Shown here: positions 1-64,000 of the stretch, piece after piece | How the letters are laid out: each line of letters starts with the position of its first letter | How positions within the stretch are numbered: position 1 is the stretch's first letter | Assembly: GCA_963760795.1 (NCBI GenBank) | Contig: CAVXEP010000012.1 | Location: 32,001-96,000 of the forward strand | Source of the DNA: an uncultured delta proteobacterium | GTDB taxonomy: Bacteria; Desulfobacterota; Binatia; UBA9968 | DNA length: 64,000 nt | Direction: 5' to 3' | Notes under the pieces: model-generated | What the model was told of the DNA's origin: nothing | Seen by the model: only the letters and a program-made list of their open reading frames with translations | Databases searched by the model: none | Program-made: the position numbers and the translations under genes

Positions 1-251
1 GCTAGGGTATCGTAGAAAGTAATTTCATCGTTCTTCGCTGCCGCGCCAGCGGCTGCCCCGGCTGGCTTGACCGGTATCCTTACCAGAGGCTCGTCTTTTT
101 TAAGAATCTTTCGCTCTTCGAGTTCTTTGCCGACCATCATGCCGATGAGAAATACGACGATGGATGCCAAGGTAAATGTACCGCCCAGGATGATCATCTG
201 GCCGCGGCTAAGATAGTAACGGCTGTCTTTGCCTCTACGGTTCTCCGCCAT
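1..251 (-). CDS. SPOR/FtsN-like bitopic membrane protein, N-terminal part (runs off window)
   Basis: Manual translation from ATG 251: MAENRRGKDSRYYLSRGQMIILGGTFTLASIVVFLIGMMVGKELEERK...DEITFYDTL; one TM helix plus the TFYDTL motif typical of the FtsN-like gene that follows argS. Confidence 0.6.
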   Translation of the reverse strand, partial: MAENRRGKDSRYYLSRGQMIILGGTFTLASIVVFLIGMMVGKELEERKILKKDEPLVRIPVKPAGAAAGAAAKNDEITFYDTL

Positions 252-282
252 TTCGATTAACCCCTTGCCCTTCACGGACTGG

Positions 283-1972
283 TCAAACTTCGGTTTCCGC
301 CCTTGCGGCCATTTTCATCGGTGCATCGACACCGAGAATCTCCAACCCCCGGCGAATCGTCTTTTGAATATTCGCCAAAAGCAGCAAACGCGCCCGGCTC
401 AAGTCGATATCGTCGGATACCACCCGGTTGCGGTTGTAGTAACGATGAAACTCGCCGGCGAACTCTAGTAAATAAAATACCATGCGGTGTGGTTCGAGCT
501 CGCGCACCGACTCCTCCAACACGTCGTTGAACTGAATCATCTTACGGATCAACTCCAGCTCTTCCGGCAAGCTCCAAGCGCTCCACCGGCACCGACTCAA
601 GCGCGCCCAGGGCAACACCGTTTTTGGCAGCTTGCTCGAAAATACTCGCCACCCGCGCGTGGGCGTACTGCACGTAGAATACTGGATTCTCGCTCGATTG
701 TTTCTTCGCCAACTCCAGATCGAAGTCGAGATGGCTGTCCGACTTGCGCATGAGGAAGAAAAACCGCGCCGCGTCGCGCCCGACTTCTTGGAGCACGTCT
801 TCGAGAGCAACGAATTCGCCGGTGCGTTTACCCATGCGCACCGGTTCGCCGCCGCGGGTGAGCTGGACCATCTGGACCAGCACCACCTGCAAAGCATCGG
901 CGTCGTAACCCAGGCCCTGCATCGCCGCCTTCAAGCGCGGCACATAGCCATGATGATCGGCGCCCCAGACGTTGATCAGTTTGGTAAACTTACGCTCAAA
1001 TTTGTTGCGATGATACGCGATGTCGGCGGCGAAATAAGTCAGCTCGCCGTCGCTCTTGATCACCGTACGATCTTTATCGTCGCCGAATTGGGTCGAGCGA
1101 AACCACTCGGCGCCGTCTTGAGAGTAGAGCAAACCGCAGCTCGCGCAGGCGCGCCATCGACTGCGTCACTTCGTCACGCTCGCGCATCGCCTTCTCGCTG
1201 AAATAAGAGTCGAAGCGGATGCCGAACTCGCCCAGCTGGCCACGGATGGTGTTCGAGCAGCGAATCGCCGCCAACTTGCCGAAAGAACGCCACCGCGCTG
1301 GCCTTGTCCGGCACGCAAATATTTGTCGCCGTCGCGGGCTTTCACCTCGGCGGCGAGCGTCGTTGACGTAGTCGCCCGGGTACCCGCCCTCGGGAAACTC
1401 CGCCGGCTGGCCCAATTGCTCAAGGTAGCGCGCATACAGTGACAAGCCGAGATTCTCCATCTGGTTGCCGGCGTCATTGACGTAATACTCGCGCTCGACG
1501 GTGAAACCGGTGGCTTCGTGCAAGCGCGCCAGGACATCGCCGATCACTGCGACCCGGCCATGACCGACATGGAGCGGCCCGGTCGGATTGACGCTGGCGA
1601 ACTCCACCTGCACTTTGCGCGCCATGGCCGATATCGATCTTGTCATGTTGGCCCGGCGGCGATCTCGCGCAGTCTGGGCAAAGTAAAACTTCGGCGTGAA
1701 CGCGAAATTCAAAAATCCCGGTCCGGCGATCTCTTGGCGCGCCAGCAGGCCGTCGGGATCGTCGATATTTTTTAGGATCGCTTCGGCGATCATGCGCGGG
1801 TTTTTTTTGCGCTCTTCGCCCACAGCATGGCGACGTTCGACGACAAGTCGCCGAACTCGCGCTGCTTCGGCGGCTCAAGATGCAGAGCGGGGAGCTCTGC
1901 GATATTCAGCTCTCCGTCCTTTGCCATCTTCTCGATAGCTTGAGTTAAAAGTTCCCTAAGATGACTTCGCAT
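283..1972 (-). CDS. argS: Arginine--tRNA ligase, broken by several single-base frameshifts (probably sequencing errors)
   Basis: Fragments in alternating frames: [36 protein letters not shown] (HIGH), [60 protein letters not shown]. Confidence 0.93.
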
Positions 1973-2321
1973 CGCGCTTCTTAAATCATCCGCCGCCATG
2001 CCGGCCGGCAAATTCACTACCGGCCAGAGGATCCAATTGAAATTTTTTGGGATAAACGATTAACGATGAAGCAATGTAACTGAATGAAATGTCCCGTGCA
2101 AACCGAAATTCCAGCTGCCATCAATTCGTTCCATCATCCAAACAGCCAGACGAAGGTGCCCACCCCAATTATCCTCGGCAGGAAATCCTGTCCCGTAGAG
2201 CGAAGACAGATCGAACATTCCGCCGTAAAAATTGGACCTAACAAAGGCGCCAGGAAGCACCAGCATACACAGAATCCTTCTCGTCACCGAAGCGCGGCTG
2301 CGGCCACAAACCAACCGCGCA

Positions 2322-2781
2322 CTATAGTGCGATCAGCTCCGACACTGAAGTTCGATCAGCTCCGACACTCGAGGAGATAACCATAAGCAGCTGCCAATTC
2401 CTAGTCAGATCTGAGGCCAGCCGCAGCTCTAGTCTCTCCATCGAAAACCAACCCTGCTTCTGCATCAACACCGCGGCCTTCTTGATCAGCTCCATCGCCA
2501 GCTTCATGTTCAAGTCTTCGAGTTCCTTGAAGCGTATACAGCTTCGTCCGGTAACTTTGCCGATTCGGCTTTTGTTCTTCTCCGCAAGGTAGCCGTCCTT
2601 GTCACAGCCACAGATATACAGGCTGACCTAATTCTTCTGGCTGGTTAGACCGACGACGAACCAATCGCCCTCCCGGCCGCTGGCGTACTTGTAGCGGTAC
2701 AGGCCGTAACCGAGCATGCCGTGCATGATATGCGTTTGAATTTCGGCACCGCAGCGCGAATCGCTTTGTGAATCGCGCTTA
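2322..2781 (-). pseudogene. DUF1801 (YdhG-like) family protein, disrupted
   Basis: Manual translation ...IHKAIRAAVPK / HGMLGYGLYRYKYASGREGDWFVVGLTSQKN*VSLYICG...GRSCIRFKELEDL; one frameshift near 2733, in-frame TAG at 2628-2630, no clear start codon. Confidence 0.7.
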
Positions 2782-2882
2782 CTATCTTCCGGCGCGGTGC
2801 CGCCAAACTGGCAAGATAATCGCTTGGGTTTTAACCTGCGGGTTAGCGCGCATGGCTTGGTAACCCGTCGAAGGCCTAACCG

Positions 2883-3420
2883 CTAGCGCAATGTCAGAAA
2901 CTTCGCGGGGACATTCTCGACTAAAAACAGAGGCCCGCACTCGTAGAAGCGAACTCCTTCGGCGTGATGCCGCCTGAGCGTCGATGACGAGGATCACCGG
3001 CGCCGTATCATGCCGGCGCGCCACCGACTCGGCCTCCGCCGCCGTGACGCTCAAATGCACATACTGACGGTCGCGCGGTTCGAGGCCACGGCGGAGCATC
3101 GACTCTGCCAGGTCCCGCGCCGCGCCAAAATAAAGCTCGACTGGCGGCTCAGCCAACCTGCCGCCGAGATCGACTGGAAACGAATGACCGTAGGTCGCGC
3201 GAACGTTATCGCCGCGAATCTCGAAACGCTTCTTCGAGCCACCGACGATCAGCGCGCGTATCTGTTCCTCGCTGACATCGTAGAAGCGCTGCCGCACCAG
3301 GTCGACTACATCTTGCCACGGCGCGAAACCCTCGCCGTCGATCGCCAAGGGATAATCCTTGGGTTTGTGACGCAAGAGGAACGTCAAAAAGCGCGACAGT
3401 CGTTCCGGTGCCAGCGCCAC
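2883..3420 (-). CDS. kptA: RNA 2'-phosphotransferase (KptA/Tpt1 family), one frameshift near 2968
   Basis: LSRFLTFLLRH, KKRFEI, VRATYGHS, GLEPRDRQYVHLS, PVILVIDA; the shifted frame resumes HAEGVRFYECGPLFLVENVPAKFL to TAG at 2883. Confidence 0.88.
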
Positions 3421-3430
3421 GTTATCCTCG

Positions 3431-4309
3431 CTATGTTTTCGCCCCGGTGATGATGTCGTAAACGTTGCAGGCGATGCCGGTGGCTTCATAACCGTCCTGG
3501 CCGGTGGCCTGGGCGATGGAAAACATCTGGTAGGCCAAGGCGACGAACGGCATCGGCACTTCCATCTCCCGCGCCATGTCGAGGCCGAAACCGACATCCT
3601 TGGGCATCCACGACTTGCGCGGTTTGTACTTCTTGCTGACGATGATCTCCATGATCCGGTCGATGGCGACTGAATCCTGCTGGGAATTTTTCAGGATCGT
3701 GCGAAAGGTGTCTTCGCTGAGACCGCCCTTTTTCAGCCAAGCGCAAGTCTCAGCCAGACTCAAGTGCACCACCGCGGCGAACATCGCCATGGCGTTTTTC
3801 ACCAGCTTGGCGTTGCCCAGCTCACCGACGAAAATGATCTTGTTACCCATCGCCTTGAAGATATCCTGATGCTTGTCGAACACCGCTTTCGATCCCGATA
3901 GCCAAAGCGACAATGTGCCGGCCGCAGCCGCCTCTTCGACCCCGCCCGCTGAACCATCGAGAATTGTCCAGCCCTTTTTCACAAGCTCAGCTTCGACGCC
4001 GACGATGGTCTTCTTGTCGATGCTGCTGAAATCGATCCACGTCTTGGCGCCGCTGGCGGCTTCATGCAGTCCGCCTTTGCCCAAGCCGACGGCTTGCACG
4101 GCTTGATTGTATGGCAACATCGAGCACACCACGTCGCATGACTCCGCCACCGCTTTGGGCGAGTCTTTGAACACCGCGCCCTGGCCTTCCAGGCCTTGGC
4201 ACTGCTCGCGGCGCAGATCGGTGATGATTAGCTTATTGCCGGCCTTGATCAAGTTGGCCGCCATGCCGCTGCCCATGCCCCCGGTGCCGATGAATCCTAG
4301 ATTTGCCAT
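3431..4309 (-). CDS. NAD(P)-dependent beta-hydroxyacid dehydrogenase (3-hydroxyisobutyrate/tartronate semialdehyde reductase family)
   Basis: GFIGTGGMGSGMAANL Rossmann motif, catalytic K in AKLVKN, KDVGF motif, 292 aa. Confidence 0.85.
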   Translation of the reverse strand: MANLGFIGTGGMGSGMAANLIKAGNKLIITDLRREQCQGLEGQGAVFKDSPKAVAESCDVVCSMLPYNQAVQAVGLGKGGLHEAASGAKTWIDFSSIDKKTIVGVEAELVKKGWTILDGSAGGVEEAAAAGTLSLWLSGSKAVFDKHQDIFKAMGNKIIFVGELGNAKLVKNAMAMFAAVVHLSLAETCAWLKKGGLSEDTFRTILKNSQQDSVAIDRIMEIIVSKKYKPRKSWMPKDVGFGLDMAREMEVPMPFVALAYQMFSIAQATGQDGYEATGIACNVYDIITGAKT

Positions 4310-4342
4310 GTTGCCTCCCGAGAAATTTAGGTGAATTGATAA

Positions 4343-4724
4343 TCAGTCTACCAACCGCACGCCTGCCGGCCATAGAACCAGCACGACCGTCTCGCCAACC
4401 GCCCGCGGCGTATGCACCGACTGGGGATCGAGAAACACCACGTCGCCGGATTCGTACTCACCGGTTTCATCGCCGATCTTGCCCTTGAGCACCAGATAAA
4501 ACTCGCCGCCCAAATGCTCATGCTTCACGAACGCGTCGGGCGAAGCATCGGCCGCGATGCGATAGAGCACCAACTCGCGCTGGCCCTGCCGCGCCAAGCG
4601 CGACATCGCCAGCCCATTGCCGAAGTCGCGCCAACGTCAATCGAGCCAGTGCCGCATCGTCGAGCTGAATCGAGAGAAAATCGTTAAGCGAGCGGCGCAA
4701 TACGCCAGTGCCATTTTCCGCCAC
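4343..4724 (-). CDS. ChrR-like cupin domain protein, one frameshift near 4634
   Basis: Joined frames ...LTWRDFGNGLAMSRLARQG...HEHLGGEFYLVLKG...GDVVFLDPQSVHTP (cupin H-x-H...E...H). Confidence 0.75.
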
Positions 4725-4960
4725 GGCGTTTAACTATCACGACTAATCAGTGAACAAAAGACGGGAAGGCTGGCTCGACAAGAGGCAACGCAGGGACAGC
4801 GCTGAAGTTGCAAAGGCGATCGCCAGGGTGCGGTCAAAATACTGCCAAGCATTGCTTCTCTACTGAGTTCTATCAAAGTTGCCGTCGGCGCGTTCGCGCA
4901 TCGGAACTGGGACGCAAAGAAGGTCGGGATTTCTTGGTGGTCCTCGCAAAACTTTTTACG

Positions 4961-6790
4961 TCACGAGCGCAGCCACTCGACGATCCGCTCGACGCAGACT
5001 TCCGGTCTGGCCTCCAACGTGCGCAAGTGGATCTCCGGGGTTTCGGGCGCTTCGTAGTCGCTGTCGATGCCGGTGAAGTTTTTTAGCTCGCCGCGCCGGG
5101 CCTTGGCGTAAAGGCCCTTGACGTCGCGGCGTTCGCATTCCTCCAATGGCGTGTCGACGAATATTTCGACGAACTCGCCGGACTCGAACAAACCGCGCGC
5201 CAGTTCGCGTTCAGCGCGGTAAGGCGAAATGAATGAAACGATGACAATCAACCCCGCGTCCACCAGCAGTTTCGCCACTTCGCCGATGCGCCGAATGTTT
5301 TCGACCCGATCGGCTTCGGTGAAGCCTAAGTCACGGTTGAGACCGTGGCGCACGTTGTCGCCGTCAAGGATGTAAGTGTGCCGGCCGTCGACGTGTAACC
5401 GTTTTTCCAACAAGTTGGCGACGGTCGATTTGCCCGAGCCCGAAAGACCGGTAAACCACAAGCAGCGCGGCTGTTGCTGCTTCAAGCCCGCGCGCGCCGG
5501 CTTGGTCACTTCGAGCGCCTGCCAATGCACATTGACGGCGCGGCGCAGGGCAAAATGAATCACGCCGGCGCAGACGGTCTCATGGGTCAGCTTGTCGATT
5601 AATATGAACGCGCCCAACCGGTGGTTGTCGCGATAGGCGGCATAGGGCACCGGACGGTCGAAGCTGACATTGACGGTGGCGATCTCGTTCAAGCCCAGCG
5701 CTTTGGCCGCGAGGTGAGCACCGCTGTTGATGTCGAGACGATGCTTGATGTCGGTGATGCTCACATTGGCGGACTTGCTGTGAATTTGCCCGGCGTACGC
5801 GCGCCCCGGCAACATCGGATGTTCGCTCATCCAGAGAATCTCCGCCTCGAACTGATCCGCCACTTCGATTGGTCGGTCGGCGGCGGCAATGACATCGCCG
5901 CGGCTGGCGTCTATTTCATTCTCCAGCACCAACGTCACCGAATCGCCGGCATCGGCCTCTGGCAGGGGGCCACCCCAAACCGAGATTTCTTTGACGCTGC
6001 TGACAACCCCTGATGGACTGACACGCACGCGATCGCCGGGTCTAATCGAACCGCTGCCGATGCGTCCGGAGAAGCCGCGAAAATCCAGGTTGGGGCGATT
6101 GACCCACTGCACGGGCATGGTGAATGATTGCGTAGATTGGCGTTCGGCGCTGGGCACCGTTTCCAGCCAGTGCAGCAAACTCTGGCCATGATACCAAGGC
6201 ATCGTCGCTGGGGCTGGTTCAAGAATATTCTGCCCTTCGAGCGCCGACAGCGGGATCGCCGTGATGCTGGTGAACTCTAAATCCTGCGCGAACTGTCGGT
6301 AGGCTGCGTCAATTTCTTCAAACCGGGACTGCGACCAGTCGACCAGATCCATCTTGTTGATCGCCAGGGCGATATGACGGACGCCAAACATCGCCGCGAT
6401 TCGGCTGTGCCGTTTGGTTTGCGTGAGCACGCCTTTGCGCGCATCGATCAACAGCACCGCCGCGTCGGCGGTGGATGCGCCGGTGGCCATGTTGCGCGTG
6501 TATTGCTCGTGACCGGGAGTATCGGCGACGATAAAGCGCCGCTTGGAGGTCGAGAAAAAACGGTAGGCGACATCGATCGTAATGCCTTGCTCGCGCTCGG
6601 CCTGCAAGCCGTCGACGAGCAGCGCAAGATCGAGGCGTTCGCCTTGGGTGCCGAACTTCTTCGAATCGGCCATGAGCGCTTCAAGCTGATCTTCGAAGAT
6701 TAACTTGGTTTCGTACAGCAAGCGGCCGATCAATGTCGATTTGCCGTCGTCGACGCTGCCGCAGGTAATGAAGCGCAGGGTATCCATCAA
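4961..6790 (-). CDS. cysNC: Bifunctional sulfate adenylyltransferase large subunit / APS kinase (CysNC/NodQ)
   Basis: [39 protein letters not shown]; C-terminal [29 protein letters not shown]. Confidence 0.96.
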
Positions 6791-7686
6791 AAATACCCTT
6801 CCTGTTTTTTTCGCTCCATGGAGCCGGCGCCGTCGTGATCGATGACCCGCCCTTGGCGCTCCGAAGTCGTGGCGCCGAGAGTTTCGGCGACAATTTCTGC
6901 GAGGGTGGCGGCGCTACTTTCGACGGCCGCCGTCAGCGGATAGCAGCCGAGCGTACGAAAACGCACCAAGCGCAGCTCTGGGGCCTCCCCGGGTTCGAGC
7001 GGCAGCCGATGGTCGTCAACCATGATCCATTGGCCGTAGCGTTTGACCACTGGGCGCTGGGCCGCGAAATAGAGCGGCACGATCGGAATCTGCTCGTGCT
7101 CAATGTAGCCCCAGATGTCCGCCTCGGTCCAATTGGATAAGGGAAAAACGCGAATCGATTCGCCGGGATGAATTCGCGTGTTGTAAAGGTTCCACAGTTC
7201 CGGCCGCTGCGCTTTGGGCTCCCAGCGATGGCCCGGTGCCCGAAAGGAAAAAATTCTTTCCTTGGCGCGCGACTTCTCCTCGTCGCGCCGGGCGCCGCCA
7301 AAGGCGACGTCGAAACCGTGCAGATCGAGCGCTTGTTTAAGCGCTTCGGTCTTCATGACATCGGTGTGAAACGCCGACCCATGGGTAAACGGACCGATCC
7401 CTTCGGCAGCACCGCGTGGGTTGGTATAGCGGATCAATCGGCAGCCGACTTCCTCGACAACCCGATCGCGAAACGCGATCATCTCGCGGAACTTCCAGCC
7501 GGTATCGATATGCAGCAGCGGAAACGGCATCGGCCCCGGATAAAAAGCCTTCTGCGCCAACCTTAACATCACCGAGGAGTCCTTGCCGATGGAATAGAGC
7601 ATCACCGGCTTGGCAGCCGTCGCCGCCACCTCGCGGAAGATTTCGATGGATTCTGATTCGAGTTGTGAAAATGTGCCGATGGACAT
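6787..7686 (-). CDS. cysD: Sulfate adenylyltransferase small subunit
   Basis: [45 protein letters not shown]; 4-nt overlap with cysNC. Confidence 0.97.
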
Positions 7687-7973
7687 TACGCGTTCGCCGA
7701 TGTTAGTAGTTTTTCATGGTGCGGGTATCGGCATAGACATCACCGAAATTATCACTGAAAACCGCGCCGGATAAATACGCCATTCCGACTCGAAGCGCAA
7801 GGGCCCGTCACTGACATATCGAACAGCAAGTCCAATCTGGCAAAACCATTGGCGCGTCAACCACTTACGCGCCGACTTGGCTCGGCTAAGCAGCCAACGC
7901 GAACCAGAACCGCCCGCCAGCTTGATGGTCGCCGGCGGCGGATCTGATCGAAGTCAATTGTCAGGGACACCTG

Positions 7974-8423
7974 CTAAGCGGCCGCGACTTGTTGCTGCTG
8001 TTCGCGTTCGCGGCGCCGCGCGCGGCGGCCTTTTTTCGCGCCAGCCGATGAGGCTTCAACGCCGGCTTCGTTACCGACCAGCTCGATCAATGCCATCTGT
8101 GCGGCATCGCCATGACGAACCCCCAGCTTGATGATTCTGGTGTAACCGCCTGGGCGATCCTTGAAACGCGGTCCGATGGTATCGAAAAGTTTCTGGAGCA
8201 CGGTTTTGTCGAAGAGGATGCTCGCCGCCTGACGGCGCGCGTGCAAGTCGCCGCGTTTGCCGAGGGTGATGACCCGTTCCACCCAACGGCGCAATTCTTT
8301 AGCCTTGGGGTCGGTGGTTTGAATCTTTTCCTCGCGCAACAGCGCGGTGATCAGATTGCGCATCAAGGCCCAACGATGGCTGGAGTTGCGGCTCAGTTGC
8401 CGGCCGGATTTGAGATGACGCAT
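7974..8423 (-). CDS. rplQ: 50S ribosomal protein L17
   Basis: [27 protein letters not shown]. Confidence 0.98.
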
Positions 8424-8431
8424 GGTAACGA

Positions 8432-9454
8432 CTACTCCTTGTCAGGACTGCGCTTGCGCGCTTCGACTTCCGCGCGAGATGGAAAGTGATCCACTTTCAT
8501 GCCCAGTTCCAGGCCCATCTCGCGCAGGATTTCCTTGATCTCGTTCAAAGATTTATGGCCAAAGTTTTTCGTCCGCAGCATCTCGTGTTCGCTCTTCTGC
8601 ACCAGCTCGCCGATGTATTTGATATCGGCGTTTTGCAAGCAGTTCTGCGAACGCACCGAGAATTCGAGCTCGTCGACGCTGCGAAACAGGTTCTCGTTGA
8701 GCGGGATCGACGGCCCGTCGTCGCGCTTTTCCGGCCGCGGTTCGTCTTGGAAGTTGACGAAAATGCTCACCTGGTCCTGGAGAATTTTCGCCGCGAAGGC
8801 CATCGCGTCGTCCGGCTTGACGCTGCCGTCGGTGTGGACGTCGAACACTAAGCGATCGTAATCGGTACGCTGGCCGACCCGCGCGTTGGAAACCGTGAAG
8901 TTGACCTTCAGCACCGGCGAAAAAATCGCGTCGATAAAAATCGTGTCCACCGGCGCGCTCTCTTCTTTGTTACGCTCCGCCGGGACATAGCCGCGGCCGA
9001 GCTTGACCAATAATTCCATGTCGAGCCTGCCGTCGCGCGAGAGCGTCGCGATCTTGTGATCGGGATTGAGGATGTCGACCGCCGCCGATCCGCCGATATC
9101 CTTGGCGCTCACGACGCCTGGACCTTTAGCATCGATCTTCAGCGTAGCTTGTTCACCCTCGTTCAGCCGCAGGCGAACTTCTTTTAAGTTTAGAATGATT
9201 TCGGCAACATCCTCAGTGACGCCGGCCACCGTGGAGAATTCGTGCAAAACGCCCTTGATCCGCACCGCGACGATGGAGGCGCCCATGAGCGAGGACAAAA
9301 GAATCCGGCGCACCGAGTTGCCGATGGTTTGGCCGAACCCACGCTCGAACGGCTCCGCTGTAAAACGGCCAAACGTCGCTGTCAGAGTTCGCTCTTCCAC
9401 CTCCAACTGTTTGGGTTTGATCAGCTCCGTCCAATGCTTGTACATTGTCGACAT
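8432..9454 (-). CDS. rpoA: RNA polymerase alpha subunit
   Basis: [37 protein letters not shown]. Confidence 0.99.
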
Positions 9455-9476
9455 ATCGTCTCCCAGGATTCGCTGC

Positions 9477-10103
9477 TTATTTCGAATACAATTCTACGAT
9501 CAGTTTTTCGTTGATCGGCATGGTGATATCGCTGCGCGTCGGCAGGATCTTGATGCGCCCGCTGAACGCTTCACGGTCGACTTCGGCCCAATCGGGCACG
9601 CCGCGGCGCTGCGACCCTTCCAACGCCGACATCACCCGGGTGATCTGCCGGCTCGGCTCCTTGACGGCAATCACATCGCCGACACGAACCGTAAATGACG
9701 GAATATTCACCTTCTTGCCATTCACCAATATATGGCCATGGCGCACCAAGGAGCGCGCTTCGGCTCTCGAGCTGGCGAAGCCCACCCGGTAGGTGACATT
9801 GTCGAGCCGCCGTTCCAGCAGCACCAGCAAGGTCTCGCCGGTAATTCCTTTGGTACGCGCCGCTTCGGTGAAGGTGCGGCGGAATTGGTTTTCCAATAGG
9901 CCGTACATGCGCTTCACTTTTTGCTTCTCGCGCAGCTGCAGGCTGTATTCCGAGAACTTCGGCCGACCCTGGCCATGCTGGCCGGGCGGGTAGGTGCGCC
10001 GTTCGATGGCGCACTTGTCGGTATAACAGCGCTCACCTTTGAGAAAGAGCTTAAGATTCTCGCGCCGGCAAAGTCGGCACACGGATTCAATATATCTAGC
10101 CAA
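9477..10103 (-). CDS. rpsD: 30S ribosomal protein S4
   Basis: [28 protein letters not shown]. Confidence 0.99.
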
Positions 10104-10124
10104 ACCTGCTTCCTCCTATAATGA

Positions 10125-10567
10125 TCAAACCCGCCGGCGTTTAGGCGGGCGGCAACCGTTGTGCGGGATCGGCGTAACGTCTTTGATCAGACTGATGCTG
10201 ATACCCGCAGACTGCAAAGCGCGCAGCGCCGACTCACGTCCTGCGCCGGGGCCCCGGACATAGATCTGGACCGTGCGCAACCCATGATCCATGGCCTTCT
10301 TGGCGGCGCTGTCGGCGGCTTGCTGGGCGGCGAACGGCGTGCCCTTGCGCGAACCTTTGAAACCCATCGCGCCGGCGCTGGACCAGGAAATCACGTTGCC
10401 CTGATAGTCCGAAATCGTCACGATGGTGTTATTGAACGTCGAGTGAATATGCACCACACCCTCGGCGATATTTTTGCGGCCGCGCCGTTTGCGCGCGCCG
10501 CCCGGTCGGCGGCCTTGGCGTCGCCCGCCGGCGCTTCGCTCTTCTTTTCATCCGCAGCATCTGCCAT
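10125..10567 (-). CDS. rpsK: 30S ribosomal protein S11 (one frameshift near 10500-10510)
   Basis: [41 protein letters not shown]; ATG at 10567 after AGGAGA, 443-nt span implies one indel. Confidence 0.95.
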
Positions 10568-10591
10568 GAGTTTCTCCTAAATTATCTATGT

Positions 10592-10972
10592 TTACTTCGT
10601 CGGCGCGGTTTTTTTGCCGGCGACGGTTTTGCGCGGTCCCTTGCGGGTGCGCGCGTTGGTGTGGGTGCGCTGGCCACGCACCGGCAAATTCTTGCGATGG
10701 CGCATGCCGCGATAGGAACCCATATCCAAGTGCCGTTTGATGTTACCGGTCACCTCGCGGCGCAGATCGCCTTCGACTTTGTAACTCTGATCGAGCACCT
10801 GGCGAATCTTAGCGACATCGTCGTCGCTCAAATCGTCACTGCGCAAATCCAGAGAAACTCCCGCCGCGGTTAGAATATCGCGCGATGTGCTGCGACCAAT
10901 GCCGTAGACATAAGTGAGCGCGATTTCCATGCGTTTGGCTCTCGGTAAGTCCACCCCTGCGATACGTGCCAT
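10592..10972 (-). CDS. rpsM: 30S ribosomal protein S13
   Basis: [27 protein letters not shown]. Confidence 0.99.
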
Positions 10973-11027
10973 AGATCCTCACTTGGTTCGGAATTTCAAA
11001 TTACCGATTGCAAATTTCCCAAAAAAC

Positions 11028-11141
11028 TTAGCCTTGCCGTTGTTTGTGCTTAGTGTTCTCGCACAGCACCCGCACCACGCCCTTACGGCGAATCACCTTG
11101 CATTTGTTGCAAATCTTTTTGACTGACGCTCTAACCTTCAC
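11028..11141 (-). CDS. rpmJ: 50S ribosomal protein L36 (zinc-binding type)
   Basis: Manual translation from GTG: [37 protein letters not shown]. Confidence 0.98.
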
Positions 11142-11155
11142 GGTTTCTCCTCTTG

Positions 11156-11374
11156 CTAGCGCTCGCGGAAGACGATGCGTCCGCGCGCCAAATCGTAGGG
11201 AGACAGCTCGATCTTCACCTTGTCTCCCGGCAGAATTTTGATGTAGTGCATGCGCATTTTCCCCGATATATGGGCTAACACCTTATGATGGTTGTCCAAC
11301 TCCACCCGGAACATGGCGTTGGGCAAGGTCTCTAGCACCGTACCGGTGACTTCGATGGCGTCTTGTTTTGCCAT
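11156..11374 (-). CDS. infA: Translation initiation factor IF-1
   Basis: [29 protein letters not shown]. Confidence 0.99.
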
Positions 11375-11412
11375 AGGTAAATCGGGATTCCTTGCTGTCG
11401 TTCTCCTAAACT

Positions 11413-12171
11413 CTAAAGTTGACTCAAAATATACGGACCGTTTTTAGTGATCGCTATCGAATGCTCGAAATGGGCGGCCAAGCTACCATCTTTGGTCACC
11501 GCCGTCCAACCGTCTTCTTTAATTTCGACTTCGTAACCGCCGATATTAACCATCGGCTCCACCGCCAGGACCATGCCTTCTTTTAAGCGCAGGCCACGAT
11601 CCTTTTCGCCGTAGTTCGGCACCGGCGGCTCCTCGTGGAGCTTCTTGCCGATGCCATGACCGACAAAGGCTCGGACGACGGAATAGCCTGCATCCTCAGC
11701 AACCTTTTGCACCGCCGCGCCGAGATCGCCCAATCGTTTGCCCTCATGGAGCTGCTCGATTCCAGCGTAGAGCGATGCCTCGGTCACGTCCAATAACTTT
11801 TGCGCCGCTGCGCTTACTTTGCCGACCGCCACGGTCATCGCTGAGTCGCCGTAGAATCCGTCATAGATGACCCCATAGTCGAGGCCGACAATATCGCCTT
11901 CGCGCAAAGGGCGGTTTGACGGGATGCCATGAACGATCTCGTCATTGACCGAAGCACACAGGCAGCGCGGATAAACCCGGCCGGCGACGTTATAACCCTT
12001 GAACGCCGGAATCGCCTTGCGGCTCAGCGTCATTTCTTCGGCAATGGCGTCCAAATCCAAAGTTGTGATGCCCGGCGCCACGCGCTTTTTCAGCTCCTGG
12101 AGAACCTCGGCAACGATCACATTCGCTCTTCTCATGATCTCGATTTCTCGAGCCGATTTGAGCGAAATCAC
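11413..12171 (-). CDS. map: Methionine aminopeptidase type I
   Basis: [27 protein letters not shown]. Confidence 0.98.
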
Positions 12172-12833
12172 GGCGCCATGCCTCCCAAGGCTTTCATGAC
12201 CCGGGCGCGGATTTCATCGATGCTGCCAACGCCGTCGATCTCCCGCAAAATACCCTGGCGACGATAATAATCGACCAGGGGCGCGGTCTGAGCATCGTAG
12301 ACGGCTAAACGGTTGGCGATGGTCTCTTCCTTATCATCTTCGCGCTGAAACAATTCGCCGCCGCAGTGGTCGCATACTCCATCTCGCTTCGGTGGGTCAA
12401 AGACCATATGACACAGCGCGCCGCACTTTTTGCAAGTCCGCCTTCCCGCCAGCCGTTCGATAATGACTGCTCTTGGCACCTGAACCGACAGGACACAGTT
12501 CAAGCTCAGCGCCAATTTCTTAAGCAGCGCATCTAGGCTTTCGGCCTGAGGTATCGTCCGGGGGAAACCGTCCAGCAGAAATCCCTGAGCGCAATCCACC
12601 TGCTGCAATCGTTCGGCGATGAGGTTTATAATCAAATCGTCGGGTACCAAAGCCCCGCGCTTGATATAATCCCCAGCTTGCTTCCCGAGCGGCGATTGGT
12701 CGGCTACGGCTTTGCGAAGGATGTCTCCGGTGGAGATCTGAACCGCGCCAAATTCCTGCTCAAGCAACTTTGCCTGGGTTCCCTTACCCGCCCCCGGAGG
12801 ACCCAGCAGAACCACACGTGCACTGGCAGCCAA
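12168..12833 (-). CDS. adk: Adenylate kinase (Zn-binding LID)
   Basis: GPPGAGKGTQ, LDGFPRT, CKKC...CDHC. Confidence 0.98.
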   Translation of the reverse strand: MAASARVVLLGPPGAGKGTQAKLLEQEFGAVQISTGDILRKAVADQSPLGKQAGDYIKRGALVPDDLIINLIAERLQQVDCAQGFLLDGFPRTIPQAESLDALLKKLALSLNCVLSVQVPRAVIIERLAGRRTCKKCGALCHMVFDPPKRDGVCDHCGGELFQREDDKEETIANRLAVYDAQTAPLVDYYRRQGILREIDGVGSIDEIRARVMKALGGMAP

Positions 12834-12836
12834 GAT

Positions 12837-14147
12837 TTAGCCCTTTCTGCCGCGCAACCTACCACGCTTCATGAAGCCTTCATAGTTCCTGCTGATCAGA
12901 TGGGTTTCCATCTGCGCCACCGTGTCCAGGCCGACGCCGACCACGATCAACAGCGCGGTTCCGCCAAAATAAAAAGGCACATTGAATTGCCGCACCAACA
13001 AGGATGGCAATAACGCGATCAAGCAGAGATAAACCGCCCCGCTCAAGGTTATGCGCGACAACACCTTTTCAATGAACTCAGCGGTTTTCTGTCCCGGTCT
13101 AATGCCTGGAATGTAGCCGCCAGCCTTTTTCATGTTCTCGGCCACGTCACTGGGATTAAACACCACCGCCGTGTAGAAAAATGCGAAAAAGATAATCAGC
13201 GCGATCTGAGCAATCTCATAGAGCCATTGACCCGGCGCCAGCATACCGGAAATTGTTTGAATCCAAGGATGCGCCGCGAATTGCGCCATGGTCGCCGGGA
13301 AAATTAACACCGATGAAGCGAAGATGATCGGAATCACGTTCGCGGTATTTACTTTTAGCGGCAAGTGCGAGGTCATGCCGCCGTACATACGCCGGCCAAC
13401 TACTCGTTTGGCGTATTGTACCGGGATGCGCCGTTGGCCGCGTTCGACGAAAATAATCGCGCCGATGATCGCGACACTGAGAACCAATATCACCAAAGCG
13501 ACCAAGGGTCCGAGCTCGCCATTGCGCATGAATTCAAAAGTCGACCAAATCGCCGAAGGCAGACGGGCGACAATTCCGGCGAAGATGATCAGCGACATGC
13601 CATTGCCGATGCCCCGTTCAGTGATCTGCTCGCCCAGCCACATGATAAACGCCGTGCCAGACGTGAGCGTCACCACAGTCATGAAACGGAAGGCAACACC
13701 GGGGTTGAGCACCAGCGGCGTGCCGCCCGGTCCCTGCGTGCCTTCCAGGCCGATGGCGATCATCGTGCCTTGGACGATGGACAGCAACACCGTGCCATAT
13801 CGGGTGTATTGTGTAATCTTGCGCCGGCCGACTTCGCCTTCCTTGGAGAGCCTTTCCAGATAGGGGAAAACCACCGTCAGTAACTGCAAAATGATCGACG
13901 CACTGATGTAGGGCATGATGCCCAGCGAAAAAACTGAAAACTGTTCCAACGCGCCGCCCGAGAACAGATTGAGAAAGCCGAATAGAGTATTTTTCTGTTG
14001 ATCGAAAAACGCCGCCATGGCTGCTCTATCGATACCCGGTGTCGGCACGTGGACACCGAGGCGATACACCGCTAGCATCCCCAGGGCGAAAATCACCCGG
14101 CGGCGCAGCTCCGGCACCCGCGATGCGTTTTGGAATCCGCTAAGCAT
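12837..14147 (-). CDS. secY: Preprotein translocase SecY
   Basis: [39 protein letters not shown]. Confidence 0.99.
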
Positions 14148-14593
14148 GAACGTTCGATTAACTCCGCTTTGCCGCCGGCCGCTTCGATCTTTTGTCTTGC
14201 GCTGGCGGAAAAGCCATGGGCGCGAATCGTCACCGCTTTGGTCAAGTTGCCCTCGCCCAAGACTTTGACTTGGCGATTCTTACCGCTAATCAAGCCGTGT
14301 TGGGACATGGTGTCAGGAGCGATGTCGCCAGCGCTGGCGAGCAGGTCCAATTGAGTTAGATTGACTACCGCCATTTCGATGCGAAAGATGTTGTGAAAAC
14401 CGCGTTTGGGCAAGCGCCGTTGCAGCGGCATCTGGCCGCCTTCAAAACCGGGCTTAGTATTGCCACCGGAACGCGAGCCCTGTCCCTTATGACCGCGGCC
14501 CGAAGTCTTCCCATGGCCTGAGCCGGGACCCCGGCCGACCCGTTTGCGATTTTTGCTCGAACCGGGTGCCGGTTTCAAATCATCGAGTTTCAT
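14093..14593 (-). CDS. rplO: 50S ribosomal protein L15 (3' end overlaps secY by 55 nt)
   Basis: [39 protein letters not shown]. Confidence 0.97.
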
Positions 14594-14595
14594 AA

Positions 14596-15093
14596 TTAGC
14601 GAATCTCCGCCAAGGTTTTGCCGCGCCGGTCGGCGATTTCTTCCGGCTGGCGCAAGTCGCGCAGCGCTTCGAATGTCGCTTTGACCATGTTATGCGGATT
14701 GTTCGAACCGAGACATTTGGTCAAGACATTTTGGATGCCGGAGGCTTCCACCACCGCGCGCACGCCGCCGCCGGCGATCACGCCGGTGCCGCCTGAGGCG
14801 GGTTTAAGAATCACATGGCCGGCGCCGTAATGTCCTACCACTTCGTAGGGAATCGTCCCGTCCATGATCGGCACGCGAATCAAATTCTTTTTCGCCTGCT
14901 CTAAACCTTTGCGAATCGCTTCCGGGACTTCCTTGGCCTTGCCCATGCCGTAGCCAACCACCGAGTGGCTATCGCCGGTCACCACTAAGGCGCTAAAACT
15001 AAAGCGCCGGCCGCCTTTAACGACCTTGGCCACCCGGCTGATGTGAACCACTTTTTCTTTCAATTCTAAACCTTGGGGATCGATCCGTTCCAA
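14596..15093 (-). CDS. rpsE: 30S ribosomal protein S5
   Basis: [22 protein letters not shown]. Confidence 0.99.
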
Positions 15094-15117
15094 AGCGACC
15101 TCTCGTTCAATTGCCGG

Positions 15118-15483
15118 TTAAAAGTCTAAGCCGCCTTCGCGAGCGCCATCCGCCACAGCCTTCACCCGGCCATGGTAGATAAACCCGTTGCGGTCGAAAA
15201 CCACGCTGGTAATATTTTTTTCCTTACAGACTTTGGCCAAGGCAACGCCGACTTGCTTAGCCGCATCGACACCGTTGTGCTTTTTTATCTGCTCGGCCAA
15301 TTCTTCGGACAGCGTGGACACCGCCGCCAAGGTTTTCCCTTGGCTATCCGAAATGACCTGCGCGTAAATATGCTTATTGCTACGAAATACACAAACTCGC
15401 GGGCGGAGATCCGTGCCGCGAACCTTTTTACGTACTCGAACTTTTCGCCGCTGCCGGCCGATATCTAGTCGCTTGCTCGACAT
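15118..15483 (-). CDS. rplR: 50S ribosomal protein L18
   Basis: [25 protein letters not shown]. Confidence 0.99.
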
Positions 15484-15500
15484 CTCAAATCCTCGGTAGC

Positions 15501-16052
<552 letters not shown>

Positions 16053-16070
16053 ATTACACCTCGATCAGTC

Positions 16071-16475
16071 CTACCAAACAGTACAGATCAATTCACCGCC
16101 AACCTTGGCGCGCATCGCTTCACGATCGACCAAGATACCCTTGGGCGTCGAGAGCACATGGATACCCAATCCTTTGCGGATCGGCGTCGCCTCTTGGGAG
16201 CCGACATAGACCCGCCGACCGGGCTTGCTGACCCGCTTCATGCCGAGGATGATGGGCCGGCTTTCCCGGTCGAACTTCAGCGTGATGATCATCTCATCGC
16301 CGCCACCGATGGCGGCTTTGACCTTTTTTTGGTCCTTGAGATAGCCTTCATCGATCAAGACCTTGACGATGTTTTCTTTTAGATGCGAATAGGGCACCGT
16401 CACTTTTTGATGGCGCGCCCGTGAAGCGTTGCGAATCCGTGTAAGTAAATCCGCGATCGGATCGGTCATTCCCAT
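16071..16475 (-). CDS. rpsH: 30S ribosomal protein S8
   Basis: TDPIADLLTRIRN, SKPGRRVY, GGELIC. Confidence 0.99.
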   Translation of the reverse strand: MGMTDPIADLLTRIRNASRARHQKVTVPYSHLKENIVKVLIDEGYLKDQKKVKAAIGGGDEMIITLKFDRESRPIILGMKRVSKPGRRVYVGSQEATPIRKGLGIHVLSTPKGILVDREAMRAKVGGELICTVW

Positions 16476-16490
16476 ATTAAACTCCAGCCT

Positions 16491-16676
16491 CTACCAACTG
16501 GCCTTGATCAGTCCGGGGATATTTCCCTTACGCGCGTTATCGCGCAGACATAACCGGCACATGCGGAAACGGCGATAAAATGCCCGTGAACGACCGCAGA
16601 GCGGACAGCGGTTGTATTCCCGCACTTTGAACTTGTTCGGTCGTTCGGCTTTGATTCTTAGACAAGTCTTGGCCAA
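16491..16676 (-). CDS. rpsN: 30S ribosomal protein S14 type Z (zinc-binding)
   Basis: 61 aa, RCPLCGR...MCRLCLR...ASW. Confidence 0.98.
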   Translation of the reverse strand: MAKTCLRIKAERPNKFKVREYNRCPLCGRSRAFYRRFRMCRLCLRDNARKGNIPGLIKASW

Positions 16677-16693
16677 TGGAATTTCCCCCTAAA

Positions 16694-17233
<540 letters not shown>

Positions 17234-17265
17234 GGTTACTTCAATCGCCCCACTGGTCTAGCGAA

Positions 17266-17577
17266 CTAATCGAGCGCTTCGTTGCAACGGCGGCAGATGC
17301 GGATTTTTTTGCCGTCGGTGAGTTCCTTATGGCCGATGCGCACCGGCGCGTTGCACTTGTCGCACATCATCATGACGTTGGACACGTTGATCGCTGCTTC
17401 TTTCTCGACGATACCGCCGCTCTGCTGCGGTCCGCGTGGCTTGGTGTGCCGTTTGACGATACTGATCCTCTCAATGATGACTGCGTTTTTCTCCGGCAGC
17501 ACGCGCAGGACTTTGCCGGTCTTACCCCGTTCCTTGCCGGCAATCACCATCACGCTGTCGTTTTTACGAATCTCCAC
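17266..17577 (-). CDS. rplX: 50S ribosomal protein L24
   Basis: VIAGKERGKTGKV, GGIVEKEAAINVSNV. Confidence 0.98.
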   Translation of the reverse strand: MEIRKNDSVMVIAGKERGKTGKVLRVLPEKNAVIIERISIVKRHTKPRGPQQSGGIVEKEAAINVSNVMMMCDKCNAPVRIGHKELTDGKKIRICRRCNEALD

Positions 17578-17601
17578 GAGCGATTTCTCCTCAATCTCCG
17601 G

Positions 17602-17970
17602 CTAAAGCACTTCAGGCGCCAGAGAAATGATCTTCATGAATTTCTTGGCGCGTAGTTCTCGCGCCACCGGTCCGAAGATACGCGTCCCCACCGGCTCTTT
17701 TTGATTGTCGATCAACACTGCGGAGTTCGTGTCGAAGCGGATGTAGGTTCCATCCGGTCGCCCCAGCTCCTTGGCGGTCCGCACCACCACGGCCTTCACG
17801 ACGTCGCCCTTTTTCACCTTGCCGTTGGGAATCGCTTCCTGCACCGCGACCACGATAATATCACCGACGGAGGCATAGCGACGCTTGCTGCCACCCAAGA
17901 CTTTGATGCACTGGACTCGGCGTGCGCCCGAATTGTCCGCCACATCCAGGTTAGAATTGGTCTGAATCAT
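17602..17970 (-). CDS. rplN: 50S ribosomal protein L14
   Basis: [27 protein letters not shown]. Confidence 0.99.
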
Positions 17971-18004
17971 AGATCAGTCTCGACTCACTTTCATCGCCCA
18001 AACC

Positions 18005-18286
18005 TTAGCCGATGGCTATTTCGGGCCCCGATTTGGTCTTTTCCAAAACCTTGCTTACGCGCCAGCGTTTGTCGCGACTGAGCGGACGGCATTCAACCAG
18101 CAACACCCGGTCGCCGACATGGCACTGATTGGTTTCGTCGTGAGCTTTCACTCGTGAACGACGGCGTAAGATTTTTTTGTAACGCGGGTGAATCACCGCG
18201 CGTTCGATGGAGACCACGACGGTCTTTGCCATTTTATCGCTGACCACCACACCGCTACGCTCTTTTTGTAATCCTCTGCCTTCCAT
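18005..18286 (-). CDS. rpsQ: 30S ribosomal protein S17
   Basis: GVVVSDKMAKT, ECRPLSRDKRW. Confidence 0.98.
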   Translation of the reverse strand: MEGRGLQKERSGVVVSDKMAKTVVVSIERAVIHPRYKKILRRRSRVKAHDETNQCHVGDRVLLVECRPLSRDKRWRVSKVLEKTKSGPEIAIG

Positions 18287-18288
18287 GC

Positions 18289-18492
18289 TCAGCCTTCCTG
18301 ACTCTGGAGCGCTTTTTCGCGCAAAATGGTTGCGACCCGGGCGAGATCCCGTTTGGTTTCTTTAAGCTTCATGGGATTCTCCAACCGGCTGGTCGCCCGC
18401 TTAAGCGCCAAATGGCCGATTTCTTCGCGCAAGGTCGCCAGCTTTTCTTGCAAATCTGCGGCGCTCATACCGCGAAGTTCTTTAGCTTCCAT
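18289..18492 (-). CDS. rpmC: 50S ribosomal protein L29
   Basis: MEAKELR...[19 protein letters not shown]; position in S10 operon. Confidence 0.95.
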
Positions 18493-18907
18493 GCACTAAT
18501 CCTCTGCGTTCGACCATTGTGGTGGCAATCGACAGCTTATGCGCCGCCAAACGAAATGCTTCCTTGGCGAGCACGGCTTCGACCCCTTCCATCTCGAATA
18601 GGATCCGTCCCGGTTGGACCACGGCGACCCATTTCTCGGTCGCGCCCTTACCTTTGCCCATGCGGGTTTCCAGGGGTTTCTTGGTCAATGGTTTGTCTGG
18701 GAAGATGCGAATCCAAACCTTGCCACCGCGTTTCAAATAACGCGTCAATGCGACACGAGCCGCTTCGATTTCCCGCGCGCTCATCCATCCTCGCCCCAGC
18801 GCCTTCAGCCCATAATCGCCGAATGCGAGTGTGGAACCTCGGTGCGCCGTGCCACGGCGGCGGCCCTTTTGCAGTTTACGAAACTTTACTTTTTTCGGTT
18901 CAAGCAT
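18482..18907 (-). CDS. rplP: 50S ribosomal protein L16
   Basis: [18 protein letters not shown]. Confidence 0.99.
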
Positions 18908-18960
18908 TTTCTTAGTCGAGTTAAATTATTTATTCTAGCGCAACCAATCGATCCGCTGAA

Positions 18961-19623
18961 TCAACCGCCCATCATCGCTTTCTGCTGCTCTTCTTCCGCG
19001 GTCAATACCTCACCACGGAAGATCCAAACCTTGACGCCGATAATGCCGTAAGTCGTATGCGCTTCGGCAGTGCCATAGTTGACGTCGGCGCGCAGGGTAT
19101 GCAGCGGCACACGGCCTTCGCGATACCATTCCGTACGGGCGATTTCAGAACCGCCCAAGCGGCCGGCGCACTGAATTCTTACGCCCTGGGCGCCCATGCG
19201 CAAAGCCCGTGAGACACTTTCCTTCATGGCGCGCCGGAAGGCGACGCGACGCTCGAGCTGCAAAGCGACATTTTCCGAAGTCAATTGCGCGTCCAAGTCC
19301 GGCCGGCGCACTTCGTGAATGTTGATATAGGTCTCACGATGGGTGAGCTTGGTAATTTCTTCCTTGAGCTTTTCGATCTCGGCGCCCTTTTTACCGATGA
19401 CGATACCGGGACGCGCCGTGTGAATGTTGATCTTAGCCTTGTTCGCCGCCCGTTCTATTTCGATGCGCGAAATGCCGGCATGATAGAGCCGGGTTTTTAA
19501 AAATTTCTTGATCCGGAAATCTTCGTGTAAGAGCTTGGGATAGTCATGGCGGGCAAACCATTTGGAGTCCCAGGTCTCAATGACGCCTAGGCGAAACAAT
19601 TTCGGATGTGTTTTTTGACCCAT
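18961..19623 (-). CDS. rpsC: 30S ribosomal protein S3
   Basis: [27 protein letters not shown]. Confidence 0.99.
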
Positions 19624-19629
19624 CGAAAG

Positions 19630-19974
19630 TTAACTCCTCCCCTCGGACTCATCGAGGATGATCGTCACATGGCTTAGCCGCTTACGAACACGCGTCGCAC
19701 GTCCTTGAGCACGTGAGGTAAAACGCTTCCACATGCCAGCCTCATCGACTTTCGCTTGCTTGACGAACAACCGGTCGACATCGACGCTCTGGGTGTTTTC
19801 CGCGTTGGCCACCGCCGTCCGCACGGTTTTGGCGACGATCCCGGCGGAGCGCTTGGGAATAAACTTGAGAATATTGAGCGCTTCCTCGACACCCTTGCCG
19901 CGAATTTGGTCTACCACCAAACGCACCTTGCGCGGTGAGACCCGGATAAATTTTGTGATCGCGCGTGTTTCCAT
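19630..19974 (-). CDS. rplV: 50S ribosomal protein L22
   Basis: METRAITKFIRVSPRKVRLVVDQIRG...RAQGRA; true start ATG 19974. Confidence 0.97.
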   Translation of the reverse strand: METRAITKFIRVSPRKVRLVVDQIRGKGVEEALNILKFIPKRSAGIVAKTVRTAVANAENTQSVDVDRLFVKQAKVDEAGMWKRFTSRAQGRATRVRKRLSHVTIILDESEGRS

Positions 19975-20011
19975 GACTTCGTCAATCGTTCCTAATCGGT
20001 TATGGCTTGCC

Positions 20012-20329
20012 TTAACTCTTTGCCGGTGCGGCCCGCGGCGCACCACCGGTGTCCTTAGCATCACTCTTGCGATCCCCTGAATGCGCGTAGAATGTGCGCG
20101 TCGGCGAGAATTCACCGAGTTTGTGGCCGACCATATTTTCACTGACAAACACCGGAATGAACTTCCGGCCGTTGTGCACGCCGATGGTGAGACCGACCAT
20201 CTCCGGCGTCACCGTCGAACGGCGCGACCAGGTACGAATCACCTGGCGACCGCGGGTCTCCGCCATCGCCGTGACCTTCTTCTGCAAATGGTCGTCGATG
20301 AAAGGTCCTTTTTTAACCGAACGGGCCAT
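20012..20329 (-). CDS. rpsS: 30S ribosomal protein S19
   Basis: [27 protein letters not shown]. Confidence 0.99.
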
Positions 20330-20331
20330 CT

Positions 20332-21159
20332 CTACCTACCTTTTCTCCGTGCCACGATATACTTATCGGTGGATTGATTTTTCCGCGTCTTATAACCCTT
20401 GGTCGGTTTTCCCCAAGGCGTCATAGGATGATTACCCTTGGACCGGCCTTCGCCGCCGCCATGGGGATGATCGACGGGGTTTTTCGCGATACCACGGCTT
20501 CCCGGTAGAAAGCCCAACCAGCGCATCCGGCCCGCCTTACCCCAGGAAACATTTTCCTGTTCGGCATTGCCAACTTGTCCCACCGTCGCGCGGCATTCGG
20601 CCAACACGTAGCGTAACTCGCCGGAAGGCAGCTTGAGCAGAGCATAAGTGCCTTCCTTGGCCATCAGCTGCGCGCCCAAACCGGCGCTGCGCACCAGCTG
20701 GCCGCCCTTGCCGATTTTAAGTTCAATATTATGGAGCAGCGTGCCCACCGGAATGAACTTAAGCGGCATAGAGTTGCCAGGTTGGATATCGATGTTGTCA
20801 TCGCCAGCAATCACCGTGGAACCGACCTGGAGCTTTTCCGGCGCTAGGATATAGCGCCGCTCGCCGTCAGCGTAGCAGAGTAGAGCGATACGCGCGGAAC
20901 GATTGGGATCATATTCAATGGCCTCGACCTTTGCCGGGACTTTGAGCTTGTTGCGTTTGAAATCGATCAAACGATAAAGCCGCTTATGACCGCCACCGCG
21001 ATGAAATGCGGTTATCCGGCCGGTATTGTTGCGCCCACCGCTATGGTTGTTGGGTTCCACTAATGCTTTTTCCGGCCGTGCCTTGGTCACCTCATCGAAG
21101 GTGTGGCCGGTGCGAAAACGCATGCCCGCGGATGTTGGCCGGTAAGTTCTAATCGCCAT
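20332..21159 (-). CDS. rplB: 50S ribosomal protein L2
   Basis: [24 protein letters not shown]. Confidence 0.99.
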
Positions 21160-21191
21160 GTTATTATTCTCTAATCCCTAATGCTGACACT

Positions 21192-21482
21192 TTAGGCGGC
21201 GCCAAAAAAATCGATTTTGTCGCCTTCCTTGAGAGTTACGTAAGCTTTTTTCCAATCCGGTCGGCGTCCCTGGCTACGGCCGATGCGACGCACCTTGCCA
21301 AGATAACGGGCCATGCGCACTTGCTCGACTTTGACTTTGAACATCTGCTCCACGGCCTGCTTGACCTCGATCTTGTTGGCATTGGTGCGAACCTTGAACA
21401 ATACCTGATTTGCGCTTTCCGTCAGTGCCGTGCCCTTTTCAGAGATCAGCGGCGCTTTGATGATTTCATGTGGCGCCTTCAT
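21192..21482 (-). CDS. rplW: 50S ribosomal protein L23
   Basis: PLISEK, ANKIEVKQAVE, WKKAYVTL. Confidence 0.98.
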   Translation of the reverse strand: MKAPHEIIKAPLISEKGTALTESANQVLFKVRTNANKIEVKQAVEQMFKVKVEQVRMARYLGKVRRIGRSQGRRPDWKKAYVTLKEGDKIDFFGAA

Positions 21483-22075
21483 GCCGCCAACCTTTCTTGC
21501 AAAAGTTTGAGCGCTCCATCGGTCAAAATCAGGTGCTCATAGCGCATCAAATCGTAAACATTCAAGCCCTCGACACGGAGCACTTTGATCTTAGGTATGT
21601 TGCGTGCCGACCGTTCGATCTTTTCATCCGGTTGCGCCACGACGATCACCGCGCTGGCAACCTTTAGTTCGGCCAATGCCTGCACCATGATTTTGGTCTT
21701 GGCCGCTTCGAGCTCAAACTTATCGACGACGATGAGCTTGCCTTCGCGATTCTTGAGACTCAAGGCCGACAACAGCGCTTCGCGCCGCGCCGAACGGGGC
21801 ATACGATATGAGTAATCACGCGGTGTCGGGCCGAACGCGGTGCCGCCACCAACCCAGATCGGTGACCGGGAACTACCGGCACGGGCGCGGCCCGTACCCT
21901 TTTGCCGCCAAGGCTTTTTACCGCCGCCGCGGACAAGTCCTTTGGTCTTAGTCGCAGCCGAACCGGCGCGCCGATTGGCCAACTGCATGACCACGGTTTG
22001 GTGCAGCAGATGGGGGCGGGTTTTGGCGCCGAAAATCGCGTCGTTGAGGGTTGGTTGGATAACGTGGACTTCCAT
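21479..22075 (-). CDS. rplD: 50S ribosomal protein L4
   Basis: KPWRQKGTGRARAGS, WVGGG. Confidence 0.98.
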   Translation of the reverse strand: MEVHVIQPTLNDAIFGAKTRPHLLHQTVVMQLANRRAGSAATKTKGLVRGGGKKPWRQKGTGRARAGSSRSPIWVGGGTAFGPTPRDYSYRMPRSARREALLSALSLKNREGKLIVVDKFELEAAKTKIMVQALAELKVASAVIVVAQPDEKIERSARNIPKIKVLRVEGLNVYDLMRYEHLILTDGALKLLQERLAA

Positions 22076-22080
22076 TTTAA

Positions 22081-22713
22081 TTACCTTTTGACCGCCGGCC
22101 GCAAGATCACCACTCCCTGTTTCGCGCCGGGAACTGCGCCGCGCACGAACATTAAATTTTCCTCGGCACGGATATCGACGACCAAGAGATTCTGTGTGGC
22201 GATCTGCTCATTACCCCAATGGCCAGCCATCTTTTTGCCCTTGCGAACCCGGCCCGGATAAGAACGGTTACCGATGGAGCCGCCATGACGAAAGTACTCG
22301 TGGGTACCATGGGAACCTGGGAAACCGGCAAAGGACCAACGCTTGATGACGCCGGTGAAACCATGCCCCTTAGAGATACCCGCGACATCGATCAGATCGC
22401 CAATTTTGAATAGATCGGCGGCCTTAATTTCCTGCCCGACTTCATAGCCGGAAACATCGTCAAGACGAAATTCGCGCAACACCTCAAAGGCCCCTTTGCC
22501 AGCCTTCGCCATATGGCCTTGCTCGGCTTTGTTGACCCGTTGGGCCTTCTTGCTGCCAAAGCCAACCTGCAACGCGGTGTATCCATCCTTGGACGGCTCT
22601 TTCTTTTGGACGACAATGCAGGGTCCGGTCTCCACAACAGTCACAGGAACTACGTTGCCCTCGGCACTGTAGAACTGCGTCATACCAATTTTTCTGCCAA
22701 TTAGCCCAGTCAT
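22081..22713 (-). CDS. rplC: 50S ribosomal protein L3
   Basis: [27 protein letters not shown]. Confidence 0.99.
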
Positions 22714-22760
22714 GATCTCATTCCCATCGGCTCTCGTTTAGTGCGACTCTTGTCAGTTGG

Positions 22761-23069
22761 TTACTGGAGCTTGATCTCCACATCCACACCCGCGGCGATA
22801 TCGAGTTTACCTAACGCGTCGATGGTTTGTTGGGTCGGTTCGAGGATATCGAGCAAGCGTTTGTGCGTACGGATTTCGTACTGATCTCGTGATTTCTTGT
22901 CGACATGAGGCGATCGGTTAACCGTGAACCGCTCAATCCGCGTGGGTAGCGGAATCGGTCCCGCGACCCGGCCGCCGGTGCGCCGCACGGTTTCGACAAT
23001 CTCACCCACCGATTGATCCAACACGCGGTGGTCATAGGCCTTCAGCCGAATCCTAATTTTCTCGTTCAT
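22761..23069 (-). CDS. rpsJ: 30S ribosomal protein S10
   Basis: [27 protein letters not shown]. Confidence 0.99.
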
Positions 23070-25162
23070 ACGTCATCATCCGACTTGCCGTCAAATTTGG
23101 CGATAATGCCTTCAGCAACCGCCGAGGGAACAGGTTCATAATGGGAAAACTGCATCGTGTAAGTTGCCCGCCCTTGCGTCATCGAACGCACGTCCGTAGC
23201 GTAACCGAACATCTGCGCCAACGGCACCCGCGCATCGATCGCCTGGGCGGCCGGCCGGGTGTCCATACCAAGCACCTTGCCGCGCCGCGAGCTCAAATCG
23301 CCGATCACATCGCCCATGAAATCTTCAGGAACAACGACTTCCACCGACATAATTGGCTCGAGGAGCACCGGACTGGCCTTACGTGCTGCCTGCTTGAAGG
23401 CCATCGAACCAGCGATTTTGAAGGCGATCTCTGAGGAGTCGACATCGTGATAGCTGCCGTCAAACAGGGTTACTTTAACATCGACCACGGGATAGCCGGC
23501 GAGCACCCCATTATCGAGCGCCTCGCGAATGCCCTTCTCGACCGCGGGGATATATTCGCGCGGGATCGATCCACCCTTGACGGCGTCGACGAACACAAAA
23601 CCGCCGCCGGTGGCTTGCGGTTCGAGCTTGATCCAGACATCGCCGTACTGACCGCGACCACCCGTCTGGCGCACGAAACGGCCCTGCTGCTCGACCGCCT
23701 TACGAACCGTCTCGCGATAGGCAACTTGAGGCTTGCCGACGCTGGCGCCGACGCTGAATTCACGGAGCAAACGATCGACGATGATTTCTAGATGCAACTC
23801 ACCCATGCCGGAAATAATTGTCTGGCCGGTTTCTTCGTCGGTGCGCACTCGGAACGACGGATCCTCGGTGGCCAGTTTCTGCAACGACAGGCCGAGCCTT
23901 TCTTGGTCGGCTTTACTCTTGGGTTCGATGGCGATTGATATGACCGGATCCGGGAAATCGATGGACTCAAGGACGATCGGCTTATCTTCATCGCACAGGG
24001 TGTCGCCGGTGGTCGCGGTTCTTAGGCCCACTGCCGCGGCGATATCCCCGGCGTAGACGTCTTTGATCTCTTCCCGCTTGTTGGCGTGCATCTTGAGCAG
24101 CCGGCCGACTCGTTCACGTTTAGTTTTCGTCGAGTTATAAATGCTCGCGCCGGAACTGATGGAGCCCGAATAAACCCGGAAAAACGTCAAGGTACCGACG
24201 AACGGGTCGGTCATGATTTTAAAAGCCAACGCGGAAAACGGCACGTCGTCCCGTGCCGGCCGTTCATCCGGCTTGTCGGTACCGGCAACGACGCCTTTGA
24301 CCGGGGGGATATCGACAGGCGACGGAAGAAAGTCCACCACCGCGTCAAGCATCGGCTGGATGCCCTTGTTGCGGAACGCAGTACCGCAGACTACTGGAAC
24401 TATTTTTAGAGCGAGCGTCGCCTTGCGAATCGCCGCGCGCAGTTCGGCTTCGCTGATCGGTTTGCCGTCGAGATATTTTTCCATCAACGCTTCTTCGGCA
24501 TCGGCGGCCGCCTCAATCAGTTTTTCACGATATTCCTCAGCCTGTTCCTTGACATCGGCGGGAATCTCCTCTTCATGAAACTTTGCGCCCAAACTCTCGT
24601 CTTCCCAGATCACCGCTTTCATGGTGATCAGATCGATGATACCGGTGAATTTATCTTCGGCACCGATGGGCAGCTGCATGACCGCCGGACGGGCGCCTAG
24701 CCGGGTCTCGATCATCTTGACCACACGGAAGAAATCAGCGCCAAGACGATCCATCTTGTTGATGAACGCGAGCCGTGGAACACCATACTTATCTGCCTGG
24801 CGCCAAACGGTTTCCGTCTGCGGTTCGACACCTCCCACCGAACAGAACACCGCCACCGCGCCGTCAAGGACGCGTAGCGAACGTTCGACTTCGATGGTGA
24901 AATCCACATGGCCCGGCGTATCGATGATGTTGACCCGGTGGTCGCGCCAGAAACAGGTGGTCGCCGCCGAAGTGATCGTGATGCCGCGCTCTTGCTCCTG
25001 AACCATCCAGTCCATCGTCGCGGTGCCGTCATGCACTTCACCGATCTTGTAATTGATCCCGGTGTAGTAGAGGATCCGCTCCGTAGTGGTGGTCTTACCG
25101 GCATCAATGTGGGCCATGATGCCGATGTTGCGGGTTTTCTCTAATGCGACGGTTCTAGCCAT
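23066..25162 (-). CDS. fusA: Elongation factor G
   Basis: [40 protein letters not shown]. Confidence 0.99.
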
Positions 25163-25176
25163 TGTCTTTACGCCGG

Positions 25177-25208
25177 AAAAAAAGGAGGCGGTCTAACCGC
25201 CTCCTTTT
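25177..25208 (-). terminator. Intrinsic terminator-like hairpin between rpsG and fusA
   Basis: Minus strand AAAAGGAGGCGG-TTAGA-CCGCCTCC-TTTTTTT. Confidence 0.7.
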
Positions 25209-25231
25209 ACGAACTCAAACTTAAATTTTAC

Positions 25232-25702
25232 TTACCAACGATAGTGTGCGAAGGCCCGATTGGCCTCAGCCATGCGATGCGTGTCTTCTTTTTTCTTGAT
25301 CGCGGTGCCGCGATTGCTTGCGGCATCGATCAATTCCGCCGCCAATTTTTCTTCCATCGATTTTTCGGCGCGGTCGCGAGCCGCATCGATGAGCCAGCGC
25401 ATACTCAACGACAAACGCCGCTGCGGCCGTACTTCAACGGGCACCTGATAGGTCGCGCCGCCGACACGGCGCGAACGGACCTCGACGGTGGGCCGGGTGT
25501 TCTCGATGGCACGTTTGAAGATACCCAAGGAATCTTCTTTGGTCCTGGCGGTAATGATATCGAGGCTATGATAGAGAATCGATTCCGCGACGCTTTTCTT
25601 GCCCTGATTCATGATCGTGTTGACAAACTTAGCCACGACCTTATCGCCGTACTTGGGATCTGGTAAAATTTCTCGTTTTCTTACTTCACCTTTACGCGGC
25701 AT
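25232..25702 (-). CDS. rpsG: 30S ribosomal protein S7
   Basis: [27 protein letters not shown]. Confidence 0.99.
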
Positions 25703-25707
25703 AAATA

Positions 25708-26079
25708 TTACTTCGGTTTCTTAGCGCCATATTTGGAGCGGCTTTGACGGCGATCTTGAACCCCGATGGAATCCAGCGTGCCGCGGACAATATGATAACG
25801 TACTCCGGGTAGATCCTTGACGCGGCCGCCGCGAATCAAAACCACCGAGTGCTCCTGTAAGTTGTGACCGACACCGGGAATGTAGGAGGTCACTTCGATG
25901 CCATTGGTTAAGCGCACGCGGGCAACTTTACGCAGCGCCGAGTTGGGTTTCTTCGGTGTAGAGGTGTAGACACGAGTGCACACACCGCGTTTCTGCGGGC
26001 AGCTTTGGAGCGCCGGCGCGGTATTCTTACGACGCTGCTTCTCCCGGCTCTGACGCACTAATTGACTAATAGTTGGCAT
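25708..26079 (-). CDS. rpsL: 30S ribosomal protein S12
   Basis: [26 protein letters not shown]. Confidence 0.99.
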
Positions 26080-26156
26080 ACTTAATTTTTTCTCATCGAT
26101 CTCGCTAGGATTCGGAGGAGCGAATCAAACCTCTCAGGCTCCCTAGCAAAATCCTT

Positions 26157-26185
26157 TATTTAACAAAATTATCCGCAAATGTCAA
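26157..26185 (-). promoter_or_regulatory. Putative sigma70 promoter of rpsL
   Basis: TTGACA-17 bp-TAAATA with TG extended -10, about 80 nt upstream of rpsL. Confidence 0.5.
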
Positions 26186-26188
26186 AGC

Positions 26189-29100
26189 TTAGGCTTCCGC
26201 TACCTCGTGCAATTGAGCCACGCCGTCTTCCACTTCGTCGATTTCGATCTCGGCCTTGGCATAGTTGGTCACCCCAGTGCCGGCAGGAATTAGCCGGCCC
26301 ATAATGACGTTCTCTTTCAAGCCGCGCAGCAAGTCGACTTTACCTTGGATCGCCGCCTCCGTAAGAACCTTTGTGGTCTCCTGGAACGACGCCGCGGAGA
26401 TAAAGCTTTCGGTAGATAACGACGCCTTGGTAATCCCCAGGAGGAGCGGCTCGGCGACCGCGGGCTTGCCATTTTCGGCAATGACCCGGTGGTTTTCGTC
26501 CTCGAAACGCCACTTCTCGATCTGGTCGCCGACCAAGAACTCGGCGTCGCCGACATCTTTGATGCGCACACGGCGCAACATTTGACGCACGATGACCTCG
26601 ATATGCTTATCGTTGATGCGCACGCCTTGGAGCCGGTAAATCTCTTGCACTTCATCGACGAGATACTTGGCCAAGGCCTTTTCGCCAAGAATGTTAAGAA
26701 TGTCGTGGGGATTGGACGAACCGTCCATCAACGCCTCGCCGGCGCGAATGCGGTCGCCGTCATGGACGCTGATATGCTTGCCTTTAGGAATCAAATACTC
26801 GCGCGCCTCGCCAACTTCCGGCGTGACCACGACTTTGCGTTTCCCCTTGGTGTCCTTACCGAAAGAGACCGCACCGTCGATCTCACTGATCACCGCGAAC
26901 TCTTTCGGCTTGCGCGCTTCGAAGAGTTCTGCCACCCGCGGCAAACCACCGGTGATGTCTTTGGTCTTGGTGGTTTCGCGCGGGATCTTCGCCAAGATAT
27001 CGCCGGCGAATACGTCCTGGCCATCTTGCACGTTGATATGCGCGCCCACCGGAATCAAATAACGCGCTTCCGCGGTGGCGGTAAGTCGGGTGGTCTGGCC
27101 TTGCGTGTCCTTGATCGAAATGCGCGGCCGCTTGTCGATATCTTTGGAGTCGATGATAACCTTGGTCGATAGCCCGGTGCGCTCATCGACCTTCTCTTCC
27201 ATGGTGATATTTTCGATAACGTCGCCGAACTTAACCGGGCCGCTCACCTCGGTGAGAATCGGGATTGTGTAGGGATCCCATTCTGCCAGCAGTTCGCCGG
27301 CTTTGATTTTAGCGCCGTCCTTCTTTTTAAGTTTCGCGCCGTAGACCACTGGATAGCGCTCGCGTTCCCGCACGCGACCCTTCTCGCCCTCGGGATAATC
27401 GACGATGGCAACTTCGCCGTTACGGTTCATAACGACGAAATCGCCGTCTTTGTTGGTCACGGTGTTGACGTTGATGAACTTGAGATTGCCGTCATTGCGC
27501 GCCTCTAACGTCGTCTGTTCAGCGCGCCGGCTTGCCGTACCGCCGATGTGGAAGGTCCGCATGGTCAACTGCGTTCCCGGCTCGCCGATGGATTGAGCAG
27601 CGGTGACTCCGACCGCTTCGCCCATATTGATCATATGACCACGGCCCAAGTCGCGGCCGTAGCACATGATACAAACGCCACGGCGGGACGCGCAGGTTAA
27701 GACGGAACGAATCTTGAGCCGCTCTAAACCCGCATCCTCGACCCGCTGGACCAATTCTTCGTTGATTTCTTGGTTGGCCTTGACGATGACTTCGCCGGTG
27801 AAGGGATCGATTACATCTTCCAGCGCTACGCGGCCGAGCACACGGTCGCCAAGCGGCTCGATCACTTCGCCGCCCTCCATGAGCGGCGTGATCTCGATGC
27901 CATCCATAGTACCGCAATCTTCTTCGCCGATGACGGCGTCCTGAGCGACGTCGACGAGACGACGCGTCAAGTAGCCGGAATTGGCGGTTTTCAAAGCCGT
28001 ATCCGCGAGACCCTTACGGGCGCCGTGGGTCGAGATAAAATACTGCAGCACGGTCAAACCTTCGCGGAAATTAGCCGTGATCGGGGTCTCGATGATTTCA
28101 CCGGAGGGTTTCGCCATCAAACCGCGCATACCGGCCAATTGGCGAATTTGCTGCGCGCTACCGCGGGCGCCGGAGTCAGCCATCATGAAAATCGGATTGA
28201 AGCTCGGCACCGTAAACTCGTGCCCTTGTTCGTCAGTAATCTTCTCCGAACCCAAGTCGCCAAGCATTTGATCGGCGATGCGGTCGGTGACCTCAGCCCA
28301 GATGTCGACCACTTTGTTATAGCGCTCGCCGTCGGTGATTAGCCCATTCTTGTATTGTTCCTCGATCTCACGCACGTCGTCATGGGCCTTCTTGAGCATC
28401 GCCTCTTTGGTCGGCGGAATCAGCATGTCTTTAATCGAGATCGAGATACCCGCCTTGGTGGCATGGTGATAGCCGACATCTTTTAGTCGATCGGCGAGAA
28501 TTACCGTCGCCTTGTTACCGGCCAGACGAAAGCTGATGTCGATCAGGTTCGCGAGCTCTTTCTTCTTCATCACCCGATTGACTTCCTTGAAAGGAATCAC
28601 TTCGGGAACGACATCGTAAAGCAGTACGCGGCCGGTGGTAGTGTCGACCCGTTCACCGTCGATGCGCACGGTGATCGGCGCCTGGAGATCCACTTCGCCT
28701 TGGTCGTAAGCGACGCGAACTTCGGTTGGACTGCTGAACAACCGGCCGCTGCCCTTGGCGTGCAAGCGGTCGCGGGTCATGTAATACAAGCCCAAGACGA
28801 TATCCTGCGTCGGTACAATGATCGGCTTACCATGGGCTGGCGATAAAATATTGTTGGTCGACATCATCAAGGTGCGAGCTTCAACTTGGGCTTCGACGGA
28901 CAACGGCACATGCACGGCCATTTGATCGCCGTCGAAATCGGCGTTGTAAGCGGCGCACACCAGCGGATGCAGTTGAATCGCCTTACCTTCGATCAAAATC
29001 GGCTCGAAGGCTTGGATGCCTAAACGATGCAGCGTCGGCGCCCGGTTGAGCAGCACGGGATGTTCGCGGATGACTTCATCGAGAATATCCCAGACTTCCG

Positions 29101-30316
29101 GCAACTCGCGCTCGACCATCTTTTTGGCGCTCTTGATCGTCGTCACATGGCCGCGCTCTTCGAGTTTGTTGTAAATAAACGGCTTGAAAAGCTCGAGGGC
29201 CATCTTTTTCGGCAGACCGCACTGATGCAAGCGCAACTCAGGACCGACGACGATTACCGAACGGCCCGAATAGTCGACGCGCTTGCCCAGCAAGTTCTGG
29301 CGGAAGCGGCCGGTTTTGCCCTTGAGCATCTCGCTCAAAGATTTGAGCGGCCGGCGGTTTTGGCCGGTAATCGCCCGGCCGCGGCGACCGTTGTCGAATA
29401 AGGCATCCACCGCTTCTTGCAGCATGCGCTTTTCGTTGCGGATGATCATGTCCGGCGCGCTCAATTCCATCAGCCGTTTGAGCCGGTTGTTGCGATTGAT
29501 GACGCGGCGATAGAGATCGTTTAAGTCCGAGGTCGCGAAACGGCCGCCGTCGAGGGGTACCAGGGGACGTAGGTCCGGTGGAATTACCGGAATCACTTCC
29601 ATCACCATCCACTCCGGACGGTTGCCCGAGGTCCGGAACGCGGTCAAAACTTTTAGGCGCTTGGCCATTTTCTTGCGCCGCACTTCAGAATTAGCGTCGC
29701 GCATTTCCTGGCGTAATTCGTCGGCGACCTTAGGGATATCGATCTCTTTGAGCAGCTTACGCACCGCCTCGGCGCCCATTCCCGCGACAAACTTGCCGCC
29801 GTACTCTTCGACCGCCTTGCGGTAGCGCGCCTCGGTCAAGAGTTCCTTGTATTGCAGCGGCGTCTCGCCTGGATCGACAACGATATAGGACTCGAAGTAG
29901 AGCACCTTCTCGATGTCTTTGAGCGACATGTCGAGCAGCGCGCCGATGCGGCTGGGCAGGCTTTTCAAAAACCAGATATGAACGACCGGCGTGGCCAGTT
30001 CGATATGGCCCATGCGCTCGCGCCGTACTTTGGACTGAATGACTTCGACGCCGCATTTCTCGCAGACCACGCCGCGATGGCGCATGCGTTTATACTTGCC
30101 ACAGTTGCACTCGTAATCCTTGGTCGGACCAAAGATCTTAGCGCAAAACAAACCATCGCGTTCCGGCTTGAAGGTCCGGTAGTTGATGGTCTCCGGCTTT
30201 TTTACTTCGCCATGGGACCAAGAGCGAATTTTTTCCGGCGAAGCGACGGAAACTTTGATCGCGTTAAAACTGAGCGGATTTTTCGGTTTTTCAAATAAAT
30301 TAAACAGATCTTCCAT
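26189..30316 (-). CDS. rpoC: RNA polymerase beta' subunit
   Basis: [13 protein letters not shown]-terminal Zn finger, 1375 aa. Confidence 0.99.
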
Positions 30317-30362
30317 ATCAGGATCACCTCCGGTGTGAGCGGCACAGCCGTACTGGGGTTAC

Positions 30363-33300
30363 CTACTTTTCTTCAACGAGATCGACATCCAAGCCTAGGC
30401 TTTGGAGCTCTTTCACCATGACGTTGAACGACTCGGGCAGTCCCGGTTCGAGCAGGTTGTCGCCTTTGACGATCGCCTCGTACATTCGGGTGCGCCCGAC
30501 GACATCGTCGGACTTGACCGTCAGCATCTCTTGCAAAGTATAGGCGGCGCCATAAGCCTCGAGCGCCCAGACCTCCATCTCGCCCAAACGCTGGCCGCCA
30601 AACTGGGCCTTACCGCCCAAGGGCTGTTGGGTAACGAGAGAGTAAGGTCCAGTCGAGCGCGCATGGATCTTGTCGTCGACCAAGTGATGCAGCTTCATGA
30701 TGTACATGACGCCGACAGTCACTTTGCCGTCGAAAGCTTCGCCGGTCCGGCCGTCGAACAAGGTCGCCTGGCCGCTAGCCGGCAAGCCGGCTTTGCGAAT
30801 TAAGTTAAAAATTTCTTCTTCCGCCGCCCCGTCAAATACTGGCGAAGCGATGCGCACGCCGTCGCGATATTTGGCCGCGAGCTTCAACACCTCGGCGTCT
30901 TTAGCACCGTCGATCAACTCGTTGGCATCGCGGGTATTCAAGTAGTCCTTCAAGCGCCGCCGCAGGGGATCGATATCGCCACCCTGCGCGCGTAACAAAT
31001 CGCCGATTTGGTGCCCCAAGCTACGTGCCGCCCAGCCCAAATGAGCCTCGAGAATTTGGCCGACGTTCATGCGCGACGGGACACCCAACGGATTCAACAC
31101 CACATCGACGGGAGTACCATCCTCTAAATACGGCATGTCCTCTTCGGGCAGGATGCGAGAAATGACACCCTTATTACCGTGCCGTCCGGCCATTTTGTCG
31201 CCCACTTGCAGCTTACGCTTGATGGCGACAAAGACTTTGACCATCTTGATGACGCCGGGGGGCAGCTCATCGCCGCCTTTGAGTTTTTCGATCTTGTCAT
31301 CGAAAGCATGCTTGATCAGGTTGACCTGAGTGGTCGTGCTCTCGATGATCCGGCCGAGTTCGCTTTCCACGGATTCATTATCGACTTGGATCTCACTCCA
31401 GTAGGACATCGGCAGCTGATCGAGATCCTCCTCGGTCACCTCCTGCCCCTTGTTGAGTAAGACCTTGCGGCTATCGTCGCTGATGCGGCTCGCCAAGCGC
31501 CGGCCAACCAGCAATTTTTTCAGCCGGCGGAGCGCACCTTCTTGGAGAATGCGCACTTCGTCATGCTGATCTTTACGTAGCCGGGTAACTTCTTCGTCCT
31601 CAATTGATCGGCTGCGCTCATCCTTGCCCAATCCTTTGCGCGAAAAAATCCTTACATTAATGACCGTGCCTTCGACGCCGGGGGGCACCCGCAGCGAGGT
31701 ATCGCGCACTTCGCCGGCCTTCTCGCCAAAGATCGCCCGCAACAGTTTTTCTTCCGGCGACAGTTGGGTTTCCCCCTTGGGGGTAATCTTGCCGACCAGG
31801 ATATGGCCCGGTTTAACCTCGGCGCCGATGCGAATGATGCCGCTCTCGTCGAGATCGGTAAGCGCCTCGTCGCCGACATTCGGAATATCCCGGGTGATTT
31901 CCTCGGGGCCTAATTTCGTGTCGCGCGACACGCACTCGAACTCTTCGATGTGGATCGATGTATAAATATCCTCTTTGACCACCCGTTCGTTGATGAGAAT
32001 CGAATCTTCGAAGTTGTACCCGCCCCAGGGCATCAGCGCAACGACGACGTTGCGTCCCAATGCCAGCTCGCCCATCTCAGTGGACGGACCATCGGCGATG
32101 ACATCGCCGGCTTTGACTTGATCGCCGACCACGACGATCGGCCGCTGGTTATTACAAGTATTTTGATTGGAGCGCTGATACTTGACCAGGTTGTAAATAT
32201 CGACACCGGTATCCCGCGAACCGCCCGGCTTGTCGGCTTTGACGACGATGCGCGTGGAATCAACATTTTCGACCAAGCCGTCGCGGCGCGCAACGATAGT
32301 GACGCCGGAATCTCGCGCAACAGTCCGCTCCATGCCGGTACCGACAAACGGCGCTTCGGTGCGCAATAGCGGTACGGCTTGGCGCTGCATGTTGGAACCC
32401 ATCAAGGCGCGGTTGGCATCGTCGTTTTCCAAGAACGGAATGAGCGAAGCCGCTACGCTGACTAACTGATTCGGCGACACGTCCATGAAGTTGACTTCTT
32501 CGGGACGGGCCATGACAAACTCACCGCCCTTACGCGATGAGACCAAGTCCGCCGAAAAATTACCACGACCGTCGATCGGCGCATTGGCCTGGGCGATCAC
32601 ATGATCTTCTTCTTCGAGAGCCGATAGATAACGGATTCGATCGCTAACCTTGCCATTTTCTACTTCCCGGTAGGGAGTCTCGATGAATCCGAAATCGTTC
32701 ACCCGCGCATAGGTGGTCAACGAAGCGATCAGACCGATGTTCGGACCTTCAGGGGTTTCGATCGGACAGACCCGGCCATAATGGGTCGGATGCACGTCGC
32801 GCACTTCGAAACCGGCACGCTCGCGAGTTAGACCGCCGGGACCGAGAGCCGAGAGCCGCCGCTTGTGGGTAATTTCCGACAGCGGATTGGTCTGATCCAT
32901 GAACTGCGACAGCTGGCTGGAGCCAAAGAACTCTTTGAGCGCCGCTGATACCGGCTTGTAGTTGATCAGTTCCTGGGGCATCAGAGTCTCGATGTCCTGC
33001 AAGCTCATCTTTTCCTTGATCGCTCGCTCCATGCGCACCAGGCCGACACGGAAGTGGTTTTCGACGAGTTCACCGACGGCACGTACACGGCGATTACCCA
33101 GGTGATCGATATCGTCCACCGAACCGTGGCCGTTCTTGAGCTCCATCAGGTACCGCACCACTTCGAGGATATCCTCTTTGCGCAGCGTGCCCTGCTCCAG
33201 CGGGATATTGAGCTTGAGCCGATGGTTGAGCTTCAAGCGGCCGACCTTGGATAGGTCATAGCGATCGGGATTGAAAAACAGGTTGTTAAAAAAGTTGGTC

Positions 33301-34466
33301 GACGATTCCACCGTCGGAGGATCGCCGGGCCGCAAGCGCCGGTAGATCTCCAGGATGGCATCTTGAGGGGAGCGTATGCGGTCTTGCAGCAACGTGTTGC
33401 GCAAGTAAGGACCAACGTTCGATTCGTCGATAAACAGTACTTCGATATGAGTGAGACCTTTGTCACGGATCAGGTCGAGCTTCTCCTGCGTGATCTCGTG
33501 ATTGCATTCGACCAGAACCTCTTTGCCATGGGGGTCGACGACGTCATGAGCCGCGACTCGGCCGAGAATCTCTTCCAGCGCGATGGGCACCTGCTTGATC
33601 CGCGCCGCTTCCATTTGGCGCAGCACCTGCCGGGTGAACTTCTTGCCTTCTTTAACGATGATATCATTGGACTTCGGATCGCGCACATCGGCGCTGACCT
33701 TCGCCCCCAACAGATGGCTGGCATTGAACTCCAGCATGGACTTGCGCCCATCGAAGTAAATTGAATCGCTCCGATAATAGTAGTTGAGCAAGTCCTCGCT
33801 AGTCATGCCTAGTGCGCGCAACAACACGGTAGCGTGAAACTTACGCCGCCGGTCGATGCGTACATAAACCACGTCGCGAGGGTCGAATTCGAGATCGACC
33901 CAAGAGCCACGGTAGGGAATCACCCGCGCCGAATAGAGCAACTTGCCGCTGGCGTGGGTCTTTCCCTTGTCGTGCTCAAAGAAAACTCCCGGCGAGCGGT
34001 GCAATTGGCTGACAATGACCCGCTCGGTACCGTTAATCATGAAGGTACCGTTGATCGTCATGAGCGGGACTTCACCGAAGTAAACTTCCTGCTCTTTGAC
34101 GTTCTTGATGCTACGCGCGCCGGTCTGCTGGTCAACATCCCACAGCACCAACTGCACGGTAACTTTTAACGGCGCGGCGAAAGTCATGCCCCGCTGGTGA
34201 CATTCCTCAACGTCATACTTGGGTTCGCCGAGGGTATAACTGACAAATTCCAAAGAAGCGGTTTCGTTAAAATCCTTAATCGGGAAAACCGACTTAAAAA
34301 CTTCCTGCAGTCCCATGTTCTGGCGCTCCGTCGGCGCCACATCTTTCTGCAGGAACAGCTCGTAAGAGTTTTTCTGGATTTCGATCAAATACGGGAGTTC
34401 GATAATTTTTCGAATTCTCCCGAAGCTACGGCGGAATCGTAAGTTATTGGCAACCTGAAATGCCAT
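30363..34466 (-). CDS. rpoB: RNA polymerase beta subunit
   Basis: [37 protein letters not shown], 1367 aa. Confidence 0.99.
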
Positions 34467-34540
34467 GCGTACTCCTCTCTCGGACTAGCGGTTAACGATC
34501 CATTTCAAATCATTCAACGGAACGACCGACTGCGAGAGAA

Positions 34541-34915
34541 TTACTTGATTTCGACCTTGGCGCCCTGTTCTTCGAGCTTCTTCTTGATGTTCTCGGCATC
34601 GGCCTTGGAAACACTCTCTTTGACCGGCTTGGGCGCGCCATCGACTAGATCTTTGGCTTCTTTCAAACCCAACCCAGTGAGCTCGCGGACAACTTTGATG
34701 ACCTGAATTTTTTTCTCACCGGCTGCGGCGAGAATGACGTTAAATTCAGTTTTCTCTTCCACCGCCGCGGCCGCGGGGCCGGCTGCAGCGGCTGCTACCG
34801 GAGCGGCAGCGCTAACACCTAACTCCTCTTCGAGCTCTTTCACTAGAGTCGCCGCATCCATCAAACTCATGTTCTTGATGAAATCCTTAACTTGTTCTTT
34901 CGATACGCCTTCCAT
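34541..34915 (-). CDS. rplL: 50S ribosomal protein L7/L12
   Basis: [21 protein letters not shown]. Confidence 0.99.
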
Positions 34916-34951
34916 AACGTTCCCCCCTTTAAAATTTCTGCTAGGTAATTG

Positions 34952-35494
34952 TTATTCGCCCTTGGTTTTGCGCAATGATTCGAGCAAGCGCACCATCTGC
35001 GCGCCGGGTTCCTGAATTGTGCGTAGCAACTGGGTCGCCGGTGCGTTGATGGTCGCCAACAGCTTCGCTTGTAATTCAGGTTTACTGGGCATCTGCGACA
35101 GGACTTTAACTCCCGCCGGGTCCATGAAACGGCCCTCGAACACGCCGCCCTTAATCGTCAATTTATCGTTGTCGCCGGCGAACTTGAGCAAAGTTTTGGA
35201 GAGTAAAACCGGGTCATCGTAGGCGAACACCCAGCCGTTAGGACCTTCAAGCAACTTTTCCAATTCGCCGTAGACGGTGTCTTTGAGCGCACGCCGCACC
35301 AAGGTATTTTTGATCACCTGATATTCGCCGGAAACCTGGCGCACTTCGCGGCGCAACTTAGTCATCTGCGCAACCGTCAATCCGCGGTATTCCGTGACAA
35401 TCGCCATCTTGGCGGACATGAGCCGCTCGTGTATGGCGTTCACCGCTTCCAATTTCTCGCCGTAACCGGCACGGACAACTTGCGCTTCCGACAT
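34952..35494 (-). CDS. rplJ: 50S ribosomal protein L10
   Basis: YRGLTVAQMTKLR, VIKNTL, IKGG; position between rplA and rplL. Confidence 0.97.
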   Translation of the reverse strand: MSEAQVVRAGYGEKLEAVNAIHERLMSAKMAIVTEYRGLTVAQMTKLRREVRQVSGEYQVIKNTLVRRALKDTVYGELEKLLEGPNGWVFAYDDPVLLSKTLLKFAGDNDKLTIKGGVFEGRFMDPAGVKVLSQMPSKPELQAKLLATINAPATQLLRTIQEPGAQMVRLLESLRKTKGE

Positions 35495-35556
35495 TTTCTT
35501 CTCCTGGACTCTACTCTGATCAGTATTGATGAAGCCTGGCTAACGATCCGGAACCA

Positions 35557-36261
35557 TTAGGCTGCCATCGCCCGGATCTGTGCCAAATCGATTTTGATTC
35601 CCGGCCCCATGGTAGTGGCGATAGTGACGCCCTTAACGTAGTTCCCCTTGGCCGACGCCGGCTTGGCGCGCAGGATAGTCAACAGGACCATCCGCGCATT
35701 GTCGATCAATTGTTCGGCGGAAAATGACGCGCGGCCTACCGGTACATGAACGATGCCCGCTTTGTCGACGCGAAATTCCAGCTTACCCGCCTTGATTTCT
35801 CTGACCGCCTTACCGATGTCCAAACTCACCGTACCGGTCTTAGGGTTGGGCATGAGGCCACGGGGACCGAGGATCTTACCAATGCGGCCAACAGCGGCCA
35901 TCATATCCGGAGTAGCCACCGCCTTGTCAAAGTCCAGCCAGCCTTCGCTAATCTTTTTGATCAATTCGTCGCTACCGATAAAATCGGCACCGGCTTCTTG
36001 AGCCTCGCGCTCCTTTTCACCTTTGGCAAAGGCCAACACACGGACAGTTTTACCCATACCGTGGGGCAACGCTACCGTGCCACGAATATTCTGATCGGCT
36101 TGGCGCGGATCGACACCCAGGCGAATCGCTATATCGACGGTTTCATCAAATTTGGCGCGGGCGGTTTCCTTGACCAACTTCAGACTATCTTCCAACTGGT
36201 AGCGCTGGTTGCGATCGACCTTATCCAGAACCTTGCGATAGCTTTTTCCGATTCCACTCAT
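35557..36261 (-). CDS. rplA: 50S ribosomal protein L1
   Basis: [22 protein letters not shown]. Confidence 0.99.
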
Positions 36262-36301
36262 GGCATCCTCTATTTCGCTGGGTCAATTAAGATTGCGCGC
36301 A

Positions 36302-36727
36302 CTAGCCTTCGACTTCTAAGCCAATGCTGCGCGCGGTTCCGGCAACAGATTTTTCCGCGGCCGCCAAGTCACTGGCCGTCAGATCTTTGAGTTTTAACTC
36401 CGCAATCTCTCTGACTTGAGCCCTAGTCACCTTGCCGACCTTGGTCTTACCCGGCTCCTTAGAACCCTTTTCCAGTCCGGCGGCCTTTTTGAGCAATACC
36501 GACGCGGGCGGTGTCTTGGTGACAAAAGTAAATGACCTGTCGGCATAGACCGTGATGACCACCGGTGTAACCATACCGATCTGCGTTTGAGTGGCGGCAT
36601 TGAAAGCCTTGCAGAACTCCATGATATTAACGCCGCGCTGGCCGAGCGCCGGGCCCACCGGCGGGCTAGGATTCGCCTGACCCGCAGGGATCTGTAATTT
36701 GATTTCACCGATGACTTTCTTAGCCAT
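36302..36727 (-). CDS. rplK: 50S ribosomal protein L11
   Basis: [26 protein letters not shown]. Confidence 0.99.
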
Positions 36728-36750
36728 TGCTTTCGATCCTTCTAATCAAA

Positions 36751-37281
36751 CTAATTGCGTTCGACCTGGACAAATTCGAGCTCAACCGGCGTCGCTCGCC
36801 CAAAGATGCTGATCAATACTCGGAGCTTGCCTTTTTCCGGCTTGACATCTTCGACCACGCCGTTAAAGTCGGCGAACGGACCGTCGACCACCTTGACGTT
36901 TTCGCCGATCGAGAACGACACGCGCGGCTTGGGCTTGATTGCGCCCTCTTCCATTTGCAGCGTAATCGCACGGACTTCTTCATCGCTAACCGATGGCGGA
37001 TTGGTACTACCACCGACGAATCCGGTTACCTTGGGGGTCTCCTTGACCACATGCCAGGTCTCGTCATTGAGCTCCATCTGCACGAGAATATAACCGGGGA
37101 AAAACTTGCGTGACGAAGTCTTCTTCTTTCCCTTGACCAGCTCGACGACTCTCTCCATCGGCACCAGCACTTCGCCGAAGAACTCCTGCTTGCCGAGCTG
37201 CTTGACGCGCTCCTCTAGGGCCGCCTTGGTCTTTTGTTCAAAGCCCGAAAAGGTGTGAACGATGTACCACTGTTTCGCCAT
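36751..37281 (-). CDS. nusG: Transcription termination/antitermination factor NusG
   Basis: WYIVHTFSGFE, FFPGY, IFGRATPVEL. Confidence 0.99.
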   Translation of the reverse strand: MAKQWYIVHTFSGFEQKTKAALEERVKQLGKQEFFGEVLVPMERVVELVKGKKKTSSRKFFPGYILVQMELNDETWHVVKETPKVTGFVGGSTNPPSVSDEEVRAITLQMEEGAIKPKPRVSFSIGENVKVVDGPFADFNGVVEDVKPEKGKLRVLISIFGRATPVELEFVQVERN

Positions 37282-37305
37282 AATAATAGAGGAGGACCTA
37301 AGTAA

Positions 37306-37521
37306 TTAACCGATAATGGCCTGGACAGCCTTTGTTAGAAAGAAATCCACAGTCGCCAAATACAAAGACACCAGGACAACGACGACGATAACTACCATCG
37401 TCGCCATGTAAGTTTCCTTGCGGGACGGCCAATGGACTTTTTGCAACTCCTGCCAGGACTCTTTGCAAAAATCGACACCCTGGTGGACGCCGTCCTGAAC
37501 TTTTTGAATCCAATCCCCCAT
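37306..37521 (-). CDS. secE: Preprotein translocase SecE
   Basis: ELQKVHWPSRKET motif plus one TM helix; between tRNA-Trp and nusG. Confidence 0.95.
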   Translation of the reverse strand: MGDWIQKVQDGVHQGVDFCKESWQELQKVHWPSRKETYMATMVVIVVVVLVSLYLATVDFFLTKAVQAIIG

Positions 37522-37546
37522 GTGAGGTTTCTCCAACGCGATAACG

Positions 37547-37623
37547 TGGCGGGTCAGGCAGGGCTCGAACCTGCAACAACCGGATTTGGAGTCCGGCGCT
37601 CTACCAATTGGAGCTACTGACCC
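37547..37623 (-). tRNA. tRNA-Trp(CCA)
   Basis: GGGTCAG/CTGACCC acceptor stem, anticodon loop CTCCAAA, GTTCGAG, encoded CCA. Confidence 0.95.
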
Positions 37624-37634
37624 CGGTATCCTCG

Positions 37635-37787
37635 TTAAACTTTAACCTCACGATGCAGAGTGTGGGACCGACAAGAAGCACAAAACTTCTTGAGCGCCAA
37701 CTTTTCGGTGGTTGTTTTCCGGTTCTTCGACGATGTGTAGTTTTTCCGTTTGCACTTATCGCATGCAAAACCTACCAACTCCCGCAT
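37635..37787 (-). CDS. rpmG: 50S ribosomal protein L33 (zinc-binding type)
   Basis: Manual translation MRELVGFACDKCKRKNYTSSKNRKTTTEKLALKKFCASCRSHTLHREVKV. Confidence 0.97.
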   Translation of the reverse strand: MRELVGFACDKCKRKNYTSSKNRKTTTEKLALKKFCASCRSHTLHREVKV

Positions 37788-37817
37788 GATCTTGTCCTCC
37801 TCGCGATCGGCGTTGAA

Positions 37818-39008
<1,191 letters not shown>

Positions 39009-39090
39009 CGCGTCCTCCTAAATGATTTCCGAATCCTCACCCTAAATTCCCGCTACTAACCTTCTCCGAACTCCCCAAACCGGAAGGCAA

Positions 39091-39163
39091 AGCCCAGGAG
39101 CGGGATTGAACCGCTGACCTCGTCCTTACCAAGGACGTGCTCTACCGACTGAGCTACCTGGGC
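39091..39163 (-). tRNA. tRNA-Thr(GGT)
   Basis: GCCCAGG...CTTGGTAAG...GGTTCAATCCC; CCA not encoded. Confidence 0.95.
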
Positions 39164-39253
39164 ATGACGGTCGATAGCAATTGGCCATGATTTGCCCACG
39201 TACGGGGCGACAAACGGGCCATATTAAAACGCCATCAGCTTCTACTTTCAATG

Positions 39254-39329
39254 TGGAGCGGGAAACGGGACTCGAACCCGCGACCCCAAGCTTGGAAGGC
39301 TTGCGCTCTACCAACTGAGCTATTCCCGC
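39254..39329 (-). tRNA. tRNA-Gly(TCC)
   Basis: GCGGGAATAGCTCAG...CTTCCAAG...CCA. Confidence 0.95.
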
Positions 39330-39334
39330 AAAAT

Positions 39335-39419
<85 letters not shown>

Positions 39420-39465
39420 TCGCCCCCAGAAATAAATTTTTCGCCACTCCAACTGACCAATTAGC

Positions 39466-39540
39466 TGGAGCTGGCGATAGGACTTGAACCTACAACCTGC
39501 TGATTACAAATCAGCTGCTCTACCGTTGAGCTACGCCAGC
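39466..39540 (-). tRNA. tRNA-Thr(TGT)
   Basis: GCTGGCG...TTTGTAA...GGTTCAAG...CCA. Confidence 0.95.
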
Positions 39541-39802
39541 CCATCGCCCTTGGGTTTTTCGTGCCAGCGAAATTATTGCCAATTACCTTTTTTGGCGGCT
39601 GTAAAAAGATACTTATCTGAACAAATTTTAACAGTTTGTAAGTAAAGATCTTTTGCCTAACAGGCAAACCACAACACCCGGGAGTTATCCCCGTTTGTAA
39701 ACAGGTATTTAAAGCATCTTCGGTGGATCATGTCAACAGAGCACAGGGTTTCACACTATTGCATCGGTGCTGCCTTGAAAGGGTGTAAAGTTACCAACAA
39801 AG

Positions 39803-40552
39803 TTACGACCGAGGCAACCGCTGCTGCCGCACCAGTTCAAATAGAAAAATCGCCCCAGCGACCCCGACGTTAAGCGAGGCTACCTTACCAAACATTGGAA
39901 TTGATACAAGAAAATCACACTCGCGTAGGTTAATTGGACGAACTCCGGTGGCTTCGCTACCGAGCACAATAGCGAGTTTATCCGGATAATCCCGGTCGTA
40001 AAAGTTTTCCTTGGCGCCCACCGCTAAGCCAACTGTCCAATATCCCGCCTGTTTAAGCGCTTGCAGCGAGCGCCGCAAGTTAGTGACTTTATAAATGCTC
40101 AGATGATGCGCCGCGCCAGCCGAAGCTTTGACCACCAGGGGGGTCACCTCAACGCTACGGTCTTTCGGGATCACGATATGTCGGACACCGGCTGCTTCAG
40201 CCGTCCGTAGTAGGGCACCGAAGTTACGCGGATCGACGATTCCATCTAGGATCAAGATCCATCCTGATAACTCTGCATCAGCGATCCGTTGCAGTAATTT
40301 TTCAAACGCCGGGTAGGCGTAAGCTTCAACGATTGCGACAACGCCCTGGTGGCGTTGTCCTTGAGACAACCGGTCCAATTCTCGCGCAGCGCGATAGCCA
40401 ACCGGCAATCCTTGGCGCCGTGCTTCATCCACTAACGCTTGCAACCGACCATGATTGGAATTTTCGCTGACGAAAATCTCCCGCACGCTCCGCGGTGCGG
40501 CGATCAGTGTTTCATGAATCGCGTTGATGCCGAAAAGATAGTCGGTTGTCAT
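39803..40552 (-). CDS. rlmB: 23S rRNA (Gm2251) 2'-O-methyltransferase
   Basis: HQGVVA, DPRNFGALLRTA, KASAGA, SLNVGVA SPOUT motifs. Confidence 0.93.
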   Translation of the reverse strand: MTTDYLFGINAIHETLIAAPRSVREIFVSENSNHGRLQALVDEARRQGLPVGYRAARELDRLSQGQRHQGVVAIVEAYAYPAFEKLLQRIADAELSGWILILDGIVDPRNFGALLRTAEAAGVRHIVIPKDRSVEVTPLVVKASAGAAHHLSIYKVTNLRRSLQALKQAGYWTVGLAVGAKENFYDRDYPDKLAIVLGSEATGVRPINLRECDFLVSIPMFGKVASLNVGVAGAIFLFELVRQQRLPRS

Positions 40553-40615
40553 GGGCTAGTTCAAATCACCAATGGATTTTACAACCAGGAGTACAACAGT
40601 TAACATGCCGCCACG

Positions 40616-41815
40616 GTGAAACGAAAGACGTTAATCAGCTATCTTATTTCCGAAGTCCTGCCGCCATTTTTTCTCGGCCTGCTGGCCTTCACGTTCATCT
40701 TGCTCATTGGCCGACTTTTGAAGCTGGTTGAGCTGGTCATCAGCCGCGGTGTTCCACCGCTCCAAGTCGGTAAACTCCTAGCGTTGATAATGCCGACGTT
40801 CTTGGAAATGACGGTACCCATGGCGTTTCTGCTAGCCATCCTGCTCGGCCTCGGGCGCATGGCCAACGACCAAGAACTACTCGCCATGAAAGCTTCCGGC
40901 GTGAGCCCGTTGCAGATTTTGTGGCCCATCGCCGGCCTGTCGTTGGTTATTTCCATCCTGACCTTGGCCACGACGCTTTACGCCCGACCGACCGCCAATG
41001 CCGCACTCAAAAAAGAGCTCTATAACATCGCGAAGTCTCGGGTCAGTACGGCACTCAAAGAAAAAGTTTTCAATGACGATTTTCCCAAGATTCTCATTTA
41101 CGTCGAGGAAATCATTCCACCTGGAAATACCGCTCAAGGGATCTTCATCATCGACAAGCGCGATCGCGTGCGCGAAGACATCATACTCGGCAAGGTAGCT
41201 CGTATCACCACCGACGACGAAGCAAACACGCTAGGATTGAGGCTTTTCGACGGTTCGATCTACGAACGGGAAAAAAAGCGCACAGGATTTAGCCAAACCC
41301 GCTTCAACATCTACGATTTCAAACTCGACTTGGACGAACTCGTCGGTCCCGTGCGGCAAAAAGAAGCTGGACCGAAAGAGTTAGCTTCCGCGGATTTACT
41401 CAAATCCATCGAAGAGAAACAGCGGCGCGGCGGCAAATCGATTCCTGAGCGAATGGAGTTGCACCAACGGATCGCATTCGGTTTTGTCCCTTTGGTGTTT
41501 GGCGTCCTTGGCGTGGCCTTGGCGCTGCTACCGCGCGCCTCGCGAGCGAGTCGCTCGTGGGGATTCATGTTGTGCTTGTTTTGGCTGTTGGCCTACTATG
41601 TTTTACTCTCCTTCGGCAAAGCTTTGGGCGACAAGGGAAGCCTACCCCCCATCCCAGCGCTATGGCTACCCAACCTGACCATCGGTTGCATCGCCCTGGT
41701 CTTCTTTCGCAAGGCGATGCGCGAATCGCCTCTGGCTTTTCCCGCGTTCGCATCCCGGGTCGGCAACGCAACGCTGCGACAGGTGACAAGACTGATGAGG
41801 AGGCCAAGAAACTAA
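40616..41815 (+). CDS. lptF: LPS export ABC transporter permease LptF
   Basis: YjgP/YjgQ topology, GRMANDQELLAMKASGVS, WLPNL. Confidence 0.93.
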   Translation: MKRKTLISYLISEVLPPFFLGLLAFTFILLIGRLLKLVELVISRGVPPLQVGKLLALIMPTFLEMTVPMAFLLAILLGLGRMANDQELLAMKASGVSPLQILWPIAGLSLVISILTLATTLYARPTANAALKKELYNIAKSRVSTALKEKVFNDDFPKILIYVEEIIPPGNTAQGIFIIDKRDRVREDIILGKVARITTDDEANTLGLRLFDGSIYEREKKRTGFSQTRFNIYDFKLDLDELVGPVRQKEAGPKELASADLLKSIEEKQRRGGKSIPERMELHQRIAFGFVPLVFGVLGVALALLPRASRASRSWGFMLCLFWLLAYYVLLSFGKALGDKGSLPPIPALWLPNLTIGCIALVFFRKAMRESPLAFPAFASRVGNATLRQVTRLMRRPRN

Positions 41816-42931
41816 ATGGCCAGGACATCAAGAGCTCAACATCGCATGATGCCTCTCGGTGGCATCCTTGATCGCTATATTTCAGCGGGATTCCTGCGCG
41901 TTTTCGGCATCAGCTTGGCGGTGATCACCGGACTTTACGTAACCGCCGACTTTTTCGAACGGATCGGCAATTTACTCGAATCCGGCGCGCCGGTTTCGAC
42001 CATTTTACGCTATTTCATGTTCAAAGCCCCCTTGTTGATTTCCCGGGTGGTCGGATTCGCGACATTGTTCTCGACGTTATTTTGTTTGGGCCTACTGGCA
42101 CGCACGCAGGAGATCACCGCAATTCGCTCAAGCGGCGTTAGCGTCCAACGCATCGCCTGGCCCTTGCTAGTGCTGGCTTTGTGCCTTTCTGGGATTACTT
42201 TTTTTTGGAACGAGACGCTGGTGCCGATTTTCAGCCGTAACGCCCAACAAATCTATCGCACCGAGATCAGGCAGAAGAGACAACTCAGCCTATTCGGCAC
42301 GCGGGACATTTGGATTCGCGGCGATGGCAGCTTCATCAACATTGACAACTTCGATCCACGCACGAACACCCTGAATGGGGTTACGGTATTCACTCTCAAC
42401 CGAGATTTCAGTTTGCGCTCGTTGATCGAAATTCCCAGTGCTCGGTGGAGCATTCGAAACTGGCAAACCGACGGTGCGGTCGAATGGGAATTGCAGCAGG
42501 ACGGCAAACTGACTCGCCGTGACAGCATCGCCAACATTCCGATTACGGAAACTCCCAACGATCTAAAGCTGCTGGCACGCGATGCCGAAGAGTATAGCTA
42601 TTTCGAATTGCAGAAACAGATTGGCGAAATGAAGACTAAAGGGATCGACACCACCGCCATCGAAGTCGATCTCCAAAGCAAACTAGCGATTCCAGTGGTC
42701 TCTTTTCTAATGGTTCTATTGGCGACACCATTCGCGATCAAACGGCAATTGAGCAACAACGTCTCGCTCAGCTTCGGCATCGCCATGGTCATCGCTTTCG
42801 GTTACTGGGTACTTACCGCTTTTTGCATATCCTTGGGCCACAGCGGCGCCATTCCAGCGCTACCGGCCGCATGGATTCCAAACCTAATTTTCTCGATGAT
42901 TGGTCTATACTTCTTCACCGCTGAAGAGTGA
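41816..42931 (+). CDS. lptG: LPS export ABC transporter permease LptG
   Basis: LDRYI, EITAIRSSGVS, AAWIPN; tandem with lptF. Confidence 0.93.
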   Translation: MARTSRAQHRMMPLGGILDRYISAGFLRVFGISLAVITGLYVTADFFERIGNLLESGAPVSTILRYFMFKAPLLISRVVGFATLFSTLFCLGLLARTQEITAIRSSGVSVQRIAWPLLVLALCLSGITFFWNETLVPIFSRNAQQIYRTEIRQKRQLSLFGTRDIWIRGDGSFINIDNFDPRTNTLNGVTVFTLNRDFSLRSLIEIPSARWSIRNWQTDGAVEWELQQDGKLTRRDSIANIPITETPNDLKLLARDAEEYSYFELQKQIGEMKTKGIDTTAIEVDLQSKLAIPVVSFLMVLLATPFAIKRQLSNNVSLSFGIAMVIAFGYWVLTAFCISLGHSGAIPALPAAWIPNLIFSMIGLYFFTAEE

Positions 42932-43187
42932 AACTGTAATTCGCGCGAGGCGTTGAACCACGATGCCGGCATTCAAGGTTCACGCCCGTTACGCAGGGTT
43001 GGATCATCGCGTCATGAGAATACCCAGAGGTTAAGTTGCCAAGACTTTGTGGATGAAACGCCTTAACCTCTTGTTCGCCAAGAAATTTACAAGCAGCGCT
43101 GATTGTTACTGGCCCAAGAGTAGTCGCCCAGTGGCCCAACCAACGCTAGCTCATAATATAGAATCCGCATCAAAATCATTTAACCCA

Positions 43188-43230
43188 AAGAAAAGAGCTT
43201 GGCATCGCTCTACAGGCAACGCCAAGCTCT
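43188..43230 (-). terminator. Intrinsic terminator after rplM-rpsI
   Basis: AGAGCTTGGC (43194-43203) / GCCAAGCTCT (43221-43230) stem followed by a T-rich tract on the minus strand. Confidence 0.65.
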
Positions 43231-43260
43231 CTGATAAATTCAAATAATCGATTTGTAAGA

Positions 43261-43653
43261 TTAACGTTTTGAATACTGAGGCCGTTTGCGGGCTTTATGA
43301 CGGCCATACTTCTTCCGCTCAACTGCGCGGGGGTCTCGGGTGACGAAGCCGGCCTTTTTAAGGGAGGGACGAAGGTCGGGATTGAACTCCATCAGGGCGC
43401 GGGTAATGCCGTGGCGAATCGCTCCAGCTTGACCCGAGTTGCCGCCGCCGTCAACATTGACTTCAATATCGAAATTGCCGGCGGTTTGCGTAACCTGAAA
43501 AGGTTGCAACACAATCATCCGTGCGGTTTCACGCCCGAAATAATCTTGCAACGTGCGATTGTTGATTTTTAGGCTACCTTTTCCAGGTTTAAGAAAGACC
43601 CGGGCAACCGAAGTCTTGCGTCGCCCTGTTGTCACGATCGTTTTATCTGCCAT
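43261..43653 (-). CDS. rpsI: 30S ribosomal protein S9
   Basis: [25 protein letters not shown]...YSKR. Confidence 0.99.
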
Positions 43654-43666
43654 CGAACTGATTCTC

Positions 43667-44092
43667 CTATGCTCCGACTGCCAAGGGTTGCGGCATTTGC
43701 GCGGCGTGCGGATGTTCCGGTCCAGCGTAAATCTTGAGTTTTGTGGCCAAATGGCGGCTTAAACGGTTTTTCGGGAGCATTCCCTTTACGGCTAACCGGA
43801 CCAATTCTTCTGGCTTCTCTTCAAGCATTTCGGCGGCGGTCCGTTGGCGGATGCCACCGGGATAATCCGTATGCCGGTAGTAAATCTTTTGGTCCAACTT
43901 CGCGCCGGTCAGCTTGATCCCCTTTGCGTTTACGACAATTACAAAGTCGCCAGCATCCTGGTTCGGCGTAAAAACCGGCTTGTGTTTACCGCGCAAAACC
44001 TTGGCGATTTCCGTGGCCATCCGCCCAAGGATCTTTCCTTGAGCGTCGATTACGTACCACCGACGTTGCGTCAACGCTTCTTCCCTAGTCAT
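43667..44092 (-). CDS. rplM: 50S ribosomal protein L13
   Basis: WYVIDA..LGR, LRGKHKP, GMLPKN; ATG 44092 follows GGAG (a longer start is possible). Confidence 0.97.
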
Positions 44093-44137
44093 GGCGCACA
44101 CTCCAGTCAACTCCAAGTTCATTCGAACTTGTAAAAA

Positions 44138-44214
44138 TGGCGGGGCCGACGAGACTCGAACTCGCGACCTCCGGCGTGACAGGCCGGCGTTCTAACCGAC
44201 TGAACTACGACCCC
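44138..44214 (-). tRNA. tRNA-Asp(GTC)
   Basis: GGGGTCG...CTGTCAC...GTTCGAG...CCA. Confidence 0.95.
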
Positions 44215-44242
44215 GATGTATCCAAAACAGAACTCACGTACT

Positions 44243-44317
44243 TGGTGGGCGGTACAGGGCTTGAACCTGTGACCCCCGGCTTGTAAGGCCGATGCTCTCC
44301 CACTGAGCTAACCGCCC
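44243..44317 (-). tRNA. tRNA-Val(TAC)
   Basis: GGGCGGT...CTTACAA...GGTTCAAG...CCA. Confidence 0.95.
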
Positions 44318-44552
44318 CGACCGCAACCTTCTTCTAGAGCTTCGCCAGGGACATGAGTCCCACTACTACAAGAACCAATCTGAATTGCCTAGTCAAACTT
44401 GTCAGGTAAAAAAATCGATCACGCACCCACCGTGCGTCCCAAGTGAAAAGGCCGGTAATGATCAAAATACGCGACAACTCTCGTAGCGTTGATGTGTCGA
44501 CTATCCTAATGGCAACAGTCCAACTGACACTTAGCAATGCGGTGTTATAACA

Positions 44553-44590
44553 GCGGAAATGCCGGGTGTCAAATAACCCGGCACTTCCGC
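44553..44590 (-). terminator. GC-rich hairpin downstream of lon
   Basis: GCGGAAATGCCGGG / CCCGGCACTTCCGC inverted repeat 16 nt past the lon stop. Confidence 0.55.
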
Positions 44591-44606
44591 GCCAAATAGC
44601 CGTTAA

Positions 44607-47069
44607 TTATTGTGGAAGAATTTCGCTGACGGGAACTTCTTCTACCTTATCAGAGAATGGCGGATTATCGTCTTTCGGTTGGATTTCGACCGGAGTGTGG
44701 CTGAACAAGGTCTCCGGATCGTTCAACACCAATGCCTTCTTGAGAACTTCGTCAACATGCGCAACCAGCTCCAATTCCAGGCCCTTAAGAACACTCGCGG
44801 GAATCTCCTCTATATCCTTTTCGTTCTCTGCCGGTATCAGGATTTTCTTGATCCCGGCCCGGTGCGCTGCTAATACCTTTTCTTTAAGCCCACCAATTGG
44901 CAACACCGTACCGCGCAAAGTGATTTCGCCGGTCATGGCCAGATCATTGCGCACAGGAGTTTTTATTAATGCGGATACCAAGGAGGTAGCCATAGTGATA
45001 CCAGCGGAGGGACCATCTTTGGGAATCGCCCCTTCGGGTACGTGAAGATGAATGTCCAGCTTCTGGTAGAAATCCTTATCTAATCCCAAGGCGGTCGCGC
45101 GCGAGCGGACGTAACTCATTGCGGCCTGTGCCGACTCCTGCATAACATCGCCCAGCTTACCGGTAATAATGAGCTGCCCTTTCCCCGGCATAACCGTCAC
45201 TTCAGTCGAAAGCAACTCGCCACCCATTTCTGTCCAAGCCAAGCCGGTAGTAACACCGACCTTGGTTTCCGCATCCGCTTTACCATAGCGGAATTTGATC
45301 GGGCCGAGAAATTTGTGCAGGCTCTTGGTGCCGACTTGGACATGGGAGTTGCGGTCTTTCTTGACCACTTCCACCGCAACCTTACGGCAAACCGCGGCGA
45401 TTTCTCGCTCAAGGCTACGCACGCCGGCTTCTTTGGTGTAGTGACGCACTACCCCCATCAAAGCATTGTCGGTAAAAACAATATTCTCTGGGGTCAAGCC
45501 ATTGGCTTCCCGTTGCTTCTCGATCAAGTATTTCTTAGCAATGCTGACCTTTTCCAACTCGGTATAACCGGCAATTCGAATGATCTCCATCCGATCTTGC
45601 AACGGACGCGGAATGCGATCCAGCGAATTGGCGGTGGTAATGAACATGACCTTGGAAAGATCGAAATCGAGATCGAGATAGTGATCGTTGAATGACGTAT
45701 TCTGTTCCGGGTCGAGCACTTCCAATAACGCCGACGAAGGATCACCGCGGAAATCGGTGGACATTTTGTCGATCTCGTCCATTAGAAATACCGGGTTACT
45801 CGACCCAGCTTTCTTCATGGATTGAACGATCTTACCCGGTAGGGCACCGATGTAGGTGCGGCGATGACCACGGATTTCCGCCTCGTCACGGACGCCGCCG
45901 AGGGACACTCGGATAAATTTACGGCCGGTTGCCCGCGCAATCGATCGACCTAGCGAGGTTTTGCCGACACCCGGTGGTCCAACCAAACAAAGGATCGGCC
46001 CCTTAATTTTGCCCACCAAGCTTTGTACAGCGAGATATTCGAGGATTCGCTCTTTCACCTTCTCCAGTCCGAAATGATCCTCGTCCAAAACCTTTTCGGC
46101 CTCATTGATATCGAGCTTGTCGTCAGTGAATTCGTTCCACGGCAAACTGATAATCCAATCGATATAGTTCCTGACCACGGTCGCTTCCGCCGACATGGGC
46201 GACATCATTTTGAGCTTCTTCAGTTCCTTCTCGACCTTGTCTTTGGCTTCGGCGGAAAGCTTTTTCTGCTTTAACTTTTCCTCAATCTCCTGGATCTCGT
46301 TCTTAAACTCATCCTTCTCACCCAGCTCTTTTTGAATCGCCCGCATCTGTTCGTTGAGATAGTACTCCTTCTGAGAGCGCTCCATTTGCTTCTTGACGCG
46401 CGAACGAATACGCCGCTCGACTTCAAGAATTTCGATTTCGGCGCGCATATGGCCAAGAACCTTCTCCAGCCGTTCCGTGGCATTAAAAGTCTCCAGCAAG
46501 TTCTGCCTGTCTTCCAGCTTTATGCCAAGGTGGGCAACGATGGTATCGGAGAGCCGCCCCGGCTCATCGATGGAGGACACCGACATGACCATTTCGGGGG
46601 GGATTTTCTTTTTCAACTTAACGTAATTTTCAAAGGTGGTGTGAACTTCTCGGATCAGCGCCTCCGCCTCCGTAGTCCGTTCGTTCACCTCTTGAGCATC
46701 CTCCACGTCAACCAGAAAAAAATCCGGGTTGGCGGCAAAGCCCGCGATCTTGGCGCGCTTTTTCCCCTCGATCAGCACCTTGACGGTGCCGTCGGGGAGC
46801 TTGAGCATTTGTACCACCGACCCGAGAGTACCAATCCGGTAGATATCGTCCTCGGCGGGCTCGTTGGTTTTGGCGTCCTTCTGGGAGGACAAGAAAATCA
46901 GACTCTGCTTCTGAGTTGCCTCTTCGAGCGCCTTGATCGAGCGTTGACGCCCGACAAATAGCGGCACGACCATGTGCGGGAAAACGATAATATCCCGCAA
47001 CGGCAGCAACGGCACCCTTGTGCCCCCAGCAGTGGCTTCCGGATCCTTCTTATCGTTCCGAAACAACAT
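44607..47069 (-). CDS. lon: ATP-dependent Lon protease
   Basis: GPPGVGKTS Walker A, PKDGPSAG catalytic Ser, 820 aa. Confidence 0.99.
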
Positions 47070-47081
47070 ACGGTTCCCCTC

Positions 47082-48341
47082 CTAAGCACTCTCTGCGGCC
47101 TTGGTGTATACGACGATCGGAGGTTCATGCTTTTCAACAACATCCTCTGAAATCACAACCTCTTTAATATTGGGCTGCGATGGCATGTCGTACATGATAT
47201 CCAACATTATATTTTCCATGATCGCGCGTAGCCCCCGCGCTCCCGATTTACGTTTCATGGCTTCGCGCGCGATCGCTCGCAACGCATCCTCAGTGAACTT
47301 AAGATGCACCGACTCCATTTCAAAAAGCTTGGAATACTGCTTGGTCAGCGCATTCTTGGGCTCCTTCAAAATGCGCATCAGCGCGCTATCGTCCAACTCG
47401 TCGAGAGTGGCGATAACCGGCAATCGGCCGATGAACTCAGGAATTAAGCCAAACTTGAGCAAATCTTCTGTCTGTACGCTGTGCAGCAAATCCGAAGCCC
47501 GTTGGCCAATTTTCTCACTCTCTTCTAACTGTCCGCCAAAGCCCATACGCTTGCGGCCGGTGCGCTTGCGAATGATATCTTCAAGACCGACGAAAGCGCC
47601 GCCGCAAATAAACAAAATATTGGTGGTATCCACCTGCAAAAATTCCTGCTGGGGATGCTTGCGTCCACCCTTCGGCGGCACGCTCGCCATAGTCCCTTCG
47701 ATGATCTTTAGCAATGCTTGTTGCACCCCTTCGCCGGACACGTCCCGGGTAATCGATGGATTGTCCGACTTACGCGAAATTTTGTCGATCTCGTCTATAT
47801 AGACGATGCCGCGCTGGGCTTTTTCAACATCGTACTCGGCCGCCTGCAATAAATTGAGAATAATGTTCTCGACGTCCTCGCCGACATAACCCGCCTCAGT
47901 CAGGCTGGTGGCGTCGGCAATGGTAAAGGGAACTTGCAGAAAGCGGGCAAGAGTTTGGGCGAGTAGAGTTTTGCCTGATCCAGTAGGACCAAGCAGCAGA
48001 ATGTTGCTCTTTTGTAGCTCGACATCCCCAGTCACCATCTGGCTGTCGATGCGCTTGTAGTGATTGTGCACGGCGACCGCCAATATCTTCTTGGCGCGCT
48101 CCTGGCCGATCACATACTGGTCGAGCACCCGCTTGATTTCCGCGGGCTTGGGAACGTTCGACGACGAACTTAAGTTCTCGTCGTGGTCGATTTCTTCAGC
48201 GATAATATCGTTGCAAAGGTCGATGCATTCGTCGCAAATGTAAACCGTCGGACCGGCGATCAGTTTGCGAACCTCGTCTTGGCTTTTGCCGCAAAAAGAA
48301 CAGACGAGATTTCCCGATCCGTGCTCACCATGTTTAGGCAT
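47082..48341 (-). CDS. clpX: Clp protease ATP-binding subunit ClpX
   Basis: CSFCGK Zn finger, [18 protein letters not shown]. Confidence 0.99.
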
Positions 48342-48365
48342 AGATCCCCCAAGCCAAACTACGAG

Positions 48366-48968
48366 CTATTTCTTGAGCGCACTGTCAGGACGCGCCGCGA
48401 TCACATCGTCGACTATGCCATACTCTTGAGCTTGCTTCCCCGTCAAGAACATGTCGCGATCTGTATCTTTTTCAATTTTCTTCATGCCCTGGCCCGTATG
48501 TTTCATAAGAATATTGTTCAATTCCTCGCGCATACGGAGAATTTCACGGGCGTGAATCTCGATGTCGGTAGCCTGGCCTTCGAAACCACCAAGCGGTTGG
48601 TGAATCATGATCCGCGAATGTGGCAGCGCGAAGCGTTTACCTTTCGCGCCGGCAGCTAGCAACACAGCGCCCATGCTTGCCGCTTGACCCACGCAAAGCG
48701 TCGAAATTTGCGGTCGCACATACTGCATGGTGTCATAGATCGCCAAGCCCGCAGTAACCGATCCGCCCGGACTGTTGATGTAGAAGAAAATCTCTCTCTC
48801 GGGATCTTCGGATTCGAGGAACAGCAGCTGCGCGGTGATGACGTTGGCCACTTCGTCATTGACCACCGAGCCAAGAAAGACGATTCGTTCTTTTAGCAGA
48901 CGCGAATAAATATCATATGCCCGTTCGCCACGCCCAGTTTGCTCGACGACCATGGGGATGAAGTTCAT
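48366..48968 (-). CDS. clpP: ATP-dependent Clp protease proteolytic subunit
   Basis: [24 protein letters not shown]. Confidence 0.99.
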
Positions 48969-49001
48969 ATGTGGGTAAACCCCTCAATCATTAAGAGCAT
49001 T

Positions 49002-50327
49002 CTAGCTTTTTTCGGGCGCAGCATCAACTGCAGATATCGGTGCATCGACCTCTTTTATTTTAGCTCGCTCAAGCAAGAAGCTAAGAGTGCGATCAAACGC
49101 TATTTGCGCCCGCAGATCGTCGCGTGCGTCGGGGCGCGCATAGTATTCCCGCACGCCCTTGGCGCGATCACCGGCGCCACGCGCCAGATTATCGACCCGC
49201 TCTTGCAGCTCTTTGTCCGACACTTCGATGGTTTCCGCCTGAGCGATTTTTTCGACCAGTAACGTCGCCTGTACTTGACGGGCGGCGCGGCCTTCGAAGG
49301 TCTTGCGCGCCTCTTCCAAGGGCGGCGCCGGCTCTTCTGTCCCACCCGGATGTCCAGCCAATTGGCTTTGGTAACGCTCCATGAGATAGCGAGTCTGCCG
49401 TTCGATCATCGACGGCGGCGCGCTGATCGAGTGAGCCTCGATCAAACGGCTGATCATCTTATCTTTGAGATCTTCGTCCTGATAATGCTTGAGTTCATCC
49501 TCAAGCCGCTGACGAATCGCCGCTCGTAGGTCTGCCAACGAGCCATGCTCGCCGTGATCTTTGGCGAAATCATCGTCAAGCACCGGCAGGACTTTCTGTT
49601 TGATCTCACGAACGGTAAGCGCAAAGTCGACGGCTTTCGCGGCGATCTCAGCATTTGGGTAGTTGTCCGGATAGATCACCGGAACCGATTGCAGCTGGCC
49701 CACTTGTAAATCAATCACAGCCTCTTCGAACTGCGGCAACGTGTGGCCGGCGCCGACTTCGAGCACGTAGTTCTCGCCTTTGCCGCCGGCGAATGGCTTG
49801 CCGGCGATGGTGCCTTCAAAATCGACGGTAACGAAATCGCCCTTCTGAACGACATCGCGGCCTTCCACCAGCTCAAGGCGCGCATGGCCTTCTTGCAAAC
49901 GTTTGAGTGCCTCATCGACCTGCTCTTCGCTGATAGCGACCTTGACCTTTTCTACTTCGACTCCCAGATAATCTTTCAATTCGATGGCCGGCTTGATCTC
50001 GAAGACCGCCGAGAAGGAAAACTCCCCGTCTTCCTTGATCTCACCAGTCTCCACTTCTGGCCGTGAGACGATTTGCAAGTCTCGTTCTTTGACCACCTCC
50101 GCCAGGCATTCTTCCACCAGATGGGAGCGTACCTCGCCTTTGATATCTTCGCCGTAGATTCCCTGAAGCACGCCGCGCGGAATCTTGCCGGTGCGAAAGC
50201 CCTTAACTGTCACGCGCTGGCCAAGGTTTTTATATGCGTGGGAAAACTCTTTGGCGACCCGATCCGCCGGCAATTCGATGCTCACCTTGCGTTGGATCGG
50301 ACTCAATTCATCGATATCGACTTTCAT
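49002..50327 (-). CDS. tig: Trigger factor
   Basis: KGFRTGKIP ribosome-binding motif, FKBP domain; upstream of clpP. Confidence 0.96.
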   Translation of the reverse strand: MKVDIDELSPIQRKVSIELPADRVAKEFSHAYKNLGQRVTVKGFRTGKIPRGVLQGIYGEDIKGEVRSHLVEECLAEVVKERDLQIVSRPEVETGEIKEDGEFSFSAVFEIKPAIELKDYLGVEVEKVKVAISEEQVDEALKRLQEGHARLELVEGRDVVQKGDFVTVDFEGTIAGKPFAGGKGENYVLEVGAGHTLPQFEEAVIDLQVGQLQSVPVIYPDNYPNAEIAAKAVDFALTVREIKQKVLPVLDDDFAKDHGEHGSLADLRAAIRQRLEDELKHYQDEDLKDKMISRLIEAHSISAPPSMIERQTRYLMERYQSQLAGHPGGTEEPAPPLEEARKTFEGRAARQVQATLLVEKIAQAETIEVSDKELQERVDNLARGAGDRAKGVREYYARPDARDDLRAQIAFDRTLSFLLERAKIKEVDAPISAVDAAPEKS

Positions 50328-50466
50328 CTAATTTTCTTACGACAGAGGCGTTTGCGCTTTGACACAGGGCGAGCCCGGACTATACGGAATCTCGCAATGA
50401 GCGTTGGGCGGCAGCTTACCGTCAACCTTTCTATCTCGGTGTATATCGAACGAAGCAAACCTTTCT

Positions 50467-50549
50467 TGGTGCGAGAGGGGGGACTCGAACCCCCACGGTT
50501 GCCCGCTAGATCCTAAGTCTAGTGCGTCTGCCAATTCCGCCACTCTCGC
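50467..50549 (-). tRNA. tRNA-Leu(TAG)
   Basis: GCGAGAGTGGCGGAA...CTTAGGA..., variable arm, CCA. Confidence 0.95.
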
Positions 50550-50601
50550 ACGTCTTCCTGTCGCTGCAATTTGTCGATCCAGTTTCACCGACTAGGAGAG
50601 G

Positions 50602-50630
50602 AGAGTAAGAATTACCCGGTGGTAAGTCAA
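50602..50630 (-). promoter_or_regulatory. Putative sigma70 promoter of tRNA-Leu-tig-clpPX-lon
   Basis: TTGACT-17 bp-TACTCT about 50 nt upstream of the tRNA. Confidence 0.55.
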
Positions 50631-50948
50631 GCGCAGCAGGCGCAACTGGCGGCCATCGGGAGTGGAACTAATCCACGCCCAAGACCACTTGACAGTTCAG
50701 CATACTTAAGCAACGTATAGGCTAGTCTTCAGCGGTGTCGATATTGATATAACTCAATCCTTCCGGGTCAATACTTTGGCGCTGCTCCGCGCCAACGACC
50801 CAGGTCGCAACCTTGCTAGAGTCCAAAATAGGTGGGTCACAGAAGGTTATAAAACATCGAGCGCCCCGCCGTGATCGAATAGCGGACGGAAATCATCCAG
50901 CAAATGAAAGCAAGGACAGCAACTCACGCCCGGCGCCGACAAGAACTA

Positions 50949-51266
50949 CTAGCCGTCACCGCGCGCCCCAGCGCAGGCCGCGCAGGGACAAAGCGTCCGC
51001 AGATATTCGAAAGTATAGATTCCGGTGCTGTGACCATCATGCCATCGGAACTCGATGGCATAGTTGCCGACACCGTGAATCTCTTGAAGCTTCGCCTCGG
51101 GCACTGAAATAAATTGGCGCTGGGAGCCATGGCCCTGGCACATCGCACAGGGGCAGTACCCGCGCAGATAAGGCTCGTTATATTCGCCAATATGGCCGTC
51201 ATCCCAGGTGATGCGCACCACGCCGCGCGCTTTCACGTGATTTATCTCAGATGGATAAACAGCCAT
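50949..51266 (-). CDS. DUF971 / gamma-butyrobetaine hydroxylase-like N-terminal domain protein
   Basis: ITWDDGH...YLRGYCPCAMC...VGNYAIEFRWHDGHSTGIYTFEYLR. Confidence 0.85.
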   Translation of the reverse strand: MAVYPSEINHVKARGVVRITWDDGHIGEYNEPYLRGYCPCAMCQGHGSQRQFISVPEAKLQEIHGVGNYAIEFRWHDGHSTGIYTFEYLRTLCPCAACAGARGDG

Positions 51267-51269
51267 GGG

Positions 51270-51797
51270 TTAGAACTCCACCAAACCGTCACCGACGGCT
51301 GTCATAAAGCCGATCTTATGACGGTTGATCAAATAAGTCCGTGGCGGTGCGAGTTGCCGACCGAGAATCGTAGCATTGGTCAACGGTATGAATTGATTCT
51401 TTTCGAGCAGCAGATCGTACAACGCGCTGCCGGGAAGCAGATAGACGTCGCCCTGGATCAAGTACGGCCCCACGCTGATCAATGCCTTGCGGGTATTTTT
51501 TTTCCGATAAAGACCCTCGAGACCGGAGCGCTGCGACTGGCCGGCCGGACTTAAGTCGGCGATCAAAAAAACCTCACGCATATAGACGACATAATCGTTG
51601 GTGCGACTGGCGATCGGCTTGCCTGTGAGATCTTCCACGGTCGCATCCCGCAGCGAGAACACCTGGTCATCCTGGCGAACTAGGAGATGACTGCTGAGCC
51701 GGTCTTGGTTGGTCTCAAGCACGCCGCGCACCAGCGCCGCTGGAAGGTGAACCTCCATCGGCATCGTGTAACTCAGGCTTTGTTCCATGGCTGCCAT
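51270..51797 (-). CDS. Hypothetical protein with two similar beta-rich halves
   Basis: 175-aa ORF 3 nt upstream of the DUF971 gene; halves FSLRDATV and FIPLTNATI resemble each other. Confidence 0.7.
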   Translation of the reverse strand: MAAMEQSLSYTMPMEVHLPAALVRGVLETNQDRLSSHLLVRQDDQVFSLRDATVEDLTGKPIASRTNDYVVYMREVFLIADLSPAGQSQRSGLEGLYRKKNTRKALISVGPYLIQGDVYLLPGSALYDLLLEKNQFIPLTNATILGRQLAPPRTYLINRHKIGFMTAVGDGLVEF

Positions 51798-51962
51798 GTA
51801 GTTTCTCGGATCGTTGCCAGATCCTTAACCAGCGTCGAACTGTTACTAATGATAGCATACTGCTGCGGATAAATAACATCCAGCGATTTCGTGAAACCTA
51901 TGGTCGGACCGGACGATAGGCATCCAAGCCGGGTAGCGGTAAAAAAGATAGAGAAGAAAATT

Positions 51963-52038
<76 letters not shown>

Positions 52039-52123
52039 GCACGGATCAAACTAAATCTGGAAGATAGATCATTAAGGCCTGCGGCTATCAATCCTCGACC
52101 TTTGATCTTCGCCGAATTGAAAC

Positions 52124-52201
52124 TGGGGTGAGTGAAGGGACTTGAACCCTCAACCCCTGGAACCACAATCCAGTGCTCTAACCACTTGAGCTACACTCAC
52201 C
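52124..52201 (-). tRNA. tRNA-His(GTG)
   Basis: Encoded G-1, TTGTGGT loop, CCA. Confidence 0.95.
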
Positions 52202-52212
52202 GCAAAACAGTC

Positions 52213-52289
52213 TGGTGCGCCAGAAGGGATTCGAACCCATGACCTACGGCTTAGAAGGCCGTTGCTCTATCCAGCTGAGCTACTGGCGC
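52213..52289 (-). tRNA. tRNA-Arg(TCT)
   Basis: GCGCCAG...CTTCTAA...GGTTCGAA...CCA. Confidence 0.95.
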
Positions 52290-52295
52290 CCAATC

Positions 52296-52366
52296 GAGTA
52301 GCGAGTACTGAGTACTGAAGGGAATGCCCTTCTGCCCTACAGTACTCAGTACTCATAGCTCAGCAC
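52296..52366. repeat. Heptamer-repeat inverted repeat in tRNA spacer
   Basis: GAGTACTGAGTACTG (52303-52317) / CAGTACTCAGTACTC (52340-52354), flanked by further degenerate heptamers. Confidence 0.75.
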
Positions 52367-52380
52367 ATACCATTGTTCGT

Positions 52381-52457
52381 TGGTCGGGGCGAGAAGATTC
52401 GAACTTCCGACCCCCTGCGCCCAAGGCAGGTGCGCTACCAGGCTGCGCTACGCCCCG
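52381..52457 (-). tRNA. tRNA-Pro(TGG)
   Basis: CGGGGCG...CTTGGGC...GTTCGAA...CCA. Confidence 0.95.
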
Positions 52458-52498
52458 TCAATCAACCAGCGGCCATTCTACACTGGGTTTCAATCAAA

Positions 52499-53119
52499 TC
52501 AAGGTTCATTCGCCAAATCAACCAGCTGCGGCAATGCTTGAGCAAGTTTTTTCAGCGCTTTACCGCGATGACTGACCGTCGCTTTAGTTTCGCGGTCAAT
52601 CTCGCCGAAGGTTTTGCCAAAGGGCACATAGAAAAACAACGGATCGTAGCCAAAACCATTGATGCCTGTTAGTTCGCAGGTGATTAGCCCGTTGCAAGAC
52701 TCGCGCACGGTCCAGTCAGCCATGGCAAATCCTTCAGGCGCACAAAGCGCCAACGCGCAGACGAAACGGCTGGTGCGCTTCGCTTCGGCCACGCCAGTCA
52801 ATTCGCGCAGGAGCTTGCGATTGTTTTCGGCATCGTCACCTTCCCTGCCGCAGTAACGCGCCGAATAGATTCCCGGCGCGCCGCCCAGTGCCTCGACTTC
52901 CAGACCGGAGTCATCGGCTAATGTGAGCAACCCGGAAAAATCCGCCAAGGTGCGCGCCTTTTTAAGCGCGTTTGCTTCGAAGGTATCGCCATTCTCCACC
53001 ACCGCGGGTGGATCTTTTAAATCCCGCAAGGAACGAATCAGAATCGGACGTGAACTTAAAAACGCCTGAACTTCTGCCAACTTGCCTGGATTGGTCGTGG
53101 CAACGAGGAGTTCGATCAC
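52499..53119 (-). CDS. rdgB: XTP/dITP diphosphatase (non-canonical purine NTP pyrophosphatase)
   Basis: ATTNPGKLAE, ADDSGL, GFGYDPLF, SHRGKA. Confidence 0.96.
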   Translation of the reverse strand: MIELLVATTNPGKLAEVQAFLSSRPILIRSLRDLKDPPAVVENGDTFEANALKKARTLADFSGLLTLADDSGLEVEALGGAPGIYSARYCGREGDDAENNRKLLRELTGVAEAKRTSRFVCALALCAPEGFAMADWTVRESCNGLITCELTGINGFGYDPLFFYVPFGKTFGEIDRETKATVSHRGKALKKLAQALPQLVDLANEP

Positions 53120-53171
53120 GGATAGAATTTCCTTGCGAATTTTGCGTTCTTTGCGGCTACTTGATCTTCGC

Positions 53172-53906
53172 TTAAGCCAGGCCAGAGATCGCTTGCTTCT
53201 GGGCCTTGAGCAGCTCTTTGATACCGTCCTCGGCGATTTCCGCCATGCGCTCCATTTGTTTCTTGGTAAATGGCGCGCTCTCGGCAGTGCCTTGGACTTC
53301 GATAAACTTACCCGAGCCGGTCATGACGATGTTCATGTCGACATCGGCAGTGCTGTCTTCGAGGTAGCACAGGTCTAATAAAATCCGCCCTTCGACGATG
53401 CCGATACTCACCGCCGCTACGGCATCCTTTATAGGCGTTTGCAGCAGCTTGCCTTTGTCGAGCCAACTCTTGACCGCTTCCGCCACCGCCACATAGGCGC
53501 CGGTGATCGACGCCGTGCGCGTGCCGCCATCGGCTTGAATGACGTCGCAGTCGATCCAGATGGTCCGCTCGCCCAAAAGTTTCAAGTCGGCGATCGCGCG
53601 CAAACTGCGGCCGATCAGCCGTTGAATTTCATGGGTGCGGCCGCCAACCTTGCCGCGCGACGATTCGCGGCCGATGCGTTGCTGCGACGACCCCGGCAAC
53701 ATGCCGTACTCGGCGGTAATCCAGCCTTTGCCGCTGTTGCGGAGAAACGGCGGCACGCGCTCTTCGAGCTTGGCCGTGCAAATAACCTTGGTATCGCCCA
53801 TCTCGATCAATACCGAGCCGTCGGCGGTCTTGATGTAGCTCGGCGTGATCTTCAGCGTTCGCAATTGATTCTGTTTCCGTCCGTCGGCTCGCGGCTTTGC
53901 AATCAT
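53172..53906 (-). CDS. rph: Ribonuclease PH
   Basis: [35 protein letters not shown]. Confidence 0.98.
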
Positions 53907-53947
53907 TTTATTGTGACTTCTTTCTTACCTAATGCCCATTGCCTAGT

Positions 53948-55366
53948 TCAACTATTCAAATGAAACACTACCATCTTCAGTTCCGTCATCTCGTTGACCG
54001 CATACTTAGGCCCTTCCTTGCCGAAGCCGGAATCTTTCAGTCCGCCGTAGGGCATCAGATCGACGCGCCACTGCGAGCCCCAGTTGACGTGCAGATTGCC
54101 CGCCTCCGCTTCGCGCGCGAACTTCATCGCCCATTCGACGTTGTCGGTAAAAATCCCGGCGGCTAATCCATAAATACTGTCGTTCGCCAAGGCGATCGCT
54201 TCTTCAATCGTCTCGAACGGCGTCACCGCCACCGCCGGGCCGAACAACTCGTCGCGCGAGATGCGCATGTCAGGATGAACGTCTGCCACTACCGCCGGGA
54301 GATAAATCGCGCCGCGCCGCCCGCCGCCGGCGAACAACTTCGCGCCGCCGCTGACCGCCTCATTGATCCATTCATCGACACGCATGGCTTCACTTTCTTT
54401 CACCATCGGGCCGACCTTACTTTTCTCGTCGAGTTGGTTGCCGGTCGTCAACGCTTCCACTTTCGGCTTCAACGCGCTCAAGAGATCACCGTATACTCTT
54501 TTCGCCACCAATACCCGCTGTGTCGAGATGCAGGTCTGGCCGGCGTTGCCGTAACCGGTCATCGCTAAAACCGTCGCGACTTTTTCCATGTCGGCATCCG
54601 GCATGACGATCACCGGGCTATTGGAACCCAGCTCCATCGTGACCTTCTTGATGCCTGCCGTGCGGCAAATCCGCTCGCCGATCTCGCGGCTGCCGGTAAA
54701 CGTCACCTTGCGGACTCTACGATCGGCAACTAACGCGTCACCAATCTCGCCGCCTGAACCGGTGAGGCATTGAATCCCTTCCGGCGGCAAGCCTGCTTCA
54801 AGCAAAATCTCAGTCAATTTGATCGCCGACAACGGTGTATCGGAAGCCGGTTTGATAATGACCGTGTTACCCGCCGCCAGCGCGGGGCCAACTTTATGGC
54901 AGACGAGGTTTAATGGGAAATTGAACGGCGCGATCGCCGCGACGACGCCGCAAGGCACGCGCAACGTGAAGCCGAGTTTCTTGCCACCGGTGGGATCGGC
55001 ATCCAGCGGCACGGTCTCGCCGTGCAGCCGCTTGGCCTCCTCCGCTGAGCCCATCATGGTTTCGACGGCGCGCATCGCCTCGCCGCGCCCTTCGGCGATG
55101 ATCTTGCCCTCTTCTTGGGAAATGATTTGGCCCAGCTCTTCGTTACGCGCCGCCATCATGTCCGCCGCTTTGCGGAGAATCTTCCAGCGCTCGTAGCTCG
55201 ACAGCTTCGCCATCACCTTGGCGCCACGCTCGGCGAAGGCCAAAGCTTTTTCCAAATCGCCGGCATCCGCCTTCGGCACGGCGTCGATCACCGAGTCATC
55301 GAACGGATTGGTTACTTCGATCTTCTTCGCCTTATCGATCCACGCGCCCGCAACAAAATTTTTCAC
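53948..55366 (-). CDS. NAD(P)-dependent aldehyde dehydrogenase
   Basis: PFNFP, FTGS, MELGSNSP (Glu), GQTCIS (Cys), ELFGP. Confidence 0.93.
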   Translation of the reverse strand: MKNFVAGAWIDKAKKIEVTNPFDDSVIDAVPKADAGDLEKALAFAERGAKVMAKLSSYERWKILRKAADMMAARNEELGQIISQEEGKIIAEGRGEAMRAVETMMGSAEEAKRLHGETVPLDADPTGGKKLGFTLRVPCGVVAAIAPFNFPLNLVCHKVGPALAAGNTVIIKPASDTPLSAIKLTEILLEAGLPPEGIQCLTGSGGEIGDALVADRRVRKVTFTGSREIGERICRTAGIKKVTMELGSNSPVIVMPDADMEKVATVLAMTGYGNAGQTCISTQRVLVAKRVYGDLLSALKPKVEALTTGNQLDEKSKVGPMVKESEAMRVDEWINEAVSGGAKLFAGGGRRGAIYLPAVVADVHPDMRISRDELFGPAVAVTPFETIEEAIALANDSIYGLAAGIFTDNVEWAMKFAREAEAGNLHVNWGSQWRVDLMPYGGLKDSGFGKEGPKYAVNEMTELKMVVFHLNS

Positions 55367-55455
55367 GATGGCAAACCTCCGGATTTAATCTCAGATCTCA
55401 TATTGCAGATTTCACAACGTTCAATTAGAATTGTGCATTTCGCATTCTGCAATCT

Positions 55456-56409
55456 TCATTGCTCTTCAGTCTTAATTCGATAAAAACTCCGCCCGTACGC
55501 GCGGTGAAACGCGGTCCACTTCGATCCCGGCTCTTTCTCCGGCATGTTTTGGATCGCTTGAATCTTGCCGTCGAGGTCATCGAGGGAATGAAGGATCACA
55601 GCTTCGACGGTCTGCGGCAGCTTGGGCGAGCCGAATTCATAAGCGCCATGATGGCTCACCAGTAAATGCTTGAGCAGCAAAGCTAGCTCAGTGGGAAATG
55701 CCGCAATCGCATCGATCTTCTTGGTCACCATCTCCACTTCCATGACCAGATGGCCCAACAACTGCCCGGCGTCGGTGTAATCCACCGCCCGGTCGAAAGT
55801 AAACTCGTAAACCTTGCCGATGTCATGGAGAAAGCCGCCCATCAGCAACAGGTCGACATCGACGCCTTGGTAATTCTCGACGACTTTTTGAATCAGCTTC
55901 ATCAAGGAAAGCGTATGCTCCAACAAACCGCTTAAATAAGGATGATGAATCGTCTTGGCCCCCGGCGCCTGGCGCAACAAGCGCATCAGCTCCTCGTCGG
56001 CGAAGCAGGCCTCCGCCAGGGCGAGCAGATGGGGATTTTTCATGCCACGGAGAATCGTTTGCAGTTCCTCAAGCATCGACTGCGGATCGAAAGCGCTCTT
56101 GGGCAAGAAATCCTCCGGCGCGATCTTTGACTCATCGACGCGCATGACATCTTGCACGCGTAACTGCATCTTGCCCTGATAAAGCGTCGCTTGGCCGCGC
56201 ACACGAACAAAATCATTTTTGTCGAAGCCGCGGCCGAGATCGTCGGCGCGCTCCCACACCCGCGCCTCGATGTCGCCAGTGCGGTCGATCAGCTTCAACG
56301 TCAGATAACTGTTGCCGGTCTTAGTCACGCCATGAGTTTTCGCCGCAACCAAAAACATGGCATCGACCGCTTGATTGTCGCGAATATCGGCAGCAAAGAG
56401 AGACTTCAT
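55456..56409 (-). CDS. yhaM: YhaM/Cbf1-family 3'-5' exoribonuclease (OB-fold + HD domain)
   Basis: N-terminal OB fold (YLTLKLIDRTGDIEARVW), HHPYLSGLLEHT, LHDIGK, SHHG..EFGSP. Confidence 0.88.
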   Translation of the reverse strand: MKSLFAADIRDNQAVDAMFLVAAKTHGVTKTGNSYLTLKLIDRTGDIEARVWERADDLGRGFDKNDFVRVRGQATLYQGKMQLRVQDVMRVDESKIAPEDFLPKSAFDPQSMLEELQTILRGMKNPHLLALAEACFADEELMRLLRQAPGAKTIHHPYLSGLLEHTLSLMKLIQKVVENYQGVDVDLLLMGGFLHDIGKVYEFTFDRAVDYTDAGQLLGHLVMEVEMVTKKIDAIAAFPTELALLLKHLLVSHHGAYEFGSPKLPQTVEAVILHSLDDLDGKIQAIQNMPEKEPGSKWTAFHRAYGRSFYRIKTEEQ

Positions 56410-56427
56410 CTGAACATCCTCCCAGTT

Positions 56428-56727
56428 TTAATTGATCGCTTGCGCCAAGTCGTACAAGGAGCGAACCAAGAAACGCTGCAAAAACATCACCGCCAGCCAA
56501 ACCGCAATCGCCGAAAAATCGAAGCCGCCGGAGGACAGCGGCAATTTCTCCCGCACCCGCGCCAACACCGGCTCCGTGGCGCTGTGAAGGAAGCGGATCA
56601 ATGGATTATTCGGATCAGCATTAATGTAAGAAATCACCACACGAGCCAATAATATCCAAGCATACGCCCACAGGACGTAGTCGAGAATCTGCGCCACCGC
56701 AACCAGCAAATTAGCGATCAGAAACAT
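56428..56727 (-). CDS. yggT: YggT family membrane protein
   Basis: DPNNPLIRFL...TEPVL...DFS. Confidence 0.9.
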   Translation of the reverse strand: MFLIANLLVAVAQILDYVLWAYAWILLARVVISYINADPNNPLIRFLHSATEPVLARVREKLPLSSGGFDFSAIAVWLAVMFLQRFLVRSLYDLAQAIN

Positions 56728-56733
56728 GGGTCA

Positions 56734-57426
56734 TCATCCCCGCGGCCCAAAGAGCGCCGTGCCGATGCGCACGATAGTCGCGCCCTCTTCGATCGCCACG
56801 GTAAAGTCGTGGGTCATGCCCATGGACAACTCTTTAAGACGCACGTGGGGTAAATTCAGTGAATTGAGCGAGTCGCGCAACTCGCGCAGCTCGCGAAAGT
56901 ACGGCCGCACCTCTTCCAGATTCTCGCGAAACGGCGGCACGGTCATCAGCCCTTGGACTCTCACGTGGGCCAAACCGGAAAGCTTTTCTAACAAGCCAGC
57001 GACTTCAGCTTTGGCAATCCCAGACTTACTCTCCTCACCCGCCAGATTTACTTCGATAAGCGCACGCACAATCTTGCTTCGTTTCGCCGCCTCTTTGTCC
57101 AATTCCCGCGCCAGCGCCAAATTATCCAACGACTCGACGACGTCGAACAACTGCACCGCCAGCTTGGCCTTATTGCGTTGCAAATGGCCGATCAGATGCC
57201 ACTCGACCTTGGCTTGCGCCAATAGGTTCTTCTTCTCCTGCGCCTCTTGGACGTAATTCTCACCGACCAGCGCCACTCCCGCCGCCAGCGCAGCGCGGAG
57301 CGAATCCACCGGCTGCGACTTCGAAGCCGCCAGCAGCCGAACCTCGCGCGCATTCCGCCCCACCTTCGCCGTCGCAACAGCAATGCGCTCAACAATCGCC
57401 CGATAGTTCGCCCCGACATCGATCAT
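56734..57426 (-). CDS. yggS: PLP homeostasis protein
   Basis: AASKS, GENYVQE, WHLIGHLQRNK, LSMGMTHD, VRIGTALFG. Confidence 0.96.
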   Translation of the reverse strand: MIDVGANYRAIVERIAVATAKVGRNAREVRLLAASKSQPVDSLRAALAAGVALVGENYVQEAQEKKNLLAQAKVEWHLIGHLQRNKAKLAVQLFDVVESLDNLALARELDKEAAKRSKIVRALIEVNLAGEESKSGIAKAEVAGLLEKLSGLAHVRVQGLMTVPPFRENLEEVRPYFRELRELRDSLNSLNLPHVRLKELSMGMTHDFTVAIEEGATIVRIGTALFGPRG

Positions 57427-58143
57427 GAGGGCAATTGCTTACCACAACGCCGGAGGGATTTCACACACCAGCGAATTTCAACGATTGCCGCTGATGGAGC
57501 AAAACAAAGCGACGTAACATCTCCGGGCGAAAGGACAGCAAGCCGCGTGTCGGCCGCTAACATTCCGTGCGGCCAAAGTGAGACCGCCAATCATAGTGGC
57601 ACCGAAACAAAGCGGCGGGCAGGATGGGAGCAAAACCGAAATATTTCTATCGACGAGCTTTATTTCGATCCCCCTAACGAACAGGCGGGCGAGGTTGGCC
57701 TAGCAATCCGTTTCGTCATGATCGGCGCGTCGCATTATTTCGATAGAGACGGAAGCGATAATCCAAGAACTCATAACTGATGCCTTCCGGTTAATGAGGG
57801 ACTTTTAGCCTGGGTTCTTGTGTTCTGTTAAAAGACCCCCGTTATTCGGCTTATCGCCTTCGTAACAGCCAACGATCAACACGTCGAACGGATACGGACG
57901 TGTTATTCGCCAGAGGCAAAACTCCAAGACCGACATCCCTTGCCCGTGTCGGGCCGTATCGCCCATCTACCTCTTCATGCCCGAAATCAGAATCATCCTT
58001 AATTGCACAAGCTAGTAGTTTGAGGAGTAAGGCAGCAAAACTGACCGCGGACTTCTACGGCACGGCATTAGCTCATGGTCCTTCGTACTCTGCCCGAATT
58101 ATTGAGTGAAGGGCTAACTCGGTGGCAATCCGTTTGAGGCAGT

Positions 58144-61100
58144 ATGAGAAGTAGAGTCATGTTGAAGACCAACAGTAATCGGCATAGCGTCCTCCTAGCT
58201 TCAACGAAAATAACCCCCATCCTCGCGACTCTCCTGATATCGATTGTGTTGGGACCCATCGCTTTTTTGCCAAATGCTCATGCGCAAATTACCTTCAACG
58301 ATCCTGGCTTTATGTCCGAAACCGTCGCAACGCTGCCGCCTTACACTCCGATAGGGCTTACCTTTGCTTCGGACGGTCGCATCTTCATCTGGCAGAAAAG
58401 CGGCGTGGTGCAAATCGTAAAAAACGGTGCCTTGCTGCCTACGCCGTTTCTCGACATCCAATCGCATGTCAATCAATGTGGTGATCGGGGTCTCTTGGGA
58501 CTCGCCCTCGACCCGGCCTTTGTAAACAATGGATACGTTTATCTTCTGTATACTTTAGAAACAGGCGGCGATCCTAACGACTGCGGTCCGAAAACTTCCC
58601 AGCTCACTAGGGTCAGCACCGATCCTGCGAACCTTGACGCGGCTCTTCCAGTCAGTGAGGTGGTTATACTGGGCGATCTGCCTTCCGAAGCGGAATATCA
58701 CTCTATTGGAACAATTCGTTTCGCGCCTGATGGCAAGTTATTCGTGGGTGTTGGCGATGCGGCATCTGCCGCTTTCGTGGATCCACAAGCCCTGCGGGCA
58801 CAGGATCTGAACAGCTTGGCTGGCAAGATTCTGCGCATCAATTCAGACGGCACCTCTCCGGCTAATAATCCCTTTTACAATGGCACAAACTCGAACCGCT
58901 CGAAGGTCTGGGCCTACGGGTTACGCAACCCGTATCGCTTTAGCTTACATCCCGTCAGCGGCGAACCTTATATCGCTGACGTTGGCTGGAATTCAAAAGA
59001 GGAGATTAATCGCGGACGCGGCAAAAACTTCGGCTGGCCTTGCTATGAGGGTGCCCTCCCTCAGCCACAGTACCAGGCGGCGTTCCAGCAATGCCGGGCG
59101 CTTCGGCAGAGCGCCGTTACCGGGCCACTTTACGAGTACGACTCTAGCATGGGTAAGACCGTGATCGCCGGGCCGGTTTACACATCGATTCTCTACCCGC
59201 CCCAATATCATGGAAACTTCTTCTTTGCCGACTACGTCTCGAAGTGGATCGACCGGATGGTTCTCGACGCTAACCAAAACGTCATCACTATCACTAGATT
59301 TGCGACTAGTGTTGACGGTCCCGTGAGCGTTGAGATGGGACCTGACGGAATGATCTATTATGTCGCTATTGAGAGCGGGATTGTTGGGCGTATTCGTTAC
59401 GTCGGCCCTCAGCAACCGCCTCTTGTCAATGCGAATGCTGCGACAACATCGGGCTACTCTCCACTGGTAGTAAACTTCTCCAGCGCCGGCTCCGCTGATC
59501 CGGAGAATGGCCCGCTGGTCTTCTTTTGGGACTTTGGTGATGGCACGACCTCTACAGCGCCTAATCCGCAGCATGCTTACGTGGGTGGAGGCGTAGTTAG
59601 TTTTACCGCTACACTTACGGTCACTGATATCTCTGGACTTAGCTCCACTGACAGCGTCAAGATTACGGTCGGAAGCCGTCCGCCGGCGGCAACGATATTG
59701 ACTCCTACCGCGGGGACGTTCGTGGTTCCGGGTCAGACGATAAATTTTGAGGGGGCCGCCACCGATCCCGACGACGGTATTTTGCTACCGGCGGCGCTCA
59801 GCTGGACGGTTTTGCTGCAACACAACGAGCATGTTCATCCGCAGATGAACGAAATAGGTGCCGGCGGCAGCTTTGTTGCGACGAACCACGGTGTTGGAAA
59901 CTTCGGGTTCAAGATCATTCTCACGGCAACAGATAGTAGCGGTCTAACGAGTTCTCAAGCCATCTTTTTGCCGATGCCACCCGTGGGCAAACCGGACGTG
60001 GTGGCCGCCTACAGTTTCAATGAGGGCGTTGGAAACACCATCAACGACGCGTCAGGCAATGGCAATCACGGCACCATCGTAAGCGCCGCTTGGGTCTCAG
60101 GGCGCTATAGCGATGCGCTGGATTCTGACGGTTCTGGGGATTTTATTGTCGTGCCTGACAACCCGACGTTGGATCTCGGTAATACGGGAACCATCGAGGC
60201 ATGGGTGCTGCCAGCGCGCCTCGACCAATGGCAGGGAATAATTGCAAAGGGTAATGCGTCCCTTAATTATGCTCTGGGAATCACTGAAACGAATCTAGCG
60301 GTGTGCAGATTGGGTAACATCCCAACGCAATTAGCGGTCCTCTCGACTACTCCCATTTTCAGCGGCGTGTTCCAGCATTTGGCTTGCTCCTGGGACGGCA
60401 CGACGTTGGCTCTTTATATCAACGCTATCCTAAACAACTCATTAGCCCAGACCATAGTGCCAGCAGCCAACGCAGCGCCGCTTTACATAGGACAATTTGC
60501 GGCGAACACGGATCGCTTCGATGGAGTTATCGACGAGGTGAGGATTTATAATCGCGCCTTGAGTCAAGCGGAAATCAATTTCGACATGAATACACCGATC
60601 ATCGACGTTGACAATCAGTCACCGACATCACCCACAAGATTGACGGCCAGGGCGGCAAGCAGCAGCCGGATTAATTTAAACTGGGCGGTGGCTTGGGACA
60701 ATGTGGCCGTGAGCCATTACCGAGTGGAACGCTGCCTGGGCCTGGGCTGTAGCAACTTCGGCCACATCGCCACTGCTACGGTAACCAGTTTCAACGATAC
60801 AGGCTTGGCAGCATCGACGCCTTTTAGATACCGGGTGCGAGCCAGCGACGCTTCGGGAAACCTGAGCGGGTATTCAAATGTAATCACGGGCAGAACGAGT
60901 GCACCGGATCGGCAACCGCCGAGCGCACCCCGTAGATTAACCGCCGCGGCGGTTAATACAGGCCAAATTGATTTGAGCTGGCTCCCATCCATCGACAACG
61001 TGGGGGTTACTGAATATCAGATAGAACGATGTCAGGGCCTAAGATGCAGCACGTTCGCCCAAATCGCGACCGTAGCCGTCGTCAATCTCAGTGACGTCGG

Positions 61101-61200
61101 CCTGCCGAGCTCAACCAGCTTCGCTTATCGCATACGCGCCGTAGATGCGTTGGGCAACCGCAGTCTTTACTCTAATCGAGTGACCGTATCGACTCCGTAG
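58144..61200 (+). CDS. Secreted PQQ-dependent sugar (glucose/sorbosone) dehydrogenase-like protein with PKD, LamG and two FN3 domains
   Basis: Signal peptide ending AHA-Q; DRGLLGLALDP, GKILRI, AYGLRNPYRF, DVGW, NFGWP; WDFGDG (PKD); FDGVIDEVRIYNRALS (LamG); two YRVRA/YRIRA FN3 repeats. Confidence 0.85.
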   Translation: MRSRVMLKTNSNRHSVLLASTKITPILATLLISIVLGPIAFLPNAHAQITFNDPGFMSETVATLPPYTPIGLTFASDGRIFIWQKSGVVQIVKNGALLPTPFLDIQSHVNQCGDRGLLGLALDPAFVNNGYVYLLYTLETGGDPNDCGPKTSQLTRVSTDPANLDAALPVSEVVILGDLPSEAEYHSIGTIRFAPDGKLFVGVGDAASAAFVDPQALRAQDLNSLAGKILRINSDGTSPANNPFYNGTNSNRSKVWAYGLRNPYRFSLHPVSGEPYIADVGWNSKEEINRGRGKNFGWPCYEGALPQPQYQAAFQQCRALRQSAVTGPLYEYDSSMGKTVIAGPVYTSILYPPQYHGNFFFADYVSKWIDRMVLDANQNVITITRFATSVDGPVSVEMGPDGMIYYVAIESGIVGRIRYVGPQQPPLVNANAATTSGYSPLVVNFSSAGSADPENGPLVFFWDFGDGTTSTAPNPQHAYVGGGVVSFTATLTVTDISGLSSTDSVKITVGSRPPAATILTPTAGTFVVPGQTINFEGAATDPDDGILLPAALSWTVLLQHNEHVHPQMNEIGAGGSFVATNHGVGNFGFKIILTATDSSGLTSSQAIFLPMPPVGKPDVVAAYSFNEGVGNTINDASGNGNHGTIVSAAWVSGRYSDALDSDGSGDFIVVPDNPTLDLGNTGTIEAWVLPARLDQWQGIIAKGNASLNYALGITETNLAVCRLGNIPTQLAVLSTTPIFSGVFQHLACSWDGTTLALYINAILNNSLAQTIVPAANAAPLYIGQFAANTDRFDGVIDEVRIYNRALSQAEINFDMNTPIIDVDNQSPTSPTRLTARAASSSRINLNWAVAWDNVAVSHYRVERCLGLGCSNFGHIATATVTSFNDTGLAASTPFRYRVRASDASGNLSGYSNVITGRTSAPDRQPPSAPRRLTAAAVNTGQIDLSWLPSIDNVGVTEYQIERCQGLRCSTFAQIATVAVVNLSDVGLPSSTSFAYRIRAVDALGNRSLYSNRVTVSTP

Positions 61201-61515
61201 TTCCTATTGCTGATGGTATTAAAGAGATCTACCATCAAAACTTGCAGGTAGCCGGGTCGGTCCGTTCATTCAGGCTTGCACTCCGGACTTTGTCCAGTCA
61301 GTGGACCAGCGTCCTCGATCTCGCGCACAATCTTTGACCCCAACCTTCTATCTGAGACACTCATGGGCAAGCACCTGGAGCATGCCCGATTCCACGACGC
61401 TCGACGACTTGGCAATCCTACGATTAGAAGAAGAAAATTAAATTGATTTACGCGACGCTTGCGTTGAACCCTGTTAGTTCCTGAAGTAAAACCGCTGCAC
61501 GGAGGATCATGATTT

Positions 61516-62307
61516 ATGCCATTCCAATATCTCCCCGTCATGGCGCAAAACTCCGCGCCGAAACTGCCGCGCGTGCTGGTGTCACCGACAAAACCAGCCT
61601 GGTGTCCGATTGCGAAACCGTTGAGTGAATCGCGCGTCGCGCTACTGAGCAGCGCGGCGTTGCGCCTGGCCGATCAGGAGCCGTTCATTCCACGTGAAGA
61701 TTTCAATTATCGGCGCGTGCCGTCCGACCCGAGCGCGGGAGAGATCGTCATCGATCATCATTCCGGCATCGGCCGGGTGCCCAAGCAGGACCCGGAGATT
61801 GTTTTTCCGCGCACGGCGTTGGCGAATCTGCACAAGCGCGGGGTCGTCGGTAGCTTGGCACCGTTTCACTATTCCTTCATGGGCGGTTTGCGCGGTCATG
61901 GCAAGATTGAAAACGAGCTGGCGCCAGCCATCGCCAACGACTTGAAGCAAGCGCAGGTCGATCTCGCTCTGCTCGTGCCCTATTGACCCTTCTGTCATGA
62001 GACCGTCGGTCTCATCGCCCATGTCATCGAAGGCCACGGGATTCCGACCCTGATGATCGGCACGGCCCACGACATCATGAGCAAAGTCACGCCGCCGCGC
62101 GCGCTGTTTGTCGATCATCCGGTGGGCCGCACCTTCGGCCCACCCCATGACAGCGCCCGCAACCAAGCGGTGCTCGCCCGCGCGCTCGAAGAGCTGCCCA
62201 AGTTCACGCGCGCTGGCGAAATCCGCGACCCCGGCTTCCAATGGTTGTCGGATGGCAGCCGCATTTGGGAAGATGAGCTACGCGCTGAGATGCGCCACGA
62301 CCACTGA
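61516..62307 (+). CDS. Selenoprotein, PrdB/GrdB (proline/glycine reductase selenoprotein B)-like, 263 aa with Sec at TGA 61984-61986
   Basis: ORFs 61516-61986 and 62053-62307 share a frame; read-through gives LALLVPY-U-PFCHETVGLIAHVIEGHGIPT...PPRALFVDHPVG; N-terminal KPLSESRVALLSSAA...DPEIVFP...YSFMG; GGAGG RBS. Confidence 0.88.
61997..62015 (+). promoter_or_regulatory. Putative bacterial SECIS hairpin
   Basis: ATGAGACC-GTC-GGTCTCAT perfect 8-bp stem; apical G(U) 19 nt after the UGA. Confidence 0.7.
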
Positions 62308-62459
62308 ATGCAAACCACTCGGAAGTCTTCCCCTTCAAGCGCGGCTTAGCAAAGACTCCAAGTCTGGGTGCTTACCCGCCTGTTGACTGCTCAACCGAAT
62401 CGGCTTAACTGGAGCGACAATGAGCTTCGCCGGAGACCCTAACAAGAAACATAATCACT

Positions 62460-63140
62460 TTGGTAGATCAGTCACTTAATGTCGTGACCTGGGACAATTT
62501 GCGCGCATATTTAACAAACTCTTCCCCGACCCACTCTGGTCATTCTGCACGGCGGCGCAGTGCGAGTTTATTGCTGTCCTTTGGCATCTCCCTGCCGCTG
62601 GGGTTCGATTCTCAATTGAGCCCTGAAAATGGTTGGGATAGGAAAGGCGCCGCGATCCCAAGATTAACCGCCTCAGGCAAACCCGCTAAGGTTGATCCCC
62701 GACAAGAAATAGCAAATAATATCCTCTTGGCGCATGTACCTCAAGATCGCGTTGGCATTGGAATCCCATTTGCCGGCAGAGACTTCGAGCCGCAAGACCC
62801 AAAACCTGCCGCTGACGAGCCAGCCCTCATTGCTCCGGAAATTTATCAGAAGGCGAAGGCCCTGGGCTCGGTCCGCGTGATTGTCGAATTACGCTTAGCG
62901 CCGCATAGAGAAGATTCCGAATCGTCTCGGGAAGATGCTATTCGCACGGCACAAAAAGCGCTCCTTGATGAGCTAGCCCAGGTAAACCTTCGAGTTATCC
63001 GAAACTATTCTTCGATTCCAGCCATTGTGCTGGCAGCATCCGTCGATGCACTCAAGATAATTGCCGCGTCCCGTCACGTGACAGGCGTAACTGAGGACGG
63101 TCTATCGATCCCGTTAAAACCATTAGGAGCCTGCAAATAA
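62460..63140 (+). CDS. Protein with stand-alone subtilase prodomain (inhibitor I9-like); start uncertain
   Basis: C-terminal QKAKALGSVRVIVEL...RVIRNYSSIPAIVL...VTGVTEDGLSIPL resembles the prodomain of the next gene; no catalytic domain. Confidence 0.6.
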   Translation: MVDQSLNVVTWDNLRAYLTNSSPTHSGHSARRRSASLLLSFGISLPLGFDSQLSPENGWDRKGAAIPRLTASGKPAKVDPRQEIANNILLAHVPQDRVGIGIPFAGRDFEPQDPKPAADEPALIAPEIYQKAKALGSVRVIVELRLAPHREDSESSREDAIRTAQKALLDELAQVNLRVIRNYSSIPAIVLAASVDALKIIAASRHVTGVTEDGLSIPLKPLGACK

Positions 63141-63171
63141 ACGCATGCCTGTCTGCTTGAGGGAGCACACC

Positions 63172-64000
63172 ATGATTATCCGATCACTTTTGCCTAGGCT
63201 TCTTGCGGCCGTTTTATTCATCCAGTTTTTGCTCCTCCCCGCTGGAATGGTCAGCGGGGCGGCCTCCTTTACGGCCCCACAGGGCTTAATTCAAAAGGCA
63301 CAGCACCAGGGAACCGTCCGAGTCATCGTCCGGCTTTACACGCCGCCAACTACCGAATCCGACATTGAGAGCGACCTAGAGCGCGCTAGCCGCCGCAGAA
63401 ATATTGACTTCGCTCGCGCCTCTACGCGAGCTAGCTTGTCGCACTTGCCGCACCGGGTCATTCATGAGTTTCAAGATTTTCCATTTATGGCGCTCAGTCT
63501 CACCCCAGAGGGACTTCAAGCCTTAGAATCCCTCCGCGGCGTCGTCACCGAAGTCTTAGAGGATCAACTCAACACACCATTACTCGGCGAAAGCGTCCCG
63601 CTGGTGCAAGCGGACCAGGCGTGGGCGGGCGGATTCGCTGGACTCAACTTGGACGGCACCGGCACCGTCATCGCGATACTCGATACGGGTGTGGACAAGA
63701 GTCACGCATTCCTCAGTGGCAAAGTCATCGCCGAAGCGTGTTTTTCATCTAATGATTCGAATCAATCGGCCACGAGTGTGTGCCCCGGCGGCGCTGAGAT
63801 GTCCACAGCGACCGGATCGGGTGTACCTTGTAACGCCAACGGCTGTGACCATGGCACTCACGTGGCCGGCATCGCAGCAGGCGGATCCACCACACCAGGA
63901 TCGGGAGTCGCGCCGGGCGCAGGGATCATGGCGATCCAGGTTTTTAGCCAATTTTCGGACGCGTTTCTCTGCCTGTTGAGCGGCGATCCTCCGCCGTGCG
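63172..64000 (+). CDS. Secreted S8 (subtilisin-like) serine protease, runs off window
   Basis: Manual translation from ATG 63172 after GAGGGAG: signal peptide, prodomain, IAILDTGVD (Asp), HGTHVAGIAAG (His), GVAPGA. Confidence 0.92.
   Translation, partial: MIIRSLLPRLLAAVLFIQFLLLPAGMVSGAASFTAPQGLIQKAQHQGTVRVIVRLYTPPTTESDIESDLERASRRRNIDFARASTRASLSHLPHRVIHEFQDFPFMALSLTPEGLQALESLRGVVTEVLEDQLNTPLLGESVPLVQADQAWAGGFAGLNLDGTGTVIAILDTGVDKSHAFLSGKVIAEACFSSNDSNQSATSVCPGGAEMSTATGSGVPCNANGCDHGTHVAGIAAGGSTTPGSGVAPGAGIMAIQVFSQFSDAFLCLLSGDPPPC

Follow-up and report, generated by a model that had tools for sequence, protein, structure and literature searches.

The described systems closest to the gene reported here are the D-proline reductase of clostridia and the GrdB, GrdF and GrdH proteins. 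In the accessible part of one account, the pyruvoyl group of PrdA binds proline, the selenolate of PrdB attacks the alpha-carbon, and a cysteine of PrdB cleaves the selenoether to leave a selenide-sulfide which is reduced by PrdC (PMC3091704). The accessible text of another source treats the enzyme, with its UxxC motif, as an established selenoprotein (PMC13188914). Going by the parts available of two marine surveys, the Sargasso Sea data of 2005 held 42 PrdB genes with UxxC as against one GrdA and one GrdB (PMC1088965), and the GOS data of 2008 held 235 PrdB selenoproteins in 38 samples along with 110 Cys homologues (PMC2398784). The PrdB-like UxxC family has thus been known since 2005 and, as far as these texts go, was among the commonest marine-metagenome selenoproteins in both years. 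The survey family resembles the soil branch treated here by description, namely in a PrdB-like sequence, a UxxC motif and an in-frame UGA with a SECIS element outside the clostridia, but the accessible text describes it as proline reductase and does not discuss the lack of PrdA. A literature search that reached a minority of subscription journals returned no paper on PrdB-like proteins lacking PrdA and none that gives such partner-less proteins a function; they are likewise untreated in the accessible text of three further sources (bioRxiv 2022.07.06.499078; PMC9751293; PMC6778437).

The present gene lies near the end of a window of 64,000 nt, the whole stretch of DNA analysed (positions 32001-96000 of contig C12), in a 6.58-Mb assembly that is 88.9% complete and 6.2% contaminated. 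A first open reading frame of 156 aa (61516-61986) ends in a TGA, beyond which the frame stays open until a second TGA at 62305-62307; the read-through product of 263 aa reads LLVPY-U157-PFC160-HETVGLIAHVIEGHGIP around the selenocysteine. The initial annotation had described two same-frame ORFs split by this one TGA and had expected gene callers to divide the gene. Both points hold, the frame being continuous and 119 of the 120 best database matches being N-terminal halves of 148–156 aa, many of which JGI names proline reductase PrdB. The start codon is backed by orthologues with an MP(F/L)(Q/E)YL N-terminus (Table 1). A promoter scan returned three promoter-like sites where 0.9 were expected, one of them on the plus strand (61409-61438, 9/12 matches). 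No plus-strand terminator was found by a scan of the gene region, and an Rfam search of 61100-62800 gave no match.

Table 1. Features of the selenoprotein gene and its surroundings, in window coordinates.
Feature	Position	Strand	Basis
Single CDS, 263-aa PrdB-like selenoprotein, U157-x-x-C160	61516..62307	+	TIGR04483 match spanning the TGA, orthologue conservation
Shine-Dalgarno-like GGAGG, 10 nt 5' of ATG 61516	61501..61505	+	Sequence; putative function
In-frame UGA, selenocysteine U157	61984..61986	+	TGA kept in homologues; Cys in Alpha/Betaproteobacterial relatives
Cys160 codon, putative resolving cysteine, start of predicted helix 160-173	61993..61995	+	Alignment, model
In-frame bacterial SECIS hairpin, 8 bp, loop GUC	61997..62015	+	Pairing conservation, criteria of PMC13188914
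Codons H81...D92-P-E94...F97-P98, branch-altered segment	61756..61809	+	Alignment, tree
IEGHGIP motif, residues 171-177	62026..62046	+	Sequence; E172 near-invariant across the wider family
yggS-like PLP-binding protein gene, usual divergent upstream neighbour, here split off by an insert	56734..57426	-	Pfam Ala_racemase_N on the L059 orthologue; name yggS presumed
Secreted GSDH/PKD/LamG/FN3 protein, local insertion	58144..61200	+	Pfam; not beside the gene in L059, L060, L061
S8 subtilase, runs off the window; inserted before the usual TctC-type neighbours	63145..63999	+	Pfam, relatives' loci

The two reading frames almost certainly constitute a single gene, in which SelB and tRNA-Sec recode the UGA to selenocysteine via the in-frame hairpin. 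Among metagenome orthologues, retrieved by patterns from the N-terminal half alone, the TGA is present and followed by PFCHE in all of the best 80 of 272; it lies exactly at column 157 in the 30 best class loci (30/30) and is kept in ten out of ten further genomes. The protein finds a match in 76 of 151 genomes of the class, each listed match having the in-frame TGA, and SelB occurs in all 76 of these genomes, whereas none of the 37 genomes without SelB has a match, kin among them not being independent. Downstream of the TGA, the same 80 orthologues show synonymous changes in 0.29/0.28 of codons and non-synonymous changes in 0.10/0.23, compared with 0.36 and 0.19 upstream; the DNA 3' of the TGA evolves as coding sequence. 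The selenocysteine machinery that the initial annotation had asked after is all there: a profile search places selA, selB and a Sec-type selD above their cut-offs on contig C11, and tRNA-Sec lies on C13. The three genes are clustered (L023, L024 and L027, C11:1948-7514), and selD itself contains an in-frame TGA. The concern that TGA might stand for TGC or TGT is answered by contigs from two runs of two studies (X5, X6), which span the codon with four differences each and none at 61984-86, although either run could be the source sample itself. Short contigs from two RNA-library runs cover the gene in part (X15 and X16, 11 and 13 of 30 bins), which does not imply transcription.

Cysteine takes the place of selenocysteine in Alpha- and Betaproteobacterial relatives, which make up most of the best 80 of 527 confirmed Cys-form loci. 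These orphan PrdB-like proteins, found in Bradyrhizobium, Rhodopseudomonas, Sulfitobacter and others, share the domain and have a CPVCH motif; their recurrent neighbour families (clustered and partly annotated) include no GrdE or PrdA, and the neighbours at the best 80 loci mostly mirror Bradyrhizobium synteny. Unlike the target, they have Cys for Sec, are ~50 aa longer, fall into a separate tree clade and share ~30–38% identity with it. Across 94 distant full-length library proteins the column holds C in 71, S in nine, G in six, T in two and W in two. The expectation of Sec or Cys at this position therefore stands for the orthologues and most distant proteins but not throughout, and some members of the family are not dithiol enzymes. 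In the same 94 proteins D92, P98, E172 and R195 are more conserved than either cysteine; in alignment A3, Cys160 is invariant, and its resolving role would follow from that of the PrdB cysteine, as given in the accessible part of PMC3091704. The full-length database homologue P0002 has W at the selenocysteine column, probably a TGA taken as Trp by the gene caller; a further W directly after the point where the orthologues stop fits this reading.

The apical-G hairpin noted just 3' of the TGA proved to be a well-formed SECIS candidate. It consists of ATGAGACC/GTC/GGTCTCAT, with eight perfect pairs and a 3-nt loop that opens with G62005 followed by U, 18 nt from the UGA. According to the accessible text of PMC13188914, the bacterial consensus has a loop of 3–9 nt, a stem of 4–16 bp, G in the first two loop positions, a distance of 16–37 nt from the UGA and an MFE of at most -7.5, and the present values (3, 8, G first, 18 nt and -11.6 kcal/mol) all lie within it. 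The 36-nt hairpin stretch reaches this MFE with z -2.71, 4 of 200 shuffles being as good, and wider stretches of 57 and 96 nt fold no better than shuffles (z -0.50 and -0.92). As a chance control, of the genome's 4559 frames that end in TGA and run to 150 codons or more, 44 have a hairpin of eight or more pairs in that distance window, a rate of ~1% with real selenoproteins counted in. Over 26 distinct sequences, 96.6% of stem cells are paired, compared with 12–42% in control registers slid by one to three columns, and seven or eight of the eight pairs are kept in 77 of the best 80 of 272 metagenome orthologues. Double-sided changes occur at three of the eight pairs (G-C/C-G, A-U/U-A and U-A/C-G), and they represent few events because most of them separate two clades. 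The stem is coding sequence as well; nevertheless, its 3' partners fall on third codon positions and change in step with amino-acid replacements encoded on the 5' side (HETVGL vs HQSVGL).

The kinship with PrdB and GrdB proposed from the U-x-x-C motif is borne out across the whole domain. The best NCBIfam model is TIGR04483 PrdB (125 bits, E 3e-36, residues 24-237 against model positions 16-228 of 238); its curated cut-off of 300 is not reached, whereas the true PrdB P0166 scores 453 bits. The models for GrdB, GrdF and GrdH give 26–31 bits (E 1e-7 to 3e-6), PF07355 gives 17.6 bits, below its cut-off of 22, and the UGSC model (NF041046/PF24696) does not match the target. In the genome this last model finds three other loci (L080-L082, at C13:27733-28152, C16:39826-40260 and C7:151121-151522), each with one in-frame TGA. 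By its sequence, the protein is accordingly PrdB-like and not PrdB. Compared with clostridial PrdB, it is similar in length (263 vs ~241 aa), in the position of Sec (157 vs 152 in C. sticklandii, in the accessible part of PMC3091704) and in the UxxC motif, and the true PrdB aligns with it free of gaps at 29% identity over 199 aa. It differs in reading UPFCH where PrdB has CGTCH and H-H-S-G-I-G where PrdB has H-G-G-F-D, and in lying below the equivalog cut-off and outside a prd operon, without PrdA or PrdC, in a host with haem-copper oxidases. GrdB, GrdF and GrdH (PF07355, TIGR01917/01918, NF040794/5; ~430 aa) are homologous to it in their C-terminal, Sec-bearing half, but the target has neither their N-terminal ~200 residues nor the second Cys of UxxCxxC (UPFCHET).

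The 136 rows assembled for a FastTree tree, of which three gappy ones were dropped to leave 133, comprised 23 proteins of the class, those library proteins that reach 225 aa, one in eight of the Cys loci, the C-termini of the GrdB proteins of this genome, P0002 and a paralogue from G011. In this tree the target groups with proteins of its order (support 1.0), a clade nested in a group (0.945) that replaces H-x-x-[YF]-D, the motif shared by GrdB, PrdB and the class's other branch; at this place, from H81, the target has H-H-S-G-I-G. At the position of its E94, N is found in 77 of the 94 library proteins, and the E172 column holds E in 93 of 94. The target is best classed as a further member of a selenoprotein family catalogued long ago, set apart by a minor motif change specific to its branch. 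Distant relatives comprise 3361 representative clusters at E<=0.001. Among 8000 candidates scored, a search for fused forms gave one long match, P0122, whose tail resembles frameshift read-through. A branch of ~380–420 aa (P0151, P0157, P0185, P0188, P0215 and others) joins a PrdB-like N-terminus to a ~170-aa C-terminal domain without a Pfam match, and library proteins include one or two fusions each with AMP-binding (P0183, P0210), HTH (P0136) and kinase (P0243) domains; the fusions and the ~390-aa form occur in other branches and give no functional lead for that of the target. A second PrdB-like Sec gene (UPACH; L077:5632-6510, G011:C40) belongs to a sister branch without H-x-x-[YF]-D and adjoins a GST gene; among library proteins, those nearest to it have Cys.

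An AlphaFold model from 23 sequences (pLDDT 88.8, pTM 0.90) predicts a single alpha/beta domain with U157 and C160 between strand 150-154 and helix 160-173. No solved structure of the family was found by PDB sequence search (one spurious match, E 0.011), by Foldseek on the model (nothing at E<=0.001) or by VIA, whose best match (Z 8.4, rmsd 4.1, 142 aligned) is to LacI/periplasmic-binding-type and Rossmann-like domains and is level with unrelated rows; a thioredoxin fold is not among the best 50 VIA matches listed.

No GrdE-type gene adjoins the target in the window, in line with the initial annotation, which had seen no prdA or grdE beside it. Its larger claim, an enzyme standing outside the Stickland complexes, is supported by co-occurrence across genomes, with the correction that this genome has Grd genes on other contigs, comprising five GrdB-like Sec genes, seven GrdE-like loci, a GrdA with TGA and GrdC-beta. 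GrdD, PrdA and PrdC were not found above their cut-offs in this genome (88.9% complete), the best PrdC score being 46.7 against 490 bits. The five GrdB-like genes (L002-L006, at C4:155575-156789, C4:122396-123739, C13:9941-11308, C20:125260-126585 and C1:107007-108329) each lie beside a GrdE-like gene and lack the usual UxxCxxC, reading UGTCTRS, UGTCSRS, UGTSTRS (twice) and UGTGTRS. In the GrdE-like loci (C1:108446, C4:118580, C4:120988, C4:156798, C7:96546, C13:11418 and C20:123960), aligned without canonical GrdE, the ~20 residues before the N-x-P motif, where we take the pyruvoyl-forming cysteine to lie, contain no cysteine. One GrdB-like, two GrdE-like and one TctC-type gene (C4:155454-158103, C7:96417-97725 and C12:97435-98455) each run over two frames, and these splits are probably frameshifts of the long-read assembly.

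Across the class, PrdA above cut-off occurs in none of 151 genomes and the GrdE/PrdA-type family PF09338 in 16; among the 71 genomes with a strong PrdB-like match (E<=1.5e-15; five weak cross-matches to GrdB are excluded), PF09338 gave no match in 62. The target orthologue is single-copy in 78 of the 123 genomes of the order, where PF09338 is found in 99 genomes with up to 12 matches each, and 71 of the 78 orthologue-bearing genomes carry GrdE-like (PF09338) genes. The other seven (G178, G230, G232 and G236-G239; 84–99% complete, six of them at least 92%, and six from one genus) have no PF09338, GrdA or GrdB match: the GrdA search, positive in the target's own genome as a control, gave none in the seven, and two weak GrdB matches there are the target orthologue itself. 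SelB is present in six of the seven, and in all six genomes fetched the TGA and the hairpin are kept, among unrelated neighbours. The gene is therefore retained without any Grd or Prd subunit in at least two genera, unlike GrdB/GrdF/GrdH it persists where GrdA, GrdB and GrdE are missing, and its stand-alone status is supported. It very probably represents a PrdB-like branch of the GrdB/PrdB family that does not need PrdA, GrdE or GrdA. In G230 and G232, two of these genomes (L243:3069-4337 and L244:4811-6076 in gene-oriented coordinates), a ~420-aa protein with an N-terminal CxxCxxCxxxCP Fe-S motif is encoded ~80 nt downstream on the same strand, a possible electron partner.

The secreted enzymes that had been named as neighbours are indeed present in the window but are not conserved. 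The gene at 58144-61200, placed between the yggS-like gene and the selenoprotein gene, encodes 1018 aa with a glucose/sorbosone-dehydrogenase-type beta-propeller, PKD, LamG and two FN3 domains. A plus-strand ORF at 62460-63140, without a Pfam match, resembles by eye, in its C-terminal part, the N-terminal prodomain region of the subtilase that follows it (VRVIVxL...R) and is possibly a stand-alone propeptide-like gene. The secreted neighbours are local insertions, uninformative on function, and they were ruled out as partners. What is conserved around the gene is instead a yggS-like gene, upstream and divergent, and, downstream, genes for TctC-type binding proteins. Among metagenome loci with at least 600 nt of flank, the yggS-like gene is the nearest upstream gene in 32 of 55 and a TctC-type gene the nearest downstream, on the same strand, in 27 of 44; a Pfam TctC match at E<=1e-6 was obtained for one of the four proteins tested, and BLAST clustering joins the remaining three to it. 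Within the genus, TctC-type genes follow 70–143 nt downstream in L059-L061, and the yggS-like gene is divergent upstream in L059 and L061. In the present genome the same TctC pair lies just past the window (C12:97435-99513). In other genera of the order the neighbours are of amidohydrolase, cupin, VOC, TPP or Mo-hydroxylase type, and the gene lies 2–35 nt behind either an amidohydrolase gene or a cupin gene with a VOC gene. In sister branches, GST, Tpx-like redoxin, MAPEG, glutaredoxin or DsbA-like genes occur within ~3 kb in 6 of 12 loci, a count made without background control on neighbours that a crude composition filter had called; luciferase-like monooxygenases occur there in 3 of the 12.

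With the PrdB half intact, PrdA and PrdC missing and three matches to haem-copper oxidase subunit I in the host, we infer a solo selenol/thiol oxidoreductase acting on a small molecule, a reading that we hold at about an even chance. The soluble cytoplasmic alpha/beta protein would present U157-x-x-C160 at a helix N-terminus, and the selenolate of U157 would attack a small molecule that is oxidised or electrophilic, with an O-O, S-O or S-S bond as the likeliest site; reduction of such a bond is the most economical reading, and may or may not prove right in equal measure. Cys160 would then free the product, leaving a selenenyl-sulfide to be re-reduced by general thiol reductants of the thioredoxin or glutaredoxin type. 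The chemistry would be the PrdB half-reaction minus the pyruvoyl partner that binds and activates proline, on a substrate needing no Schiff-base activation. The thiol-redox genes near half of the sister-branch loci speak for this, and GrdB itself is reportedly a peroxidase, to go by the title of a 2007 paper by Grobe and co-workers. Against it weigh the absence of such neighbours from all nine loci examined in the target's own branch and the GrdE-like genes in most orthologue-bearing genomes. The own-branch neighbours (TctC-type, amidohydrolases, cupin, VOC, TPP and Mo enzymes) point rather to catabolism.

Such a catabolic role could be that of a pyruvoyl-independent, selenium-dependent reductive lyase, a possible but less likely function. 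Sec157 might, with similar reserve, displace the leaving group from an activated quaternary amine, sulfonium, thioether or alpha-substituted carbonyl; displacement at the alpha-carbon as in GrdB and PrdB, of a substrate delivered by the neighbouring TctC-type binding proteins, is put forward equally tentatively. Betaine reductase, for its part, works without a pyruvoyl group. The lyase would keep the known chemistry of the family, as the accessible part of one source presents it (PMC3091704), and is favoured by the TctC-type genes downstream, by the closely spaced amidohydrolase or cupin and VOC genes upstream in other genera, and by the branch-specific H81-E94 change, which may reflect a specific pocket. 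However, TctC adjacency is weak evidence in a genome so rich in TctC-like genes (114 tblastn HSPs at E<1e-10), the neighbours vary from one genus to another, the six genomes fetched without Grd genes have unrelated ones, and the loci compared yielded no catabolic partner or electron donor that is conserved. It seems doubtful, if conceivable, that the order-specific branch (78/123 genomes) is a pyruvoyl-free and partner-free selenoenzyme performing GrdB/PrdB-type reductive cleavage of a TctC-imported substrate in oxygen-respiring soil bacteria.

It is improbable that the protein serves as a short B subunit pairing in trans with a spare GrdE-like protein (C4:118580 or C7:96546) and feeding the lineage's GrdA/GrdC system. 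The surplus of GrdE-like loci over GrdB-like genes (seven vs five), the presence of GrdA and GrdC-beta and the PF09338 matches in 71 of 78 orthologue-bearing genomes would fit such pairing; yet PF09338 is common in the order anyway, seven genomes keep the gene intact without GrdA, GrdB or GrdE, and no GrdE-like gene occurs among the called neighbours in 21 loci or the recurrent neighbour families of 80 metagenome loci. The database name given to many of the N-terminal fragments, a true D-proline reductase PrdB, is very unlikely to be right: TIGR04483 is the best NCBIfam model, the alignment to true PrdB is gap-free and JGI uses the name for many matches, but the score falls far short of the cut-off, no class genome has PrdA, this genome has no PrdC above cut-off, and both HGG[FY]D and D-x-N have changed. 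The alternatives of a sequencing error, a pseudogene or a pair of separate genes, in favour of which the W in P0002 and a separate ATG ORF that can be drawn at 62053 might be adduced, can be dismissed with near certainty in view of the TGA in 80 of 80, 30 of 30 and 10 of 10 homologues and in contigs of two studies, the hairpin covariation and the lack of any match in SelB-lacking genomes.

For annotation, the gene is one that callers cut in two across a common soil-bacterial lineage, its fragments often being labelled "D-proline reductase", a name made doubtful by the missing PrdA and PrdC. The question of function is family-wide, concerning a selenoprotein among the most abundant of the ocean surveys and thousands of distant relatives, and the genomes without Grd and Prd, together with the Cys forms that occur naturally in the culturable Bradyrhizobium and Rhodopseudomonas, make it accessible to ordinary knockouts and assays. 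If the tentative catabolic reading were true, Stickland-type selenium chemistry would have been reused in aerobic catabolism by one polypeptide.
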